From an uncultured Nitrospinaceae bacterium (GTDB lineage Bacteria; UBA8248): a DNA stretch of 64,000 nucleotides. Positions 1-64,000 of this stretch are shown here, piece by piece. Position numbers and translations under genes: made by a program. The notes below the pieces were generated by a model. The model was given only the letters and a program-made list of their open reading frames with translations. It ran no database searches and was not told the origin of the DNA. Every line of letters starts with the position of its first letter. The first letter of the stretch is position 1. The stretch covers positions 8,756 to 72,755 of the forward strand of contig CAYTSP010000257.1 of the NCBI GenBank assembly GCA_964440505.1, written 5' to 3'.

Positions 1-204
1 GAAGGCCACTGCACCCAAAATGGAGGAATTTCTCTTCACCTCTTCGGGTTCGGAGTCGAGTATCGTGCTGCCGGCATCGACCTTTCCTTGCCTGTCCGTG
101 TCGCCCGCGGTGAAGAGGCAGGCTTCCACGAGAGAAGTTTTTCCATTTCCTCCCTCTCCCACAAAAGCAACGTTACGGATTTTGTCTGTTTCATGAGCCG
201 CCAT
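1..204 (-). CDS. Elongation factor G family GTPase, 5' fragment (68 N-terminal residues; the rest lies outside the window)
   Basis: Reverse-complement of 1..204 translates MAAHETDKIRNVAFVGEGGNGKTSLVEACLFTAGDTDRQGKVDAGSTILDSEPEEVKRNSSIL. This has a G1/P-loop (GxxxxGKT) and the EF-G/EF-G2-like N-terminal pattern. ATG at 204..202. Confidence 0.6.
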   Translation of the reverse strand, partial: MAAHETDKIRNVAFVGEGGNGKTSLVEACLFTAGDTDRQGKVDAGSTILDSEPEEVKRNSSILGAVAF

Positions 205-420
205 CTACCTCAACTCCTCTGAAATCAGCCCTTTGGCAACATGACGTTTAGAAAGAGCCTTGCGCCCGACCTGATGATAAGTGCAAAAACATGTATTCCC
301 GAATCCTGCCACTCAAAGTTCGCTTTGTCAATCAGAATGAATTACTTGCAGGGCAACATTAAAGCTTGGTGTGAACTATAAAATTGCGCGTTCGCTCCAA
401 ACTCTCGAAAATCCTTGAAG

Positions 421-1788
421 TTATGGCCTTGCTCTTCCACTTCGTCTTCGGGGTGTGCTCGCCCCTCTCTGGCGGAAACTCACCCTAAGCGGCGTACCCT
501 CGAAATCAAACCGCTCTCTCAACCTGTTTTCCACGTACCTCCCATACTGCTGCACAGGGATCCGGCTTGCGAGACTCGCGAAGAGGATGACATGGGGCGG
601 AGCAACGCCGCTTTGCGTGGCATAATACACCTTGGGACGCCGCCCTCCCGGAACGGTGGGCGGAGGATGCGCGTGAACGATTTCCGCTATCGCGCGATTC
701 AATTGCCCGGTGGGAACACGCCTGAGGTGCGACTCATAGATCTTCTCTACCACATCGAAAACACGCTCGCACCTTTGCCCCGTCAGAGCGGAGACCGAAA
801 GAACCGGCGCGAAGTGGATGTGGACCAGCTTGTCCCTGATCTCGCGTACTTTCTCATCAAATGTTTTCCCCTCCTTCGCCAGGAGATCCCATTTATTCAA
901 CAATATCGCACAGGCGCGGCCAGATTCCTTGATGTGGCGGGCGATTTGCGCATCCATCGTCCTAGGGCCTTGCGTTGCGTCGATGAGAAGCAGAGCAATC
1001 TGGGCGCGCTCAATGCTGCGATAGGCCATAATCATGCTCACCGCCTCCACCTGGCGCTTGCCGATTTTCCCTCTTCTCCTGATGCCCGCCGTATCCACGA
1101 GACGATATGGTTTCTCCCCTCTTACGCACAGGGAATCCACCGGGTCCCGCGTCGTCCCCGGCACGGGACTCACCAGAGTCCGCTCACTTCCCAGAATCTG
1201 ATTCACAAAAGAGGATTTCCCCACATTCGGACGGCCAACGACGGCGATACGACGCTCATCCGTACCTTCAACTTCCTCGGTTCCGACTTCGTTCGAAGAA
1301 ATGCGTATCGCCTCATCCATCACATCGGATACGCCTGAGCCATGCTCCGCCGAAATGGGCCAAACCTCCCCAAGACCCAGTTGGTAAAAATCCCATTCTG
1401 TCTCACGCGTGCGCTTGGAATCCGATTTATTCAAAATGAGTAAAACCGGTTTATGCGAGACGCGGATCATTTGCGCAACTTCAAGGTCTCCGGGAAGAAG
1501 ACCTTCGATTCCGTCTACAAGAAATAAAACGACGTCACTTTCCTCGATGGCGGCTGCCGTCTGTTCCTGGATTTTCGGCAAGAACGGATCGCCTTCCGAT
1601 GCCGCGATGCCGCCCGTATCGACGGCGAGAAATGTCCTGCCATCCCATTCCCCCTCGCCGTAGCGCCTGTCCCGCGTGACACCCGGTTCCGCCTGCACAA
1701 TAGCGTCTCGTCTGCCGATGAGACGATTGAAGAACGTGGATTTCCCCACATTCGGACGCCCTACGATTACGAGTACGGGAGAAGGCAT
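421..1788 (-). CDS. der: Ribosome-associated GTPase Der/EngA (two tandem GTP-binding domains plus KH-like C-terminus)
   Basis: Two GRPNVGKS(T/S) P-loops, each followed by TRD and DTGG/DTAG motifs. 455 aa is typical for Der. Confidence 0.92.
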   Translation of the reverse strand: MPSPVLVIVGRPNVGKSTFFNRLIGRRDAIVQAEPGVTRDRRYGEGEWDGRTFLAVDTGGIAASEGDPFLPKIQEQTAAAIEESDVVLFLVDGIEGLLPGDLEVAQMIRVSHKPVLLILNKSDSKRTRETEWDFYQLGLGEVWPISAEHGSGVSDVMDEAIRISSNEVGTEEVEGTDERRIAVVGRPNVGKSSFVNQILGSERTLVSPVPGTTRDPVDSLCVRGEKPYRLVDTAGIRRRGKIGKRQVEAVSMIMAYRSIERAQIALLLIDATQGPRTMDAQIARHIKESGRACAILLNKWDLLAKEGKTFDEKVREIRDKLVHIHFAPVLSVSALTGQRCERVFDVVEKIYESHLRRVPTGQLNRAIAEIVHAHPPPTVPGGRRPKVYYATQSGVAPPHVILFASLASRIPVQQYGRYVENRLRERFDFEGTPLRVSFRQRGASTPRRRSGRARP

Positions 1789-1815
1789 GGAGGCGTTTCC
1801 AGATAAATACGGGAT

Positions 1816-3129
1816 TTAGCGTCTCAGGGCGCTCTTTCCGGCTTTTCCGGAGCCGACGCCCACAAACTTCATAATACCTCTTGCAATTCCTTCCGCAAGC
1901 GCCTGGCGATACTTGGGACTGCGCATCCGGCGCGCTTCCCGCCGGTTCGAGATGAATGCGACCTCGACCAAAATACTCGGCATCCGGGCGCCGAGCAGCA
2001 CGTAGAACGGGCCACGCTTCACGCCCAGATCGCGGATGCCGCGATAGCCCGGCCTCAGACGCCTAAGCATCGCCTGCTGAACCCGCTGCGCCAACTGCTG
2101 AGACTCCGTAACCTTCGACCTCAATCCCAGGTCGTTCAGTATCTTTTGTAAATCGGTCATGCGCGCAAGCGTCGTCCCGCTTTCTCTGGCCGCCAACCTG
2201 AGCGCCCTGCCCGATGAAGCCTCGCTCAACAGATAGGTTTCGATGCCGTGTATGTGCCGTGACCTCGCGCTGTTCGCATGAATCGACACGAAAATATCCG
2301 CGTCATGTTCATTGGCGAACGATGTCCTGTAGGGAAGAGAAATATATCTATCGGAAGTTCGGGTGAGATATATCCGGTTGCCGCGCCAGGCGCGCCTCAG
2401 TACCCGTCTGGTTCTAAGAGCGATGTCGAGAGCGACGCGTTTCTCTCTCAAGCCGGACAAGCCGACCGCGCCCGGATCCTTGCCCCCATGCCCCGGGTCA
2501 AGGACGATTCGACCCAGACCACGGCGAAATCTTTGAGCCAAATTCATATCGCGGCGCGCAAGTGCTTTTCGTCGAACGGGCGCCCTGAGCGCGTGGTCGG
2601 ATGATTTGGGTTCCGGGCGCTTGGGCTCTCCCTTTTGGGAGAGTTTCGAGATGCCCGTGCTTTTGGCCCATACGTCAACCACGATGCGCTGCGGACTCGG
2701 GAGGGTGAAGATCCGGTATTTGACGTCATCTTTTTTCGCGATATCAATCACGAGGCGCAGGCTGTTCTTGCGCGGCTTGCCGGACCTGAGGCGAGATACG
2801 ATGCTTTTTCCCGGAGAAAATTCAGGAATTTGAGCGCCCCTTGCGAGACGCCCGCGAGGGATGTCAAGGAAAATTCGCGTAGGCTTCTTCAAGACGCCTG
2901 ATTTGAAATCAAACGTTTCGCGGTCCAATATGAAGACGACCCGCGCATAACCCGGGGTGGAGAATTCCCGAATGCCGAGAATGCTCGCGCCCAAACCCCG
3001 CGCGCCAAGAGCACTCCCCTCACCTTGCACCCAGAAAACAAGCAAAAGAGCGAGAATGAGAAGTGAATTCCCCGGCAGCCTTTCTGTCCTGCTTGTCCTG
3101 CACGGCGTGGCGAACTGAATTCCGGCCAC
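1816..3129 (-). CDS. amiC: N-acetylmuramoyl-L-alanine amidase (AmiC-like, N-terminal AMIN domain plus Amidase_3 domain)
   Basis: Amidase_3 signature DPGHGGKDPGAVG...E...HANS. N-terminal signal/TM segment and AMIN-like repeat. Confidence 0.82.
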   Translation of the reverse strand: MAGIQFATPCRTSRTERLPGNSLLILALLLVFWVQGEGSALGARGLGASILGIREFSTPGYARVVFILDRETFDFKSGVLKKPTRIFLDIPRGRLARGAQIPEFSPGKSIVSRLRSGKPRKNSLRLVIDIAKKDDVKYRIFTLPSPQRIVVDVWAKSTGISKLSQKGEPKRPEPKSSDHALRAPVRRKALARRDMNLAQRFRRGLGRIVLDPGHGGKDPGAVGLSGLREKRVALDIALRTRRVLRRAWRGNRIYLTRTSDRYISLPYRTSFANEHDADIFVSIHANSARSRHIHGIETYLLSEASSGRALRLAARESGTTLARMTDLQKILNDLGLRSKVTESQQLAQRVQQAMLRRLRPGYRGIRDLGVKRGPFYVLLGARMPSILVEVAFISNRREARRMRSPKYRQALAEGIARGIMKFVGVGSGKAGKSALRR

Positions 3130-3174
3130 AGAAACTTCTCCCGTGGCGGGCGGCGTATGGGATGCGGAAATGCC

Positions 3175-4464
<1,290 letters not shown>

Positions 4465-4484
4465 TCATTCTGCGCTACGATATC

Positions 4485-5663
4485 TTACGCCCCGACGGCC
4501 GTCTTCAAATCGGCTGTCTTGTCTGTTTTCTCCCAGGTGAACTCAGGTTCACTCCGGCCAAAGTGTCCATAAGCCGCCGTGTTTTTGAAGATGGGGCGGC
4601 GCAAGTCGAGGTGTTCGATAATCTCCCTGGGCTTGAGACCGAAAACTTCACGGACGGCCCCTGAGAGGACATCCGGGTCCACGCGGCCCGTCCCGAAATC
4701 CTCGACCAATACGGAAACGGGGTCCGCCACGCCGATGGCATAGGCGAGTTGCACTTCCGCTATATCCGCGAGTCCTGCAGCAACGATGTTTTTAGCGATA
4801 TACCGCCCCATATAAGCGGCCGAGCGGTCCACCTTCGAGGGGTCTTTGCCTGAAAATGCGCCACCACCGTGCCTGCTGTATCCTCCATAAGTATCCACAA
4901 TGATTTTCCGACCCGTGAGTCCCGTGTCGCACATGGGGCCCCCAATGACGAAAAGTCCTGTCGGATTCACATAAAATTCAGTGCCCTCCGTCGTCATCTC
5001 TTCCGGGAGGATGGGGCGTATGACTTCGCGAATGATGTCTTCACGGATCTGCTCAAGCCCCACGTCCTCGGAATGCTGAGCGGAAATGACCACATTGTCG
5101 ATCGCCACGGGCTTGCCATCTTCATAGCGAACGGATACCTGGCTTTTGCTGTCGGGGCGCAGGTAGTCCAAGGCGCCACTTCTTCTCACTTCCGATGTCC
5201 TGCGAACCAGCTTGTGGGCCAGCATGATGGGAAGGGGCATCAATTCTTCGGATTCGCGGCAGGCGAACCCGAACATCATCCCCTGGTCGCCCGCACCCTG
5301 TTCCTGAAAAAGACCTTGTCCCTCCGATACCCCTTGATCGATGTTGGGCGATTGTTTGTCTATCGCCGTAACGACCGAACATGTGTTGCAATCAAAACCA
5401 TATGCCGAATTGTCATAGCCGATGTGCCGAATCGTCTCGCGCGCAATCTCACGCGCATCGTAATGGGCCGCCGTCGTTATCTCACCAGCCACGAAAACAA
5501 TGCCCGTCGTGATAAGCGTTTCACAAGCAACACGACCGTTGGGATCTTCTTGAAAAATAGCGTCCAAAACGGAATCGCTAATCTGATCTGCGATTTTGTC
5601 AGGATGTCCTTCCGAAACAGACTCGGAAGTAAAAATATAATTTCTTCCATGATTGGAACCCAT
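4485..5663 (-). CDS. metK: S-adenosylmethionine synthetase
   Basis: N-terminus [39 protein letters not shown] and C-terminal MetK motifs. Only 26 nt upstream of ahcY, so the two are probably co-transcribed. Confidence 0.95.
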
Positions 5664-5961
5664 CTACAATCTCCCAGAAATTGGAGGTCGCCATCGAATC
5701 AGAAAAGAAAGCCTCGCTGGACTATATTCATTTTCTGGCGTCTTTTATCATTTCTTGAAATGGGACGGAAGCGCACGGGAAAAATGTTGATTTTTCGTAA
5801 AAACTACCTATGAGAAAGTTCCTGCGTTCAGGGCGGAAAGGAATAATTTTTTGCTCAATATATTTACATTAAGTATTTAATTATCAATGCGTTAACTAAT
5901 ATCTCCCATTATGCGCTTGAATGTTTTGCATTTTCCATATTCGGCGCATTCTTATTGAACT

Positions 5962-6243
5962 CTACTCCAACTCTCCAAAGCCAGTTCGAATCAAATCCGC
6001 CAATTCCACTACCGCTGCTTCTTCATCCGAACCATACGCGCTGATCAGGAGCTCCGAGCCGAAAGTCGCGGCAAGCATCATGACGCCCATGATACTTTTC
6101 CCATCTACCTCCATATCTCGGAATCGCACAAAAATTTCGCTATCGAATTTGCTCGATAACCTGACGAATTCAGCCGCTGCCCTGGCATGAAGCCCCATTT
6201 GATTGATGATGCTGACTGTTTGTTCCGCCATGACGGCGTTCAT
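5962..6243 (-). CDS. ptsH: Phosphocarrier protein HPr
   Basis: 93 aa. Active-site region GLHARAAAEFV (His15 context) and regulatory Ser region GKSIMGVMML. 4-nt overlap with the upstream EIIA gene. Confidence 0.85.
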   Translation of the reverse strand: MNAVMAEQTVSIINQMGLHARAAAEFVRLSSKFDSEIFVRFRDMEVDGKSIMGVMMLAATFGSELLISAYGSDEEAAVVELADLIRTGFGELE

Positions 6244-6662
6244 TCCTCCTTAGCTGGCCGTTGTTTTACTGAATTGATCATTTCACTCGGCTGGGCCAGG
6301 TTCCGCCTTCCATACTCTACTAAAAAACGCGCCGCTTCGGAGACAGTCTTCCCCTTAATAAACGACAGCTTCAAGAGCATCGGCAAATTCACTCCCGTCA
6401 CCACCTCTACTCCGGGATGATTCAGCATGGCGATAGCCGCATTCGTTGGAGCGCCTCCCATCATATCCGTCATAATAATCACCCCCTCACCCGATTCCAC
6501 CTCTGCAACCGCTTTTTCTATTTTTTCCGTAAAACCGGCAGGGTCGGCGTCTGGCTGCAAAGAGAGCGCCTTCATTTGAGTTGCACCTGACAAGACGGAC
6601 TCGGCTGCGTGCAACAACGCATCCGGATAATCTCCATGGCCAACGATCACCAAACCAATCAT
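6240..6662 (-). CDS. PTS EIIA component, mannose/fructose family (probably a regulatory PTS)
   Basis: N-terminus MIGLVIVGHGDYPDAL is typical of EIIA-Man with the phospho-His in the GHG context. Sits between hprK and ptsH, as in proteobacterial regulatory PTS clusters. Confidence 0.78.
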   Translation of the reverse strand: MIGLVIVGHGDYPDALLHAAESVLSGATQMKALSLQPDADPAGFTEKIEKAVAEVESGEGVIIMTDMMGGAPTNAAIAMLNHPGVEVVTGVNLPMLLKLSFIKGKTVSEAARFLVEYGRRNLAQPSEMINSVKQRPAKEE

Positions 6663-6688
6663 GCGAAACCTCTTATTCCCTTCGCTTT

Positions 6689-7651
6689 CTAGCCCGTCGA
6701 CTCGAGCGCAATCCGGGCGGAGAGCGTGCGGCTGAATTCTTCTGCGGAGAAATAACCCATTCGTTGCAGTAACAGGTTCCTGGCAGCCACTTCGATCAGC
6801 GTGGGGATATTCCTCCCTGGCGCAACTGGGATTTTCACGTGCGGCAGGTATTTATCCAATAGTTTTTGAGTCTCGATGTCGATTCCGAGGCGCTCGAAAG
6901 GCAAATCCGGACTCCAGGGAATCAACTCCACGATGATGTCGACATTTTTTTCATATCGAATCGCCACGACGCCAAAGAGGTCTTTCAGATTCAGTATTCC
7001 AAGCCCCCTCACCTCGATATGATGTTTGAGCAGTTCCGTACTTTTTCCAACCAGCTCATTCCCGCGCAACTGGATATCGACCACATCGTCGGCGACGAGT
7101 CGATGTCCCCGCGTGACGAGATGGAGCGCGCACTCGCTTTTTCCGATGCCGCTTTTCCCCTGAATCAGCACACCGACGCCATACAAATCAACAAGGACGC
7201 CGTGCAACCTGGCATGCTGCGAGAGGTGCTCTTCGAGATATCCCGATAATTTCGGTATCAGATCCTTGCCAGGCAAGCTCGATAGTATAATCGGCACACC
7301 GGAACGCTCGGATGCCTCTTTGATGCTCGGAAAAATATGCTTGCCTCCCGTAACCAGTACGGCGCACAGGGGCAAACGAAAGTATTTGCGCACCGCCTCT
7401 ATTCTCTCCTCCTCCATCAGGTCATCCAAGAAACCGACCTCGGTGCTCCCCCATACCTGGATCCTATCCGGGTGCACAGCTTTCAAGAATCCGGCAAGAG
7501 GCAAGCCATTTTTCTGAAAGTGGGTATGGTTAATCCAGCGCCCCATGCCAGATTCGCCCGAGAGTATGGATAACTTCAACTCTTCCCGCAGATCTTCATA
7601 CAATTGAGATACCGAGAGCTTGCTCATCACGTCCCTCGACACTTGACGCAT
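6689..7651 (-). CDS. hprK: HPr kinase/phosphorylase
   Basis: Walker A GKSGIGKSE, the HprK C-terminal kinase domain and LVADD motif. 320 aa. Confidence 0.9.
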   Translation of the reverse strand: MRQVSRDVMSKLSVSQLYEDLREELKLSILSGESGMGRWINHTHFQKNGLPLAGFLKAVHPDRIQVWGSTEVGFLDDLMEEERIEAVRKYFRLPLCAVLVTGGKHIFPSIKEASERSGVPIILSSLPGKDLIPKLSGYLEEHLSQHARLHGVLVDLYGVGVLIQGKSGIGKSECALHLVTRGHRLVADDVVDIQLRGNELVGKSTELLKHHIEVRGLGILNLKDLFGVVAIRYEKNVDIIVELIPWSPDLPFERLGIDIETQKLLDKYLPHVKIPVAPGRNIPTLIEVAARNLLLQRMGYFSAEEFSRTLSARIALESTG

Positions 7652-7882
7652 CCAAGAGATTCAAAGTCCGTTCCGGGAGACGCGAATGAACATCCGGACC
7701 GAAACCTCCGAGACGCCATATCGCGAACCGGGAAATGGAACGACCAATTTCTTTGGATGATAACAAACATCCTTGATATTTCCAGAAAAACCAAATGCCC
7801 CTGGAGACTCTTGACCCACTCCTATGAGCCACGTTGTGCATAGATACGAAATACGAGTCAATACATAAGCCGCTTCAGAGTG

Positions 7883-9346
7883 TCATTGACGCATTTTGCG
7901 CCTTTTGCCAGCGGGAGAGATGCGCAGTGCTTTGCGGTATTTCGTCACTGTCCGCCTCGCTATCGCCACGTTATCCTGCTTGAGCCTCTCCACAATTTGC
8001 TGGTCGGTGAGCGGCTTCTCCGGGTTTTCCTGTTCCACGATTTTCTTGATTGTTTCTTTTACAGCTACCGAAGAGGCGCTCTTCCCCATTCCAGATTCCA
8101 ACCCGCTGTGGAAAAAATACTTGAGGCTTAAAACACCCTGCGGCGTATCCATATACTTGCCCGTCGTAGCACGACTCACGGTCGATTCGTGCATCCCGAT
8201 ATCCAGCGCCACATCTCTCAAAATCAGGGGCCTCAGGCGACTCACGCCATGGTCCAAAAAATCCCTTTGGAAACGCACTATGCTTCGGCAAATTTTGAGA
8301 ATCGTCTGCCTTCTCTGCTCTATGCTCTTGACGAACCAGGCAGCCGCCCTGAGCCTCTCATCCAAATATTTCCTTGTATCGGGGGAGGTTCCCGCTTTGT
8401 CGGCCGCCATGGCCGCATAAAGAGAATTCACACGCAGGAGCGGCAGTCCATCGTCATTGAGTGCCACCTCATAATCATCTCCCCTTTTGGTGACGCTCAC
8501 GTCCGGGGCCACTACCTCCACCCTTTGTTCGGAAAAACGCAATCCAGGGCAAGGATCCAGACTTCGAATGATGTGGACAGCCCGAATGATGTCGTCCACA
8601 TCGACACCGTTAACCTTGGCGAGTTTCGCATATTGGCGCTCACCTATCTTCTCAATGTCTTCAAGCACCAGGTCTCGCGCCAAATCCACGAAAGAGGTAT
8701 TTCCGTTTATAGATAAGTCAATATTCTTCAATTGTATAAGAAGGCATTCTTGAAGTGTTCTCGCAGCAATGCCCGGCGGGTTGAAACCTTGCACCAAAGC
8801 CAGTGCCCTATCAGCCTCAAGTGGCCCCAGGCCCATGCCCGCCGCCAACTCCTCCACATCAACGTCCAGATAACCCTCGTCATTTACATTCCAAATAATT
8901 TGCTCGGCAACCCTTGCTACCGGTTCAGGGACCACCGAAAGACTCAATTGCCATACCAGGTGCTCATGCAGCGTATCGGAGCGCGCCAAGGTCTGCTCAT
9001 AAGAGGGGAACTCATCTTCGAAGGTTGGAGGCGAGAAATCATTATAATTGTCCTGCACGATGTTTTCCCAATCGATTTCCACTTCGCCTCTTTCATCATT
9101 TTGACTCTCGGGAACATCGTCTCTCAATTCCGGCATCTCGCCATCAGCTACTTCTTGCACTTCATCCTGAATTTCTTCCAGCAAGGGATTGTTCAGCATT
9201 TCCTGCTGAACAGCTTGCTGCATTTCCGTGCGGTTCAGAGGCAAAAGGCCAATCGCCTGCCGCAACATGGCGGTCATGACGAGGCGCTGCTCCCCCCTCA
9301 TCGCCATCTTATGCTGCAAAGCCATCTTTATTCCCCTTGCCTTCAA
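7883..9346 (-). CDS. rpoN: RNA polymerase sigma-54 factor
   Basis: C-terminal RpoN box ARRTVTKYR and HTH. N-terminal Gln-rich region I. 487 aa. Immediately downstream of lptB, the conserved arrangement. Confidence 0.93.
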
Positions 9347-10107
9347 AGACGAAATTTTTCGCCCAGATAAACATCCCGAGCCTTGTCGCTCGAAGCGATT
9401 TCCTCCGGGGCACCGGACTCGAGTATCCGCCCCTCATTGATGATGTATATCCTGTCGGATATTTGAAAGGCCTCGCGTACATTGTGGTCCGTGATGATGA
9501 CCCCGATTCCACGAGCTTTCAGGCCCGCTACAATATCCTGGATATCGTGAACCACAATGGGATCAATGCCGGCGAAAGGCTCATCAAGGAGCATAAAAGC
9601 GGGATTTGTGGCCAATGCCCGAGCAATTTCTACACGCCTTCTTTCACCGCCGGAGAGAGCATAGCCTTTCACGGATTGAATGTGCTCGATATCCAGATCC
9701 TCCAGAATCTCGTTCAATCGCCTCTCGCGCTGGTTTGAATCACGGGAAACCAATTCAAGGACCGCCATGATGTTTTGCCTCACCGAAAGGCGACGAAACA
9801 CAGACGCCTCCTGCGGCAAATAACTAATTCCCTGCTTGGCACGCATATACATGGGCTGGCCGGTGATTTCCCTGCCATTCAAAAAAATCTCCCCCGCATC
9901 TGGAACGATCAGCCCCACAATCATATAAAATATCGTCGTCTTGCCGGCCCCGTTTGGTCCAAGCAGGCCCACGATTTCGCCGGGCTGCACTTCGAGATCC
10001 ACACCGGAGACGACTCTTCGGCCAGAATAGCTTTTCGTCAATCCGGTTGCGCGAACAGAAACAGCACCCGTGCGTCGTATAGCATTGCCATCGGTTCGCG
10101 TAGCCAT
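9343..10107 (-). CDS. lptB: LPS export ABC transporter ATP-binding protein LptB
   Basis: Walker [13 protein letters not shown] signature [15 protein letters not shown], Walker [11 protein letters not shown]. The ORF track extends to 10188, but the conserved N-terminus begins near MATRT, so the start is placed at about 10107 to avoid overlapping lptA. Confidence 0.88.
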
Positions 10108-10111
10108 GAGC

Positions 10112-10705
10112 CTAATTGGATTTTTTACGGCGGGGTGTCTCGCTGGAAGGAAAAAGGGTGACACTGACTCTCCGGCGAGGTGAGCCATGAACTATTGTTT
10201 TGTCCTCTTTCAAATTCAACTCTATTTTGGCGCCGACCAACTGATTCTTTCCTTCCCACACACGAGGACTGCCTGTCAAAACAGCGATGCCGGTAGAGTC
10301 TCGATATTCAAGCCGAGCAGCAGTGGCGAACCTCCTTTTTGCCTGATCCATCCTCACGTTTCCGGTGGCCACAATTCTATCGACTTCCCCTGCATCGTCT
10401 TTGGAATTCGGCCTGCGCTTCGAGCCCGGTCGTTTGGCTTTCAGTGTATATACTTCGAGGCGATTCGCCTTTATGTGCATGTTTCCCTGGTTCGCCTTTA
10501 CATCTCCGATGAACACGATGAGATTCTTCCGGCTGTTCACTTCCATCTTATCGGAGGTAATGTGGATGGGGGCCTTGCGGTCTAACCGGCTTTGCTTGTT
10601 TTTCTGCTGTGCAAATGAGTTAGCGCCGCTCCATAATAAAAAGACCAGGCAAGACCCCAAAGCAATGGGGCCGAGGCGCTTCAGGCGGAAGTTTTTCGGT
10701 TTCAA
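10112..10705 (-). CDS. lptA: LPS transport periplasmic protein LptA (OstA-like)
   Basis: Signal peptide, then an OstA_N-like beta-jellyroll sequence. Located between lptC and lptB. Confidence 0.72.
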
Positions 10706-10740
10706 AACAGCCCTCCATTCGGGATCGGCCGTATATTCCC

Positions 10741-11352
10741 CTAGTTGGCACGAATTGGTTTATTTCCTCTTTCTTGCTTGAGGAAATCCTCTCTCGCACC
10801 GTATATCGTAGCGCTAACTTTCTCCTTCAGTTTATAATTTCCCAGATCGGTTTGCCCTTGCAGGCCGGTACCAACCAGACGAAAACGAGACCCCTCCATC
10901 AAAACCCGCGAATCCGTATCGATACGTTTTTCTTTTGAGCGAAAATACAAAGAGTCTGTTTTCATTGAAACGCCATTCGACGCCAGGATGGTGACATTGC
11001 CGCTGATCCTGATGTTTCGACTCTCGTTCTGCATGGTACCTTCCTGAGCAATCACATGCGCCGGCTCACCTTCTTTCGGATAAAACCGAAGCTTCAGATT
11101 CTTCAGAATGGTCAAACCTTTTTGACGGTACACCTTTGCGGAGTCCGCCCATAACTCCCATTCCCTGACGCCTTTCGTGTTTTGAACAACATGCACTTTG
11201 TCTATATTAACGTCTGCATCCGAGTCGGTGAGCGAAATTTTGCCCACATCAAGATAATGACTCGAAGAACCCACGATGAAATAGGCAATAGTACCGCCAA
11301 TCGCGAGCAGAAAGCCCAGCAACACCATTCTCAGCATCTTACGGAAAAGCAT
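10741..11352 (-). CDS. lptC: LPS export system protein LptC
   Basis: Single N-terminal TM helix plus LptC-like periplasmic domain, 203 aa. Immediately upstream of lptA/lptB. Confidence 0.7.
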   Translation of the reverse strand: MLFRKMLRMVLLGFLLAIGGTIAYFIVGSSSHYLDVGKISLTDSDADVNIDKVHVVQNTKGVREWELWADSAKVYRQKGLTILKNLKLRFYPKEGEPAHVIAQEGTMQNESRNIRISGNVTILASNGVSMKTDSLYFRSKEKRIDTDSRVLMEGSRFRLVGTGLQGQTDLGNYKLKEKVSATIYGAREDFLKQERGNKPIRAN

Positions 11353-11540
11353 CGCAAACCTTCTGAAACACAGGCGGTATTCAACGTCAAAACATGCTAC
11401 GTCTGCGATAAAAATTCATCCCCCCAGAACCACGAAATTTATCTTCCCGCTCCGGTTATCCTCTTGCATCAAAATACATATGCAAAAATAATGCCCTGTT
11501 AGATTGCCACCCTTTCCTTTCTTTGTAAAGAAGAATTATT

Positions 11541-11954
11541 TCATGGCCGGGAAATGTATAAGCGTCGACTGTTATCTCCCACAATCTCAAATTTGACGTG
11601 AGTCAATAAAGAGAAGCGCCATTTTTCCACATGGTTAGGCCACTCGATCAACACAAAATCGCTATCGCCTATATGATCCCATAAACCCATTTCCTTGAGG
11701 TCTGAATCCTTCGGGAGTCGATACAGGTCGATGTGGTGTACGGGTGGTATTGTCGGATAGTGGTGAATATAAACAAAAGTGGGACTTCTAACAGTTCGCC
11801 CCTCTCCGCCGGACATCGATTCGATAAAACCTTTGGCAAAGACCGTCTTTCCGGTGCCTAAATCACCATCGAGCAAAATGACCTCGCCGGGTCTCGATAC
11901 TTTTGCCAAACGAGCACCCAACTCGGCCGTTTGCTCAACCGAATCGCTTTGCAT
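11541..11954 (-). CDS. tsaE: tRNA threonylcarbamoyladenosine biosynthesis protein TsaE
   Basis: P-loop LLDGDLGTGKTVFAKG and the conserved TsaE C-terminus. The ORF track extends to 12254 with a non-homologous N-terminal extension that overlaps nnr. The internal Met (MQSDSVEQ) gives a typical 138-aa TsaE. Confidence 0.78.
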   Translation of the reverse strand: MQSDSVEQTAELGARLAKVSRPGEVILLDGDLGTGKTVFAKGFIESMSGGEGRTVRSPTFVYIHHYPTIPPVHHIDLYRLPKDSDLKEMGLWDHIGDSDFVLIEWPNHVEKWRFSLLTHVKFEIVGDNSRRLYISRP

Positions 11955-11967
11955 CTGAAAAGGAAGT

Positions 11968-13542
11968 TCAAGCAGTTTTGGAACCTCCCGCTTCCATGAA
12001 CACTTTCCTTCTCGCCTTGGGAAGGGCTTGTATAATATCGGTTGCCGTGATTCCGAGCCCGCCCACTTCCAGGGACGCCAGTTCGCCAGACAAGCCATGC
12101 AGATAAACCCCGCAAACCAAAGCCCACTTTCGGGAAAGCCCCTGGGCGAGCAAGGCGCCGATGACGCCCGCCAATACATCTCCACTTCCGGCGGTGGCCA
12201 TATTGGAATTTCCAGTGGGGTTGTACCAGATTTCCCCATCCGATGTGGCGACAATCGTTCCCCAGCCCTTCAAGGCGACATCAAGATGGTGGTGCGCAGC
12301 AAATGAGCCCGCATGCGCAACGCGATCTTCCTGCACTTCTCTCGTCGAGATTCCAAGAAGCCTCGCCATTTCTCCAGGATGAGGCGTCAGGATCAGTTGA
12401 GCCAGTCTGCCATCCAGGATGGTCAAATCCTGCGCAAGCGCATTCAGGCCATCGGCATCGAGGACGATGGGAGCATCAACATGCTGGATGAGGCGGTGAA
12501 CAAGCTCGATCGTTCTCGGGTTTGTCATCAGCCCGGGTCCAATGACCAAAGCACTCATGTCTTCTGAGCGCTCGACGACAAAATCGAACGCCGATGCATC
12601 CACAGATCCAGATTCCGTCGCCGGCAAAGATAACGTCATGACTTCAGGATATATGCTCTCCACCAGGGGATAAATACTTTCCGGCACAGCAAGCGTCACC
12701 CGACCAGCACCCGAACGAAGAGCCGACATGGCCGTCATCAAGGCGGCTCCCGACATACCGGGTGCACCAGCTATCAACAAAAGGTGGCCAGCGTCCCCTT
12801 TGTGCGCATCGGGACGTCTTTCCGGCAAATTTTCAGCCACATCAAAAGGTTCCGTAACGTGGAGTGAAATATTTTCTTTTTTCAGACACTCTTGCGGAAT
12901 CCCGATGTCGAGAGACAAGACCTCCCCTACATGCTCTGCAGCAGGCATGAGAAGATGACCCCGTTTGAGAGCGCTTAAAGCCAAGGTGACCTTTGCATTG
13001 ATATATGGAAGTTCAGCCCTGCCTGTAGTGGAGTCGAGCCCGGACGGCATATCAATGGCCACTATCGGGGTCTCGCTGGCAGAAAGGATGCGGACGGCCT
13101 CCTCCGGAAGGCCTCGGGCAGGCGGACGAAACCCGGTCCCCAGAATGGCATCTATTATCAGATCCGCATTATTCCCCATCTCCTCCAACAGTGAGGTGTT
13201 GTCCTCCGCCACCTCGAATATGGGAATTCGCATCTTCTCGAGCGATTTCAAGAAAATGGCCGGGTCACCCGTGGCTTCTCTCAGGGGAAACAAAGCCGCG
13301 ACATCGACATCGGCTCCTGCATTGAGTAAATGTCTGGCAACGACGAAACCATCCCCTCCGTTGTTCCCTTTTCCGCAAACGATCAGAACACGGAGACCGG
13401 CTCTGCCGTATTTTTCCCAGATCTTTTGAGCGGATTTTGCCCCTGCCGCCTCCATCAAGCATGTGGAGGGAATTCCATATTCTTGAATTGCCCGGTTGTC
13501 GATATTCGACATTTCCTGGGCTGTTACGACGGGAATCGGCAT
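11968..13542 (-). CDS. nnr: Bifunctional NAD(P)H-hydrate epimerase / ADP-dependent dehydratase (YjeF-N plus YjeF-C)
   Basis: YjeF-N motif CGKGNNGGDG and the C-terminal carbohydrate-kinase-like domain (GPGL, GSGDVLAG). 524 aa. Confidence 0.88.
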   Translation of the reverse strand: MPIPVVTAQEMSNIDNRAIQEYGIPSTCLMEAAGAKSAQKIWEKYGRAGLRVLIVCGKGNNGGDGFVVARHLLNAGADVDVAALFPLREATGDPAIFLKSLEKMRIPIFEVAEDNTSLLEEMGNNADLIIDAILGTGFRPPARGLPEEAVRILSASETPIVAIDMPSGLDSTTGRAELPYINAKVTLALSALKRGHLLMPAAEHVGEVLSLDIGIPQECLKKENISLHVTEPFDVAENLPERRPDAHKGDAGHLLLIAGAPGMSGAALMTAMSALRSGAGRVTLAVPESIYPLVESIYPEVMTLSLPATESGSVDASAFDFVVERSEDMSALVIGPGLMTNPRTIELVHRLIQHVDAPIVLDADGLNALAQDLTILDGRLAQLILTPHPGEMARLLGISTREVQEDRVAHAGSFAAHHHLDVALKGWGTIVATSDGEIWYNPTGNSNMATAGSGDVLAGVIGALLAQGLSRKWALVCGVYLHGLSGELASLEVGGLGITATDIIQALPKARRKVFMEAGGSKTA

Positions 13543-13544
13543 GC

Positions 13545-14273
13545 TTAGACGGGGCCTGCTCGTTCAATGATATTCGACATCTCGCGCACGGCTCTCTCGA
13601 AACCGACGAAAACAGAATGTGAAACAATGCTGTGGCCAATGTTCAGTTCCTGCAGGTGGGGAAGAGAGGCCACAGCTTCCACATTGAGATACGTGAGGCC
13701 GTGGCCCGCGTGAACGCCGAGGCCGAGGCCGTCGGCCTTTAAGGAAGCCTCTCTGAGTGCGGCCAACTCTTTTTCCTGGGAAAGGTGACCCCCGGCTTCA
13801 GAGTAAGCAGCCGTGTTCAACTCCACGAAATCTGCGTTCAACTCCTTTGCGGCTTCAATTTGCTCGGGGTGCGGGTCGATGAAAAGACTCAAGAGGAGCC
13901 CGGCATTTCGCATCGGCTTCATCAAACCGGCTATCTGTTCGATGTTGCTTGCCACATCCAAGCCGCCCTCCGTCGTTATCTCCTCACGCCGCTCCGGAAC
14001 CAGGGTGACCTGCTCCGGCTTCACATCAAGGGCAATGCCTTGCATTTCCGGTACGGGCGCCATCTCCAGGTTGAGCTTGCCCCGAACCACCTGGCGCATC
14101 AGCCTCAAGTCCCTGTCCTGGATATGCCTTCTGTCTTCACGCAGATGAATGGTGATACCTATGGCTCCCGCACGTTCAGCGATGAGCGCTGCCGCCACCG
14201 GATCGGGCTCATTTGTCTTTCTCGCTTCACGGATGGTGGCGACATGGTCCACATTCACACAGAGTTTAGGCAT
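13545..14273 (-). CDS. pdxJ: Pyridoxine 5'-phosphate synthase
   Basis: N-terminus [18 protein letters not shown] and the PdxJ TIM-barrel pattern. The ORF track starts 6 codons earlier, at 14291. Confidence 0.9.
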
Positions 14274-14386
14274 CTTTCCCCTCAACACCACAAATGCAAC
14301 ACCATGTTATATGGACGTTCCCGCCCATAGCGCCAGAATCCAGAAACACACTAATGCTCTATCATAAATCGAAATATAGGGAGAAA

Positions 14387-16306
14387 CTAGGCTTGGCCGG
14401 GCGCCAGGTCAGTCGGCGAGGACTGCGGGTCCTCACGAGGTTTTTCCTCCGGTTGTGGTGTAGCCGAAGTGTTTTCTTCGCCAACCTCGTCTTTTCGCTT
14501 TGGGCTCCTGGAAATTTGTCCGGTTTCCATCAAAGACTCGATATCCTTGAGATCGATGGTTTCATACTCGAGCAACGCATTGGCGAGCAAATCGAGCTTA
14601 TCTCGATTTTCCTCAAGCAATTTATACGCTCTCTCATAACTCGACGAAACCATATTCTTCACTTCATTATCAATTTCAAGGGCCACCTGGTCGCTATAGT
14701 CCCTGTGTTGGGAGATTTCACGTCCCAGGAATATCTGCTCATGTTTTTTCCCATATGCCAAAGGACCGAGTTTCTCGCTCATCCCCCATTCACAAACCAT
14801 GCTTCTCGCCAAGTCAGTCGATGTCTGGATGTCGGCTTTCGCTCCTGTCGTTAATTCCTCAAAAACCAACATCTCCGCCGCACGTCCACCCATCAGGCAA
14901 GCAAGCTGGTTCGTCAAAAATGTTTTATCGTTGCTATAGCGATCCTCAAGAGGTGAAGACCACGTGCTTCCCAGCGAAAAACCTCGCGGGATGATCGTCA
15001 CCTTCTCGACGGGATCCGTCCCGGGTATCAGCAATGCAACAAGGGCGTGCCCCGCTTCGTGGTAGGCTGTATTTCTCTTCTCCTTTTCGCTGAGCGCCAT
15101 GCTACGCCGCTCCTTGCCCATCAAGACTTTATCCTTCGCTTCCATCAGGTCTTCATTTTCGACAGAGCGTTTGCCCCGGCGCGCCGCAAGAAGTGCGGAT
15201 TCGTTCAAAAGGTTCGCCAGATCAGCGCCCGCAAAGCGCGGAGTCCCACGCGCTATAAGATTCAAATCGACGGAATCATCAAGCGGCACCTTCTCCGAAT
15301 GCACTTTCAAAATCGCCAAGCGCCCTTTAATGTCAGGCAGGGAGACAACAATCTGGCGGTCAAAGCGACCTGGACGGAGGAGAGCCGGATCCAACACGTC
15401 CGGCCGGTTCGTCGCCGCCATCAGGATGACCCCGTCATTCGATTCAAAACCATCCATCTCGACAAGAAGCTGATTGAGCGTCTGCTCACGCTCATCGTGG
15501 CCGCCACCGAGGCCGGCGCCCCTGTGCCGCCCGACAGCATCAATCTCATCAATGAAAATAATGCACGGCGCATTCGACTTGCCCTGTTCGAACAAATCCC
15601 GAACCCTCGACGCCCCAACCCCGACAAACATCTCCACAAAACTAGAGCCGCTTATCGAAAAAAACGGCACATCCGCTTCGCCCGCGATGGCGCGCGCCAG
15701 CAGGGTTTTGCCCGTGCCGGGAGGACCAACCATAAGAACACCCTTGGGAATACGTGCGCCCAGGCGCGTGAACTTTTGCGGATCGCGGAGAAAATCAACG
15801 AGCTCTTCGAGCTCTTCCTTTGCTTCCTCGATGCCGGCCACATCCGCGAACGTAATCTTTTTCTTCGCGGATTCGGGCATCATACGCGCTTTGCTTTTTC
15901 CGAACGAAAGAGCCTTGGAGCCGCCCATTTGCATCTGACGCATGAAGAAAATCCAAACGCCCAGCATCACCAGCATAGGCAGCCAACTCAACAACATATT
16001 CATATACCAGGAGTTTTGTTCTACCGGCTGTGCCGTGATGCGAACTCCCTTGGCCCTGAGGGTGTCGATCAATTTCGGGTCCTTTGGAGCGTGGGTATGG
16101 AAGGATCTGCCGCTAAGGTAGCGGCCCCGGATGTTGTCACCCTGGACAATCACTTCGCTCACCTGTCCTTCAGATACCGCTTGCAGAAAATCGCTATAAA
16201 CAACCGTTCTGTCCGTCGAACGTGGGCTGTTGAAGGCCTGGAACAAACCCACCATTATCAACCCGATAATCAGCCAAAGTGCCAAATTCTTGTAAAATTG
16301 ATTCAA
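14387..16306 (-). CDS. ftsH: ATP-dependent zinc metalloprotease FtsH
   Basis: Two N-terminal TM segments, AAA Walker [12 protein letters not shown], zinc motif HEAGHAL. 639 aa. Confidence 0.95.
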
Positions 16307-16402
16307 AATGCCTTCCTTCTTGTGCGGTTGAGCGGCTCTCTAAACCCTGAAAGCACGTTATCAGGATTTTTCTCATCCGTCTACGAGTTAAACTTCAAAT
16401 CA

Positions 16403-17887
16403 CTAGGCCAACGAACTTAAGAACTTACTATCTTCATTCTCCAGCAACGCTTTAAGGGTAACCCCCTGTTTTTCATTCCCATCAAGCTGGAATTCCGCTG
16501 AAACCTGATGGCCTATGATCCATGCCACCTTATCTCCTACGGTCAGGAGAGGTATCCGATTCCTGAAGGCTCTCGGTATTTTTTGTTCTATGAAGTAATC
16601 CTTGAGTTTCTTCTCTTTTGTACGTCCCAAAGGATGGAATCGATCTCCATCGCGCCGGGTCCGGATACAGGCATCCACCCCCACCTTTTCCAGATCAAAC
16701 CGTGCCTCCCATGCCCCTTTTGTGTGATGCGTGAAATCGCATGAAGCTTCAATTTCTAAACATAGTGAATGATGAACCGTCTTTCCCGGAATCCGCAGCC
16801 TTTGCTCCTCAAGCAGCTTAGACTCAATAGGGGAACAACCGAAGATCAGACGGTCATATTCCCTTCTCGCCACCAAGCCACCTGGCAAACTCAACACTCC
16901 TGAGGGCTTGTCCCCCATTGCCAGGCCATCCAGGTCTTCAATCCATTTTCGCAGAGCACGCCTGCGGGCGTGAGCAGGCGATTCGTCCCTGAGCATGTTC
17001 AGCACCGAGCGCCAAAGCTCGGCTCTAAGCAATTGAGAGAGTTCTTTCACCTCTCGTAAAGGAAAAATAACGAGTTCCTCATTATCCTCACGGATGAATT
17101 TCGCACTCAAATCCTTGGACATTTCATCCATGAGAGAGATGAGCGGGGCCGATATCTCTGCACTCTTGGCAATTCCGCTGACAGCCGCATCGCCTATATG
17201 TTCTCGTACGACTGGCATAATTTTTTTGCGTATCCGGTTTCTGAGGCGGCTCTCGTCTGCATTCATTTCATCCTCGACCCAAGTGATGCCCTGCGCCTCC
17301 AAATACTCCAAAATCTCCTTGCGCGACACATTCAGCAAGGGGCGGATGATGTGGAACCCGTCTTCTCCTTTCGACGAAAATGGGGTCCGCCACTTCATGC
17401 CTGAAATCCCTCTCACGCCTGCTCCTTCAAATAAACGCATGAGCACGGTTTCAGCTTGATCATCTATGTTGTGGGCCAACGCGAGGGTATCGGCGCCAAT
17501 CTCCTTGGCGACCGTCAGAAAAGCCAAACGTCTCGATTCGCGAGCAGCTCCTTCGAGTCCCAATTGCGCTATCCGAGACACACGAACATGCTCGCAACGG
17601 AAATCAATGTCGTAGAGCTGACACACATGCCTGGCATGCTCAGCGTCTTTTTTCGACAGGCTCCCGCGGAGCCCGTGTTCGATATGAACAGCACACAAAG
17701 GCTGTGATTCCGGCAGAAGCGACTTTAAGGACATCAAAAGAGCTGTGGAATCCGCGCCACCGGAAAAACCAACGAGCAAAGGGGTAAACCTGGCCTTATA
17801 AACCGATTTCCTGAGACCCTTTCTCACCTTGGTCTCAAATATTTTTTTTACTTTCAAGGAAGTTCCTTGCGAGGCGCCTGACATCAC
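16403..17887 (-). CDS. tilS: tRNA(Ile)-lysidine synthetase
   Basis: PP-loop SGGADS and the TilS C-terminal domain (RxGDRFxPLG...KKLKDYFI). 494 aa. Confidence 0.88.
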   Translation of the reverse strand: MMSGASQGTSLKVKKIFETKVRKGLRKSVYKARFTPLLVGFSGGADSTALLMSLKSLLPESQPLCAVHIEHGLRGSLSKKDAEHARHVCQLYDIDFRCEHVRVSRIAQLGLEGAARESRRLAFLTVAKEIGADTLALAHNIDDQAETVLMRLFEGAGVRGISGMKWRTPFSSKGEDGFHIIRPLLNVSRKEILEYLEAQGITWVEDEMNADESRLRNRIRKKIMPVVREHIGDAAVSGIAKSAEISAPLISLMDEMSKDLSAKFIREDNEELVIFPLREVKELSQLLRAELWRSVLNMLRDESPAHARRRALRKWIEDLDGLAMGDKPSGVLSLPGGLVARREYDRLIFGCSPIESKLLEEQRLRIPGKTVHHSLCLEIEASCDFTHHTKGAWEARFDLEKVGVDACIRTRRDGDRFHPLGRTKEKKLKDYFIEQKIPRAFRNRIPLLTVGDKVAWIIGHQVSAEFQLDGNEKQGVTLKALLENEDSKFLSSLA

Positions 17888-17918
17888 CTGAGATATCCTC
17901 CCCTAAGCGGCGAGGAAA

Positions 17919-17995
17919 TGGTAGCGGCGGAGGGACTTGAACCCCCAACACTACGGATATGAGCCGTATGCTCTAACCGGTTGAGCTACGCCGCC
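17919..17995 (-). tRNA. tRNA with CAU anticodon: elongator tRNA-Met or lysidine-modified tRNA-Ile2. Not an initiator.
   Basis: Hand-folded cloverleaf on the minus strand: acceptor GGCGGCG/CGCCGCU, D-stem GCUC/GAGC, anticodon stem UACGG/CCGUA with loop CUCAUAU, T-stem GGGGG/CCCUC with loop UUCAAGU, 3' CCA encoded. G1-U72 pairs and the anticodon stem lacks three G-C pairs, so it is not tRNA-fMet. The 3' end is 31 nt upstream of the tilS start, same strand. Confidence 0.85.
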
Positions 17996-18532
17996 AGAAT
18001 GCACCCCGTCAGGGAGATTGCTTGGGTCGGAATATGGCGAAAAAAAACATGGCCGAGAGAATATAGAAAAAAACCTGCATGCCAACATCTTCAAAGCGAA
18101 AACCCGCCATCAAGCACAAGTATCCCAAAAAGAGCAAGATCAGAATTTCGATTTCACGCCTCATTTGTCATTTGCTCCCCGTTCTAGGCCTTCGGACGAA
18201 GATGGTATTTCCTTCGATTGCGTTTGCTGTAATCTCAAGTCCGGTGAAAATTCCGGACAAAAAATCGCCCCGTTCGGTTCATTACGATACTTCAGGCGGC
18301 AACCCTCTCGCCAAGCACAAACAGCGCACTCGCGAACTCCCTGGTAGGCCACGCTCAAATATCTCCTTCCAAAATTCCGGCTTCACTACAGGAGCAGAAT
18401 ATAAATGCCTGGAACCGAAAACGTCAAGTTTTCTATTTTTTCGGCTTTCCCTTGCCATAACCCCAGAGCCGAACAGCACTCCATGGAAAAACCCATAAAC
18501 TGCTTCAAAACAAAACCTGAAAACCTTGCAAA

Positions 18533-20248
18533 TTAACTGCCGGATTTCATTTCTTCGGAAACCAGATTTTTCAAAAAAGCCACCGACTCGCTAATCGCTA
18601 CAAGTTGGGTCTCTCCCGTCCTTCTCGATTTTATCTCGATTTTACCTTCCTTGAGACCTCTGGGGCCGATGACCGCTTTGTAAGGGAACCCGATGAGATC
18701 GGCATCCTTGAATTTCACGCCCGGGCGCTCATCCCTGTCATCAAGTGCGACATCCAGCCCTGCGGTCCCGAGCGAGTCGTAGATGTGGTCGCAAACCTTC
18801 ATGGTTTCATCATCCACCCTCACCGGAATGATGTCCACATGATATGGAGCGATGGGAGTAGGCCAGATGATGCCGTCCTCATCATGGTTCTGCTCTATGG
18901 CCGCCGCGACTGTTCGGCCTACGCCGATGCCATAACAGCCCATGACGATAGTGTGCGTCTCGCCATTCTCGTCCTGATAGGTAGCGTCTAAAGATTCAGA
19001 ATACTTACAACCCAGCTTGAAGACATGCCCCACTTCGATGCCGCGCCTGATGCTGAGCCTCGCCTCGCATTTGGGGCAGGCATCTCCTTCCTGGGCAACA
19101 GTGAGGTCTGCAAATATGCCTGCAGCAAAGTCACGACCCTCGCGAGCGCCTGTGTAGTGATAGTCCGTTTGATTTGCCCCGACAATGAGCCCTTCGCGAT
19201 TTTCAATGCTGTAATCAGCCACAAGCCGGACATCCGACAAGCCTACCGGGCCTGCAAAGCCCACTTCAGAGTTCGTAAGCTTCTCTACCGTCTCGGCGTC
19301 GGCAAGCTCGATATCCACTGCATCAAGCGCATTTTTCAGTTTGATCTCATTTAATTCCCTGTGGCCTGGAATCATGGCGGCCACCGGCTCATCATCTGCC
19401 ATATACAAAAGAGTCTTGACCATGCGATATGGGGGAAGAGAGAAAAATTCCGCCACTTCCTCTATGGAATGAGCGCCGGGAGTATGGACTTTTTCAAGTT
19501 CGCCTCCCTCATTCTCGGGCAACTTCAAGGATACCGGCGATTTTTCCACATTCGCTGCGTACCCACACGAATCACAAACGGTGATCGCCTCCTCGCCCGT
19601 ATCGGCCATGACCATGAACTCATGCGAAAAACTCCCGCCGATGGCCCCTGAATCCGCCTCCACAGCACTGAACTTGAGTCCACAGCGCTGAAATATTCGG
19701 GTATAGGCTTGCACCATTTCTTCATAACTTTGCTCCGCGCCCGCCTCATCTCTATCAAAGCTGTAGCCGTCCTTCATCGTAAACTCTCGCCCACGCATCA
19801 CGCCGAAACGGGGCCTGATCTCGTCTCGGAATTTCGTTTGAATCTGATAGAGATTGAGCGGCAGGTCCCGATAACTCCTTACCTCGCGCGCCACCAGATC
19901 GGTGATTACCTCCTCATGCGTGGGTCCCAGACAAAAATCACGCTCATGGCGATCTTTCAAGCGGATCAATTCTTTACCGTATACTTCCCATCGTCCTGTT
20001 TTTCGCCAAAGCTCGGCAGGATTCAGCGTGGGAAGGAAAACTTCTTGCGCTTCTGCGCGATTCAACTCCTCACGCAATATCTGCTCGACCTTGCGCTGCA
20101 CGCGCACGCCGAGGGGCAAAAGCGTATATACGCCTGCCGCCAATCGGCGGATCATGCCTGAGCGCACCATAAGTTTATGGCTGACGACTTCCGCTTCGGC
20201 GGGCGCTTCTTTTAATGTGGGCAAAAAACCTCGTGAGAATCGCATCAA
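18533..20248 (-). CDS. proS: Proline--tRNA ligase
   Basis: Class II aaRS motifs, bacterial-type ProRS with an INS editing domain, 571 aa. Confidence 0.93.
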   Translation of the reverse strand: MMRFSRGFLPTLKEAPAEAEVVSHKLMVRSGMIRRLAAGVYTLLPLGVRVQRKVEQILREELNRAEAQEVFLPTLNPAELWRKTGRWEVYGKELIRLKDRHERDFCLGPTHEEVITDLVAREVRSYRDLPLNLYQIQTKFRDEIRPRFGVMRGREFTMKDGYSFDRDEAGAEQSYEEMVQAYTRIFQRCGLKFSAVEADSGAIGGSFSHEFMVMADTGEEAITVCDSCGYAANVEKSPVSLKLPENEGGELEKVHTPGAHSIEEVAEFFSLPPYRMVKTLLYMADDEPVAAMIPGHRELNEIKLKNALDAVDIELADAETVEKLTNSEVGFAGPVGLSDVRLVADYSIENREGLIVGANQTDYHYTGAREGRDFAAGIFADLTVAQEGDACPKCEARLSIRRGIEVGHVFKLGCKYSESLDATYQDENGETHTIVMGCYGIGVGRTVAAAIEQNHDEDGIIWPTPIAPYHVDIIPVRVDDETMKVCDHIYDSLGTAGLDVALDDRDERPGVKFKDADLIGFPYKAVIGPRGLKEGKIEIKSRRTGETQLVAISESVAFLKNLVSEEMKSGS

Positions 20249-20258
20249 TCAGATTTTC

Positions 20259-21503
20259 TTAGGAGTGAGTTACCTCAAATTGACCTTTTTCGTATTGCTC
20301 CGCAAGTTGCTCCACGCGTTCAACCAAGTTTTTCTTGATGTCCTCATAGGATACCAGACCTGACTTTTCACCTTTCATGAAAATCAGAGCGCGCTTATGG
20401 CCGCCGGCCACGCCGATGTCGGCATCTCTCGCCTCACCAGGACCGTTCACCTCGCAACCCATGACGGCCACTGTAATAGGTGCATCAATATGGGCAAGCT
20501 CCTGCTCTACTTCCATGGTGAGCTTATCCACGTCAATTTGAACACGTCCGCACGATGGACACGCAACAACATTCACGCCCTTTTGGCGCAACTTCAGGCT
20601 TTTCAGAATTTCGTAGCCCACGCGCACCTCTTCCACCGGATCCGCCGCCAAGGAAACGCGAATTGTGTCACCGATACCTTCCGAGAGCAGAATGCCCAGG
20701 CCGACAGAGCTTTTTATGCTGCCCGTCTGGAGGCTCCCACTCTCCGTGATGCCCAGATGGAGAGGATACTCGACGCGTTTCGCCATCAAACGATAGGCTT
20801 TTACCGTCCTCGCGACATCGGAGGCCTTCAAAGAGATCTTCGTGTCATAAAAGCTTCGCTTCTCCAGCATGGCGACATGGCGCAACCCACTCTCCACCAT
20901 CGCTTCGGGCGTTGCACCGCCGAAACGATCAAGCAGATGTTTTTCCAGGGAACCGGCGTTCACACCAACGCGGATGGGCAAGCCATTGCCTTTCGCCGCA
21001 GCGACGACTTCGCTCACCCTTTCTTCCCCGTTGATGTTGCCGGGGTTGATGCGCAGGCAATCGATCCCCGCATCCGCCGCCATCAAGGCATAGCGATAGT
21101 CGAAGTGGATATCCGCCACCAAGGGCATCTCGGTGCGTTTCCTGATTTCAGAGAGCGCATTGGCCGACTTCTCGTCAGGAACGGCCAGACGAACAATTTC
21201 ACACCCCGCAGCTTCCAGTCGCTCTATTTGGTCTACGGTCCCCTCCACATCATGCGTGTAGGTGTTGCACATCGATTGCACCACGATGGGAGCACCACCA
21301 CCGATTTTGACGCCGCGAACTTCTACTTGAGAGCTTCTTCGTCGATTGAGAGGGAACAAGGAAGGATCCGCACAAGGCAACGCCTCGGTGGTGTCATCCG
21401 CTCCAAGCACCGGCAAAGCGGCGCTGCTTTGCTCTTTAAGTGGCAGGCCAATCCCCGGTATGGGTTTGGTGTAAAACACGTCGTCCGTAAATGGCTCAAA
21501 CAA
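20259..21503 (-). CDS. ispG: 4-hydroxy-3-methylbut-2-en-1-yl diphosphate synthase (flavodoxin)
   Basis: The conserved IspG core starts at about VKIGGGAPIVVQSMCNT. C-terminal CPSCGR 4Fe-4S motif. The ORF carries about 50 non-conserved N-terminal residues, so the true start may be internal and non-ATG. Confidence 0.9.
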   Translation of the reverse strand: MFEPFTDDVFYTKPIPGIGLPLKEQSSAALPVLGADDTTEALPCADPSLFPLNRRRSSQVEVRGVKIGGGAPIVVQSMCNTYTHDVEGTVDQIERLEAAGCEIVRLAVPDEKSANALSEIRKRTEMPLVADIHFDYRYALMAADAGIDCLRINPGNINGEERVSEVVAAAKGNGLPIRVGVNAGSLEKHLLDRFGGATPEAMVESGLRHVAMLEKRSFYDTKISLKASDVARTVKAYRLMAKRVEYPLHLGITESGSLQTGSIKSSVGLGILLSEGIGDTIRVSLAADPVEEVRVGYEILKSLKLRQKGVNVVACPSCGRVQIDVDKLTMEVEQELAHIDAPITVAVMGCEVNGPGEARDADIGVAGGHKRALIFMKGEKSGLVSYEDIKKNLVERVEQLAEQYEKGQFEVTHS

Positions 21504-21514
21504 TGCACAAGCCC

Positions 21515-22711
21515 CTATTCGCTTTTTCTGCTCCCAGGAGACGATTTCGTTGCGTCCTTCATTTTCTCTACCTGCTTCTCTTGTTTCGTTATCGTTGACG
21601 ATTCACTACCGAAAAGATAATACACGCTGTCCTTATAGGTGGCAAAGATCATCAAACCGATGAGCAGAACGGTGCCGACCTGCATGGCCAACTCCCGGAC
21701 TCTCAGGCTAATAGGTTTGCCACGCAAGCCTTCAATAAGCAAGAAAAAAATATGCCCGCCATCGAGAACCGGAATTGGCAGCAAGTTCAAAATCGCCAGA
21801 TTGATGCTGAGCAAAATCGTAAACATGACAAGGTAGCGGAATCCGCGCTGCGCCTGCTCCGCGGCCACCACCGAGATACGGATCGGCCCTCCGATGTCCG
21901 CAGGAATGGTCTTCGTCAGCATCGAATACAACGTAATGACCGTTAAGCTGGCGATGCGGTAGTTTTGCTCAAAACCCTTTCCCAAAGACTCCAGGAAGCC
22001 AAAACGCTCGGTGTAGGTGCCTTGCCCGATACTGATCCCAATCCGGCCGTAACCCAGCTCTTTCCCCGTCGCGCTCTTCGATGTCGGAATGATGGGAGTT
22101 TCGAAGGATTTGCGGCCGCGCTCCACCGTCAACACAAGTTTTTTGTCGGCATTTCTTCGTATAATTTCGACAAGCTCGGACCATTTTTGAATTCGCGTCC
22201 CATCAATAGCCACGATGTGATCGCCGGTTTGAAGCTTCGCATTCTGCGCAGGCGTATCAGGTAATACACCACCTACCCACGTTCCGGGCACTGGAATCCC
22301 ACCAAGGTGCAATCCCCAACTGAGGAGTATGGCCAGGACGACATTGAACAAGGGTCCTGCCGAAATGACAGCCAATCGGTGGCTCACAGGGCGCAAGTAA
22401 AAAGATTTCTCCGGCTCATCCGGTTCTTTGGGCGCATCGGGATTATCAGGTTGCGCTTCCGGGTCTTCTCCCACGAGCTTCACATAGCCACCCAGGGGAA
22501 TCAGCGACACGCGATATTCCGTTTCTCCCCGCTGAAAACCCCAGATGCGGCGACCGAAGCCCAAAGAAAAAGTGGAAACGCCGATTTTAAGCCATTTCGC
22601 AACGAGATGATGGCCCAACTCATGGATAAAAATGAGCAACCCCAGAACCAGTACTGCCCAGAAAATCGTTTGCCCGAACCCCATCACCCAGTTTATGATT
22701 TGCATCGCCAT
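21515..22711 (-). CDS. rseP: RIP metalloprotease RseP (site-2 protease, single PDZ)
   Basis: HELGHH zinc motif in TM1, a PDZ domain, C-terminal LDGG motif. 398 aa. Confidence 0.85.
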   Translation of the reverse strand: MAMQIINWVMGFGQTIFWAVLVLGLLIFIHELGHHLVAKWLKIGVSTFSLGFGRRIWGFQRGETEYRVSLIPLGGYVKLVGEDPEAQPDNPDAPKEPDEPEKSFYLRPVSHRLAVISAGPLFNVVLAILLSWGLHLGGIPVPGTWVGGVLPDTPAQNAKLQTGDHIVAIDGTRIQKWSELVEIIRRNADKKLVLTVERGRKSFETPIIPTSKSATGKELGYGRIGISIGQGTYTERFGFLESLGKGFEQNYRIASLTVITLYSMLTKTIPADIGGPIRISVVAAEQAQRGFRYLVMFTILLSINLAILNLLPIPVLDGGHIFFLLIEGLRGKPISLRVRELAMQVGTVLLIGLMIFATYKDSVYYLFGSESSTITKQEKQVEKMKDATKSSPGSRKSE

Positions 22712-22729
22712 TCTCGAGTAAGTCCTTAT

Positions 22730-23470
22730 TTATCGCCGGCCGCTATGAGTCGGCATTTGTAGAACCTCAACATTCGGCGGCACGACAAACTGAAATTTCT
22801 CTCCTGCAATACTGACGTTTTCTTTGACATCAGAAAACCGCAAGTGGCTTGTATTGCCGATGTTGTCAATATAAGCCAAAGTGAGGATTCTGAAATTCTC
22901 AGGCTCCACCTCAACCCACATTCGGCGAAACGAGGCGCCCGCGGCCTTCGGCTCCAGGCGAATGCGGTGAGGCTGACCAGCCCTCCAGATTCCCCCGCTT
23001 CGCCTGGCGACTCCAACTTCTTCCACCGTTACATGAAAATTCTTTTTCAGATTCCCCTTGCCCGACAAGAATAACAAAGGAGTCGCACCAAACCCAGAGC
23101 CTCCGGTTTTGGAAACAATCACCTGTTTGAAGCGGACCGTGTAGAGCCAATACATGTGACCATCAGAGACCAGAACCTGCTTTTCAGGTTTGAGATACTC
23201 CATGCGTAATTTGCCGGGCTTCTTCCACGCGAAGCGCCCGCTCGACGTCGTTGTTCGCCCAAGGGATTTTAATTCATTTTTCTGTTCGAAAGAGGCTTGC
23301 AGGGATTCCAGGGCCTCATATTTTTCCTGGAGCGCCGTGACTATTTTCTCCATCTTCAGACGCGATTCTTCCACCGCAGGCGCACCAGATGCGCCCTCTT
23401 GCGAATACGCGAAAAACCCAAAAAGAAATATCAGTATCAAGAAACTCGATTTGCGCAAAACTCTCTTCAT
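22730..23470 (-). CDS. lolA: Outer-membrane lipoprotein carrier protein LolA-like
   Basis: Signal peptide (MKRVLRKSSFLILIFLFGFFA) and the LolA pattern F.Q......G.L......L....P.K.VLVSDG...WLY. The ORF track extends to 23719, but the ATG at 23470 gives a typical 246-aa precursor. Confidence 0.72.
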   Translation of the reverse strand: MKRVLRKSSFLILIFLFGFFAYSQEGASGAPAVEESRLKMEKIVTALQEKYEALESLQASFEQKNELKSLGRTTTSSGRFAWKKPGKLRMEYLKPEKQVLVSDGHMYWLYTVRFKQVIVSKTGGSGFGATPLLFLSGKGNLKKNFHVTVEEVGVARRSGGIWRAGQPHRIRLEPKAAGASFRRMWVEVEPENFRILTLAYIDNIGNTSHLRFSDVKENVSIAGEKFQFVVPPNVEVLQMPTHSGRR

Positions 23471-23483
23471 CCTTTGTGGATGA

Positions 23484-24137
23484 CTACTCCGAAACGGGCG
23501 AGATGAAACCGCGATGTTCCACAAGAGCGTCTCCTGCATATTGCACAATGCCATCAATACAGCGAACACTTCCCTCGGAGATGAGCCGCACCGCCAATGG
23601 GTATATGCGGTGCTCATAAGCGAGAATCCTCTCCGAAAGGGTATTCTCATCGTCATGAGGCAGCACCGGCACAGCGGCTTGTAAAATGATCGGCCCCGTA
23701 TCCACCCCCTCGTCCACAAAGTGGACCGTACAGCCAGTCACTCTCACACCGGCGTCCAGAGCTTTCTTTTGTGCATGCAGACCAGGGAAACTCGGCAGCA
23801 GCGAGGGATGAATATTGATGATTCTCCCTACAAAACGGCTCACGAAATCCGGCGGTAGAATACGCATAAAGCCAGCGCAACAGATGAGATCGATTTCGCA
23901 ATTTTCGATTTCATCTCCCATCCTCAGAAAAAAAGCATCGTCCTTCGGCGCGAAGTGTCGATGTCGTATTCCAGCTATCGAGGCGCGCTTGAGAGCATAC
24001 GAATTTTTTTTGTCACTCAGCACTAATACAACTTCCGCCGGAAAACCCGTTTTCTGCCCGGCATCAATGAGGGCTTGCAGGTTCGACCCGCGCCCCGAGG
24101 CCAAAACACCCACCCGTAATTGTGTTCTTGCGTTCAC
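23484..24137 (-). CDS. purN: Phosphoribosylglycinamide formyltransferase
   Basis: VLASGRGSNLQALID N-terminus and a formyl-transferase HPSLLP-type motif. 217 aa. Confidence 0.9.
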   Translation of the reverse strand: MNARTQLRVGVLASGRGSNLQALIDAGQKTGFPAEVVLVLSDKKNSYALKRASIAGIRHRHFAPKDDAFFLRMGDEIENCEIDLICCAGFMRILPPDFVSRFVGRIINIHPSLLPSFPGLHAQKKALDAGVRVTGCTVHFVDEGVDTGPIILQAAVPVLPHDDENTLSERILAYEHRIYPLAVRLISEGSVRCIDGIVQYAGDALVEHRGFISPVSE

Positions 24138-24140
24138 GAT

Positions 24141-25193
24141 TTATATGCTTTCAATGACGACGGAATGACCATCCTTTGTTTTTGAGGCGACTTCGCCGAC
24201 AACCATGGCTTGTTCTCCGGCATTTCTCAAACACTCAAGCAAATACCCCGCTCGCTCGGCCCTCGCGAGAAAGACAAAACCCAAGCCCATATTAAAAGTG
24301 CGATACATCTCCGCGCTCTCAACCGGACCGAACTCTTGAATCAACGGAAATATCTCCGGCATCTCCCACTTTTCCGGATAGAATTTAGCCTGCAATTCAT
24401 CCGGCATCACACGGCTCACATTTCCCGGAATACCACCTCCCGTGATGTGCGCGATGCCGCTTATCCCCTCTTCTCCCCGAACAGAATTAGCTCCATTGGC
24501 GTAAATCCGAGTCGGCTCCAATAAAACATTTTCAACAGGAACACCCAGCCTTTTCGTCGCAAAATCCCGTTTTCCTTTTGACTCAAATATTTTCCGCACC
24601 AAAGAATACCCGTTGCTATGAATTCCTGAAGAAGGCAGTGCGAGTATGGCGTCGCCGGCTTTCACAGGCGGTCTGTTGTCCAATTTCTTGCGTTCAACCA
24701 CCCCCACGGCAAAACCAGCGAGATCGTAAGCGCCCGGGCCATACATGTCGGGCATCTCCGCCGTCTCACCACCGACGAGGGCGCAACCTGCCTCCCGGCA
24801 ACCTTGGGCAATTCCGGATACGGCTGCCTTCAATACATTTTGCTCAATCTTGCCCGTCGCGATGTAGTCAAGAAAAAAAAGAGGTTCTGCTCCCGTGGTC
24901 AGGATGTCGTTAACACACATGGCCACCAAGTCAATCCCAACGGAATCGTGACGCTCGAACTCCTGGGCCAGGAGTAACTTCGTACCGACGCCGTCGGTGC
25001 CTGAAACGAGTACAGGATCCTCATATTCATCACCCAGGCGGAACAAACCCGCAAAATCAGCCGCCCCCTGCAGGATACGACCACTCTGGCTCTCATGAGT
25101 AGATTTAATGGCTTGGGAGATAGCGTGAACGAAGTCATCTCCCAAATGCACATCGACACCTGCGTCGCGGTATGTCAGACGATCCTCATTCAA
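24141..25193 (-). CDS. purM: Phosphoribosylformylglycinamidine cyclo-ligase (AIR synthetase)
   Basis: PurM N- and C-domain pattern (YRDAGVD, DGVGTK, GGE). 350 aa. Confidence 0.93.
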   Translation of the reverse strand: MNEDRLTYRDAGVDVHLGDDFVHAISQAIKSTHESQSGRILQGAADFAGLFRLGDEYEDPVLVSGTDGVGTKLLLAQEFERHDSVGIDLVAMCVNDILTTGAEPLFFLDYIATGKIEQNVLKAAVSGIAQGCREAGCALVGGETAEMPDMYGPGAYDLAGFAVGVVERKKLDNRPPVKAGDAILALPSSGIHSNGYSLVRKIFESKGKRDFATKRLGVPVENVLLEPTRIYANGANSVRGEEGISGIAHITGGGIPGNVSRVMPDELQAKFYPEKWEMPEIFPLIQEFGPVESAEMYRTFNMGLGFVFLARAERAGYLLECLRNAGEQAMVVGEVASKTKDGHSVVIESI

Positions 25194-25244
25194 AAGTGAT
25201 GTTCCATGATTTAGCAGGCGGAATCGCTCGGAATGAACTCAAAA

Positions 25245-27377
25245 TCAGCCATGAACTTCCATCAACTTCTTGACCAAAGCGACATTATGTCGGTGGCCAC
25301 TTCTCTCCGCGGTCACTTTCCCTCGGATAGGACGACCGGTTAAATACAGATCTCCGATAACGTCAAGAATTTTATGTCGAACGAACTCATTGGGAAATCG
25401 CAGTTGGGTATTCACGACACGCGCCTTGTCCACAAGAATCACGTTATCCCAACGACCCCCCTCGGCCAGGCCCATTTTCTCGAGCGACTCCAATTCAGAA
25501 ACAAAACCAAACGTACGAGCGGGTGCGATTTCTTCTTGAAAACTCAATGCATTCTTATGTTCATACAGATAGGATTGTTTTCCAATCGGCTCAGGATAAT
25601 CGATGAGGTATGAAACGGAAAAAGAATCCGCTGGCTCTATACGAATATAACCCTTCTCGTCGGCCGGCTCACCTATTTCGTAAACCTTATCAACCCACAA
25701 GTCTTCGCGTTTTTCCTTTTGATCCTCAATACCCGCTTCTTCAAGCAAGCGGCAAAACTCCACTGCCGAGCCATCCATGACGGGCACTTCCTCGCTCATC
25801 TTGATGAGTATATTGCTAATCTTATAAGCGTGCAGCGCGCTCATCAGATGCTCTATCGTTCGAGCCGTCACAGCTCCATTGCGCAAGTTCGTCGCATGGT
25901 TGGTACCAGCCACAAAATCGACATTCGCCCTCACAATATCGGGGCTCGTCACGCTGCCGAACTGAATCCCGCTCCCCGGCGGCAAGGGTTCAATGATTAA
26001 TCCCGTTTTCAGCCCTGAATGAAGCCCCCGACCATACAACACGACACTCTTCGAAATACTCCTTTGATTTGTTTCCCTAAGCGTCGCTGAAGCCGGTAAT
26101 ACGGGCTCTATATCGTATGCTTTAATTTTTCGCTTTAAAGCAGGCTCCGTCATACCTACAGCCTGGGCGGTTTTGTTGATATCCCAGCCGTGCTCTTCCA
26201 AATGGAAGGACAGGTATTGCCTCTCCCACTGAGTTCTGGCCACATTAAAATTGGATGGGACGTCGTCTTTTGATGTATCCGCCTCGAAATCAGAAACTTC
26301 GCGTATCGCATGCGGCAAGTGGGCGATTCGAATCTCCGATCCTTGTGATGCATATGCTGCTTTGGTCACTGCGCCTTTTAGTTCAGCTATATTGCCCGGC
26401 CAGTCATAGTCTTCTAGTAGTGCAATGACATCCTCTGAAAATTTCTTTTCATGCCTGCCAATTTCAGTGCATTCATTCAAAAACCTGTTGGCTAACGGTA
26501 GAATGTCCTCTTTTCGTTCGCGCAAAGAGGGCAAATTTATTACATCGGCGCCTATTTGGGTGGACAAGGTTCGTACGTAAGTCTTGTCTTTCGGGGTCCC
26601 CATGTGATCAAGGGACACCACCAAACGTATTGAATCCTTTGCATACCCAAGGAATCGAGCGAGAAACCTCTCACGCTCCGCCATGGGCAACTGCTCCAGA
26701 CCATCAAGATATACCGTCCCTTGAAAGGTATCGGGCACCAGCCGCTCCAGTGTCTCTTCCCATTCGTTTACCTCAGGCACCGGAAACAGAGAGCGGCAAT
26801 GAACTGGCCTAAAGCCTTCTTCTTCCTTGATACCATTCTTATGAATCACCTTTGCAATAAAACGCTTGCCGGTTCCCCTTTCGCCCGCAATCAACAAGGG
26901 GCCAATATCTTTCGCCGCCCTCCTGATAGCTCTTCGAACCCTTTGAATACTCTTGCTGGCGCCGTCAAGCATCACATCAACGACATCATTTACCTTGAAT
27001 TCCTTGGCCCTTCGCGACTGAACAGCGGAATCGACTATACGCAAAACCGCATCAATAGACAGAGGTTTTTCAATAAAATTGAAAGCGCCCAGCTTGGTTG
27101 CGGCCACCGCGGTTTCAATATTACCGTGACCAGACATCACAACGACTTCGATATCCGCGTTCGACTCCTTCACCGCTTGCAAAGTCTTGATTCCATCAAT
27201 GCCCGGCATCCACACATCAACCAAAACCACATCAGGAGTTTCAGTTCGAACCAACTGAAGGGCAGTTTCTCCAGACTCCGCCCGCTCTACACGATACCCT
27301 TCATCGTGCAAAACATCTTCCAGGCTGGCGAGTATCTCACGCTCATCATCGACGATGAGGACATGTCCCTTATCCAA
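25245..27377 (-). CDS. Fusion protein: NtrX/NtrC-family response regulator (receiver, degenerate AAA+, Fis-type HTH) joined in-frame to UDP-3-O-acyl-N-acetylglucosamine deacetylase LpxC
   Basis: A single stop-free 710-codon frame on the minus strand. Residues 1-120 form a receiver (DDE pocket, phospho-Asp in VLVDVWMPGIDG, conserved S/T and K). Residues about 135-345 are sigma-54-activator-like AAA+ (GERGTGK Walker A, RERKEDI, YDWPGN), then HTH TQWERQYLSFHLEEHGWDINKTAQAVGMTEPALKRKIK. Residues 435-710 align along the full length of LpxC (NQRSISKSVVLYGRGLHSG, TIEHLM, MDGSA, ARTFGF, FVRHKILDVIGDL, RSGH). Starts with TTG and overlaps the ntrY stop by 8 nt. Confidence 0.8.
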   Translation of the reverse strand: MDKGHVLIVDDEREILASLEDVLHDEGYRVERAESGETALQLVRTETPDVVLVDVWMPGIDGIKTLQAVKESNADIEVVVMSGHGNIETAVAATKLGAFNFIEKPLSIDAVLRIVDSAVQSRRAKEFKVNDVVDVMLDGASKSIQRVRRAIRRAAKDIGPLLIAGERGTGKRFIAKVIHKNGIKEEEGFRPVHCRSLFPVPEVNEWEETLERLVPDTFQGTVYLDGLEQLPMAERERFLARFLGYAKDSIRLVVSLDHMGTPKDKTYVRTLSTQIGADVINLPSLRERKEDILPLANRFLNECTEIGRHEKKFSEDVIALLEDYDWPGNIAELKGAVTKAAYASQGSEIRIAHLPHAIREVSDFEADTSKDDVPSNFNVARTQWERQYLSFHLEEHGWDINKTAQAVGMTEPALKRKIKAYDIEPVLPASATLRETNQRSISKSVVLYGRGLHSGLKTGLIIEPLPPGSGIQFGSVTSPDIVRANVDFVAGTNHATNLRNGAVTARTIEHLMSALHAYKISNILIKMSEEVPVMDGSAVEFCRLLEEAGIEDQKEKREDLWVDKVYEIGEPADEKGYIRIEPADSFSVSYLIDYPEPIGKQSYLYEHKNALSFQEEIAPARTFGFVSELESLEKMGLAEGGRWDNVILVDKARVVNTQLRFPNEFVRHKILDVIGDLYLTGRPIRGKVTAERSGHRHNVALVKKLMEVHG
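25248..26075 (-). other. lpxC: LpxC deacetylase domain of the fusion CDS (boundaries approximate)
   Basis: Aligns from the residue that corresponds to E. coli LpxC Met1 (here a GAA codon at 26075..26073) to the C-terminus. Zinc/catalytic residues E78-H79 (TIEHLM), H238/D242/D246 (FVRHKILDVIGDL) and H265 (RSGHRHN) are all present. Confidence 0.8.
26076..27377 (-). other. NtrX-like regulator module of the fusion CDS: receiver (about 27377..27018), AAA+ (about 26975..26342), Fis-type HTH (about 26246..26118)
   Basis: Domain order and motifs as listed for the parent CDS. The AAA+ part lacks GAFTGA and carries DG instead of DE in Walker B. Confidence 0.7.
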
Positions 27378-29634
27378 TGGAAGCCGTCCTTTCCTTTTCA
27401 GGCGTGATGTCCACAGCAGGCGCCAATGGCAACGTTACGCGAAAAACAGAACCCGCTGGATAGTTATCTCGCACGCCTATCGTTCCATTATGGTCCGCCA
27501 CAATGCGATGACATATAGCTAAACCCAACCCCGAGCCTCTGTCTTTCGTAGAAAAGTAAGGAGAGAATATATGGCCTTTCACGTCTTCCGATATACCCTG
27601 CCCCTGGTCGGCAACTTCAACGACTATCATATTTCTGTCCGCATCACTCCATGCCTGCAAATCTATCTCGCCTTCGACCTCTTGGGATTCAAAGGCATTT
27701 TCCAGCAAATTGATGAACACTCGCTGCAACTGTTCGGGATCCGCCATGACCGCTGCATTCCCTGCAGTGATTTGAATGGAAAATTCCACATTCCCTTTTC
27801 TGCCACGATATAAATTCGCAACATCTTCAATGAGGGGAGCAAACCCGCAAAGCCTCAACCTCGGCTCCGGCATTCGTGCAAACCGGCTGAATTCATTCAC
27901 CATTTCAATCAGACTCGTTACTTGATTGATAATAGTATCCGTACAAGATTCAAATACTTCCGCAAAATCATAGGCTTCACTTTCAAATTTTCTTCTCATT
28001 CTCTGAGCAGAGAGCTGAATCGGTGTAAGCGGATTTTTGATCTCATGCGCGATGCCACGAGCCACTTCTTGCCATGCGGCCACTTTTTGAGCCCGTATCA
28101 AAGCCGTCAAATCATCAAACACAATGACTGCTCCGAGCCTGCCACCATCCGCGCTTTTGAGCAGGGTCAAGCTCGCGCGTAGCGTCAGTACGCGGCCATC
28201 AATCATGATCTCCACTTGCTCCGAAGCGCTTTGGTGTTTTCGATCCCTCATTGAACGCATCAACTGACGGACGGGTTCGAGATGCGCGCTTTCGAAAACC
28301 TCGCTGAACATTCGACCCACGGCATCTTGAGGCTCAACGCTCAGCAACTCCCCAGCCGCTTTGTTGAGAATAGTAACGCGACCCCGGCGATTGATGGATA
28401 TCACACCTGCTCCGATATTTTCGAGCATCGCTTCCATATATCTGCGCCTTCTGTCGATCTCCAGGTTGGAGCGGCGCAGGGTTTCAGAAGACTCTTCGAT
28501 TTTCTCTTTGTTGGCCAATAATTCTTCTGTCATGCTGTTGAATGTGTTGACCAAAATACCTACCTCGCCATCTGCTTGCGCATCTACGCGATGTTCGAGA
28601 TCGCCATCCGACACCGCCCTTGTGGCTTCCGCCAGTTTTTCGATGGGAACCGTGATCCCGCGCGCAAGGTAGAAGCCAAACCATATGGCGGCAAACAAAA
28701 TCAGCAAGGTGACCACCAAAAAAGTGATGATGTAGTTGGCTTTAATTGGGTTCTTGGACAATTCCAACTCTTTATAATTCACGAAAGAATCGGAGATGCC
28801 CCTGATCCTCTCCACGAGCCTATCTGAAACATATTTGGATACGACGATAAACCCCACCACTTTTTTTTGAATCTTCAGAGGCGCCACGCCATAGATGACA
28901 TCGCCTTTTTCCCAGTTCTCTATACTCGAGCGCGACTCCCCATCAATCACCTGATCCACGTATCCCACCAGTGGTGAGAATGTTGCGGCTCGTTCCAACC
29001 CCGGACGATTGACCGATACGATCTCTTTTCGACCCCTATCGTAGAGTTGGATGAAGTCTACCCCCAAGCTCTTTCTCTCGGACTCTAATTTTTGTTCAAT
29101 CGCCTTGGGGTTTGCTAATATGTCGGAGTGCGACTTCTCCAACATAAGCGCTACTCTACTCGCACTGAACAGCGCGTTTCGCTCCACCTCCCGATAATAC
29201 GTTTGAGCCACCTCGAACGACCCTTTGAGCGCTCTCTCCACATTCATGTTGAACAAGGCGTTAAAGCTTTGGTTTATCAGGCCGCTGGCCACCACAAAAA
29301 GAGCCACTACAGGGATGAGCGTAAATCCGACAAAAGCCAACACGAGCTTTAATTGCAAGCGCGAACGGCCGGCGCCCGTTCTCCCCTCGTAGTAAAGACG
29401 CACCAAGTGCTTTGCCACCAAAAGAATAGCCACCATGAGCAGAATGATGCTCAGGTTCACAAGCGAAAATACAACGACGTTGTTAAGCAGGGGGACTCCC
29501 GGTTCAAGCTCCTTGAAGTAAATCCAGGCCGCGAACGAAAGAGTCGCTATGATGATCAAGGCGATGAAAGAGCGCAGAAGCGTTCTTCGTCGACGGGAAG
29601 AGATTTCCAGATTTTTCAGTCGCTTTGGATACAA
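27370..29634 (-). CDS. NtrY-like sensor histidine kinase (N-terminal multi-TM region, HAMP, PAS, HisKA, HATPase)
   Basis: 754 aa. H-box ARGIAHEIKNPLTPIQLSAQRM is the NtrY-type signature. N, G1 and G2 ATP-lid motifs. Several N-terminal TM helices. Confidence 0.85.
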   Translation of the reverse strand: MYPKRLKNLEISSRRRRTLLRSFIALIIIATLSFAAWIYFKELEPGVPLLNNVVVFSLVNLSIILLMVAILLVAKHLVRLYYEGRTGAGRSRLQLKLVLAFVGFTLIPVVALFVVASGLINQSFNALFNMNVERALKGSFEVAQTYYREVERNALFSASRVALMLEKSHSDILANPKAIEQKLESERKSLGVDFIQLYDRGRKEIVSVNRPGLERAATFSPLVGYVDQVIDGESRSSIENWEKGDVIYGVAPLKIQKKVVGFIVVSKYVSDRLVERIRGISDSFVNYKELELSKNPIKANYIITFLVVTLLILFAAIWFGFYLARGITVPIEKLAEATRAVSDGDLEHRVDAQADGEVGILVNTFNSMTEELLANKEKIEESSETLRRSNLEIDRRRRYMEAMLENIGAGVISINRRGRVTILNKAAGELLSVEPQDAVGRMFSEVFESAHLEPVRQLMRSMRDRKHQSASEQVEIMIDGRVLTLRASLTLLKSADGGRLGAVIVFDDLTALIRAQKVAAWQEVARGIAHEIKNPLTPIQLSAQRMRRKFESEAYDFAEVFESCTDTIINQVTSLIEMVNEFSRFARMPEPRLRLCGFAPLIEDVANLYRGRKGNVEFSIQITAGNAAVMADPEQLQRVFINLLENAFESQEVEGEIDLQAWSDADRNMIVVEVADQGQGISEDVKGHIFSPYFSTKDRGSGLGLAICHRIVADHNGTIGVRDNYPAGSVFRVTLPLAPAVDITPEKERTASIG

Positions 29635-29637
29635 AAT

Positions 29638-30243
29638 TCACATTCCTTTAGAGCTGAACGTCCGGGAATAGCTCCAATCAGAATTCTTCCCCCAAAAAGC
29701 GAGTAAATAATTAAAGGGAAAAACAAAATCCACATGATTCAATCGCGCTCTGATTTTGACATAATATTGACCATTGAGGGACAAAGCCTCGCCAGACAGA
29801 ATGGGTGTACCATTCAATTCACGCATCCAGTCCATCATTTCGCCCTGGCTTTTCGTCACTTTTCTTTCAATGTCTTTCGCGCCTTCTCTGAGATGAAAAG
29901 TGTATGTTTTTTTCAGGGCGCTATATTTCACTTGATGATGCAATTGCCGCGCAGAGACTTCCAGATCATAGATCAGCTTGCGAGAGCGGAGGAGACTTAC
30001 ATCAAAGATGAACTTCGTGGTCACACCGCTATGGATGGCTTCCAGAAGTTTTGGCGAAAATACGCCCAGAAGAGAACCAAAAACGAGCAACTCCCCTTTC
30101 TTTTCAACAACGACGATATCCTGTATTCGAATTCCGCCTTGGTCATCCGTTGCGGAGAGCGCCGGCCCGACCAGAAAGAAGAGCACACAAATGGCTATGC
30201 TTAATTTTCTCAGAACAAATGTTTTCTGGAAGTTAGATAACAT
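29638..30243 (-). CDS. DUF4390-like periplasmic/secreted protein, the conserved first gene of ntrYX-type operons
   Basis: 201 aa with an N-terminal hydrophobic signal. This position (4 nt upstream of ntrY) and size match the DUF4390 gene that precedes ntrY in beta-proteobacterial operons. Family assigned from memory of that context, not from a computed search. Confidence 0.5.
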   Translation of the reverse strand: MLSNFQKTFVLRKLSIAICVLFFLVGPALSATDDQGGIRIQDIVVVEKKGELLVFGSLLGVFSPKLLEAIHSGVTTKFIFDVSLLRSRKLIYDLEVSARQLHHQVKYSALKKTYTFHLREGAKDIERKVTKSQGEMMDWMRELNGTPILSGEALSLNGQYYVKIRARLNHVDFVFPFNYLLAFWGKNSDWSYSRTFSSKGM

Positions 30244-30360
30244 ATGTTCCCCTTGGCCCTTAAGTTCAATGCTACCTCATACAAGAAAAGCTCTCAATCC
30301 CTTGTTTGGCCTCTCTGCCTTCAAGGCTTCAAAAAACACATCCAGATGGCGCGCCGTGGT

Positions 30361-33057
30361 CTACATCCATTTTTTTTCCTGTTCAACGGTTTCTATGCTC
30401 TTTCGGAGTTCATACAGGGTTTCGAGAGCCTGGCGAGGTGTAATGGAATCCAGATCCAGGCCTTTCAACACCTTCTCGACTTGCGATTCCGCACGTGAAA
30501 ACAATGGCAATTGCCCATTTTCCCGGCGATTTTCCAAAAAAGATTTTTCTCCTCCGGAGCAGGACATGGCCTCCGTACTCTCAAACCTGGAGAGCAAAGT
30601 CTTCGCCCGGTCGATAACCTCTTCTGGAAGTCCCGCCAACCTGCCTACATGAATGCCGTAGCTTCTGTCGCAACTCCCATCGGTTACTTTTCGTAAAAAA
30701 ACGATTTCATCACCCCATTCTCGCACTTCGACCGCTAAATTTTTCACACAGGCGAGTTCTTTCGAAAGTTCGGCCAACTCATGATAATGGGTTGCGAACA
30801 AGGTCCTCGCCCTGTGACGAACCTCATTATGCAGATACTCTACAATTGACCAGGCAATGCTCACTCCATCGTAAGTGCTCGTGCCTCGCCCGACTTCGTC
30901 CAACACGATGAAACTCCTCTGCGTCGACTCTCTCAATATAGTGGCCGTCTCCACCATCTCGACCATGAAGGTGCTTTGCCCTTCCAAAAGTCGATCATGC
31001 GCGCCGACGCGAGTGAACACCCTGTCAACCAAACCGATTTCCGCCCTCTTGGCGGGTACGAAGCTGCCAATTTGCGCCATCAGAATGATGAGCGCCGATT
31101 GACGCAGATAAGTGGATTTCCCGGCCATATTCGGCCCTGTGACGATAAGTATTCGGCGGTCATCGCGAATCGACAAATCGTTCGGTACGAAAGAGAGGCC
31201 GGGATTCTCCGACTCCATGACGGGATGCCTGCCCTCGATGATTTCAAGATTCGTAGAATCCGTAATTTGGGGCCTCACGTATCCATTTTTACGCGCAACG
31301 AGCGCCAAGGACAAAACAGCATCAAGAATCGCTATCCTCTCCGCGGCGGCGAGTACGCGCCTGGCCTGTTTCGATATTTCGGCTCTTAAACATCCAAAAA
31401 GCATGAACTCAAGATGATGGGCTTTCTCCTCTGCTCCAAGGATGTCCTCTTCCATCTTCTTCAACTCGGAAGTGATATAGCGCTCTGCAGAAACCAGAGT
31501 CTGCTTGCGCGTATATTCTGTCGGCACCTGCTCACTGAAGCGTTTGGCTATCTCGAGATAATATCCAAAAACACGATTAAATCCGATTTTCAAAGGCAGT
31601 CCCGTTCGTTGTTTTTCCTCGCTTTCATAATTTTTCAGCCACGTATCGCCCTCTTGCTGAGCCCTTCTCAATTTTGCGAGTTCCTGATCATGCTCAGCGC
31701 GAAATATTCCTCCTTCGCGAATCGAGACAGGCGGATCATCCACAATCGCGTTCTTCAGCGCCAATGCTACGTCCTCGAGAGAATCCCACCCCGACAAGAC
31801 GGTACGAAACAACCCGGAATCCATCTCCTTTATTGCCTCAAAAACCTCTGGCAACATTCCCAAAGAAGCGCCGAGCCCCGCCAGGTCCCGGGCGTTTGCC
31901 GTTTGAGAACCCACGCGACCCAGGAGCCTTTCGATATCCTGAATAGGTTCAAGGACACTTTTGAGCATATTCAGGATTTCGGACTTATCCACGAGCTCCT
32001 GTACCGATTCGGCACGATAATCGATGGCTTTTTTTTCAATCAAAGGTGAAAGGACCCATTTTTTCAGCAGGCGTCCTCCCATGCCTGTCTGCGTCTCATC
32101 CAGCAGGCCAAACAAAGTACCTTTATTCCCGCGATCCACAGCCGAACGAGTGAGTTCTAAATTTCGTAACGTGGCGGCATCGAGAATCATGGTGTCAGAG
32201 AGTCGGGAGAAAAACACAGGTTTGATGTGGGGAAAATCGCCAGGCTGGTTTTCTTTGAGATACGCCAAAACACCTATGGCGGTATTTACCGCCACCGGAT
32301 TCGCCAGAACATTTGCTTCATTCGGAAAGACGGAGTCCAGGCTTTTGGAATCAAGCGGCTCATCAAAGGTGGCGGCTGGTCTTCTTTCAACATGGATATT
32401 CAGTTCACCCATTTTGCTTTTCAACTCATCAGACGGAGAAAATACATCCGGCAAGATGAGTTCACGAGGAGAAAGCCTCTCCAGTTGGTTGCAAATAAGC
32501 GTCTCGGCGGCATCGCCTTCCACCTGTGTCGCGCAAAACTCACCGGTCGAGCTATCGAGCCATGCCATTCCCCAAAGCGTCTTTCCTTCTCTGGCCGATA
32601 AGGTAATCCCCGCCAGGTATTGAGATTCCTTGCTATCCAGTAACTCGAGGTCGGCAATCGAAGTACCCGGAGTGAGGACGCGGGTCACCTCGCGCCTCAC
32701 AACTCCCCTGCTTTCTCCCGCATCTTCCACTTGCTCGCATATGGCGACTTTATAACCTGCCTCCAGCAATCGCCCGCAATAGGAGGATGCCGAATGACAA
32801 GGCACGCCACACATCGGTATAGGTCCCTTGTCATCGCTCTGGCGCGACGTCAGCGTGAGTTCCAGTACTTTCGCCCCGAGTTTCGCGTCTTCATAAAACA
32901 TCTCGAAAAAATCACCCAACTGAAAAAACAGCATCGCGTCCGGATAGCGTCTTTTCATTTCCAGGTATTGGCGCATCGCAGGTGATGGGCCACGGCTTTT
33001 ATTGCCCGATGTATTTTTTGCTTTCCTGGCATGCAGAGTGCTTTTTGAGGGAGGCAT
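30361..33057 (-). CDS. mutS: DNA mismatch repair protein MutS
   Basis: 898 aa. Mismatch-binding N-domain, Walker A GPNMAGKST, MutS signature STF(M/A)VEM, C-terminal HTH-like end. Confidence 0.95.
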   Translation of the reverse strand: MPPSKSTLHARKAKNTSGNKSRGPSPAMRQYLEMKRRYPDAMLFFQLGDFFEMFYEDAKLGAKVLELTLTSRQSDDKGPIPMCGVPCHSASSYCGRLLEAGYKVAICEQVEDAGESRGVVRREVTRVLTPGTSIADLELLDSKESQYLAGITLSAREGKTLWGMAWLDSSTGEFCATQVEGDAAETLICNQLERLSPRELILPDVFSPSDELKSKMGELNIHVERRPAATFDEPLDSKSLDSVFPNEANVLANPVAVNTAIGVLAYLKENQPGDFPHIKPVFFSRLSDTMILDAATLRNLELTRSAVDRGNKGTLFGLLDETQTGMGGRLLKKWVLSPLIEKKAIDYRAESVQELVDKSEILNMLKSVLEPIQDIERLLGRVGSQTANARDLAGLGASLGMLPEVFEAIKEMDSGLFRTVLSGWDSLEDVALALKNAIVDDPPVSIREGGIFRAEHDQELAKLRRAQQEGDTWLKNYESEEKQRTGLPLKIGFNRVFGYYLEIAKRFSEQVPTEYTRKQTLVSAERYITSELKKMEEDILGAEEKAHHLEFMLFGCLRAEISKQARRVLAAAERIAILDAVLSLALVARKNGYVRPQITDSTNLEIIEGRHPVMESENPGLSFVPNDLSIRDDRRILIVTGPNMAGKSTYLRQSALIILMAQIGSFVPAKRAEIGLVDRVFTRVGAHDRLLEGQSTFMVEMVETATILRESTQRSFIVLDEVGRGTSTYDGVSIAWSIVEYLHNEVRHRARTLFATHYHELAELSKELACVKNLAVEVREWGDEIVFLRKVTDGSCDRSYGIHVGRLAGLPEEVIDRAKTLLSRFESTEAMSCSGGEKSFLENRRENGQLPLFSRAESQVEKVLKGLDLDSITPRQALETLYELRKSIETVEQEKKWM

Positions 33058-33059
33058 AC

Positions 33060-33458
33060 TTACTCCGCCTTCGATTCACGGGGGGATAGGCTCATCCGGG
33101 ATTTGGAATCGGATTGCGAGGTAAGTTCATTACGCGCAGTTGTGGATTCTTCGGTCGCAGGATTTCCCATTGGGAGGAACTTGCCACTTTGCTCCCGCGC
33201 CTCATCCAGATTACTCTCCAGCGACTTGACTTCCCGCTTCAATTTCCCGATTTGGGTCCTGAACTTCAACCTGTCTAATGCGCCACCAAGCCATGCCACC
33301 ATGAACCCGCATGCAAACACGGCCAATAGAACGTAAAAAAGAGGCAAGTTGATGCTGCCTTGATAATAGGCAACAGTCACCGGCTTCATATTGATGACAC
33401 CGAAGCTCAGAATCGCCAATGACAGGATCAAACCGATGATGAGTCGAAGGCTGCCCAT
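33060..33458 (-). CDS. LapA-like (DUF1049) inner-membrane protein
   Basis: Two N-terminal TM helices followed by a coiled-coil, charged C-terminus. 132 aa, typical of the LapA/YciS family. Confidence 0.55.
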   Translation of the reverse strand: MGSLRLIIGLILSLAILSFGVINMKPVTVAYYQGSINLPLFYVLLAVFACGFMVAWLGGALDRLKFRTQIGKLKREVKSLESNLDEAREQSGKFLPMGNPATEESTTARNELTSQSDSKSRMSLSPRESKAE

Positions 33459-33652
33459 ATCACCACCAAGTCCAACGGGTTTTAGATTTCAAAATCAGGG
33501 CGGAATTGATTATAGGTCGTCTATCAATTATCGGGAATCACCCACATGCCACCGGGGGCAGGAATAAGATGATGCTCCCCTTCCCAATGAGGAACAGTGT
33601 GCATATGCAAAAGGCCGGCTATTCCTGCGCGCGTCACCCGCAATCCTGCCAC

Positions 33653-34132
33653 TCAAGGATTCCCCGGTGTTTGTCGAGACAGCCACTCCCCCTCAAGCAG
33701 ACAGGCCATCCTTTTTTCTTCCTGACTCATGCGCGCGGATTCCGACTTTGTGTCATGATCATATCCCTTGAGATGCAAAAGGCCATGCACGAGCAGACGA
33801 TCCGCCAGGACGCCGTAATCAACCGACTCCACTTGCGCTTGGCGAAGCACTTCATCCACGCAAATGACCACTTCTCCTAAAAATGTATCCCTCTCTTTTT
33901 GCTCACCCGGGGCCGGAAAGAAACCCGCCGGCGGAAAAGCCAACACATCCGTTGTTTCGTCTTCTCCCCGATATCGAGAATTCAACGCTCGCATCCTCTC
34001 GTCTCGAATGAATGCGATGCTGAACCAATCATCTTCGGACCGGAGAACTTTCCGTATGACCTCCAAGCGTTGCCTCAGCGCTTTGTGATTCAGCGTGAAT
34101 AGCTTTTGCTCGTTTTTGACGAGGACTTCCAT
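33653..34132 (-). CDS. ybeY: Endoribonuclease YbeY (rRNA maturation factor)
   Basis: Zinc motif HGLLHLKGYDH and conserved VLAFP. The ORF track starts at 34198, but the conserved N-terminus begins at MEVLV (34132). Still overlaps the upstream HD-domain gene by about 100 nt. Confidence 0.85.
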   Translation of the reverse strand: MEVLVKNEQKLFTLNHKALRQRLEVIRKVLRSEDDWFSIAFIRDERMRALNSRYRGEDETTDVLAFPPAGFFPAPGEQKERDTFLGEVVICVDEVLRQAQVESVDYGVLADRLLVHGLLHLKGYDHDTKSESARMSQEEKRMACLLEGEWLSRQTPGNP

Positions 34133-36593
34133 TCGCAGCCCCTTTCTTAGGAGCATCTTCTTGTCCTGGATAATGAATCCGGTGATGATGAATGCCAACC
34201 AAAACGCGCATGAATGCGTCCTGAATGTTGCTCAAATCCCTGAACGTGAGGCTGCAATTATCCAATTGCCCCTCCATGAATGCACTCTGGACGATTCTAT
34301 CCACCAAGGCGCTGAGGCGCCCGAGAGAATGATCCGAAAGCGAATGCGACGATGCCTCCACCATATCCGCCAACATCAGGATGCCCGCTTCTCTCGTCTG
34401 CGGTCTCGGCCCTGGATAGCGAAAAAATTCTTCTGTCACGTCATCTCCATTTTCCTTCTTCGCTTTCTCGTAAAAAAATCGAATCAAGGATGTGCCATGA
34501 TGTTGCTGAATTAAATCGATAATCTCTTTGGGTAGCTGATGGCTTCGAGCGAGCTCCACTCCTTCTTTGACATGGCTGACCAGGATGAGCGCGCTCATGT
34601 TGGGTTTGAGTCTATCGTGACGGTTTTCCCGCCCCTGGTTCTCAATGAAATATTCCGGCTTCATCATCTTGCCGATATCGTGAAAATAAGCACCCACACG
34701 AGTGAGAAGCGGATTTGCGCCGATTGCCTCGGACGCCTCCTCCGCCAAGTTGCCGACGAGAAGACTGTGGTGGTAGGTGCCCGGCGCGCTGACGACCATC
34801 TTTCTCAGCAGCGGGTGATTCTGGTCGGCCAACTCCAAAAGACGCATATCGGTCGTGAGTTTGAAAACCGACTCGAGCAGGGGCATGGCGCCCGCCACGA
34901 TGATGACGTTCGAAAGGCCACCGAGCAACGCGATGGGAATTTCCGGCCACTGCGTAATCGCGGCACGGAAACCCTCCTGCACGTTGAAGCCCAGAGCGAG
35001 CGCGGCGCCCAGTAAACCCAGGATCAGCGCCACGATGAGCACGGAAGTTCTGCGCCGATATTCTTTCCAGCGAATGGCCGCCAGCACGCCGCCGCCCAGG
35101 GCGACAAGGCTGAAGTTGATGTGATTCGGCAAAATCAGTCCGGTTAAAACAGCGGAGAAAACCGCCATCAACACCGCGGATGAGCGTCCCTGCAAAACGG
35201 CTGCAAGAAGAGAAGCGGAACAAAATGGAATCACATAGTAAAACGAGTGGAGTGGAATTCCTCTGAAAGTTTCATGCAGCACTTCCGAGAAGAAAATGCC
35301 CAATTTCAGCAATACGGCTTGGCTCAAAAGCAGTATTACAAAAAGTGTTACGTTTTTTTGCGATGATAAAAAGCTCATGTCGTATTTCTGCACACAAATC
35401 CATGCGAGAACGAGCAAAATGAAAATCACCAGCCCTGTTCCGGTGAAGTTGCCGACCACATGGCTTTGCCGGTAGATTTTCTGCAGACTCTTGAGTTTTA
35501 TGATCTGCCCTTCACTCAATCGTTCTCCCTCGCGAACAATCATCTCCCCTTGCTTGAGGACCTCGGAAACCGGCGGGACGGAGGCTGCAACCTTTTCCCT
35601 GCTCTCGAGCGTCGCCCTGTTGTTGAACGTCAACGTCGGCTGAACCATCTTCAAGACCTGGGAGACCAGGAGATCGCTGACATGCCGAGGAATTCTGAGG
35701 GACATCTTTTGAATTTCTCGCTTGAGCAATTCATCGACCTGCCTGAGTTCCAGGGGATTCATCGATGGGCTGACGGAGACTCGATTCCCCGTTCTGATGT
35801 CGCGCGCCGTAATCCCCTTCGCCGCATGTGTGGCGTACAATCGCTTGTCACTCACAATTTGGCGCGAATACGCCACCTTCAAAAGTTTTGCGATATCCTC
35901 CCGGATCGAGTTTGCGAATCTTTCACCTCTCAACCAATTCGACAATTTCTTTGGAACAGCACCACCCACCAGCTTATGAAACGCACTCTCCGCCGTCATA
36001 AAGGCAGGTGTAGCGTACAATTCCCGATAAGCTTCCGACTCGGATAAAAGTGACGGGTTCTTCTGTTTGGCGCGTATGTTCAACTGCTCGGCTTTTACCT
36101 TCTCGAGCTCTTTGTCTACCGTCCGTTGAATGGATTCAAAAGCGCCGTTCAATTTGGTATGGACAACTTTTGAAAGTTGGGTATCGATATCGTAGCGTGG
36201 CAAGACTTTTTCTCTGGCTGCTTGGCGCTTCGCATTCGTAGCGATGGGGTCGACCACGCGCATATCCTGAGGGGCTTTGATGTCCCTGGGGACGACATCG
36301 CCCACTTCAAAAGACACGCGAGGCGCCGAAAGGTCGGTTGTAAGCAGGAACGAGAGCACAACGGCGAGCGTTCCACCCAGAATCCATGGGTAGGCCCTTG
36401 TGTTGGCAAACGCCAGGACATAACCCGCGAGCGACCGCCCCAGCGACTTAAATCGTCGCAAAAAGAAGTTTTTGGGTTTCCCGGCAGTTTTTCCGACGCC
36501 GGCTCGATGAATCACGCGACCAACCTCCAGAATCCTTCGCGATGAAGGGATCGTGGACGTATCGGCTATATGTGAACGCCCCGGGCAATGCAA
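34029..36593 (-). CDS. 7TM-receptor HD-domain phosphohydrolase (PgpH/YqfF family)
   Basis: 854 aa. Extracellular N-domain, 7 TM helices, C-terminal HD domain (HHSLLVGNLAEEA...HDIGK). Conserved phoH / HD-protein / ybeY operon order. Confidence 0.8.
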   Translation of the reverse strand: MHCPGRSHIADTSTIPSSRRILEVGRVIHRAGVGKTAGKPKNFFLRRFKSLGRSLAGYVLAFANTRAYPWILGGTLAVVLSFLLTTDLSAPRVSFEVGDVVPRDIKAPQDMRVVDPIATNAKRQAAREKVLPRYDIDTQLSKVVHTKLNGAFESIQRTVDKELEKVKAEQLNIRAKQKNPSLLSESEAYRELYATPAFMTAESAFHKLVGGAVPKKLSNWLRGERFANSIREDIAKLLKVAYSRQIVSDKRLYATHAAKGITARDIRTGNRVSVSPSMNPLELRQVDELLKREIQKMSLRIPRHVSDLLVSQVLKMVQPTLTFNNRATLESREKVAASVPPVSEVLKQGEMIVREGERLSEGQIIKLKSLQKIYRQSHVVGNFTGTGLVIFILLVLAWICVQKYDMSFLSSQKNVTLFVILLLSQAVLLKLGIFFSEVLHETFRGIPLHSFYYVIPFCSASLLAAVLQGRSSAVLMAVFSAVLTGLILPNHINFSLVALGGGVLAAIRWKEYRRRTSVLIVALILGLLGAALALGFNVQEGFRAAITQWPEIPIALLGGLSNVIIVAGAMPLLESVFKLTTDMRLLELADQNHPLLRKMVVSAPGTYHHSLLVGNLAEEASEAIGANPLLTRVGAYFHDIGKMMKPEYFIENQGRENRHDRLKPNMSALILVSHVKEGVELARSHQLPKEIIDLIQQHHGTSLIRFFYEKAKKENGDDVTEEFFRYPGPRPQTREAGILMLADMVEASSHSLSDHSLGRLSALVDRIVQSAFMEGQLDNCSLTFRDLSNIQDAFMRVLVGIHHHRIHYPGQEDAPKKGAANGSPRQKRAKAIHAESQSAEATLGGHTESSPVRR

Positions 36594-36614
36594 GTTACTC
36601 TTGAGAGAACTCGC

Positions 36615-37571
36615 TTATAAACTGTGGGCCTCGTATGCAGAAACGATTCTTCTCACCAATTGCGTGCGAACTACATCTCGTTCACTAAAATAGACGAAAC
36701 AGACTTCTTCCAACTCCCCCAAGACGTCTCGAGCGTGGATCAACCCGCACCCGGAAGTTTCGGGCAAATCGATCTGCGTAATGTCCCCCGTCACGACCGC
36801 TTTGCTCCTGGTGCCAAGGCGGGTGAGGAACATTTTCATCTGTTCGGGCGTCGTGTTCTGCGCTTCATCCAGGATGATGAAAGAATCATTCAGCGAACGA
36901 CCCCTCATATATGCGAGCGGCGCTATCTCTATCTCACCTCTTTGAATAAACCGCTCCACCCGCTCGAATTCCACCATATCGTTCAGGGCGTCAAACAATG
37001 GCCTGAGATATGGATTCACTTTCTCCTGCAAATCACCAGGCAAAAATCCGAGTTTCTCGCCTGCTTCCACCACCGGCCTCGTCAACACGATGCGGGCATA
37101 TGCCCTCTCCAACAACCCGGAAACCGCCATCGCCATGGCCAGATAGGTTTTCCCCGTTCCGGCTGGTCCTATTCCAAATGTTACCCCTTTTTCGCGAATC
37201 GACCTGATGTATTCACTCTGGACCGGGCCCTTGGGAACAACGTATCGTTTCTTCGATGAAACTGATATCCGATTCGCCACCAACGAGCGGAGCGTAACGT
37301 CTTGTTCCGCCGCAACGGCCTGAGCCAGTGTCTTGACGTTCAGCGGATCGAACCGAAACCCTTCGTCCACGCATTCCGTTAACTCGTCCAGGAAGAGTCG
37401 GGCCTTCTCGGCGGCATCGGGCGGGCCTTCAACCACGAAGCCCTCAGATACGATCCTGATTTTTACGCTAAACGCCCTCTCTAACGCCTTGAGAGATTCA
37501 TCCCGGTTTCCAATGATATGAACCAACCTGTCCGGCCCGGCCAGCGGGCTTGCTGACATCCTTGTCGCCAA
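36615..37571 (-). CDS. ybeZ: PhoH-like ATPase (YbeZ)
   Basis: P-loop GPAGTGKTYLAMA, PhoH family, 318 aa. Confidence 0.9.
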   Translation of the reverse strand: MATRMSASPLAGPDRLVHIIGNRDESLKALERAFSVKIRIVSEGFVVEGPPDAAEKARLFLDELTECVDEGFRFDPLNVKTLAQAVAAEQDVTLRSLVANRISVSSKKRYVVPKGPVQSEYIRSIREKGVTFGIGPAGTGKTYLAMAMAVSGLLERAYARIVLTRPVVEAGEKLGFLPGDLQEKVNPYLRPLFDALNDMVEFERVERFIQRGEIEIAPLAYMRGRSLNDSFIILDEAQNTTPEQMKMFLTRLGTRSKAVVTGDITQIDLPETSGCGLIHARDVLGELEEVCFVYFSERDVVRTQLVRRIVSAYEAHSL

Positions 37572-37698
37572 AAGATCAGGCTCCCCGTATCTATATGTCT
37601 CGGCTATCTACAATCGAATTCCCATGCGCCATCAGATCGTATGCTCTAGAACTACAGGCGTCAACAAAAGAACTTTACTTTCGTTTCGCTTTTTTTCT

Positions 37699-38706
37699 TT
37701 ATCCCCTCGGGTGGCTCTTGTCCAAAAGTCCCCGCAGTTTTTGCCTGTCCACATGCGTGTAAACCTCGGTGGTGGAAATATCCGAATGCCCGAGCATCGC
37801 CTGGACGGCCCGCAAGTCGGCCCCGTGACTAAGCAGATGAGTCGCAAAGCTGTGCCGGAATACATGGGGACTCACGCCCTTGCCCACGCCCGCTTCTTTC
37901 GCCCATCTCTTGACCCTCGCCCAGAAAGCTTGACGGGTCATGGGCCCTCCCCGGCTCGTGAGAAATACATAATCCGATCTCCGGGCGCGAAGAAGACTCA
38001 GCCGAGCGGTATCCAGATAATCCGCAAGCATTTCTTTCGCCGCATCTCCTACGGGAACAAGCCGGGATTTATCTCCTTTGCCATGGACGATGCAAAATCC
38101 CGATTCAAGTTCAATTTGATTCAGCTTGAGTCGAATGATCTCGCTGACGCGCATGCCGGTGGCGTACAAAAGCTCGAACATGGCCCTGTCCCGAATCGCC
38201 TGCGGCGTTTTGTCATCGGGCGCCTGCAGAATCCTGGACATATCTTCTTGAGAAAGCGTCTTGGGCAAACGCTTCCACTTCGAAGGTTGCACGATGTCCG
38301 CCGTAAAATCCTCTTTTATATCCCCATCGCGGACCAGCAACCTGGCCAGCGCGCGAATGGACGCCAGGTGCCGCCGAAGGGTGGTATCCGATTTTCCCCT
38401 CTCCCGTTTATCCTTGAGATAATCGATAACGGTGCTTTTCGACCAATCCGCCGGTGAAACATCCTCGTTTTCTTGCAGCCAATAGAAAAACGATTCGATG
38501 TCCCGCCCGTAACTCTCCACGGTATTGATCGCACGACGACGCTCGATCAGGAGAAAATCCCTGAAAGTCCTTAAGGTATCGACCAAGCGGGCATCCAGCG
38601 ATACGCCATTATTTTTTTCATGATCTTCGGTCGAAAATTTTTCTGTCGTCAACGTCCGAACCTCATTGCTCAGGATTTGCCCCATGTGAGGCGGGTGAAA
38701 CGACAC
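37699..38706 (-). CDS. xerD: Tyrosine site-specific recombinase XerD/XerC
   Basis: Phage-integrase N-terminal SAM-like domain and catalytic domain with R...HxxR...Y (LGHSDISTTEVYTHV). 335 aa. Housekeeping context. Confidence 0.78.
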   Translation of the reverse strand: MSFHPPHMGQILSNEVRTLTTEKFSTEDHEKNNGVSLDARLVDTLRTFRDFLLIERRRAINTVESYGRDIESFFYWLQENEDVSPADWSKSTVIDYLKDKRERGKSDTTLRRHLASIRALARLLVRDGDIKEDFTADIVQPSKWKRLPKTLSQEDMSRILQAPDDKTPQAIRDRAMFELLYATGMRVSEIIRLKLNQIELESGFCIVHGKGDKSRLVPVGDAAKEMLADYLDTARLSLLRARRSDYVFLTSRGGPMTRQAFWARVKRWAKEAGVGKGVSPHVFRHSFATHLLSHGADLRAVQAMLGHSDISTTEVYTHVDRQKLRGLLDKSHPRG

Positions 38707-40349
38707 CAGGAATCATATGAGGAAGAATCTATTTTCTTCGCCACGAAAATATAGAAACAGGCGGCCAGTGATACCTCAAGCATCATCATCGCCAATTTCA
38801 GGGCCGACGAGCCCTGCGAATCCCACAATTGCAGATGAACGAGTTGAAGGTGAACGATATATGCAAGCAACCCCGTCAAGATTCCAAGCACCAGAAGCCT
38901 GTTCAGAGAATGAAGCAACTCCTTTTTCGGGAAATCGCTCCACTCCCGCATGACGCCTCTCAGCAACAACACCGCGTTCAAAGCGCTTGAGCACGATGTG
39001 GCGAGTGCAAGACCGATAAACCCGAGCGGAAACATCAGGGCAACGCTGAGCGCTACGTTCGCGAGCACAGCGATATTGGCGCACCGCACCGGGAAACTCG
39101 TGTTCAATCGAGCGTGGAACACCCCGGCTAAAAGCCTCGTGACTCCGAAAAACATCAGCCCGACTGCATACGCCTGCAAGGCGGCCGCGCTTGCGACTGT
39201 ATGGTCTTGCGTAAAGGCGCCTCGTTCGAAAATAACCTCCATGATCGGATGAGCCAAAGCCATCAGGCCGAACGTAGAGGGAATCGTGATGAACAGCGTG
39301 AGCCTCCCCGCTTCGAGCATGGCGTTGCGCTCGGCGTCTCCGGATGTGGAATTTTCCCTGTTCTTCGCCGCATAATCCGACAAGATCGGCAATACGGCGG
39401 AAACCACCGCGAGACTCAATATGCCATGAGGAAGCTGAACCAACCGATTCGCATAGTAAAGATAAGAAATGGAACCTTCGGCCAGGAACGAAGCCAGCCA
39501 GCGGTCAACGAGAACATTGACCTGAAAAATAGCGCCTCCAAGAGCTGCCGGCCCCATCAGAGCCAAGCATCTGCCGACGCCCTCCACCCGCCACGGGATG
39601 GAAGGAAGCGGCAAAATCCGTAGTTTTCCCATGAAAGGGAGTTGGAAAAAAAACTGCGCGGCCCCGCCGATTACGACGGCCCAGGCGAGCCAACGGATTG
39701 CCTCCGTCCTACTCACCAAAAAACCCGCTAATAAAAGGGCGATGATGATGACCACGTTCTGGAGCGCGGGCGCGAAAGCGGGCACGAAGAAGCGGCGCGC
39801 CGCGTTCAACATACCGGCTGCGACCGCCCACAGGCCGATAAAAATAATGAACGGAAACATGATCCTGGTCAGTTGCGCAGCAAGGCGCAGTTTTTCCGGG
39901 TTGCTCGAAAAACCAGGCGCCAGCGCTCTCATCAAAGGTTCTGCGAACCAGATCCCGACCGCACAGCCCACGCTTCCTGCGAAGATGAGAAACACCAACA
40001 TGCCGCCGGCGAATTTTTTGGCCTGCCTGGCTCCGGATTGTTCACGCACGTCGGAGTAGACGGGAAGAAAGGAGGAGCTCAGCGCACCTTCCATGAACAT
40101 GCGCCTGAAAAGGTTGGGAATCGCGAAGGCGACGAAAAAGGCATCGGCCATCATCGCGGCGCCAAAGAGTTTGGCGATCAGCAAATCACGGAAAAAACCC
40201 GCAACCCGACTGATGAGAGTCGCCAAACTTACGGGACCCGCAAACCTGGAAATGCTCTCCTCCGCAGCGGTATCACCATTTCCTGCCGACGCAGCAGCAG
40301 GAACATTTTTTTCCCGTCCTGGATTAGAGGATTCAGGTGGTGTGGTCAC
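38670..40349 (-). CDS. murJ: Lipid II flippase MurJ (MviN)
   Basis: 14-TM MOP-superfamily protein with the MurJ N-terminal pattern (LISRVAGFFRDLLIAKLFGA). 559 aa including a probable N-terminal over-extension. Confidence 0.86.
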   Translation of the reverse strand: MTTPPESSNPGREKNVPAAASAGNGDTAAEESISRFAGPVSLATLISRVAGFFRDLLIAKLFGAAMMADAFFVAFAIPNLFRRMFMEGALSSSFLPVYSDVREQSGARQAKKFAGGMLVFLIFAGSVGCAVGIWFAEPLMRALAPGFSSNPEKLRLAAQLTRIMFPFIIFIGLWAVAAGMLNAARRFFVPAFAPALQNVVIIIALLLAGFLVSRTEAIRWLAWAVVIGGAAQFFFQLPFMGKLRILPLPSIPWRVEGVGRCLALMGPAALGGAIFQVNVLVDRWLASFLAEGSISYLYYANRLVQLPHGILSLAVVSAVLPILSDYAAKNRENSTSGDAERNAMLEAGRLTLFITIPSTFGLMALAHPIMEVIFERGAFTQDHTVASAAALQAYAVGLMFFGVTRLLAGVFHARLNTSFPVRCANIAVLANVALSVALMFPLGFIGLALATSCSSALNAVLLLRGVMREWSDFPKKELLHSLNRLLVLGILTGLLAYIVHLQLVHLQLWDSQGSSALKLAMMMLEVSLAACFYIFVAKKIDSSSYDSWCRFTRLTWGKS

Positions 40350-40467
40350 AAAATTCCTGGCACCGGGGCGGAGAACTTGACAACCCTTTGTTCCGTGGTA
40401 TTTTACCGGGGCTGTGAGACAGCCTCAAGGGAAACATTTCAACTATATTCACGGAGAATGAAACAAA

Positions 40468-40722
40468 TTGCCACATATTCGTTCGGCTAAAAAGCGCAAT
40501 CGTCAAAATATCGTTCGCCGCGCCAGAAACCGCGCTATTCGCACGCAGTTTCGCAACACCATCAAAGAAGTTTTGAATAGCGAAGAAAACCCCGAAGAAC
40601 TGCTGAAACAAGCCCAGTCGCAACTGGACCGCGCAGCCACCAAAGGAATTATCCACCAAAAGACAGCGTCGAGACGCGCGGGAAGATTGGCCAAGCGAGT
40701 TCACGCGGCCTCTGCGAAATAG
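40468..40722 (+). CDS. rpsT: 30S ribosomal protein S20
   Basis: (M)PHIRSAKKRNRQ...: classic S20 N-terminus, 84 aa. Start codon is TTG with GGAG 11 nt upstream. Confidence 0.9.
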   Translation: MPHIRSAKKRNRQNIVRRARNRAIRTQFRNTIKEVLNSEENPEELLKQAQSQLDRAATKGIIHQKTASRRAGRLAKRVHAASAK

Positions 40723-41766
40723 CTAAGCAACCTTGTGCGTTCCGCTTCTGGCAGAGCGTACATCCACCAAAAACAACTCAAGCGTCTGACGAGCCACCTT
40801 CATGTCACTCGTCCGCTTGAGCTTGCGATCCACTTGAAGCAATTTCCCGTACAACTCGCGCAAATAGGCCGACCCCAACCCCCTGACCTGACTCTCAAGC
40901 CTTTTCCCCACAAAAGCCGGCAGACCCAGCACTTGAGAAATCCCCTGGGCGCCTCGGCCATTTCTGATCAAGGCCTTTGAAATCGTCCAGCGCCTGATCA
41001 AATTGCGCAATAAACCGATGAAAACAACGGGGTGTTCGGTTTCCATCATCCGGCGCAAGAGAACAAGGGTTCCACTCAAGCTCTCCTGGCTGAGCGAATC
41101 CCCCAGCTTATAGAGCAACTCTTCCTTGGAGTGTCCGATTATTTCCCGAACCTCTTCTTCGCCGGCAAGTGTTCCCGGCATCACATATGAGGCGATCTTC
41201 TCGAGCTCTGTGCTGAGCCTCATCATGGAGGGCTTGACCATTTCGACCAACAAATCGGTGGCCTTTGGGTGCAACTCAAATCCCAACTCTACAGCGCGCC
41301 CGTGAAGCCATTTCTTTAAGTCCTCCCCCTCCAGACTGTCCACCCGACAAACCACGCTCTCCTTGACCAGGCGTTGGAAGAAAGTGGTTCGCATATCGAT
41401 GTTTTCCGCGCAAAAAACAAGAACCGTGGACGCGGATGGGTGATCGAGATAGGAGAGAAAAACAGATTCATCCCTCTCGCCCGGCCTGGCGAAATTGAGG
41501 ACTTCTATAAGGCGCTTCTCCGCCATGAATGGCAGCGTCTGGGCAATGGCAATGATTTCGGACGCATCGGCCTCAGTCCAGTCGAAACGATCATGGTTGA
41601 AATCACCCGGCTCATCACCAAAAACCTTACGACGAACAACGCGCAAGTATTCATCCCGCAAAAAAGAATCCGTGCCTTCCAAAAGGTATATGGGCTTCGG
41701 TGGCGCGTTCTTCAAATCGGACAGCGCCGTCAAGGAACTTTTTGGCTTTTTGCGACTCGGGGACAA
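40723..41766 (-). CDS. holA: DNA polymerase III delta subunit
   Basis: 347 aa clamp-loader delta-like sequence (IYLLEGTDSFL...). Lies in the conserved lptE-holA pair. Confidence 0.75.
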   Translation of the reverse strand: MSPSRKKPKSSLTALSDLKNAPPKPIYLLEGTDSFLRDEYLRVVRRKVFGDEPGDFNHDRFDWTEADASEIIAIAQTLPFMAEKRLIEVLNFARPGERDESVFLSYLDHPSASTVLVFCAENIDMRTTFFQRLVKESVVCRVDSLEGEDLKKWLHGRAVELGFELHPKATDLLVEMVKPSMMRLSTELEKIASYVMPGTLAGEEEVREIIGHSKEELLYKLGDSLSQESLSGTLVLLRRMMETEHPVVFIGLLRNLIRRWTISKALIRNGRGAQGISQVLGLPAFVGKRLESQVRGLGSAYLRELYGKLLQVDRKLKRTSDMKVARQTLELFLVDVRSARSGTHKVA

Positions 41767-41767
41767 T

Positions 41768-42304
41768 CTAAAAGCCCTCTAATACGAGGCTCACGAGGTC
41801 TTCCGACAGTGAGTCGGCTACCTGTTGATTGGCGTTCGAACGGTTTGCGTCGCTTCGCGCGATGGATGAGGAAACCGCGAATTCGGCATAAGACTCCATG
41901 TCCTGATTGATGAGCAATTTCCTCCGCTCTTTGTTATGCAGCCGTATTCGGGTGCGCACAACGACACGATATTGCAAAGCCCTGTCAGTCCGAGTGAAGC
42001 CAATTGGAGAGAGGCGATACTCGCGTAAAACGCCTTCAAGAGCGATATCCGCATCGGGGGAGCCGGTAACCCGAAGGCGACCGTCCCGCAAGAATCTCCC
42101 TATTACAGCTTTCGTAACGGCGCGCCCCAGGCCCGGCTCGTTCGTCTGGTTCCGGAATGGTGGTATCGAAATCGTTCGAGCGTCCTTAAGGTCCCTGGGG
42201 CGCAATGTTCCCTCGAGGTCGTAGCCGCAGCCCGCCGTCAGGAAAACGATAAGCAGGAGAGGGAAACGGAGCGTACGGATCATCCTCAAAAGTACTCCGC
42301 TCAA
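41768..42304 (-). CDS. lptE: LPS-assembly lipoprotein LptE
   Basis: Lipobox LTAGCG, LptE-like body, 178 aa, immediately upstream of holA. Confidence 0.68.
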   Translation of the reverse strand: MSGVLLRMIRTLRFPLLLIVFLTAGCGYDLEGTLRPRDLKDARTISIPPFRNQTNEPGLGRAVTKAVIGRFLRDGRLRVTGSPDADIALEGVLREYRLSPIGFTRTDRALQYRVVVRTRIRLHNKERRKLLINQDMESYAEFAVSSSIARSDANRSNANQQVADSLSEDLVSLVLEGF

Positions 42305-42855
42305 ATGAAGACCTCCAAGGAGAGTTCTCGATTTTTCACGCTGCTAAAAGCAATTTGCTCGCTCAGCGCAATCAACTCGTCATAATTCTCGTCATCTGGT
42401 TCGCAAACAAGAATATCGACATCCCAGGGGTTTCCGATGACGCCCCGTATCGCACCGTTCATGATCTCCGTGGCCACGGGAGCGAAGCCGCCGGGGAGTT
42501 GCGCAAAGCCTGAAACCTGCAACGACAAATTCTTCGCCGACGTCTTCATCATTCTTCCAAAAATCTCCTTCGCGCGCCGGTAGAGCTTCGTCAGGGTCAA
42601 GTCCTCCAAAGAACCGACTCCTGCGAACAAAACGTATTCGGGCGCGAGTCGTCCTTTTGAAGCCAGCATGGCCTGGGATTCCCATACACCGCTCAATTTG
42701 CCTTGTTGCACCAAGCGGCTCGCCTCGTTTTCCAGCAAGCGATCGATCGCTCCCAGTCGCCCTTGAAACGGAAAATCTTCCACCGCGAACATAGAGACAG
42801 CGGCGAAGCTCTTTACCTCGTGCAGACCCTGAGGAAACAAGCGAAGGCGAATCAC
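42301..42855 (-). CDS. Hypothetical protein resembling the N-terminal (non-catalytic) domain of leucyl aminopeptidase PepA
   Basis: By-eye alignment to the PepA N-domain: AAVSMFAVED vs SACIVVGVFE, LVQQGKLSGVWESQAML vs LLRRGELEGKPGQTLLL, YVLFAGVGSLEDL vs RILLIGCGKEREL. No M17 catalytic domain follows. ATGA overlap with lptE. Confidence 0.5.
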   Translation of the reverse strand: MIRLRLFPQGLHEVKSFAAVSMFAVEDFPFQGRLGAIDRLLENEASRLVQQGKLSGVWESQAMLASKGRLAPEYVLFAGVGSLEDLTLTKLYRRAKEIFGRMMKTSAKNLSLQVSGFAQLPGGFAPVATEIMNGAIRGVIGNPWDVDILVCEPDDENYDELIALSEQIAFSSVKNRELSLEVFI

Positions 42856-42856
42856 C

Positions 42857-43273
42857 CTAGACCGCCATTTTCTCTTGATGGAGACGATCCAGAATGCCGT
42901 TCACGAATCCAGGAGCATTCTCTGGTCCATATCGCTTGGCCAGGCGAATGGCTTCATCCATCGTAACCGCAGGCGGGATATCCGGCACAAAATACATTTC
43001 GCAAACGCCCAAGCGCAGAATGCTTTTCGATACGGAATCCATGCGTTCGAGCGACCAACTCGTGCTCGCTTCGGTGAGTATATCGTTAATCTGTCGGTTT
43101 TTCTCCAGCATGATTGCCATCAACCTGTCGGCGAACTTTTTTGAATTCTCGTCCGCCGGATGCAAACGCCAATAACGCTCGACTTCCTCCGGTGTCAGAC
43201 TTCCGATGCGATCCGTATGATACAGGATTTGAAACGCAAGCTCTCGCCCCCCCCTTCTGTTCTCGACCATCAC
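42857..43273 (-). CDS. nusB: Transcription antitermination factor NusB
   Basis: 138 aa. RELAFQILY and the NusB helical pattern. Lies downstream of ribH as usual. Confidence 0.9.
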
Positions 43274-43785
43274 TTCCCCTCTTCGAGAGCGTCGTTCCCA
43301 TCCCCATCCATTTTCGAGAATAAATTCGCCATCTCCACAGCCGCCAAGGCGCCTTCGTATCCCTTGTTCCCCATCTTTGTTCCCGCACGCTCGATGGCCT
43401 GCTCAATCGTATCCGTCGTGACAACGCCGAATATGGTCGGCACCCCCGTCTGGGCACCCACCTGGGCGATGCCCTTCGTCGCTTCGGCGCACACCAGATC
43501 ATAGTGAGAGGTAGCGCCCCGTATCACGCATCCCAGGCAGACGATGGCGTCGTAATTTTGTGATTTCGCCATCTTCATCGCAGCCGCCGGAATCTCGAAC
43601 GAACCCGGCACCTGCACGTGTGCGATGTCGGACGCGGATACGCCGCATTGGCGCAAAGCCGTCTCGGCCCCCCGCACGAGGTGCGTCACGATAAAATCGT
43701 TAAATCGCGACGAGACGAGGCCAATCCGCAGGCCCCGCCCGTTGAGATTGCCTTCCACCGGATTATCCATTACCTCTCCAAACAC
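43270..43785 (-). CDS. ribH: 6,7-dimethyl-8-ribityllumazine synthase
   Basis: [24 protein letters not shown] motifs, 171 aa. Confidence 0.92.
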
Positions 43786-43788
43786 CTT

Positions 43789-45021
43789 TTATGGACGCTG
43801 CAAGTAGGATTCCTTGCCATCCTTCCTCTTCTTCTGCATTGACGGCAAAGGCGGCTCCATGTCTACCGCCACCCTGTCTTCAAGTTCGAGGCCATAGCCT
43901 TCGAGCGCAACAATCCTGCGCTCATCATTCGTCATGATCCGAATCCGGCGCAAGCCCAGGTCCACGAGGATCTGGGCGCCTATGCCGTAATCGCGCAATC
44001 CCTGGAATGGCGCGCTCTTGATTCTGATTTTCTTATCCATCTCACGCGCACCGACGGCCATCTGCTCTTTTCTGGGAAACTCCTCCCCCATCGAATCGGG
44101 TTGCAAGAATACCAACACACCCTTGCCCGCCTCCTGAATTTTGGCCAGCGCGTTTCTGATCCTGTCCGGACAATCGGAGCGCAAAAGCGCCAACAAATCC
44201 CAGATGGCATTTACCGGCTGCACCCGAATGTGGGTGGGCTCATCCGGGTTCAATTCCCCCATCACCAAAGCGGCGTGAATCCTTCCGCTGCTTTGATTGT
44301 GGTATGCATACACCTTGAAAGTGCCGAATGCCGTCGGCATCTCGGCCTCCTCCACACGCTCCACGAGACGATCGTGACGCATGCGGTAAGCGATGAGATC
44401 CTTAATCGTCACGAGGGATAAATTATTTTTTTCCGCTACCTTTCGCAGGTTGGGCAGACGCGCCATCGAACCATCTTCATTCAATACTTCACAAAGAACA
44501 CCCGCGGGATGAAGACCGGCCAGACGGGCCAAATCCACCGTGCCCTCCGTGTGGCCTGCTCTCCTGAGCACGCCCCCCGGCTGCGCCCGCAGCGGAAAAA
44601 TATGGCCTGGCGTCACGAGGTCCGACGGCCTGGCGTCTTCCTGTATGGCGGTTTGTATGGTGTGGGCCCTGTCGAAGGCGCTGATGCCTGTCGTGACGCC
44701 TTCGCGTGCTTCTATGGAAACCGTAAAAGCCGTGCCGAAAGCGGAGCCGTTCTCGCCGCTGGGCACCATCATGGGAAGACCCAGGGATTCCACCTTCTCC
44801 GGCGTGAGCGCGAGACAAACGAGACCACGCGCATGTTTCGTCATGAAGTTGATCGCCTCGGGCGTCACCCTCTCGGCCGCCAGGATGAAATCGCCTTCGT
44901 TCTCGCGGTCCTCATCATCCACCAGGACGACGATGCGGCCCTCGCGAATATCGCCAATCGCCTCTTCAATCGTGGAGAAAGGACTCGCGCCCAAATCCTT
45001 TTCCTCCTTCGGCTCAGGCAT
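43789..45021 (-). CDS. ribBA: Bifunctional 3,4-dihydroxy-2-butanone-4-phosphate synthase / GTP cyclohydrolase II
   Basis: N-terminal DHBP synthase (DDEDRENEGD), C-terminal GCH-II. 410 aa. Confidence 0.93.
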   Translation of the reverse strand: MPEPKEEKDLGASPFSTIEEAIGDIREGRIVVLVDDEDRENEGDFILAAERVTPEAINFMTKHARGLVCLALTPEKVESLGLPMMVPSGENGSAFGTAFTVSIEAREGVTTGISAFDRAHTIQTAIQEDARPSDLVTPGHIFPLRAQPGGVLRRAGHTEGTVDLARLAGLHPAGVLCEVLNEDGSMARLPNLRKVAEKNNLSLVTIKDLIAYRMRHDRLVERVEEAEMPTAFGTFKVYAYHNQSSGRIHAALVMGELNPDEPTHIRVQPVNAIWDLLALLRSDCPDRIRNALAKIQEAGKGVLVFLQPDSMGEEFPRKEQMAVGAREMDKKIRIKSAPFQGLRDYGIGAQILVDLGLRRIRIMTNDERRIVALEGYGLELEDRVAVDMEPPLPSMQKKRKDGKESYLQRP

Positions 45022-45679
45022 AGCCTTGCTCCCTCAGTTTTTCCATCGTGACGCCACCATGAGACCTTGATTCCGCGTGGGGAGCGAGCAGCTTTTCCAC
45101 GTATTTTCCAATTAAATCCGCTTCGAGATTCACGCCGGCGCCGTCTTTCTTTTCCGTGAGTGTCGTTTGCTCGCTCGTATGCGGAATAATCGACACCGAA
45201 AAAGTCTTGCCGTCACACGCCGCCACCGTCAGGCTGATTCCATCAACCGCGATAGACCCTTTATAAACGACATAGCGCATCACCTCCACCGGGGCCTCGA
45301 AAGTGAGCCAAATCGAATCGCCCTCGTTTTTTCTGCTTCTAATCTTGCCCACGCCGTCGACGTGGCCACTCACGAGGTGCCCGCCCAAGCGTTCTCCCAG
45401 CGCCATGGCGCGTTCCAGATTGCATCGGCCGCCGACGGCCAGTTCGCCTAAATTCGTTCGCCGAAGCGTCTCGACCGACAAATCAGCCTCAAATTTTCTT
45501 TCATCAAAATCAACCACCGTGACGCAAACGCCGTTGAGGGCGATGGAATCACCGAGCCTCACACCATCCAGAACACCCGGCGCCTCGATGGTAATTCGCG
45601 CGCCATTGGCGTCTTTTCTCAATGAGCGAATCGCGCCCACGGTCTCGATAATTCCGCTAAACACCTTTTCCACCCTCAA
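45014..45679 (-). CDS. ribE: Riboflavin synthase alpha subunit
   Basis: Two lumazine-binding repeats (GxSIAVDGISLTV-type), 221 aa. Confidence 0.9.
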   Translation of the reverse strand: MRVEKVFSGIIETVGAIRSLRKDANGARITIEAPGVLDGVRLGDSIALNGVCVTVVDFDERKFEADLSVETLRRTNLGELAVGGRCNLERAMALGERLGGHLVSGHVDGVGKIRSRKNEGDSIWLTFEAPVEVMRYVVYKGSIAVDGISLTVAACDGKTFSVSIIPHTSEQTTLTEKKDGAGVNLEADLIGKYVEKLLAPHAESRSHGGVTMEKLREQGYA

Positions 45680-46844
45680 ATTCTTTCCAAATCGGTTTTT
45701 TGAAATATCCTTGAATCAATAAATCATCTCCAATAACTTCATGTGTTACATTAAATAACCCGGGAAGAGATTGCAATTCCTCTTCATCAAGGCCTGAAAT
45801 CGCGCCCGGCGCCTGCGCATCCCCCACTATCAGGGGCGCCAAAAAATACAAGAGCCGATCCGCCAAGCCTTCCCGAATGAAAGAACCGTGAACCCGACCG
45901 CCGCCTTCTACTAAAATATGACGAACGCCGCGATTTCCCAATACCTCCAACACCGGAGCGAGCGACACCCGGCCTTGCGGGTCTGCTCCTACGCGAACGA
46001 CTTCCGCACCTGCCTCGCGCAACGCCGTTTCCTTAGCCGGGGGCGATGCGTCCGTAGTCGCAACGATGGTGGAACTCCCCTGCCGGGAGGCCAGGACCCG
46101 GGCGTGAGAGGGCGTCCTGAGCCTGGAATCCAGGACGATTCTCAGCAATGGCTTGCCTGAAACTCCGCCGGGTCGTGGCGTAAGCAACGGGTCGTCTTCC
46201 AGCACCGTCTCCACGCCGACCAGAATGGCGTCCACTTTGTTTCTGAAATGATGGCCTGCGTTTCTCGCCGCCTCGCCCGTTATCCATCTGCTCTGCCCGC
46301 TTCGGGTGGCGATTTTTCCATCCAGACTCGCGGCGGCCTTCAGGGTGAGAAAAGGACGGCCACACCGCCACCAATGAAAATATACTTCATTCTGGCGCAC
46401 CGCCTCCTCGGCCATTATACCGATTTCCACCTCGACGCCACGTTCGCGCAGGTGCGAAAATCCTTTGCCTGAAACTTGCGGATTCGGGTCCGAGACAGCG
46501 GCGATGACGCGAGAAACGCCTGAATCCGCCACGAAAGGCGCGCAGGGAGGCGTTCTGCCCTGGTGAGAACACGGCTCCAGGGTGAGGATCAAAACGCCGC
46601 CTCGCGCACGCCCACCCGCTTCCTGGAGAGCCAGAGCTTCCGCGTGCGGCTCCCCCGCCTTTTTGTGCCAGCCCCGGCCCGCTACCTCTCCGCCGGCGTC
46701 AAGAACAATGGCCCCGACAAGCGGATTGGGGCTCGTCATTCCCTCCGCGCGTCCCGCGAGAGAGAGGGCCTCGGCCATCAACTCGTTTTTACGCTCGGCA
46801 GAGAGGCGAACCATCAAAATGAAATCCCGCTCAATGGATTTCAA
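45657..46844 (-). CDS. ribD: Bifunctional diaminohydroxyphosphoribosylaminopyrimidine deaminase / 5-amino-6-(5-phosphoribosylamino)uracil reductase
   Basis: CMP/dCMP deaminase zinc motif HAEALAL...PCSHQGRTPPC, C-terminal RibD reductase domain. The start is probably internal to the listed ORF. Confidence 0.9.
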   Translation of the reverse strand: MKSIERDFILMVRLSAERKNELMAEALSLAGRAEGMTSPNPLVGAIVLDAGGEVAGRGWHKKAGEPHAEALALQEAGGRARGGVLILTLEPCSHQGRTPPCAPFVADSGVSRVIAAVSDPNPQVSGKGFSHLRERGVEVEIGIMAEEAVRQNEVYFHWWRCGRPFLTLKAAASLDGKIATRSGQSRWITGEAARNAGHHFRNKVDAILVGVETVLEDDPLLTPRPGGVSGKPLLRIVLDSRLRTPSHARVLASRQGSSTIVATTDASPPAKETALREAGAEVVRVGADPQGRVSLAPVLEVLGNRGVRHILVEGGGRVHGSFIREGLADRLLYFLAPLIVGDAQAPGAISGLDEEELQSLPGLFNVTHEVIGDDLLIQGYFKKPIWKEFEGGKGV

Positions 46845-49488
46845 CCGTCTGGTATGAGCCGTGCGTTACGGTCGCCTGTGCCGCCGCGAGCCTCGCAATC
46901 GGCGCTCGATATGGCGCGCAGGAGACATAATCCATTTTCATCATATGGCAAAATTCAACCGACGTGGGTTCGCCGCCATGTTCCCCGCAAATGCCCACCT
47001 CGAGATTCTCCCGTCTCGCACGGCCGCGCTCGATGCCGATCTTCACCATCTCGCCCACCCCCTCGCGATCAACGGCGACAAAAGGATCTCTGGGAATCAG
47101 ATCCTTTTCGATGTATTTGGGCAGGAACCAGCCGGCATCGTCCCGGCTCAGGCCATAGACGAGTTGCGTCAGATCGTTCGTGCCGAAACTGAAGAATTCC
47201 GCGCTGTCGGCGATCTCTCCCGCCCGGAGGCAAGCCCTGGGAATTTCGATCATCGTGCCGGTGAGATACCGCGGCGTCACGCCTTTTTCTTCGATCACCT
47301 TCTGTGCGATGTCGTACACGATGTCGCGATTGAACGCCCATTCCCTTACGCCGGAGGTGAGAGGAATCATGATTTCTGGAAGCACGTCCACGCCGCGCGA
47401 TTTCATCTCACAGGCCGCCTCGATGATGGCTCGCACCTGCATTTCGGCGATTTCAGGATAGGTGACCACCAGACGGCAACCGCGGTGGCCCAGCATGGGG
47501 TTTTGCTCTTCGGTTGCTTCCGTGGCGTGGCGCACGGTTTCGAGGCCTACGCCCAACAGCCTGGCCACATGCTCCATGTCTTCTTCCGTCTTGGGCAGAA
47601 ACTCATGAAGCGGCGGATCCAGCAGCCTGATCGTTACGGGTCTCTCCTTCATCACTTCGAAGATGCCGATGAAATCCTCGCGCTGCATAGGCAGGAGATG
47701 ATCAAGCGCATCCCGCCTGCCTTCCTCCGTAGACGCCAGAATCATCGCGCGCACGTAGTCGATGCGCTCCCCCTCGAAAAACATATGCTCCGTGCGGCAA
47801 AGGCCAATCCCTTCGCAGCCGAATTCGATGGCCGTCTCGCTATCCGTGACCGTGTCGGCGTTCGCGCGAACGCCCAGGGTCCTGATCTCGTCCGCCCATT
47901 CCATCAGGGTGGCGAAATCCCCCGAAAGCTCGGGCTGCTTGAGTTTCGCCTCGCCTAGAATCACCTCACCGGAAGTGCCGTTCAAGGAAATAAAATCACC
48001 CTCCAGTACCGTCTCGCCATTCACGCGCATCACCTTCTCATCCGCCTTGACGTTCAAGGCGCTGCAGCCGGTGACGCAACATTTCCCCATCTGTCTCGCG
48101 ACGACGGCCGCATGCGAAGTGAGTCCGCCGCGCGCCGTGAGGATGCCCTGAGAAACGTTCATCCCGTTAATGTCCTCCGGGCTCGTCTCCTGACGCACCA
48201 GGATAACGGGATCCCCCGCTTCGGCCCGCTCCACCGCATCCGCCGCAGTGAAAACCACCCGGCCCACGGCGGCGCCCGGTGATGCGGCCAGACCCGTGGC
48301 CACCACCTTCAATTCCTCCTCGGCGTCGATCGTGGGATGCAGCAACTGATCCAGGCTGTCAGGGTCCACCATCTGCAAGGCGGTTCGCCTGTCTATCACG
48401 CCTTCCCTCACCAGCTGAATGGCGATTCGCACGGCCGCCGCCGCCGTTCGCTTGCCGCTTCTCGTCTGGAGCATGAACAGGCGTCCGTTTTGAATGGTGA
48501 ATTCCATGTCCTGCATGTCTTTGTAATGGGCTTCGAGTTTTTCGGTAATGCTTTCAAACTCGGCGTAGCATTCGGGCATTTTCTCCTTAAGGCTCACGAT
48601 GGGCTCAGGCGTCCTGATTCCCGCCACAACGTCCTCGCCCTGGGCGTTGAAGAGTATCTCGCCATAGAGCGCGTCCTCGCCGGTCGCGGGGTTCCGCGAG
48701 AAAGCAACCCCGGTGCCGCAATCCTCCCCCATGTTGCCGTAGACCATGCACTGCACGTTCACGGCAGTGCCCCAGTCATGGGGAATGTGGTACAGCCTGC
48801 GGTAGGTGAAGGCGCGGTCGTTGTTCCAGGAGTTGAACACCGCCTCTATGGCCAGGCGGAGTTGTTCGTAGGGGTCCTGGGGAAAACCCGAGCCCGTCTT
48901 CTCTTTCACGAGGGCGGCGTATTCGTCCACCAGTTCGGCCAGGTCGTCCGCCGTCAGATCCAAATCGGACCCGGCCCCCTTGCGCTGTTTCATGGCCTCG
49001 ATCTTCGATTCGAAATCGTGGTGCTCCATCTCGAGAACCACGTTGCCGAACATGTTGATGAACCTGCGATAGCTGTCGTATGCGAAGCGGCGGCTCCCCG
49101 ATTTCTTCTCAAGAGCGGCGACCGTCTTGTCGTTCATCCCCAGATTCAGGACGGTATCCATCATGCCCGGCATCGAGTCGCGCGCACCGGAGCGCACACT
49201 CACCAGGAGTGGATTTTCATCGCCGCCGAATTGCGCTCCCATTGCATCTTCCAGCCACGCCATCCGTTCCTTCACGCCCTCCCAGAGCCCCTCGGGAAAA
49301 TCGTTTTGTTTCAGGTAATCGACGCAAACCTGCGTAGTGATTGTGAAGCCTGGCGGCACAGGAATGTCCAGGCTCGCCATTTCGGCCAGATTCGCGCCCT
49401 TGCCACCCAGCAGATTGCGCATATCGGCGCTTCCGTCGGTTTGCCCGGCGCCAAAGGAATAAATCATCTTCTCCGTCATTACCTGCAT
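46831..49488 (-). CDS. ppdK: Pyruvate, phosphate dikinase
   Basis: 885 aa. N-terminal ATP-grasp, central phospho-His domain (GGLTSHAAVVARQMG), C-terminal PEP-utilizing TIM barrel. Confidence 0.95.
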   Translation of the reverse strand: MQVMTEKMIYSFGAGQTDGSADMRNLLGGKGANLAEMASLDIPVPPGFTITTQVCVDYLKQNDFPEGLWEGVKERMAWLEDAMGAQFGGDENPLLVSVRSGARDSMPGMMDTVLNLGMNDKTVAALEKKSGSRRFAYDSYRRFINMFGNVVLEMEHHDFESKIEAMKQRKGAGSDLDLTADDLAELVDEYAALVKEKTGSGFPQDPYEQLRLAIEAVFNSWNNDRAFTYRRLYHIPHDWGTAVNVQCMVYGNMGEDCGTGVAFSRNPATGEDALYGEILFNAQGEDVVAGIRTPEPIVSLKEKMPECYAEFESITEKLEAHYKDMQDMEFTIQNGRLFMLQTRSGKRTAAAAVRIAIQLVREGVIDRRTALQMVDPDSLDQLLHPTIDAEEELKVVATGLAASPGAAVGRVVFTAADAVERAEAGDPVILVRQETSPEDINGMNVSQGILTARGGLTSHAAVVARQMGKCCVTGCSALNVKADEKVMRVNGETVLEGDFISLNGTSGEVILGEAKLKQPELSGDFATLMEWADEIRTLGVRANADTVTDSETAIEFGCEGIGLCRTEHMFFEGERIDYVRAMILASTEEGRRDALDHLLPMQREDFIGIFEVMKERPVTIRLLDPPLHEFLPKTEEDMEHVARLLGVGLETVRHATEATEEQNPMLGHRGCRLVVTYPEIAEMQVRAIIEAACEMKSRGVDVLPEIMIPLTSGVREWAFNRDIVYDIAQKVIEEKGVTPRYLTGTMIEIPRACLRAGEIADSAEFFSFGTNDLTQLVYGLSRDDAGWFLPKYIEKDLIPRDPFVAVDREGVGEMVKIGIERGRARRENLEVGICGEHGGEPTSVEFCHMMKMDYVSCAPYRAPIARLAAAQATVTHGSYQTVEIH

Positions 49489-49547
49489 CCTCCCGCGCCT
49501 CTCGCGCGTCTGAATAAGAGTTGTGGATGGCTGAAAACCTGCTCCAA

Positions 49548-51746
49548 TTATTTCGTCGCCCTTAATTGAATTTTCGTGAAATCCGCGTTTGCCGAAAACA
49601 ACGCGCCCACGCCGGCCATCAGCGCAAGACGGTTTTTCCGCAAGGCGGGGTCTTCGTCCATCACCATCACCTCATCGAAAAAATCATCCACCACGGGCCG
49701 GATTTCCGCGATGGCGGCGTTCACGGAAACATAGGCCTCCTCCAGGGAGGCGGCGTCCTCCGCCCGGACGTTCGCCAACGCGTCTTTCACCGACTTTGAA
49801 ACAGCACCCAGGGATGCGTTCAGCCTTTTCTCGGCGTCATCAACAAGAAGATTCTCATCCAGGCTGTCCGCCGCATCATGTTCACCGCCCTGATTCGCCT
49901 GGCGGATAATGTTGCTCACCCGCTTGAAGGTCGTCGTGAGCGGCTCGAAGGTCTCTTCGCTGGACGCCAACCGCTCCAGTGCGCGGAGCCGCGCCCGCGC
50001 GTCTATCACATCGCGCCAGCCCGAGTCGTCTCCCGCCGCCAGCACCGCTTCCACCAAGTCGCCTCGCGCGCCGCCGCGAGAGAGATAGGCGGACACCCGA
50101 TTGCGAATAAAAGCCAGAATTCTTTCAGCCACCTCGGCGGCATCACCTTTGAACTTATCCTGCAAAGGTTCGCTCGCGATCTCCACCCATTCGGACAACG
50201 AGACCCTGAAACAATTATCCTCCAGGATGAGCAGAATCGCGTTGGCCGCGCGTCTGAGCGCGTAAGGATCCTCCGAACCACTGGGCAGATAGCCCAGGCC
50301 CACCATGCCGACGATGGTGTCCATGCGGTCGGCAAGCCCCACGATGGCGCCTGCACGGTCTCCCGGCAGGTCGTCCCCCTCGCCCCTGGGGAGATAATGC
50401 TCATATATGGCGCGGGATACCGCCTCACTCCTGCCCTCGCGCTCGGCATAGCGCTGCCCCATGACGCCCTGAAGCTCGGGGAACTCATACACCATGCCGC
50501 TCGTTAAATCCGCCTTGCACAGAGACGCCGCCTCGTCCACGGTTTTCGCCAGCGCGGCATCGCCCGGCGCGAGTTTCCCGCACAACCATGCGCCCAGGCG
50601 TCTGAAGCGCTCCACCTTGTCCCAACTCGTGCCCAGCTTCGGGTGATAGACCACACCCGCTAATTCTTCCGCCATGTCGACGAGGGGCGTTTCGAGGTCC
50701 TGGCGCCAATAAAAATCCGCGTCCTCAAGTCTCGCGCGCACAACCCGCTCATAACCCTTCCGCACCACGCTCATATCGTTCGCCCGCGTGTTGCTCACGC
50801 CGATGAAGCAGGGAATGAGCCGCTCTCCACCCTTTTCCCTGAGCGCAAAACACCTCTGGTGCACCTCCAGGGTGGAGATGATGACCTCCTCGGGCAGGTC
50901 CAAAAATTTATCATCAAACCCGCACGCCACCGGAAACGGCCACTCCACCAGATGCGCCACCTTCTCCACCAGGCGCTCCACGGCCTCCGCATCCGCCGCG
51001 GGCTCGCCTCCCTGGGACTCGGCTGCTTCCGAGACACACGCGCGCACCATGGGTATGCGTCCGCCCCCGCTTCCGTCATCGACAAGAGGCTCTACATTAT
51101 TCTCATGCAATACTTGAATATAATCCTGAAAACTATTGATATTTAATTTATTATTCCCATGAAATCTATGGCCATATGTGACTGATCCGAAAGGCGGAAG
51201 CGATGCGTCCCCATTCGATGCAGGGCCATCGACACTCTCCTGACCATAGACTGCCAGAACCCATTGCACGGGCCGGACAAACGAGAACTTACCGGCTCCC
51301 CAGCGCATGGATTTAGGAGACGGCAAATCCCGGATGAGTTTCGTCAGCAAAGGCCCCAGAACGGCTTTGGTCTCATCGCCCAAGTCTTCTCTAAAATACA
51401 TCAGGCGCGCCCCCTTGGGCGTATCCACTTGTTTGAGCTCGGACACATCCGCCCCGTTCGTCCTGGCGAAGCCGAGAGCCGCTTTCGTCGGATTCCCATC
51501 CTCGTCGAATGCGTTCTTAACGGGAGGGCCCAGGATTTCCTCCTGGAGTGGTTTCTGGCGCTCCGCCAAATCGGCCACATGCAGGACGAGCCGTCTCGGT
51601 GTCCCGAATGTTTCCAAGCCCCCGGAAGCGAGGCGCGCTTCGTCAAACGCCGCCTCCGACCGCTCCTTCAGTGCGGCGAGCATCCCCGGCATATAGATGG
51701 AGGGGATCTCCTCGGTCCCGATTTCAAAAAGCAGCTCTTTGCCCAA
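49548..51746 (-). CDS. glyS: Glycine--tRNA ligase beta subunit
   Basis: The conserved N-terminus starts at LLFEIGTEEIPS. The ORF track's upstream extension overlaps glyQ. A likely TTG start near 51746 has AAGGGG 8 nt upstream. Confidence 0.86.
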   Translation of the reverse strand: MGKELLFEIGTEEIPSIYMPGMLAALKERSEAAFDEARLASGGLETFGTPRRLVLHVADLAERQKPLQEEILGPPVKNAFDEDGNPTKAALGFARTNGADVSELKQVDTPKGARLMYFREDLGDETKAVLGPLLTKLIRDLPSPKSMRWGAGKFSFVRPVQWVLAVYGQESVDGPASNGDASLPPFGSVTYGHRFHGNNKLNINSFQDYIQVLHENNVEPLVDDGSGGGRIPMVRACVSEAAESQGGEPAADAEAVERLVEKVAHLVEWPFPVACGFDDKFLDLPEEVIISTLEVHQRCFALREKGGERLIPCFIGVSNTRANDMSVVRKGYERVVRARLEDADFYWRQDLETPLVDMAEELAGVVYHPKLGTSWDKVERFRRLGAWLCGKLAPGDAALAKTVDEAASLCKADLTSGMVYEFPELQGVMGQRYAEREGRSEAVSRAIYEHYLPRGEGDDLPGDRAGAIVGLADRMDTIVGMVGLGYLPSGSEDPYALRRAANAILLILEDNCFRVSLSEWVEIASEPLQDKFKGDAAEVAERILAFIRNRVSAYLSRGGARGDLVEAVLAAGDDSGWRDVIDARARLRALERLASSEETFEPLTTTFKRVSNIIRQANQGGEHDAADSLDENLLVDDAEKRLNASLGAVSKSVKDALANVRAEDAASLEEAYVSVNAAIAEIRPVVDDFFDEVMVMDEDPALRKNRLALMAGVGALFSANADFTKIQLRATK

Positions 51747-51757
51747 ACCGAAACCCC

Positions 51758-52735
51758 TTAACCCTTGCCCACTTTCGGCTTCGCCTCTTCTGCATCGTAT
51801 TGCGCGGCGTATAGGGCGAGATGTTCTTCGCGCTTCGCCTCGTCTCTGATGAGAGGGAACCCGGCCTCGTAGCGGGATTTCAGATAACTCTCTGCGCATG
51901 CGCGCGCCATTTTTCTGATTCTGCCGATGTAGCGCGCCCGCTCACTCACGCTGATGGCGCCCCGCGCATCCAGAAGGTTGAAAGTGTGCGAGCACTTGAG
52001 CGCGTGATCGTAGGCGGGAAACGTGAGGCCCTTCTCCACGAGACGCAAACCTTCGGCCTCGTATTTATCAAAAATATCGAAATGGATTTTAACGTCCGCC
52101 TCCTCGAAATTATAATGGCTGAATTCCACTTCCGTCTGATGGTGCACGTCGGCGTACCGGACGATTCCGCCATCGGTATCTCGCGCCCAGATGAGGTCGT
52201 ACACGCTTTCCACCCCTTGCAGGTACATGGCGATGCGCTCGAGCCCGTAGGTCAATTCCGCGGACACCATCTCCAAATCCAGCCCGCCGGCCTGCTGGAA
52301 ATACGTGAACTGCGTGACCTCCATGCCGTCCAGCCAAACCTCCCAGCCCAGACCCCACGCGCCCAGGTTCGGGGATTCCCAGTCGTCCTCGACGAAGCGA
52401 ATGTCGTGATCGAGCGGGTCGATTCCCAGATCCACGAGGCTTTCGAGATACTGCTCCTGCACGTCGATGGGCGAGGGCTTCAAAATCACCTGGTATTGAT
52501 AGTAGTGCTGCAGCCTGTTCGGGTTCTCCCCGTAGCGGCCGTCCGTCGGCCTTCTGCTGGGCTCGACGTAGGCCACCTTCCAGGGTTCGGGGCCGAGGGC
52601 GCGCAGAAAAGTGGCCGGGTTCATGGTGCCCGCGCCCACCTCGATGTCGTATGGCTGCTGGATGACGCATCCTTTTCGAGACCAGTACTTCTCCAGCCCC
52701 ATAATCACTTCCTGAAACGTCAAGGCATCGCTCAA
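51758..52735 (-). CDS. glyQ: Glycine--tRNA ligase alpha subunit
   Basis: [15 protein letters not shown] and class II motifs. 325 aa. Confidence 0.95.
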
Positions 52736-53940
52736 CCGATAAACTCCTTATGCAGGACGCGCACCGAATCCTCGGAGTCGGCCCGGCGAACCACAACGGA
52801 TATGGAAATCTCGGAAGTCGAGATCATCATGATGTTGATGCGGCTTCTCGCCAAAGCGGAGAAAACGCGCGCCGCCACGCCGGCCTGGCTTTTCATGCCC
52901 ACGCCCACGACGGAGACTTTCGCGATGTCGTCATCGCGGGAGATGGTGGCTCCGCCGAAGGATTCATTCGATTCCACCATGATTTGTTCCGCTTGCTGCG
53001 CCATGTCGCTGTTCACCGTGATGGAGATGTCGGTCAGGCTGTTTTCGCTCACGTTCTGGACGATCATATCCACCATGATGGATTTTTCGGCCAACCGGCC
53101 GAACAAGGCGGCGGCGATTCCGGGCCTGTCGGGCACGGCGCTTATCGTGAGTTTCGATTGTTTCGAATCGCAACTCACGCCGCGAACGGCGGGCGACTCG
53201 ATTCCCGTCGACTCTGGAATGATCAATGTTCCCTCTCCCTCATCAAACGCGGAGCGGACGACGAGTGGAAGGTCATACTTCGCCGCCAGATCCACAGAGC
53301 GCGCCTGCAGCACTTTCGCGCCCAGGGACGCGAGTTCCATCATCTCCTCGAACGATATCTGCTCCATGCGATTCGCGTCAGGGACAATACGCGGGTCGGC
53401 CGTGTACACCCCGTCCACATCGGTATAAATCTCGCAGCGATCCGCTTCAAGCGCCGCGGCCAACGCCACGGCGGTGAGGTCGGAGCCTCCACGCCCCAGC
53501 GTCGTCTCCTCGTCGAACTCATCGACTCCCTGAAATCCCGCGGCGACGACCACCTTTCCCCCGTTGAGTTCCTTGAGAATCCTCGCGGGGCGGATAGAGC
53601 GCACGCGGGCCCGGGTATGGGCGCCCTCTGTCAGAATGCCGGCCTGCCCGCCCGTTAAGGATATCGCCGGGATTCCGGCCGCATCGAGGGCGATGGCCAG
53701 AAGAGAACTCGCAATGCGCTCCCCGGAGGTGAGCAGCAAGTCCATCTCCCGCCCTACAGGTTGAGGCGAAAGCGCATGTGCGAAGCGAATCAGCTTATCG
53801 GTCTCTCCCGCCATCGCGCTCACCACGACGATGATCCGCTCCCAGGAACGCTTCGCCGCCGACACCCGCTTCACCACGCCGCGGATTTTATCCAGGTTCG
53901 CGACCGAGGTGCCGCCGAATTTTTTTACGACCAGGCTCAT
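52732..53940 (-). CDS. lysC: Aspartate kinase (monofunctional, with two C-terminal ACT domains)
   Basis: N-terminus [11 protein letters not shown] and the amino-acid-kinase fold. 402 aa. Confidence 0.92.
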
Positions 53941-53949
53941 TTTATCCCA

Positions 53950-55200
53950 TCATCCGCTGAACAACCGTTTCTTCACCGCGTCGAGTGAATAGACGCGCCC
54001 CGCTCGAGCCAGTTCTTCGGAAAAACCGACAGCCGGTATTTTCCGCCTCCCCTCGCCGCCGCGAATCATCTCCCAGAGGGCGGCCAACCCGCCAGGGCGC
54101 TTGGGCGGCGTTAAATTCTCTCCATCGAAATCCGCCATGGCGAACGGAACGGCATCGGTGATCCATTCCTGGGATTCCACGCTGAACCCATGATCCACCA
54201 TCACGAGGATGCGGCAAGGCTGGCCCAGTTTTTCCAACAATGGCGACACACGCGCGGCATCGAATCTCTCGATGGCCCCGATTTTCTCCTCGGGTTCGCG
54301 CCACGGGGATATACTGTCCACATCCTCGAGCAAGAAGACGAAATCATGACTCGAAAGCGCCTCGCTCACCCTGGCGGACACCTCCTCCCCCGGCTCATAT
54401 ACATCCGCGCCCCCTAGTTTGGCAAAGCCCTTTGCGAGTTGTGAGTCGGTTATCAGCGCCGAATCCCTGCCTCCCGCCTTTTCGGACATTCTCCCCACCT
54501 CTGCGTGGAGGCCGCCGCCCCAGAGCCACACGGAGTTCGCGGCGAACATACGGGTTTGCGCCTTTTCCCTCAAACCAGCATGAGTGGAAAGCACCATCTG
54601 GGAATCGTTGACGAAATGAACGAAACGCCGCGCCGCCTCCGCCACCGGCATGTGCTCCCCGATGGGCATTCCGGTAATGGCATGCGGGGGCGAGAAGCCA
54701 CGAAAAGATTCCGGTGAAAGCGGCGCGCCCGAACGCCGATAATAGAGAAGCGCCTCGCAGCCGCCCAGGGGTTCGAAGCGGAAAGATTCGCCCTCATCGG
54801 GCGGCATGTGGCGCTCCAGATAAGCGATGAGTTCGCGGTTCTCCTCGTCCGTGACGCCGAAGCCCGTCGGGTCCAGCATGACGACGCTCGTCGCGCCGGG
54901 CTTCAGGCACACGAAATTGAGCCGGAAGACCGCCTCTCCAGCTTCGGGGAGAACATCCGCTGCGGCGGCCAGCATCAGGCCGGAAGACAGTGCGCCTGAG
55001 GCGCCAAAAAAATTTTTGAGAAATCCATCCAGGGAGGGATGCGCATCATCAGACGCAGGTGACCACGCACCGGAAAACCCCGAACCCGCCAGGCGATCCA
55101 GCATGGGCGTTTGCGCTCTTTGCAGGGGTGTTTCGCCTCCAAAGTCCGCCACCGGCCTGTCGGCGAGACCGCGCGCGAGAACCACAAGGATTTTTCGCAT
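53950..55200 (-). CDS. Cofactor-independent phosphoglycerate-mutase-family protein (ApgM-like); candidate non-orthologous homoserine kinase
   Basis: Alkaline-phosphatase-superfamily/ApgM pattern, about 416 aa from the ATG at 55200 (MRKILVV). The ORF track extends to 55431 with non-homologous sequence. Located exactly between lysC and hom. Confidence 0.68.
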   Translation of the reverse strand: MRKILVVLARGLADRPVADFGGETPLQRAQTPMLDRLAGSGFSGAWSPASDDAHPSLDGFLKNFFGASGALSSGLMLAAAADVLPEAGEAVFRLNFVCLKPGATSVVMLDPTGFGVTDEENRELIAYLERHMPPDEGESFRFEPLGGCEALLYYRRSGAPLSPESFRGFSPPHAITGMPIGEHMPVAEAARRFVHFVNDSQMVLSTHAGLREKAQTRMFAANSVWLWGGGLHAEVGRMSEKAGGRDSALITDSQLAKGFAKLGGADVYEPGEEVSARVSEALSSHDFVFLLEDVDSISPWREPEEKIGAIERFDAARVSPLLEKLGQPCRILVMVDHGFSVESQEWITDAVPFAMADFDGENLTPPKRPGGLAALWEMIRGGEGRRKIPAVGFSEELARAGRVYSLDAVKKRLFSG

Positions 55201-55222
55201 CGAAGAGCTCTTGTCTGCTCGA

Positions 55223-56551
55223 TCACATGAAAGCCATGCCGTCCGATTCCACGCGAACGAGCGCGTAAGCGGGCTGCACCACGTCGAGGCGGGAAATCTC
55301 CTCGAGCGCGTTTTGCATGTTCTCTTCCGTCGCCTTGTGGGTGAGCAACACCAGGCGGGCATAGCCGTCCTCGTCGGCGCGGCCCTTCTGGACGACGGTT
55401 TCGAGGCTGATGTCGTGTTCGCCGAAAACACCGGAGATGCGGCTCAATACACCCGGCTTGTCCAAAGCCGCGAAGCGAACGTAGAAACGCGTCGAAATTT
55501 CCCGCGGGGGCAGGATGTCGAGGCGCGCGCGCTGGTCCGGCAAAAAAGCGGCGGCGGGGATCCGCGATTCGCCCCCGTTCTTCAGCCACCTCGCCACTTC
55601 GATGATGTCGCCCACCACGGCGGAGGCCGTAGCTTCCGAACCTGCGCCCTTGCCGATGAATACCTGTGGCCCGGCATTCACCCCCGAGACGGCCACTGCA
55701 TTGTAGACCCCTCCCACCTGCGAGAGAGGATGACTTTCGGGAAGCATCGTCGGGTGAACGCGGATATCGAGTTTCCCCTCCCTCTCCTGCGCCATGGCGA
55801 TGAGCTTGATCCGGTAGCCGAGCTCCTTGGCGATATCGATGTCGACGGACGTGATGTTGCGAATCCCTTCGGTGTGGTAATCCTCGAGATCCACGGGCGT
55901 TCCATAGGCCAGGTTCGCCAGAATCGCTATCTTGTGTGACGCATCGACGCCGTCGATATCGAAAGCCGGATCGGCCTCCGCGTAGCCGAGTTCCTGCGCA
56001 CGCCTCAGCGTTTCGCCGAAATCCGCGCCCATCTCCGTCATGCAGCTCAGAATGTAGTTGCACGTACCGTTCAGGATACCCGCGAGCCTCTCGATTTTGT
56101 CCGCAGCGAAAGCCTCGCGCAGGTTTCTGACTATCGGAATGCCGCCCGCAACGGACGCCTCGAAACCCAGCGGGCAACCCGCCTTCTCCGCAGCGGCGAA
56201 TATCTCCTCCCCGTGAACGGCAAGCACCGCCTTGTTCGCGGTCACGACCGGCTTGTTATTCTCGATCGCCCGCAGGATGTGGCGCCTGGCGTCATCCGTC
56301 CCGCCGATAAGTTCCGCGACCACGTGCACCTCGGGCGCGTCGATGACGGCCTCGAAATCCGTGCCCATATTCTCGGGCGCCACCCCGCGCGCCACCTTTT
56401 TCTTTGTGAAAACGCTGCGGTCCGCGATTCTGGAGACGCACACCTCTACGCCGAGGCGCCTTTTGATCAACTCCCGCTGCTCGTCGAGCAGATTCACGAC
56501 CCCGCTTCCGACGGTGCCCAAGCCCAATATGCCGACGCAAATTTTCTTCAT
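55223..56551 (-). CDS. hom: Homoserine dehydrogenase
   Basis: NAD-binding N-terminus GLGTVGSGV, catalytic domain, C-terminal ACT domain. 442 aa. Confidence 0.92.
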   Translation of the reverse strand: MKKICVGILGLGTVGSGVVNLLDEQRELIKRRLGVEVCVSRIADRSVFTKKKVARGVAPENMGTDFEAVIDAPEVHVVAELIGGTDDARRHILRAIENNKPVVTANKAVLAVHGEEIFAAAEKAGCPLGFEASVAGGIPIVRNLREAFAADKIERLAGILNGTCNYILSCMTEMGADFGETLRRAQELGYAEADPAFDIDGVDASHKIAILANLAYGTPVDLEDYHTEGIRNITSVDIDIAKELGYRIKLIAMAQEREGKLDIRVHPTMLPESHPLSQVGGVYNAVAVSGVNAGPQVFIGKGAGSEATASAVVGDIIEVARWLKNGGESRIPAAAFLPDQRARLDILPPREISTRFYVRFAALDKPGVLSRISGVFGEHDISLETVVQKGRADEDGYARLVLLTHKATEENMQNALEEISRLDVVQPAYALVRVESDGMAFM

Positions 56552-56577
56552 CTCTCTTTGACCCGAAAAGCCGCGAA

Positions 56578-57780
56578 CTAGCTCGCCGCCTGCTCGGGCG
56601 CTTTCTCCTGAAACAGGGGACGCAAGTTTCTGAGCGCCTGCCGCGTGCGGTGTTCATTCTCCACGAGCGCGAAGCGCACGTGCTCATCGCCCAACTCGCC
56701 GAAACCAACGCCGGGCGAGACGGCCACCTCGGCTTCGGTCAACAGGAATTTGGAAAACTCCAGAGAACCCATCTCCCGAAAGGCATGCGGAATCTCCGCC
56801 CATACGAACATCGTGCCCCTGGGTTTTTGAACGGGCCAGCCGATTCTCTCCAACCCGTTGCACAGCGCGTCGCGGCGATTCTGGTAAATCTGCCGAATCT
56901 CCTCGACGCACTCCTGGGAACCGTTGAGCGCGATGATCGAGGCGATCTGGATGGGCTGGAACGCGCCGTAATCGAGATAGCTCTTGATGCGCCTGAGCGC
57001 ACCGATGATCTCCCGGTTCCCCACGGCGAAACCCATCCGCCACCCCGGCATGGAGTAGCTCTTGGAGAGCGAGAAAAATTCCACGCTCACATCCTTGGCG
57101 CCCTTCACCTGCAAAATGCTGGGCGGCTCATAGCCATCGAAGCCCAGGTCGGCATAGGCGAAATCATGAACCACGATGAGGTTGTATTCTTTAGCGAAGG
57201 CGACGACTTTTTCGAAAAAATCCAGATCCACGCAAACCGTGGTGGGGTTGTGCGGGAAACTCAGGACGAGGATTTTCGGCCGCGGCCATATCGGGCGGAT
57301 GATGTCGGTCATGTTTTCGAAGAAATCATCTCCCTGAGACAGCGGTACGTGAACCACGTTGCCGTTCGCCAGGACCATGGCATATGTGTGGATGGGGTAT
57401 GTGGGACTCGGCACCATGACCAAATCGCCCGGGTTCGTGATGGCCAAAGCCAGATGGGAGAGCCCCTCCTTCACCCCGATGGTGACGATGGCCTCCTCTT
57501 CGGGGTCGATATTCACGTCATAGCGGCGACCGTACCAACCCGCGATGGCCGCCCTCAGCCGGGTGATGCCGCGCGAAGCGCTGTAGCGATGATTCCTGGG
57601 GTTCGTCGCCGCCTCCACCAGTTTTTCCACGATGTGCGGCGGTGTGGCGAGATCGGGGTTCCCCATACCGAAGTCGATGATGTCGTCGCCCCGGCGGCGG
57701 GCCTCGATCTTCAACTCGTCAACGCTCGCAAAAACATAGGGCGGCAGGCGGGTAATGCGTTGAAACTCATACATGTTCAA
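56578..57780 (-). CDS. Class I pyridoxal-phosphate aminotransferase (alanine/aspartate aminotransferase family)
   Basis: The PLP-lysine region [15 protein letters not shown] and the fold-type I pattern. 400 aa. Confidence 0.85.
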
Positions 57781-57786
57781 AAATCC

Positions 57787-58770
57787 TCAACTGACCGGCA
57801 GGGATATCAGGTGACGGGAGGGAGCCGGAACGTTCCGGCCCGAGCCATCGGCCGTCATAAAGGCACGACCCTCGGGATCTCCCTTTAATTCTTCCTCCCC
57901 CAACCCCTGGGAGGCGTGCAGGGCTTCCTCCGCATTGTAGGAACTTCTCACGAAAGGACCCGCGAACACGTGCGCGAAACCCCTTGCCTCGCCCGCAAGG
58001 CGGTAGCGCGCATACACGTCCGGGTGAACGTATTCGCGAACGGGAATCGCCTTTTTCCTGGGTGAGAGATACTGGCCAATCGTCATGATCCGGCAATCGA
58101 CCCTCGCATCTCTCAAATCATCCATCAGGGAGAGTACGTCCTCTTCGGTTTCACCCATGCCGACCATGACGCCGCTTTTCGTCACCATATCCGGATCAAT
58201 CTCTCGCGCCATGCCGATGACGCGCAGGGAGCGTTCGTAATCCCCGTTCGGGCGCGTGCTCCTGAACAGCCTCTTCACCGTCTCGATGTTATGGTTGAAA
58301 ACATCGGGCGCTGCGCGGACCACTCGCTCGACCGCGGTGAAATCGCCCATGAAATCACTCACCAGAACCTCCACCGTGGCCTCGGGCAGCAATCCGCGAA
58401 TCGCCTCAATCGTCGCAACCACGTGTCCGGCCGCGCCATCGGGCAAATCATCGCGATTCACCATCGTGACGACCACGTGCTTGAGACCCAAATGCTTCGC
58501 GGCCTCGGCCACATGCAGCGGCTCGCTCGCGTCCAAAGGCCCAGGCGCGCCCTTTGTGACGGCGCAATAGCCGCAAGTTCTCGTACAGACGTCTCCACCA
58601 ATCATGAAGGTGGCCGTGTTGCGGGAAAAACACTCGAACAAGTTCGGGCAACGGGCTTCCTCGCACACGGTGTGCAGATGCTTGTTGCGCATCAGCGCCT
58701 TGACTTCGTGCGATCGGCTCGGACTCGGCAACCGCTTTACGAGCCAGGGAGGAAAGCGTCGAGAAGCCAT
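57787..58770 (-). CDS. lipA: Lipoyl synthase
   Basis: Auxiliary-cluster CxxxxCxxxxxC (CEEARCPNLFEC) and radical-SAM CxxxCxxC (CTRTCGYC). 327 aa. Confidence 0.93.
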   Translation of the reverse strand: MASRRFPPWLVKRLPSPSRSHEVKALMRNKHLHTVCEEARCPNLFECFSRNTATFMIGGDVCTRTCGYCAVTKGAPGPLDASEPLHVAEAAKHLGLKHVVVTMVNRDDLPDGAAGHVVATIEAIRGLLPEATVEVLVSDFMGDFTAVERVVRAAPDVFNHNIETVKRLFRSTRPNGDYERSLRVIGMAREIDPDMVTKSGVMVGMGETEEDVLSLMDDLRDARVDCRIMTIGQYLSPRKKAIPVREYVHPDVYARYRLAGEARGFAHVFAGPFVRSSYNAEEALHASQGLGEEELKGDPEGRAFMTADGSGRNVPAPSRHLISLPVS

Positions 58771-58887
58771 CGAATTGCCTCCAGTCCCGGGAATCGGGAG
58801 GCTGCATCTTAGGAATGCAAAGCACAGGTGTCAAGCTTAAAGCCGTTTGTAGCAAATAAACCACAAAACATTGTATTCAAATATATT

Positions 58888-59685
58888 TTACAATGCCGTA
58901 ATTCTGGCCCCTTGTAGCCTGAACCTCACGCGCATCTCGGAGAGCGCCTTTTGGGCCTCGGCCTTGTCCCGGTAGTGACCCACCCGTACACGATACCACC
59001 TTCCTCTGGCTCCGAGATCCGCATTCTTGATGAAGGGCCGGAGTCCCGCGTCCCTCAGCTTCTGGACGACTCGGAGCGCCACGTCGAATTTTTTGACGGA
59101 AACCACCTGAATCGTATATCCGCTCGCCTTCGCCCAGGGTTTTGGAGTTCGTGCATCCGCCTCCACCCGCTTCGGGGTTTCCTGGCCGATCCCGTTTGTA
59201 TTTTCCTTCTTCTCGCCGGCTTGCTCGTCGAGAGGCTTTTCCTTCCCGGGAGGCTCCTCCACCGCCGCTGCGAGCGGGGGCGTTGGTTGCGGCGGTATTT
59301 CCTTTTTCACCACCGGCAGTTTGATGAGCTCGATGGGCTGTTCGCTTTCCTGGTTCTCCCTGAGCAAGTCCTGGTAAAATTTCGGCTTGATGACATCCAC
59401 GGTTTTTTTCGCCACTTCCGTTTTCGCTTCGGGTTCGAGTATTTTTTTCTGCCCGAGGGCCGCACGGCGCTCCGCCTCTTCTCCCTTGTCCTTCTTGAGA
59501 GCTTCAGGCTCAGGTACGACCTCGGCCTTGGCTACCTCGTTCGATGCGCCGCTGGTGCCCCAGAGGTAGCCGAAGCCGAAGGAAGCCCCCATTCCCGCAA
59601 CGAGAACAAGCGCAAAAACGCCTGCCTGCAGTTTGCCGAAAACAATCCTGTATTGTTTCGCAGATGTCCTCTGCCGGGACTTCAT
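58888..59685 (-). CDS. SPOR-domain cell-division/peptidoglycan-binding protein
   Basis: N-terminal TM helix, low-complexity Pro/Glu/Lys-rich linker, C-terminal SPOR-like domain (YTIQVVSVKKFDVALRVVQKLRDAG...WYRVRVGHYRDKAEAQKAL). Confidence 0.65.
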   Translation of the reverse strand: MKSRQRTSAKQYRIVFGKLQAGVFALVLVAGMGASFGFGYLWGTSGASNEVAKAEVVPEPEALKKDKGEEAERRAALGQKKILEPEAKTEVAKKTVDVIKPKFYQDLLRENQESEQPIELIKLPVVKKEIPPQPTPPLAAAVEEPPGKEKPLDEQAGEKKENTNGIGQETPKRVEADARTPKPWAKASGYTIQVVSVKKFDVALRVVQKLRDAGLRPFIKNADLGARGRWYRVRVGHYRDKAEAQKALSEMRVRFRLQGARITAL

Positions 59686-59716
59686 GGACTTCTCGTTTTC
59701 CGTGGGCGGATGCTGA

Positions 59717-61390
59717 CTACATTTTCTCGGGAGCGGAGACCCCCAGCAAATTCAAACCGTTCTTCAAGACGATTTGTACGCACTTCGCAAGACACAGGCG
59801 GGCGCGGGTGAGCCCATCGCCCTGACCCAATATGCGGTTGCGATTATAATAGGCATGAAATTGTTTGGCGAGAGCGATGAGGCCGAATGTAACGTGGTGG
59901 GGCTCGAGCCTATCCCCCGCGGTCCGCACGACATCGGGCCATTCGAGGAGATTCTTCATGAGCTGGCGCTCCTCGTCCAGCACGAGCACGCCGGGCGGCG
60001 GCTCATCGAGACCACCGGACGACTCGCCCTCTTCCGCCGCCTGCCGGAAAAGGCTGCAAGCGCGCGCGTGTGCGTACTGCACGTAATAGACCGGATTCTC
60101 GCTGCTTTGCTCTTTCGCCAAATCCAGGTCGAACTCGAGCGCCGTGTCCGCGCTCCTCATCAGGAAGAAGAAGCGGGCCGCGTCCACGCCCACCTCATCC
60201 ACCACGGCGGACAATTCCTCGAATTCGCCCGCGCGCGTGCTCATCTGCACCGCCTCTCCGCCGCGGCGCAAGCTGACGAACTGAACGAAGAGAACGTCGA
60301 GCTTGTCGGGGTCATGGCCGAGCATTCCCATCGACGCGCGCACCCGTGGCAAATACCCGTGATGATCCGCTCCCCAGATGTTGATATAGCGATCGAAGCC
60401 TCGCTCGTACTTGAGGTGGTGATAGGCGATGTCCGACGCCAGATAGGTCGGGCGGCCATCGTCCCGCACGACGACGCGATCTTTTTCATCGCCATACGCA
60501 CTCGAAGCGAGCCACTTGGCCCCGTCTTTCTCATAGAGTTTCCCGTTCGCTTCGAGCGCGGTGATTGCTTCCTCGATCCTGTTCCCGTTTTCTGTGAACA
60601 GCGAAGACTCGCTGAACCATTCATCGAAACGAACGCGGAACCCGGAGAGGGATTTTTCTATATCCTCCAGTATCAAATCCTTGGCGATGACACCCGCCTG
60701 CGAGAGAAGCGCTTGCTCATCCTCCAGGGCGCCGATTCCCTCGCGGAACCTCGGGGATTTCACAATCTCATGAATGTATTCTCCCTGGTAGCCGTCCTCG
60801 GGAAAGGGTACCGCATCTCCTTTCACATCCTGCAAATAACGCGCGTAGGCCGATTTCGCCAGCGTCTCTATCTGGTTGCCCGCGTCGTTGATGTAATACT
60901 CCCGGTGCACGCGAAAGCCCGAGGCCTCCAACACGCGCCCCAGAACGTCGCCCAGCGCCGCTCCCCGGCCGTGGCCGACGTGAAGCGGCCCCGTGGGGTT
61001 CGCGCTCACGAACTCCAGGTGAACGGATTTCCCTGCGCCCGATTCATTTTTTCCAAAGTCATCCGGCGAGGACAATATCTCCCCCAGCTTCGCGCACAGG
61101 AAATCTCCGTCGAGATACAAGTTGATGAAGCCCGGCTTTTCGACACGAACGTCTCTCAAAAACCCTTCGGGCGCCTCGAGGTGCTTGACGATCCGCTCCG
61201 CAATCACCAGGGGCGCCTTGCGCTCGGCCCTGGCCAGCGTCATCGCGATGTTGCACGAAAAATCGCCGAACGCCTCGTTCGGCGGGGTCTCGATGACGAC
61301 CGCCGGCTTCTCCTCGGAAGTCAAGTCACCCGCCGCGCGCGCGCTTTCGAATGCGTTCTCGAATATGGGGATTATCAGTTCCTTCAGCAC
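59717..61390 (-). CDS. argS: Arginine--tRNA ligase
   Basis: HIGH-type motif (ANPTGPLHVGHGR), DALR anticodon-binding domain. 557 aa. Confidence 0.93.
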   Translation of the reverse strand: MLKELIIPIFENAFESARAAGDLTSEEKPAVVIETPPNEAFGDFSCNIAMTLARAERKAPLVIAERIVKHLEAPEGFLRDVRVEKPGFINLYLDGDFLCAKLGEILSSPDDFGKNESGAGKSVHLEFVSANPTGPLHVGHGRGAALGDVLGRVLEASGFRVHREYYINDAGNQIETLAKSAYARYLQDVKGDAVPFPEDGYQGEYIHEIVKSPRFREGIGALEDEQALLSQAGVIAKDLILEDIEKSLSGFRVRFDEWFSESSLFTENGNRIEEAITALEANGKLYEKDGAKWLASSAYGDEKDRVVVRDDGRPTYLASDIAYHHLKYERGFDRYINIWGADHHGYLPRVRASMGMLGHDPDKLDVLFVQFVSLRRGGEAVQMSTRAGEFEELSAVVDEVGVDAARFFFLMRSADTALEFDLDLAKEQSSENPVYYVQYAHARACSLFRQAAEEGESSGGLDEPPPGVLVLDEERQLMKNLLEWPDVVRTAGDRLEPHHVTFGLIALAKQFHAYYNRNRILGQGDGLTRARLCLAKCVQIVLKNGLNLLGVSAPEKM

Positions 61391-61456
61391 GTAAGCCTCA
61401 TCAAAAGAACAACCCGCCCGGACGAGAGGAACAAATACCGCCCCTGCGGGATTCCG

Positions 61457-62209
61457 TCAACGCGAGGCGCGGGTATGGCCTGAACGCCGGGGCAAAGTCT
61501 TTCCGGCGTGGTATTGCAGAAACGCCTCCGCGCACCCGATGATCTCGGGCCCCAGCGAAGCGGCGAACCGAATGGAAAAACACTTCTCGGGCGAGAGGCG
61601 AAGAATCTCTCTCATCGCGGCGACTGCGCCGGCGCGCAGGCGCTTCTCCCGCGCCGCCGGCTCAGGGCAACTCGCGCAGCGAAGCTCCCCCGTGGCGATA
61701 TCGAAGCGCGCCGCCTCGCTTCCCGGTCTTATCTCGCACGCCGCGCAATAGTCGAGGCTCGGGTCGAGGCCCATCGTCCTGAGCAGCATGAGAAGGAAGA
61801 CCCCCTCCATGCCCGCCGTGCCGGCGCCCGCCTCCAGCGCCTCGAGCGAGGAGCGGAGCAACCAAAAGTGCGCGCTCTCGCCCTCATCCACACCCAATAC
61901 CGAATCCAGTATCTTCAAAAGGCGCGACGCCGCCCGCATGGCCTCATAATCCTTCCAGAGCCTCTGGTAGACCCGGGTCGCCTCGCATTTTCGCATCGTG
62001 CCCAAATCCGAGCCGCCGCGCCGGCTCCATTCGATATGGCTCTCGCTCGCGGGCTCGAGTCCCACGCCCACCCTCGACTTCGCCGAGCGCACGCCCTTCG
62101 CCACCAGGCGCACTTTCCCCTGACCTTTGCTCAGAAACGTCACTATCATGCTCGTGTTCGAGTATGGGCGTGCGCCCAGGACAATGGCTTCGTCGCTCAG
62201 AATGGCCAA
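61457..62209 (-). CDS. recO: DNA repair protein RecO
   Basis: N-terminal OB-fold pattern ([26 protein letters not shown]) and a C-terminal zinc-binding CxxC...CxxC. 250 aa. Confidence 0.85.
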
Positions 62210-62317
62210 GAAAACGCCTCCCGACTACCCTTTTTTTCAGGCCTTGACGAAATCGGGCGGATGAGAGATAGTTTGCGACCGGAACGATTCTATTTTCTGT
62301 CGCTTCATAACTCAAAT

Positions 62318-62323
62318 GGGAGG
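62318..62323 (+). promoter_or_regulatory. Shine-Dalgarno (GGGAGG) for rpsU
   Basis: GGGAGG lies 12 nt upstream of the rpsU ATG at 62336. Confidence 0.4.
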
Positions 62324-62335
62324 TATACGACCAAT

Positions 62336-62524
62336 ATGCCAGGAGTGAAAGTACACGAAGGTGAATCCATCGACAAGGCTTTGAAACAGTTCAAGAAACA
62401 ATGTGAAAAATCAGGCATCCTCACGGAAATCAAAAAGCGCGAGTATTATGAGAAGCCAAGCGTGAAGCGCAAGAGAAAGATACTCGCCGCGCACAAAAAG
62501 CGCATGCGCGCCCAGAACCGCTAA
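62336..62524 (+). CDS. rpsU: 30S ribosomal protein S21
   Basis: [48 protein letters not shown] is the classic S21 sequence, 62 aa. It is the 3' part of a long spurious ORF (61508..62524) in the track. Confidence 0.9.
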
Positions 62525-62526
62525 GC

Positions 62527-63516
62527 CTAGACATTCTCATAGCCGAGTTCGGAAAGCGCGGCGTCCTTTTGCCGCCAGTTCGGCTTGATGCGCACCTTGA
62601 GGCCGAGATATATATGCTCGCCCAGCCGCCGTTCGATCTCTTTTCTCGATAATTCTCCGATTTTCCTGATCTGAGAACCTCCCTTCCCCACCAGAATCCC
62701 CCGCTGGCTCTTCCGCTCCACATAGATTTCCGCCTCGACGTGCAACAGGCCGGAACCCTCGGCGCGCTCCATTTCGCGCACCTTCACCGCCACGGCGTAT
62801 GGAATCTCCTTGTGCAGCAGGCGGTACGCCTGCTCGCGAACGAATTCCTCTATCAGGAGCGCTTCGCTCACGTCCGTCGTCATATCGGGGGAAAAGTACC
62901 TCGGACCCTCGGGAAGCGCCCCGATGATGTCTTTCACCAGCGGCTCCACGTTGTCTCCCTTGAGCGCTGAAACGGGATAGGCGCTCTTGAACCCGTCGTC
63001 TTCGGCGTATTTCGCCAGAACGGGCAGGAGCTTCGCCTTGTCCTTGATCCGGTCCACCTTGTTGATGACGAGAAATGCGGGCACGCCCGCATCCTCGATC
63101 AACGCGAGCGCATTCTCGTCCGCCTCCCCTTCGGCGTCGTCCGTCATGAACAGGGCGAGGTCCGCCCCCGAGCAGGCGGCCTTCACCTCTTCGAGCAAGA
63201 AACGCCCGAGTTTCGATGCGGGGCGCTCGAGACCCGGCGTATCGAAAAAAGCCGCCTGCGCGTCTTCCGTGTTCAACACGCCGAGAAGCCTGCGCCTCGT
63301 GGTGCCCGGCTTGCGGGTGACGATGGCGAGCTTTTCCCCGAGGATGCGGTTGAGCAGCGTGGATTTGCCCACGTTCGGGCGTCCGATGATGGCGATGAAG
63401 CCCGAGCGAAATCCCTCGGGCGTCTCATGGCGGGTTTCGCCGCTTCTCAGGATTTTATCGAGGTCGAGCGTACGCGCGTCGCCCCGGGTTCGAGGCGCCC
63501 TCTTCTTCGGCGACAC
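62527..63516 (-). CDS. era: GTPase Era
   Basis: G1 GRPNVGKST, G3 DTPG, G4 NKVD, C-terminal KH domain. The basic N-terminal extension in the ORF is probably not translated. Confidence 0.92.
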   Translation of the reverse strand: MSPKKRAPRTRGDARTLDLDKILRSGETRHETPEGFRSGFIAIIGRPNVGKSTLLNRILGEKLAIVTRKPGTTRRRLLGVLNTEDAQAAFFDTPGLERPASKLGRFLLEEVKAACSGADLALFMTDDAEGEADENALALIEDAGVPAFLVINKVDRIKDKAKLLPVLAKYAEDDGFKSAYPVSALKGDNVEPLVKDIIGALPEGPRYFSPDMTTDVSEALLIEEFVREQAYRLLHKEIPYAVAVKVREMERAEGSGLLHVEAEIYVERKSQRGILVGKGGSQIRKIGELSRKEIERRLGEHIYLGLKVRIKPNWRQKDAALSELGYENV

Positions 63517-63525
63517 CCGCGCGCC

Positions 63526-64000
63526 CTACCGGAACGTCCCGTCGATGCCAAGCTCCCTGAGCTGAAGGCGCTCGACCGAGGCCGGCGCGCCGGTCATCAG
63601 GCAGGTGGCTTTCTGGGTCTTGGGAAACGCGATGACGTCGCGGATGGAGGGAGCGCCCGTCAAAAGCATCATGATGCGGTCCAGACCGAACGCGATTCCC
63701 CCGTGGGGCGGCGTGCCGAACTCGAGCGCCTCCATGAAAAAGCCGAAGCGCCGCTGCGCCTCTTCTTCGTCCATGTCCAGGGCGGCGAACATTTTCTGCT
63801 GCACGTCCCGCCGGTGGATTCGCTGGCTGCCGCCGCCGATTTCATTCCCGTTCACCACCATGTCGTAAGCCTGGGAGCGGATGGCGCCGGGGTCGGAATC
63901 GAACAGCGGGGCGTCCTCGGGTACGGGCGCCGTGAAAGGGTGGTGAAGCGCGTGAAATCGCTTCTCCGCCTCATCGTATTCGAGAAGCGGGAAGTCCACG
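63526..64000 (-). CDS. aspS: Aspartate--tRNA ligase, 3' fragment (C-terminal catalytic core; the N-terminus lies outside the window)
   Basis: Class II motif 3 region GGGSQRIHR, FGxPPHGGxAxGLDRxxML, and the C-terminus VIAFPKT. Confidence 0.85.

Follow-up and report, generated by a model that had tools for sequence, protein, structure and literature searches.

The genes for homoserine dehydrogenase (hom) and aspartate kinase (lysC) in this 64-kb stretch of DNA (the window) are separated by a gene, here called X, whose product resembles phosphoglycerate mutases (PGMs). The locus raises the question of whether X supplies a homoserine kinase in place of ThrB, is a glycolytic enzyme, or has become something else. 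An earlier note on this DNA took X for a probable non-orthologous homoserine kinase. The evolutionary part of that proposal, a link to PGM-like homoserine kinases, is upheld here, but the functional part is not, as the profile score of X is far below the cutoff of that family and metal ligands have been lost.

X and its neighbours

The genes around X lie on the minus strand in the order lipA-aminotransferase-hom-X-lysC-glyQS, with tight spacing:

58806..58834, minus strand: promoter-like TTGACA-17-TAAGAT upstream of lipA (consensus match only)
57787..58770, minus strand: lipA, lipoyl synthase, 6 nt before the aminotransferase gene
56578..57780, minus strand: class-I aminotransferase, AlaA/DapL-like, 26 nt upstream of hom (profiles)
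55223..56551, minus strand: hom, homoserine dehydrogenase with ACT domain (Pfam/family profiles)
53950..55200, minus strand: X, 416-aa ApgM/HomK-like protein with most catalytic residues missing, stop codon included (ORF, family profiles, fold)
52732..53940, minus strand: lysC, monofunctional aspartate kinase with ACT domains (Pfam/family profiles)
49548..52735, minus strand: glyQ and glyS, directly downstream of lysC (named from cluster order, not by a family scan)

The first gene of this tightly spaced string is probably lipA, a name taken from the LIAS_N and Radical_SAM Pfam matches of a 57%-identical orthologue in locus L085 and not of the window ORF itself. X ends 9 nt before the start of lysC, and lysC shares 4 nt with glyQ. 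The placing of X between hom and lysC, with a class-I aminotransferase upstream, is borne out by ORF and Pfam analysis. An overlap of about 20 nt between X and hom, as the earlier note described, is wrong: the hom stop codon TGA (55225-55223) is followed by a gap of 22 nt and then by the ATG of X at 55200. The apparent overlap arises only if X is made to begin with the unconserved in-frame extension from a GTG at 55431; the orthologues of X all start at M[RQK]K[ILV]L, 27-40 nt past hom.

The cluster does lack thrB, as had been claimed. Neither tblastn queries with E. coli ThrB and ThrC nor a Pfam analysis of some 50 ORFs revealed a thrB, thrC or second PGM in the 64 kb of the window. The two tblastn queries had no match in any other locus so searched either, and thrB was likewise not seen in the related loci, which total about 600 kb. 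Searches of the literature on homoserine or homoserine kinase in Nitrospina/Nitrospinota, including the GapMind and Kop et al. 2024 supplements, yielded nothing relevant.

Descent of X and loss of its active site

X belongs to the PGM/alkaline-phosphatase superfamily, as previously assigned. Its Pfam domains score above the gathering threshold (PF10143 PhosphMutase, 48.8 against 21.5; PF01676 Metalloenzyme, 40.8 against 24.3), and by phmmer its best solved-structure matches are two archaeal iPGMs, 2zkt and 3kd8 (E 3e-16). The AF2 model of X (pLDDT 87.6, pTM 0.87) returned the same two structures in Foldseek (E ~1e-22, TM 0.55-0.73), and only iPGM and phosphopentomutase-type folds were found. 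The narrower families are a different matter: X scores 134.5 bits on TIGR02535 against a curated cutoff of 446.3, a shortfall of about 310 bits, 151.3 on NF003242 (cutoff 426) and 181.9 on TIGR00306 apgM, its top NCBIfam match (cutoff 320). A Tectomicrobia orthologue (P0023) reaches 180.3 bits on TIGR02535. Among eight catalytically intact relatives (P0030-P0037), seven lie at 470-559 and P0033, at 425.6, is just below the cutoff.

These nearest intact relatives are of the HomK/ThrB2 type, with the HomK-type Glu present, and X descends from a hom-linked PGM-like homoserine kinase of this kind. Its ancestry is confirmed by the synteny of the intact outgroup locus L085, a contig on which lipA-aminotransferase-hom-P0046 repeats the start of the synteny seen at X loci. 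P0046 branches at the base of the X clade and retains all metal ligands and the nucleophile Ser, with Ala instead of Glu at the specificity position. Elsewhere, canonical HomK genes occur in the order aminotransferase-hom-(thrC)-homK-(lysC), in agreement with the claim that a PGM-like kinase gene has such neighbours in other genomes, and those adjoining hom retain the full signature. Canonical hom-linked HomKs came up in a Hom-profile search of metagenome contigs, in which the matches listed were relatives of 41-50% identity.

In 95 canonical relatives the residues D9, D13, S/T56, E296, D299, H303, D342, H343 and H352 are shared (canonical residues are given in P0030 numbering). The segments of X that correspond to them, and the parts that distinguish its clade, are as follows:

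55159..55179, minus strand: N-terminal motif LARGLAD, residues 8-14
55027..55041, minus strand: HPSLD, residues 54-58, remnant of the nucleophile motif PGSD
54508..54978, minus strand: cap domain PhosphMutase PF10143, residues ~75-231 (profile, conservation)
54595..54630, minus strand: clade-specific helix motif RRFVHFVNDSQM, residues 191-202 (alignments, AF2 model)
54301..54327, minus strand: EDVDSISPW, residues 292-300, remnant of canonical hvEa.DEaGH
54163..54198, minus strand: VDHG...W346, residues 335-346
54052..54141, minus strand: clade-specific C-terminal insertion AMADFDGENLTPPKRPGGLAALWEMIRGGE, residues 354-383 (alignments)

R10 of X (55171-55173) stands where the canonical DGMAD motif has the first metal-ligand Asp, the His of hvEa.DEaGH has become Pro299 and the last metal-ligand His has become Trp346. 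Three of the six non-nucleophile metal ligands are thereby replaced, leaving an incomplete set in X (R10, D295, P299, D336, H337, W346). The window copy does retain E292, D295, K306, D336 and H337, and possibly Ser56; the latter caps the N-terminus of model helix 57-65 and belongs to HPSLD, whose register is shifted, or ambiguous, by one position. The AF2 model has low confidence for residues 295-298. Among the 33 columns that are at least 95% conserved in canonical sequences, 20 are gone, with the cap residues R75, E79 and H167 among the losses. R144 is missing as well, and a conserved 10-residue active-site loop, GATG..DTNY..K, is deleted.

The losses differ between orthologues, forming a lineage-specific mosaic across the X clade (32 full-length sequences from Nitrospinota and Tectomicrobia, with shared synteny). 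D9 is gone in every one of the 32, replaced by R, G, S or V. The nucleophile position has Ser in 21 of 22 close relatives and A, G, L or P in nine of ten deep orthologues, and survival of Ser56 is limited to the window's subclade and L027. Even close relatives have D295A (L011), D336A (L017) and H337C/A, and the His of the DH motif, present in the window copy, is C, A, G or R in orthologues. L028 and L029 have kept D299, H303, DH and H352, with D9 and Ser absent. The least conserved segments of the clade include the old catalytic loops (residues 41-80 and 281-300), and only the C-terminal ~35 residues are less conserved. At the specificity position X has Glu292, as in HomK (Lys in PGMs), with E, Q, H, P, R or D across orthologues. 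Glu292 was equated with E299 of BT2402 by motif (hvE-x-x-DEaGH against FKPTDAAGH of 2zkt), a mapping put forward provisionally because the residue numbers in the preprint do not all suit the motif spacing. The replaced ligands, the missing loop and the variation of orthologues at Ser and other ligands together speak against the kinase function proposed for X.

Selection on X and its possible role

X is not a chance ORF, given its full-length syntenic orthologues in 31 species-level genomes and a dN/dS of 0.10-0.36. The reading frame is 408-435 aa in these genomes at all divergences sampled, down to 38% identity, and partial copies at contig ends occur in two more. The order hom-X-lysC is kept in the 31 loci that reach hom, and two loci cut at X still have X-lysC. 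In all comparisons the evolutionary rate of X exceeds that of hom, lysC and the aminotransferase gene, and in most that of other neighbours too; the dN/dS of X is about two or more times that of the first three in most comparisons, and its identity is 38-46% where that of neighbours is 67-82%.

New constraint has also appeared. There are 47 positions conserved at >=90% in the clade and at <30% in canonical HomK, mostly in the cap domain, the best-conserved part of the X clade, and in the C-terminal insertion. The clade-specific helix is 95-100% conserved everywhere but position 196, and only its S200 is common to canonical HomK, with Ser there in 32/32 sequences in alignment A3.

At the sequence level this is the pattern of a pseudoenzyme, in which the catalytic residues of the parent are unconserved and the gene is under purifying selection. 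As most catalytic residues are gone while selection persists, X is probably not an ordinary homoserine kinase. The explanation that we tentatively prefer is that X, in either case tied to the aspartate pathway, is a HomK-derived pseudoenzyme or has been neofunctionalised into a ligand-binding protein. It would keep the two-domain ApgM fold, with the mechanism of the family (two metal ions and a phosphoserine intermediate) presumably no longer possible, and may have been retained and remodelled for a non-catalytic, or at least non-HomK, role linked to the aspartate-family pathway. The cap/hinge cleft (R191, R192, H195, N198, D199, S200 and Q201 with F96-D118) may still bind a pathway metabolite, for which homoserine and O-phosphohomoserine are candidates. 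Presumed production together with Hom and LysC suggests that X could be a sensor, regulatory partner or scaffold for either, and homoserine phosphorylation itself would fall to another gene elsewhere in the genome. Regulatory pseudoenzymes of the HisZ type have lost catalysis, keep ligand binding and serve a biosynthetic enzyme encoded nearby. By analogy, our working model treats X as a possible HisZ-type case, with a fold and pathway unrelated to those of HisZ. Against a pseudoenzyme stands the position of X, which occupies the exact spot expected for a kinase, with no thrB seen in the window or in the related loci (~600 kb). Moreover, the helix with its strongly conserved Arg-Arg-x-x-His might serve as a new site of catalysis and not of binding.

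It is less likely that X is still the homoserine phosphotransferase of the cell, a ThrB analogue acting through a reduced or remodelled site with at most one metal, or none, in which Arg and His of the cap helix would stabilise or accept the phosphoryl group. The spacers of 22 nt and 9 nt that separate X from hom and lysC agree with this, as do the missing thrB, HomK descent with Glu292 at the specificity position, the catalytic residues left in the window's subclade (D295, K306, D336, H337 and perhaps Ser56), phylum-wide purifying selection and the new invariant polar residues (R191, R192, H195, N198, D199, Q201, C98). A Nitrospira operon described below is short of a kinase only, and GapMind cannot account for thrB in 8% of prototrophs (2026 preprint), a gap on which an active X would bear. 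However, the clade as a whole conserves neither the nucleophile nor any of the family's metal ligands, the replacements are inconsistent (D9 to R/G/S/V, Ser to L/A/G/P), close relatives tolerate the changes at D295, D336 and H337, and X lacks both the substrate-side R75, E79 and R144 and the conserved loop; its fast evolution relative to hom, lysC and the aminotransferase gene and its low TIGR02535 score argue in the same direction. More doubtful is a broader version, based on the same residues, in which the Nitrospinota/Tectomicrobia X clade, perhaps with the part-degenerate Nitrospira and other lysC-linked relatives, would comprise the only homoserine phosphotransferases of their hosts, a cap-helix site (R191, R192, H195, N198, D199, Q201) replacing the binuclear metal/phosphoserine centre. 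If true, this would mean metal-poor or metal-free catalysis on an ApgM scaffold, and could explain some of the thrB gaps in prototrophs.

Less likely again is an enzyme of new activity, which would act on another aspartate-pathway intermediate by something other than phosphoserine-mediated transfer, at a site built from the cap residues C98, D118, R191, R192, H195, N198, D199 and Q201. The cap-centred set of 47 clade-specific positions, with its invariant Cys, His, two Arg, Asp, Asn and Gln, would suit such a site, as would a dN/dS far under 1 and the conserved operon linkage to hom and lysC. The residue set, though, matches no known chemistry or family, Foldseek gave no other kind of fold, and ligand or partner binding equally predicts conserved polar surfaces. 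That X is a decaying relic without function is very improbable: the lost catalytic residues and a rate above that of hom, lysC and the aminotransferase gene, and mostly of other neighbours too, would fit decay, but the intact frame in 31 species-level genomes, the 47 newly fixed positions and the confident AF2 model do not, and a decaying pseudogene was rejected on dN/dS. The smallest probability of all goes to a glycolytic or gluconeogenic cofactor-independent PGM, the alternative that the earlier note had set against its own proposal. The top NCBIfam match, the name iPGM given by JGI to P0027 and P0029 and the fold shared with 2zkt and 3kd8 point that way; the score of X is nevertheless below the TIGR00306 cutoff, its specificity position is Glu and not the PGM-type Lys, and its neighbours serve amino-acid biosynthesis, not glycolysis. 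The unconserved nucleophile and metal ligands, the same residue losses that disfavour a kinase, rule this identity out.

The distinction matters for annotation. Labelled by family or context, X would become 'phosphoglycerate mutase' or 'HomK/ThrB2', which would lead pathway tools to score threonine synthesis in Nitrospinota as complete; the residues of X make neither label safe. Should X be a pseudoenzyme, as we prefer, it would offer a clean, datable case, with an intact outgroup at the same locus, of a biosynthetic enzyme turned into a retained non-catalytic protein within its own operon, and these nitrite oxidisers, widespread in the sea, would have a true homoserine kinase that is still to be found. 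Should X be active, the alkaline-phosphatase superfamily would gain a variant with a new form of catalysis.

Comparison with known systems

By definition, a HomK has the catalytic Ser, the set of metal ligands and Glu299 (GapMind 2026 preprint). The description of such kinases as rarely validated is now outdated, since BT2402 of Bacteroides thetaiotaomicron and DET_RS08350 both complement E. coli thrB::kan (GapMind 2026 preprint). HomK/ThrB2 (TIGR02535, 'proposed homoserine kinase') and X have in common the superfamily, the ApgM-type two-domain fold, a site beside hom, thrC or lysC and Glu at the specificity position, whereas X has R10, P299 and W346, lacks the conserved loop and has orthologues that vary at every catalytic position. 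Archaeal ApgM (2zkt, 3kd8/3idd; TIGR00306) shares the domain order of X, and differs in having the PGM Lys (FKPTDAAGH in 2zkt) and, by the definition of its family, a full metal/Ser site where X has Glu and a degenerate site.

A parallel comes from another phylum of nitrite oxidisers. In Nitrospira, including Ca. Nitrospira bockiana (L084), a partly degenerate HomK-like gene (product P0038) is found directly upstream of lysC, in the order aminotransferase-hom-thrC-X''-lysC-cimA. When ThrC of L082, a Nitrospirales contig by top-hit names, was used as query, the named matches were all Nitrospirota-type. The Nitrospira protein passes TIGR00306 (340 against 320) and retains E9, S56 and D342, with D299, H303 and H352 gone. 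Being part-degenerate in an operon short only of a kinase, it gives a hint that a reduced site may still be functional. The H352 segment is replaced in both proteins; one alignment pairs the replacement with the C-terminal insertion of X, but a local-pair alignment does not. Unlike X, the Nitrospira protein keeps the Glu/Ser/Asp of the first metal site and the canonical cap motifs, and it has no RRFVH.VNDSQM, a motif of the X clade.

All catalytic residues are absent from a proteobacterial ApgM-like family of ~300-350 aa, encoded upstream of recJ, which follows aminotransferase-hom-thrC in Woeseiaceae and related groups (some Gammaproteobacteria). Judging by synteny only, this family is probably RpfE of Xanthomonas (PMC4619228), an identity that the names of its members ('phosphoglycerate mutase' or 'hypothetical') do not support; rpfE mutants of Xanthomonas have regulatory and virulence phenotypes (PMC4174818, PMC4619228). 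The family has the ANSxWLWGGG and N-[DE]-x-Q-M helix motifs in common with the X clade, and is much shorter, with an unrecognisable N-terminal core and linkage to recJ instead of lysC. X itself falls outside it, with 416 aa, a recognisable ApgM N-terminus, lysC linkage and no recJ nearby. HHalign relates the recJ-linked family with 99.7% probability to the X clade and to canonical HomK alike, and its scores of 195 and 199, respectively, are taken as equal, so that a special kinship with the X clade was rejected. The recJ-linked family may nonetheless, on its residues, provide a precedent for non-catalytic ApgM-like relatives.

Gene order and gene boundaries around hom and lysC

The ApgM/HomK-like gene X is part of a tightly packed cluster on the minus strand, which runs in the order lipA, aminotransferase, hom, X, lysC, glyQ, glyS:

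57787-58770, minus strand: lipA, named via the Pfam matches of its orthologue on contig L085
56578-57780, minus strand: class-I aminotransferase
55223-56551, minus strand: hom
53950-55200, minus strand: X, 416 aa, starting at the ATG at 55200
52732-53940, minus strand: lysC
next after lysC, minus strand: glyQ and glyS, named by their place in the conserved cluster

Successive spacers of 6, 26, 22 and 9 nt separate the genes from lipA to lysC; at the lysC-glyQ boundary there is an overlap of 4 nt. A promoter-like site matching the consensus (TTGACA-17-TAAGAT, 58806-58834, minus strand) lies 5' of lipA, and is the sole good sigma-70-type match positioned to drive lipA-aminotransferase-hom-X-lysC-glyQS. 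No convincing terminator candidate was found between hom, X and lysC. The overlap of about 20 nt between X and hom described in the earlier note arises solely via a longer open reading frame (ORF) that extends to a GTG at 55431. As this extension is unconserved, and in all orthologues the start lies 27-40 nt past hom, at an M[RQK]K[ILV]L position, the overlap has to be given up, while X itself stands as a real ApgM-like gene between hom and lysC.

Pfam searches of about 50 ORFs in the window identified housekeeping genes (der, ahcY, metK, hprK, rpoN, lptABC, pdxJ, ftsH, proS, ispG, purM/N, mutS, the rib operon, ppdK, argS, recO and era). Among these ORFs there was no homoserine kinase of the GHMP, APH or HAD type, and neither thrC nor a second phosphoglycerate mutase (PGM) was found. 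Elsewhere in the window, a single 710-aa ORF (25245-27377, minus strand) carries an NtrX-like response regulator (receiver, sigma-54 interaction and HTH_8 domains, residues 1-421) fused in frame to a complete LpxC domain (residues 438-706), stop-free between the two, with an NtrY-like histidine kinase (27370-29634) directly upstream.

Family, fold and catalytic residues of X

X matches both PF10143 and PF01676 with scores over the gathering thresholds, and sequence similarity (E 3e-16) links it to 2zkt and 3kd8, both archaeal cofactor-independent PGMs. Its AlphaFold2 model, built from a 32-sequence alignment (pLDDT 87.6, pTM 0.87), has the same two proteins as its top solved-structure matches (E ~1e-22, TM 0.55-0.73). 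X falls well short of all the curated family cutoffs tried, scoring 181.9 against TIGR00306 (cutoff 320), 151.3 against NF003242 (cutoff 426) and 134.5 against TIGR02535, the 'proposed homoserine kinase' (cutoff 446.3).

A PGM-like homoserine kinase is already established under the names TIGR02535, ThrB2 (PMC9026213) and HomK, and an E. coli thrB::kan strain is rescued by BT2402 and by the diverged DET_RS08350 (GapMind 2026 preprint). The suggestion in the earlier note that X is a non-orthologous homoserine kinase is therefore not new, and what matters is whether X is a member of this family. The defining features of HomK are its catalytic Ser, its metal ligands and, where true PGMs have Lys, a Glu, and diverged members have been accepted on these residues plus proximity to hom (GapMind 2026 preprint). 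The ligand numbers published for BT2402 (D274, H278, H325; bioRxiv 10.1101/2024.10.14.618325, Appendix 3) do not fit the canonical motif spacing, which gives D299, H303 and H352 in the catalytically intact protein P0030 and with which the E299 and D346/H347 of the preprint agree; residues were therefore mapped by motif.

Among catalytically intact proteins, P0030-P0037 are closest to X; their TIGR02535 scores are 470-559, save for P0033, which is slightly below the cutoff at 425.6, and they share the signature DGMAD (D9), GSD (S56), hvEaaDEaGH (E296, D299, H303), DH (D342, H343) and H352. When a clade profile (X and its orthologues) was run against 1.84 billion representative proteins, 95 of the best matches had the full signature; the specificity residue is Glu in almost all of these and Lys in just three. 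X has LARGLAD with R10 at the D9 position, HPSLD at the nucleophile motif with the Ser shifted one residue out of register, and W346 at the last His; EDVDSISPW retains E292 and D295, with P299 where the canonical proteins have His, and the DH motif survives as VDHG. X thus fails the defining residues of the HomK family, and the homoserine kinase label does not hold on the family's own terms.

Losses across the 32 full-length orthologues form a mosaic. None of them has D9 (R, G, S or V instead), and a Ser that may be the nucleophile is found solely in the window's subclade and at locus L027. Two loci (L028 and L029) have D299, H303, DH and H352 and lack D9 and Ser, in Tectomicrobia-type orthologues D299 is replaced by G/A and H343 by G, and even the window's subclade (68-99% identity) shows D295A (L011), D336A (L017) and H337C/A. 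Clade-wide, 13 of the 33 columns that are at least 95% conserved in canonical relatives are retained, mostly Gly, Pro, Trp, Ala and Thr together with D314, D336 and E395; those lost include R75, E79, N97 and H167 of the cap domain, and the GATG..DTNY..K loop is deleted. Within the clade, the loops that were once catalytic rank near the bottom in conservation, with only the C-terminal ~35 residues lower, and residues 295-298 have the lowest model confidence apart from the C-terminal region.

Conservation, ancestry and possible role

When one genome per GTDB species was searched, 33 loci emerged, all from Nitrospinota, Tectomicrobia or unclassified MAGs, and each shows argS-SPOR-lipA-aminotransferase-hom-X-lysC-glyQ-glyS-ppdK as far as the contig extends; at L029 alone, the aminotransferase has no match in the lipA-hom interval. 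The X frame is intact in 31 of 31 full-length cases (408-435 aa). Its dN/dS of 0.10-0.36 is well under 1, and in most comparisons about twice or more that of hom, lysC and the aminotransferase gene (0.01-0.15 for most pairs, with two deep pairs ranging up to 0.27); in the deepest comparisons X has 38-46% identity against 67-82% for its neighbours. At 47 positions a residue is at least 90% conserved in the clade and under 30% in canonical HomK, with clusters in the cap domain (F96, C98, P101, S105-V107, G113, G115, D118), the helix 191-RRFVHxVNDxQM-202 and a C-terminal insertion (A354..AD..PP..GL372). It is a small clade: the 1.84 billion representatives yield about four 50%-identity clusters of full-length members, below which profile scores drop from >500 to ~210 bits.

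The top match outside the clade is P0046, whose gene, truncated by the contig end, follows lipA-aminotransferase-hom on L085 (GCA_046760845.1; L085:303-4967). All metal ligands and the nucleophile Ser are present, the specificity position is Ala, neither Glu nor Lys, and hints of the clade's cap motifs are already visible. In a neighbour-joining tree without support values P0046 lies at the base of the clade. Among the matches listed, Clostridia, Deferribacteraceae and several metagenome contigs have full-signature canonical HomKs adjoining hom, thrC or lysC. Together, the residues and synteny of P0046 and these hom-linked HomKs indicate that the clade is descended from a functional, hom-linked HomK, with the catalytic centre lost later. 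As judged from sequence, what is found here beyond the known HomK idea is a selected, phylum-wide, catalytically degenerate offshoot of that family.

The fold, the ancestry, the mosaic decay of the catalytic centre under purifying selection, the new conserved cap surface and the conserved linkage to hom and lysC are most parsimoniously read as a HomK-derived pseudoenzyme or neofunctionalised protein, a reading we hold tentatively, at somewhat below even chances. Such a protein would no longer perform phosphoserine-mediated transfer; its inter-domain cleft and cap helix may still bind a pathway metabolite or partner, in a regulatory or scaffold role. The main rival, which we consider doubtful, is that X still phosphorylates homoserine via a remodelled site. 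X sits where the kinase would be expected, the ~50 window ORFs searched with Pfam included no thrB, and catalysis could be a function of the invariant Arg-Arg-x-x-His helix; in addition, a Nitrospira operon (aminotransferase-hom-thrC-ApgM-like-lysC-cimA; L084:7452-15220, Ca. Nitrospira bockiana, and L082) is complete except for a homoserine kinase. However, the catalytic positions show no consistent replacement anywhere, and Ala is tolerated at surviving ligands in close relatives. X would be of greater interest if proven active. An enzyme with a new activity seems improbable. Given the intact frames and low dN/dS, a functionless relic is very improbable, and a glycolytic PGM, for all the resemblance to 2zkt and 3kd8, is the least credible reading.

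Degenerate relatives in other lineages

Loss of the catalytic centre seems to be recurrent among lysC- and hom-linked ApgM/HomK-like members. The Nitrospira protein has E9, S56 and D342 and has lost D299, H303 and H352 of the second metal site, with H343 also missing in N. bockiana. P0047 (L083:49-1257), whose 3' end overlaps the aspartate kinase start by 4 nt, is degenerate at nearly all positions, and about 35 of the best 150 profile matches are differently degenerate (P0047, P0068, P0076, P0086, P0094, P0100 and others).

A ~300-350-aa family of Gamma- and Betaproteobacteria (L044-L080; e.g. L048:9779-10825, L053:3594-4499) is a remote ApgM/PF10143 homologue (HHalign 99.7%) with all catalytic residues absent. 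It lies almost always directly upstream of recJ, follows aminotransferase-hom-thrC in Woeseiaceae, Thioalkalispiraceae and Competibacterales, and is publicly named 'phosphoglycerate mutase' or 'hypothetical'. Many metagenome contigs among the matches listed (including L128, L130, L141, L143, L150, L151 and L163) show aminotransferase-hom, a ~1.1-1.3 kb stretch without a tblastn match, and recJ; this gap may contain a recJ-linked ApgM-like member of even greater divergence.

On a Rhodanobacteraceae contig the family member (X') is found in the order carB...X'-recJ, which agrees with carB-greA-rpfE-recJ in Xanthomonas (PMC4619228). Because of this parallel in position, the recJ-linked proteins are probably, by synteny, the RpfE 'regulatory protein' family, in which rpfE mutants have regulatory phenotypes (PMC4174818).
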